Under the pieces are notes generated by a model. That model had not been told where the DNA came from. It worked only from the letters and a program-made list of their open reading frames with translations, and did not search any database. Of a stretch of 2,432 bases of DNA, positions 1 through 2,432 are shown in pieces. The position numbers and the translations under genes were made by a program. This DNA is from Naegleria gruberi (Eukaryota): the NCBI GenBank assembly GCA_000004985.1, contig GG739262.1, one strand, 5' to 3'. The first letter of the stretch is position 1. Each line of letters starts with the position of its first letter.

Positions 1-81
1 AATTGGAAGAAACTACTGAACAATATCGTCAATGTGTTTCCAAATGGAGTGAAAAGTGTTAACCATACACAAAAACTGTAA
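1..81 (+). CDS. Possible 3' end of an upstream protein-coding gene running off the left edge (…NWKKLLNNIVNVFPNGVKSVNHTQKL*)
   Basis: Frame 1 is open from base 1 to a TAA at 79-81. GC content (~32%) matches the coding regions rather than the ~19% GC spacer that follows (82-143). Only 26 codons, so statistically weak (chance of no stop ~0.09 in this composition). Confidence 0.2.
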   Translation, partial: NWKKLLNNIVNVFPNGVKSVNHTQKL

Positions 82-108
82 AAGAATAAGAGCTTGTTTT
101 TGTAGGTT

Positions 109-120
109 GTATTATTTATG
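109..120 (+). promoter_or_regulatory. TATA-like upstream element (GTATTATTTATG) at about -35 to -25 relative to the 5S rRNA +1
   Basis: Seen in sequence. Upstream TATA-like elements at about -30 are known for 5S/Pol III genes in fungi, insects and several protists. Position is consistent but the motif is low-complexity in AT-rich DNA. Confidence 0.3.
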
Positions 121-143
121 ATTAAGATTTTTATTAATTGAAT

Positions 144-263
144 GGCTACGGCCATATCACGATGAATGCACCTCATCCCGTCCGATTTGAGAAGTTAAGC
201 ATCGTCGAGCCACATCAGTATTGAGGTTGGAGACAAATTGGGAACTGTGGTGCTGTAGTCTTT
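144..263 (+). rRNA. 5S ribosomal RNA gene (eukaryotic nuclear type, about 120 nt)
   Basis: GGCTACGGCCATATCACGATGAATGCACCTCATCCCGTCCGATTTGAGAAGTTAAGCATCGTCGAGCC…GGTTGGAGACAAATTGGGAAC…GGTGCTGTAGTCTT aligns without gaps, position by position, to vertebrate and yeast 5S rRNA. Shared blocks include GGCCATA(C/T)C, CCCGTCCGAT, AAGTTAAGC, GAGCC, TGGGAGAC/TTGGAGAC and TGGGAA. The 5' GGCUACGG pairs with the 3' CUGUAGUC to form helix I (8 bp, 2 G·U). The gene ends directly in a T-run. Confidence 0.9.
193..240 (+). promoter_or_regulatory. 5S internal control region (box A about 193-207, intermediate element, box C about 223-240) for TFIIIA/TFIIIC
   Basis: Placed by ungapped alignment to Xenopus somatic 5S numbering (box A at +50-64, box C at +80-97). 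Box C GAGGTTGGAGACAAATTG corresponds to TGGATGGGAGACCGCCTG. Established knowledge of Pol III type-1 promoters. Confidence 0.5.
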
Positions 264-277
264 TTGTTTTACGTTTT
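260..277 (+). terminator. RNA polymerase III terminator: T5 (261-265) followed by back-up T4 runs (267-270, 274-277)
   Basis: CTTTTTGTTTTACGTTTT lies immediately at the 3' end of the 5S sequence. Runs of four or more T are the canonical Pol III termination signal. Confidence 0.8.
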
Positions 278-599
278 ATTACTAACTGTACCATTCTATT
301 TACATGGTTGTGAGTTGCATATTTCCACAATATTGAAAGAGCTATCCTGTGTAACCTTACTCATTGACTGGTCCATTCTAGTTCTATATCCTTTTACCAC
401 ACAGTGAATGCAAACAATTCTTTTATTTTCTATTTAGAGACATTTTCATTACAAGATTCAAATTGATTAGTTAATGTTAACAATTCTTAATGGTAGAGAC
501 ATCAACCATTCCCTAGGATTCTATTCTTTGTGATTAATATTGCAAATAAAGATATATTGAAAAAGAATTGATGTGATTAATTCAGGCGTGTTGGAACCA

Positions 600-615
600 C
601 CAACCAATTGGTTGG
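600..615. repeat. 16-bp perfect palindrome CCAACCAATTGGTTGG (overlapping inverted CCAAT boxes) inside a 49% GC island (about 581-660)
   Basis: Seen in sequence: identical to its own reverse complement. The symmetry breaks at 599/616. Lies about 85-100 bp upstream of the ORF1 ATG. Confidence 0.6.
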
Positions 616-669
616 GAGATGAAAGGTTTCGCATAAAGGCTGCAAGAATGATGCTGGCCTTTACAATAA

Positions 670-690
670 GCATATTTAAATAAATAATAC
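670..690 (+). promoter_or_regulatory. TATA-like core promoter element GCATATTTAAATAAATAAT, 8-28 bp upstream of the ORF1 ATG
   Basis: TATTTAAA at 674-681. A very short leader is implied. The same GCATATTTAAA 11-mer occurs on the minus strand upstream of the HMG-box ORF (2389-2379). Confidence 0.4.
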
Positions 691-697
691 TCTTATT

Positions 698-1714
698 ATG
701 AAACTCAGAGTTTCTTCTTCAAAACTTAGAACATTGCAGAACTTTGTAAAAAAAATGCAAGACGATTGTTCAGAGTGTTGTGTGATTATTTCTCTCATTG
801 ATCACAATCCTTCCCTACAGCAGCACGATGCCCTGTTCGACAAATTTAAAATTCATATGAGAAGTTATCGGAATCGTGTACCATTTTCAATGAAGTTTGA
901 AGAGATTAATAGTATCACGTCGATCGAACATAAATTTCACTATCCTTCCCATGCCAAGGTTTCTCACTCACACAATTGTTTGTGTATCTCTTCAAATTCT
1001 GCAGTGAAATTTTTTGATTTGACTAATCATGAATATTTGGGCGCCTTTTTTGTTGAAGGAGGAGTGACTTGCTTGTTAATTGAAGAGAATTTTGATCATC
1101 AACAAAATGATGCTATTTATTTTGGAGAGAATATGTATACTTTTAAATATAGAGTGAAGGATTTAATGAGATTAGGATCAAGTGCTGATTGTATTTGGAA
1201 AATTGAAAGAAATCATTTGTATGGAATGGCAATTAGAACGATTGGAAATCAGAAACAATTATTCAGATTTAGTGATTCTAAAGGAGCTATGGATATAATA
1301 GATACTGTGAATGGAAAGGTCATTAAAGAGTTGAAACTTGAAAAAATCAAAACAGTGACGGATATTATTTTCATCAATCCAAAAAGAATGCTTGTTGCTG
1401 AACTTTTTTATAATACATGTTTTATTTATGATGAAATGAACGAAAATGAATGGAAATTGATACATACAATTGAAGAGGCAGAGAATATTCATTTTAGTCA
1501 ACCATTAGGATTGGCGATTGACAGAAAAGGAGGGAAAATATTTCTTTCAGATTATGACAATAAGAGAATTGTTGTATTTAATGAGAGTTTAGACTTGCTT
1601 TCTTGTCATTATCCATTGAAATCTCTGAATCCATATGGTCTTGATTTTGATGAACGAACAGGATTACTCTATATTACTGATCAACAAGATCACTCCATTA
1701 GAATATTTAAATAG
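698..1714 (+). CDS. NHL-repeat (beta-propeller) domain protein, 338 aa, intronless
   Basis: ATG at 698 is preceded by an in-frame TAA four codons upstream. The frame is open for 338 codons and ends in TAG at 1712-1714. The C-terminal half carries NHL-type blades: PLGLAIDRKGGKIFLSDYDNKRIVVFNE and PYGLDFDERTGLLYITDQQDHSIRIF match the NHL consensus (G-a-a-d-x-x-G-x-hyd-hyd-V-x-D-x-x-N-x-R-I-x-x-F). Earlier segments (NDAIYFGENMYTFKYRV, AMDIIDTVNGKVIKEL, VTDIIFINPKRMLVAELFYNTCFIYD) look like further blades. Alternative start at Met20 (ATG 755-757, preceded by an A8 run). Confidence 0.75.
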   Translation: MKLRVSSSKLRTLQNFVKKMQDDCSECCVIISLIDHNPSLQQHDALFDKFKIHMRSYRNRVPFSMKFEEINSITSIEHKFHYPSHAKVSHSHNCLCISSNSAVKFFDLTNHEYLGAFFVEGGVTCLLIEENFDHQQNDAIYFGENMYTFKYRVKDLMRLGSSADCIWKIERNHLYGMAIRTIGNQKQLFRFSDSKGAMDIIDTVNGKVIKELKLEKIKTVTDIIFINPKRMLVAELFYNTCFIYDEMNENEWKLIHTIEEAENIHFSQPLGLAIDRKGGKIFLSDYDNKRIVVFNESLDLLSCHYPLKSLNPYGLDFDERTGLLYITDQQDHSIRIFK

Positions 1715-1759
1715 ATATGCCAATTTATTGGATCAATAATGTTAATTCTTGCCATCCTC

Positions 1760-2416
1760 TTATTCACTAACATTTTCATCTAATCCACTAATACAATAAA
1801 TGAATTCTTCTTTTTGTTTTTGATATTTCAATTTTTCTTGAATTGCTTGTTCAACATAAATTTGCTTTTCATTATCATCCATTTCTTTCCAAATGTGTGC
1901 CATTTTTTTAATAATATCCATATTAGTTATTGTAGGATTTTCTTGTTTAATTTTTTCTCTTTCACTCCTGACAAACATCATGAATTCTGTTAGTGGCCTT
2001 TTAATTAGTAGTTTCTTCTTTTTTTCTACTAATTTTGGAAATAATCCACACATTACATCACACAACACTTGTTGGTCTTGTTTTTTGTCAAGTTGTGGAA
2101 GGACTTTAGTGATCCTTTCCTTGTCAAATCCAAATTTAATATTGTTCATAATCTCAATGTTGTCAAGAATTAATCTTTTACGAATGGATCTTAATACATA
2201 TGGTATTCCATCATCATTAAAAAATAACATTGTCTTTTCATTGATTTCAAATATATTACTGGATAATAATTTTGATAGTTTCCACTTTTTCAATAAATTA
2301 TTTAATTTAAATACTTTTGAATCATCTAATGGTTTTAATAATGATTCAGTTACACTCCAAATTGCAGAATCAATATCTTTTAAATATGCAATTAGTGTTA
2401 GAAATCGTTGTAAAAA
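1760..2416 (-). CDS. HMG-box DNA-binding protein. Open frame 1760-2416 with unresolved start (the track's start at 2293 is a TTG; the first in-frame ATG is at 2230-2228)
   Basis: The C-terminal KRPLTEFMMFVRSEREKIKQENPTITNMDIIKKMAHIWKEMDDNEKQIYVEQAIQEKLKYQKQKEEF is a canonical HMG box (KRP…F…R…NP…I.K.…WK.…EK..Y…A…K..Y). Stop TAA at 1762-1760. Own minus-strand translation shows the frame stays open 41 codons beyond 2293 (FLQRFLTLIAYLKDIDSAIWSVTESLLKPLDDSKVFKLNNL-) to an in-frame TAA at 2419-2417, with no ATG in that stretch. Confidence 0.75.
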   Translation of the reverse strand, partial: FLQRFLTLIAYLKDIDSAIWSVTESLLKPLDDSKVFKLNNLLKKWKLSKLLSSNIFEINEKTMLFFNDDGIPYVLRSIRKRLILDNIEIMNNIKFGFDKERITKVLPQLDKKQDQQVLCDVMCGLFPKLVEKKKKLLIKRPLTEFMMFVRSEREKIKQENPTITNMDIIKKMAHIWKEMDDNEKQIYVEQAIQEKLKYQKQKEEFIYCISGLDENVSE

Positions 2417-2432
2417 TTATTTTTCCAATTTA

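What the first reader, a model, noticed from the sequence alone, without database searches (positions are those of the whole stretch)
581..664. GC-rich island with a 16-bp perfect palindrome of back-to-back CCAAT boxes upstream of the NHL gene
CCAACCAATTGGTTGG (600-615) is a perfect palindrome embedded in about 80 bp of 49% GC. This is striking against the ~20-25% GC of the rest of the 435-bp spacer. It contains CCAAT and its inverse ATTGG sharing the central AATT, the arrangement expected for a dimeric or bidirectionally read NF-Y/CBF-type site. A second CCAAT-TT-ATTGG inverted repeat sits in the 45-bp convergent spacer (1720-1731), and CCAATT recurs at the window edge (2425-2430). A 7-bp hairpin (TAAAGGC 634-640 / GCCTTTA 657-663, 16-nt loop) follows just before the TATA-like element. 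Together these look like a structured upstream control module rather than random AT-rich spacer. The island could also be a short structured ncRNA of unknown class.
Basis: seen in the sequence. Interest (0 to 1): 0.5.

Follow-up and report, generated by a model that had tools for sequence, protein, structure and literature searches.

The report
Probable promoter palindrome, Naegleria NHL gene
An 84-bp GC-rich patch with a perfect 16-bp CCAAT/ATTGG palindrome lies just upstream of a Naegleria gruberi NHL-repeat gene; it is most likely an ordinary promoter-proximal binding site, most of its "striking" details occur at chance level, and no test showed it to be a small RNA gene.

Summary
The window is a 2.4-kb Naegleria gruberi scaffold carrying a 5S rRNA gene (144-261), a 436-bp spacer, an NHL-repeat gene (likely true start ATG 755) and a convergent HMG-box gene.

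**What holds up**
- The GC island is unusual: 47.6% GC against 28.5% for the rest of the spacer, P about 0.008.
- One independent observation supports a promoter motif. A 49%-identical paralogue locus (L001) has a perfect CCAATATTGG about 250 bp upstream of its start (P about 0.01).

**What does not**
- A perfect palindrome of 16 bp or more appears in 10% of shuffled windows.
- CCAAT/ATTGG is not enriched (9 observed, 7.4 expected).
- 7-bp hairpins are at expectation (8 observed, 8.4 expected).
- The second CCAAT pair (1720-1731) lies between two stop codons and is broken in a 95.5%-identical relative.
- Two NF-Y trimers cannot share overlapping boxes.

**Alternatives tested without support**
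- Small RNA: no Rfam family, no snoRNA boxes, no tRNA.
- Coding remnant: no credible homologue.
- 5S-linked unit: absent from the one related 5S locus recovered (L002).

**Verdict:** a probable Pol II promoter-proximal element (confidence about 0.4), with neutral sequence a close rival. The N. gruberi genome could not be searched, so the motif-enrichment and conservation tests remain undone. Interest is low.

The parts
581..664 (.). GC-rich island: 47.6% GC, set in a spacer of 28.5% GC upstream and 12% GC downstream
   Evidence: Only 0.8% of spacer shuffles reach the same maximum GC count in 84 bp.
600..615 (.). Perfect 16-bp palindrome CCAACCAATTGGTTGG, i.e. (CCAA)2(TTGG)2. CCAAT (604-608) and ATTGG (607-611) overlap within it.
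   Evidence: A palindrome of this length or more occurs in 10% of window shuffles.
634..663 (+). Hairpin TAAAGGC / GCCTTTA with a 16-nt loop. Judged to be at chance level.
   Evidence: Seen in the fold. 7-bp hairpins number 8 observed against 8.4 expected in shuffles.
673..682 (+). TATA-like palindrome TATTTAAATA, 73-82 bp upstream of ATG 755. Its function is inferred, not shown.
   Evidence: The same 10-mer recurs at 1704-1713 across the NHL stop codon.
755..1714 (+). NHL-repeat gene (N. gruberi NAEGRDRAFT_76933), the presumed regulated gene. ATG 755 is the conserved start; the ORF is open from ATG 698.
   Evidence: P0001 and P0008 both start MQDDCSE, and P0002 has an aligned internal Met.
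1720..1731 (.). Second CCAAT-TT-ATTGG pair in the 45-bp gap between the two stop codons. Listed only because the finding cites it; judged not to be part of a control module.
   Evidence: It is not conserved in L005, which reads CCAA-TTATTGT, and homology with L005 ends at 1730.

Best explanation
The island is a promoter-proximal upstream element of the RNA polymerase II promoter of the NHL-repeat gene. The palindrome is its core protein-binding site.

**Proposed mechanism**
- The palindrome presents a CCAAT box readable on either strand, about 70 bp upstream of the TATA-like TATTTAAATA and roughly 100 bp upstream of the inferred transcription start.
- It would be bound either by one CCAAT-binding complex of the NF-Y type in either orientation, or by an unidentified dimeric factor.
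- Binding would help open or activate the promoter.

**Shown**
- The sequence, its composition, and its position relative to the gene.
- A comparable CCAAT|ATTGG palindrome upstream of one paralogue.

**Inferred**
- The transcription start site, the function of the TATA-like element, the identity of any binding protein, and any effect on transcription.
For: - **Position.** The island spans -174 to -91 relative to the conserved start ATG 755 and ends 9 bp before TATTTAAATA. The start is supported by the identical N-termini of P0001 and P0008 and by the aligned Met of P0002.
- **Composition.** A GC-rich patch in an AT-rich spacer, P about 0.008.
- **Independent paralogue test.** L001 is the locus of a 49%-identical family member (P0004, clustered at 90% or more with N. 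gruberi NAEGRDRAFT_52433). It has a perfect CCAATATTGG at 3663-3672, about 250 bp upstream of the start-equivalent. Nothing else is shared between the two upstream regions. P is about 0.008-0.011 for 300 bp.
- **DNA-level rather than RNA-level.** The L001 palindrome region has no predicted RNA structure (z = +1.0), so whatever is shared is a DNA motif.
- **Site quality.** Both reading directions give RRCCAAT (sequence).
Against: - The palindrome length is unremarkable (10% of shuffles), and CCAAT/ATTGG is not enriched in the window.
- The free choice of 5-mer removes the significance of the recurrent pair.
- The support from L001 is a single data point. It sits at a different distance (about 250 against 148 bp) and has a different spacing (0 against -2).
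- The third pair, at 1720-1731, is not in a promoter and is not conserved in L005.
- The base 3' of CCAAT is T or A, which NF-Y disfavours (own knowledge).
- Overlapping boxes cannot hold two NF-Y trimers (PMC4889920).
- Eighty-four bp of raised GC is more than one binding site needs.
- No transcription start data, no binding data and no genome-wide motif count were available.
Confidence: 0.4

Rival explanations
1. Neutral sequence. The patch is a chance compositional fluctuation or the decayed remnant of something older, such as a repeat or slippage product of CCAA/TTGG tetramers, with no present function.
For: - Palindrome, hairpin and CCAAT counts are all at chance level.
- The palindrome is simply (CCAA)2(TTGG)2 preceded by TTGGAACCA, so it is low-complexity.
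- Nothing matched the 22-mer around the palindrome in metagenome contigs.
- The neighbouring CCAAT pair decays freely in a close relative.
- Shuffle tests understate natural compositional patchiness, so P = 0.008 is optimistic.
Against: - The GC island is the most GC-rich 84 bp of the spacer by a wide margin, next to a 12% GC stretch.
- A paralogue has a CCAAT|ATTGG palindrome upstream as well (P about 0.01).
- The spacer shows no pseudogene or coding-remnant signal.
Confidence: 0.35
2. An unannotated small structured RNA gene of about 85-105 nt, on either strand. The minus-strand version would start about 30 nt downstream of the TATTTAAATA box read in reverse and end at the T5 run at 565-561, as a Pol III transcript would.
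For: - Its GC content (47.6%) matches that of the 5S gene (49.2%) and is far above the coding regions here (26-31%).
- 581-670 has the lowest folding z-score of 79 sliding windows, about -2.7 on both strands. 575-675 gives z = -2.17 on the plus strand.
- There is a T5 run on the minus strand just downstream, and AT-rich TATA-like sequence on both sides.
Against: - No Rfam family matches, even at E up to 10 on a 171-nt slice. The best hit is a C/D model at 16 bits, and the window lacks the D box.
- There is no C box plus D box combination on either strand, no pseudouridylation pocket, and no Sm site, U1, U2, U4, U5 or U6 motif, or A/B boxes (and reading).
- ARAGORN finds no tRNA.
- Equal z-scores on both strands point to DNA inverted repeats rather than a strand-specific RNA. 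A z of -2.7 is about what the minimum of 158 tests gives.
- The plus strand has no T-run terminator.
- No homologue was found in metagenomes.
- The paralogue's palindrome region is unstructured.
Confidence: 0.12
3. A structured 5' leader of the NHL mRNA. Transcription would start near 581-586, about 30 nt downstream of GATATATTG (550-558). The island would then form a folded 5' UTR carrying two short upstream ORFs (ATG 619 and ATG 649) that dampen translation.
For: - A TATA-like ATATAT lies 29-34 nt upstream of 586.
- The plus strand folds at -28.4 kcal/mol, z = -2.17.
- Two short upstream ORFs lie within the island: ATG 619, encoding MKGFA, and ATG 649, encoding MMLAFTISIFK.
Against: - TATA-like strings are everywhere in this AT-rich spacer.
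- The better-placed TATTTAAATA lies downstream of the island.
- The paralogues' N-terminal extensions upstream of the conserved Met are unrelated, and no leader conservation could be examined.
Confidence: 0.08
4. Part of a repeat unit that travels with the dispersed 5S rRNA genes, or a second, degenerate Pol III gene behind a 5S-like upstream element (514-541 resembles 103-129).
For: - N. gruberi has 279 dispersed 5S copies (PMC3369914).
- 103-129, upstream of the 5S gene, matches 514-541 at 23 of 28 positions.
Against: - That match has P about 0.06.
- The upstream element is not conserved in the closest 5S locus, L002. Homology there covers only the gene and about 22 nt of trailer, and nothing resembling the island lies in the 538 bp downstream.
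- The island has no 5S similarity.
- The spacing from the element to the island (45 nt) differs from that at the 5S gene (15 nt).
Confidence: 0.03

Closest known systems
CCAAT box bound by NF-Y (HAP2/3/5, CBF)
   Same: - A CCAAT pentamer preceded by two purines, on both strands.
- Located some 70 bp upstream of a TATA-like element, the classical zone for CCAAT boxes.
- Works in either orientation.
   Different: - The two boxes overlap by sharing AATT. NF-Y covers 25-28 bp, and co-bound boxes lie 24-28 or 35-37 bp apart (PMC4889920), so this cannot be a double NF-Y site.
- The base after CCAAT is T, which NF-Y disfavours.
- I could not confirm that N. gruberi has NF-Y subunits.
- No positional enrichment could be tested.
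Palindromic sites of dimeric transcription factors (for example the plant HD-Zip site CAAT(N)ATTG)
   Same: A perfect inverted repeat of CAAT-containing half-sites. A similar back-to-back arrangement lies upstream of a paralogue.
   Different: - The three observed pairs have spacings of -2, 0 and +2, whereas a dimer normally demands one fixed spacing.
- HD-Zip proteins are plant-specific.
- No candidate Naegleria factor is known.
G/C-rich regulatory boxes in AT-rich protist promoters (for example Dictyostelium G-box or CAE elements; own knowledge)
   Same: A short GC-rich patch embedded in very AT-rich intergenic DNA close to a gene start.
   Different: There is no sequence relationship, and no functional data exist for Naegleria promoters.
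Box C/D snoRNA (weak Rfam hit to ceN109, RF01613)
   Same: Similar size (about 62 nt aligned). GAUGA-like and AUGAUGC strings align to the C and C' boxes.
   Different: - The score is 16 bits against a gathering score of 52.
- The D box CUGA is missing and D' reads CUGC.
- There is no terminal stem.

Membership tests
NF-Y / CCAAT-box promoter element | CCAAT core with the preferred flanks RRCCAAT(C/G)(A/G) | tested here: inconclusive
   The core and the 5' purines are present on both strands (AACCAAT). The 3' base is T, which is not preferred (sequence; consensus from own knowledge).
NF-Y / CCAAT-box promoter element | Position about 60-100 bp upstream of the transcription start | tested here: inconclusive
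   The palindrome centre is 70 bp upstream of the centre of TATTTAAATA and 148 bp upstream of ATG 755. The start site is not known.
NF-Y / CCAAT-box promoter element | Two boxes read by two trimers, the 'dimeric' reading | tested here: not met
   The boxes overlap (604-608 and 607-611). NF-Y contacts 25-28 bp, and co-bound boxes are 24-28 or 35-37 bp apart (PMC4889920).
NF-Y / CCAAT-box promoter element | NF-YA, NF-YB and NF-YC genes present in the organism | not tested
   Literature searches found nothing on Naegleria NF-Y. The protein-search tools cannot filter by organism.
NF-Y / CCAAT-box promoter element | Motif recurs upstream of related genes and is conserved | tested here: inconclusive
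   The paralogue locus L001 has CCAATATTGG about 250 bp upstream (P about 0.01). The 1720-1731 pair is not conserved in L005. The other family loci and the genome were out of reach.
Box C/D snoRNA | C box RUGAUGA near the 5' end, D box CUGA near the 3' end, and a terminal stem | tested here: not met
   The plus strand has no CUGA. The minus strand has CUGA at 585-582 but no C box within one mismatch between 586 and 700. The Rfam hit scores 16 bits against a 52-bit threshold.
Box H/ACA snoRNA | Hairpin with an internal pseudouridylation pocket followed by ACA or AGA 3 nt from the 3' end | tested here: not met
   An ACA at 663-665 follows the 634-663 hairpin. That hairpin has only a 1x2 internal loop and a 30-nt span, so there is no pocket (fold).
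tRNA or other Pol III gene with internal promoter | Cloverleaf fold; A box TRGCNNAGTGG and B box GGTTCGANNCC | tested here: not met
   ARAGORN finds none. There is no A or B box within one mismatch. The best B-box-like string, GGTTCCAACAC on the minus strand at 598-588, has two mismatches.
Any Rfam family | Covariance-model score at or above the gathering threshold | tested here: not met
   Only the 5S gene passes (101 bits). Nothing credible covers 540-710 even at E up to 10.
Protein-coding exon or pseudogene fragment | Translated similarity to a protein family | tested here: not met
   - tblastn of the NHL family against the spacer gives only noise.
- The 50-aa minus-strand ORF has no homologue.
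- The 36-aa plus-strand ORF matches only about 20-aa stretches of two highly repetitive proteins.
- Pfam finds nothing.
5S-linked repeat unit | Same element at the same distance from other 5S copies | tested here: not met
   L002 (5S gene 94% identical) shares only the gene and about 22 nt of trailer. This is one locus only.

The most novel reading that the evidence does not exclude
The island is an unannotated small structured RNA of about 85-105 nt of no described class, in a heterolobosean. It would perhaps be Pol III-transcribed from the minus strand and end at the T5 run at 565-561, beside a dispersed 5S gene. A less exotic version: the back-to-back CCAAT|ATTGG palindrome is the first family-specific promoter motif recognised in Naegleria, shared by the expanded NHL-repeat gene family.
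Probability: 0.12. Interest if true: 0.4.

Novelty: new member of a known kind. Interest (0 to 1): 0.15.

Why it matters
I found almost nothing in the literature on promoter architecture in Naegleria or other Heterolobosea. A verified family-level cis element, or evidence that CCAAT boxes are used there, would be a modest and useful data point on how old this promoter grammar is. As it stands the evidence is thin.

Tried and rejected
**Reaching the N. gruberi genome**
- The look-up of encoding contigs found no record for the window ORF, P0001, P0002 or P0003, nor for the two ORFs that span the island. The 90%-or-more identical paralogue 64796 could therefore not be aligned.

**Metagenome scans**
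- The 22-mer CCACCAACCAATTGGTTGGGAG gave 0 hits.
- A Naegleria 5S 25-mer gave L002, L003 and L004. Only L002 is a close relative, and its flanks are unrelated.

**Decayed NHL paralogue in the spacer**
- I pursued this because 666-686 (ISIFK*) resembles the gene's end (IRIFK*). tblastn and blastn gave only noise.

**Degenerate second 5S gene**
- No 5S similarity was found. The upstream-element match has P about 0.06 and is not conserved in L002.

**Known RNA classes**
- I searched for snRNA (U1, U2, U4, U5, U6), Sm-site, spliced-leader, C/D, H/ACA and A/B-box motifs. None fits.
- Relaxed ARAGORN gave only implausible calls with long introns.

**Other DNA features**
- Helitron-style 3' hairpin plus CTRR end: the distance and the flanking base do not fit (reading).
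- Tandem repeats in the spacer: none.
- Shared k-mers between the two paralogue upstream regions: at chance.

**Literature**
- Nothing was found for the palindrome string, for Naegleria CCAAT or NF-Y, for Naegleria promoters, or for Naegleria small RNAs that bears on this locus.
- PubMed id 17949725, which I recalled as a comparative survey of protist transcription factors, is not held.

Full report
**Source and layout**

The 338-aa ORF at 698-1714 is 100% identical to a Naegleria gruberi predicted protein, NAEGRDRAFT_76933 (P0001). Its only contig is 2432 bp long, so the window is a whole small scaffold. It is probably scaffold_658, which Table S1 of PMC3369914 lists with a 5S gene at 147-262.

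- Rfam finds a full-length 5S rRNA gene at 144-261 on the plus strand (101 bits). A T-run follows it.
- The ORF carries an NHL repeat (Pfam E = 5.6e-9).
- The convergent minus-strand ORF at 1760-2293 is an HMG-box protein (E = 1.2e-18).
- The real start of the NHL gene is most likely ATG 755. P0001 and its 90%-or-more identical paralogue P0008 both begin MQDDCSE, P0002 has a Met at the aligned position, and the sequences upstream of that Met are unrelated.
- The island therefore lies at -174 to -91 from the start codon. It ends 9 bp before a TATA-like TATTTAAATA (673-682).

**Checking the observation**

The composition figures are a little overstated:

|---|---|---|
| 581-664 | 47.6% | 49% |
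| 262-580 | 28.5% | 20-25% |
| 665-697 | 12% | 20-25% |

Comparison with dinucleotide-preserving shuffles:

| Feature | Observed | Expected or P |
|---|---|---|
| Perfect palindrome of 16 bp or more | 1 | present in 10% of shuffled windows |
| CCAAT plus ATTGG | 9 | 7.4 expected, P = 0.33 |
| 7-bp hairpins, loop 3-20 nt | 8 | 8.4 expected |
| Close CCAAT..ATTGG pairs | 2 | 0.076 expected, P = 0.004 |
| GC count of the richest 84 bp in the spacer | 40 | reached in 0.8% of shuffles |

The CCAAT pair was chosen after looking at the sequence. Allowing any 5-mer with at least two G/C, 25% of shuffled windows show such a recurrent inverted pair. Only the GC island stands out, and real genomes are patchier than shuffles, so even that P value is optimistic. 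The palindrome is also simple in make-up: (CCAA)2(TTGG)2, preceded by TTGGAACCA.

**Is it an RNA gene?**

The GC content matches that of the 5S gene (49.2%) and is well above the local coding sequence (26-31%). That is the classic signature of a structural RNA in an AT-rich genome, so I tested this reading hardest.

- *Folding.* 575-675 folds at -28.4 kcal/mol, z = -2.17, on the plus strand, and z = -1.55 on the minus strand. In a sliding scan, 581-670 has z of about -2.7 on both strands, the lowest of 79 windows. That is roughly what the minimum of 158 tests would give. Equal scores on both strands point to DNA inverted repeats rather than a strand-specific RNA.
- *Known families.* Rfam gives nothing for the island, even at E up to 10 on a 171-nt slice. 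The best hit is a nematode C/D snoRNA model at 16 bits against a 52-bit threshold, and the window lacks the D box.
- *Motifs.* Neither strand has a C box together with a D box. There is no pseudouridylation pocket, no Sm site, no snRNA signature and no A/B boxes. ARAGORN finds no tRNA.
- *Points in favour.* A T5 run lies on the minus strand at 565-561, and TATA-like sequence flanks both sides. Both are cheap in DNA this AT-rich.
- *Homologues.* None turned up in metagenome contigs.

**Is it coding, or tied to the 5S gene?**

- The spacer has no similarity to the NHL family.
- The 50-aa minus-strand ORF across the island has no homologue among 5.8 billion proteins.
- The 36-aa plus-strand ORF matches only about 20-residue stretches of two highly repetitive proteins. 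I regard these matches as artefacts of repetition. Pfam finds nothing.
- N. gruberi has 279 dispersed 5S copies (PMC3369914). A scan with a Naegleria 5S 25-mer retrieved one closely related locus, L002. It shares the gene and about 22 nt of trailer with the window and nothing else.
- An upstream-of-5S element (103-129) resembles 514-541 at 23 of 28 positions. The match has P about 0.06 and is not conserved in L002.

**Is it a promoter element?**

The genome itself was out of reach, so the decisive motif-enrichment test could not be run. Two contigs from one ENA sample turned out to come from N. gruberi or a very close relative.

- *L005.* It is 95.5% identical to window 784-1730 and resembles the paralogues P0008 and P0009. 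It starts too late to cover the island. It does cover the second CCAAT pair, which there reads CCAA-TTATTGT, with one arm broken, and homology stops at 1730. That pair also lies between two stop codons. It is therefore not evidence for a control motif.
- *L001.* This is the locus of a 49%-identical family member; P0004 clusters at 90% or more with NAEGRDRAFT_52433. It has a perfect CCAATATTGG at 3663-3672, about 250 bp upstream of the start-equivalent.
  - Shuffles of that upstream region give such a pair with P about 0.008-0.011 for 300 bp, and 0.02-0.03 for the whole 883-bp intergenic region.
  - Nothing else is shared between the two upstream regions.
  - The L001 site has no predicted RNA structure (z = +1.0).

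Against a single dimeric binding mode, the three pairs have spacings of -2, 0 and +2. Against the specific "dimeric NF-Y" reading, NF-Y contacts 25-28 bp, and jointly bound boxes lie 24-28 or 35-37 bp apart (PMC4889920). Overlapping boxes could therefore at most offer one trimer a choice of orientation. I could not establish whether Naegleria has NF-Y.

**Verdict**

| Reading | Confidence |
|---|---|
| Ordinary promoter-proximal cis element of the NHL gene, with the palindrome as its core | about 0.4 |
| Neutral or relic sequence | about 0.35 |
| Small RNA gene | about 0.12 |
| Structured 5' leader | about 0.08 |
| 5S-linked unit | about 0.03 |

Nothing here departs from known kinds of elements, and the interest is low. 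The paralogue palindrome is a cheap lead for anyone with the N. gruberi assembly to hand.

Noticed in passing
window 144-261 (+), T-run 262-266: A complete eukaryotic 5S rRNA gene (Rfam 101 bits). It is one of 279 dispersed copies reported for N. gruberi, and the '435-bp spacer' of the finding starts at its terminator. PMC3369914 Table S1 lists scaffold_658 147-262, probably this window.
   Followed up: yes
window 698-754 versus 755: The NHL ORF is open from ATG 698, but the conserved start is ATG 755, in an A-rich context (aaaaaaATG). Paralogues share the N-terminus only from that Met onward.
   Followed up: partly
window 1730/1731; L005 949/950: Homology between the window and the 95.5%-identical contig L005 stops abruptly 16 bp after the NHL stop codon. 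L005 has no HMG-box gene downstream. This looks like the breakpoint of a recent duplication of the NHL gene. The family has at least six N. gruberi members, three of them 90% or more identical.
   Followed up: partly
L005 2-421 and 449-934: In L005 the NHL reading frame is split into two ORFs. Its first half matches P0008 and its second half matches P0009. It is either a pseudogene or an assembly chimera of close paralogues.
   Followed up: no
window 673-682 and 1704-1713: The 10-bp palindrome TATTTAAATA occurs twice, once upstream of the NHL gene and once across its stop codon. The surrounding 21 nt are 86% identical (666-686 against 1697-1717). It is AT-only, so probably chance.
   Followed up: partly
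L001 5114-5129: A second perfect 16-bp palindrome, AAGGTTGATCAACCTT, lies in the intergenic region upstream of the next gene in the paralogue contig. It uses the same GGTTG/CAACC arms as the window palindrome, but in the opposite (everted) arrangement.
   Followed up: no
window 262-283; L002 538-517: About 22 nt downstream of the 5S terminator (GTTTTAT.ACT) are still alignable between the window and the related 5S locus L002, whereas the upstream flanks are not. This may be a conserved 3' trailer of the dispersed 5S copies.
   Followed up: no
window 103-129 and 514-541: The stretch 15-41 nt upstream of the 5S gene (TAGGTTGTATTATTTATGATTAAGATT) resembles 514-541 at 23 of 28 positions (P about 0.06). 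It is not conserved upstream of the L002 5S gene.
   Followed up: yes
window 1760-2293 (-): An HMG-box protein gene converges on the NHL gene, with only 45 bp between the two stop codons. Its listed ORF starts at a TTG, so the true start or an intron lies further upstream, near the window's end.
   Followed up: no
L001 about 3919-4010: The paralogue locus in the ENA contig has TTG where N. gruberi P0010 has its start Met, and a frame shift before FDQLK. It may be a pseudogene or a divergent strain, which weakens its value as a promoter comparison.
   Followed up: partly
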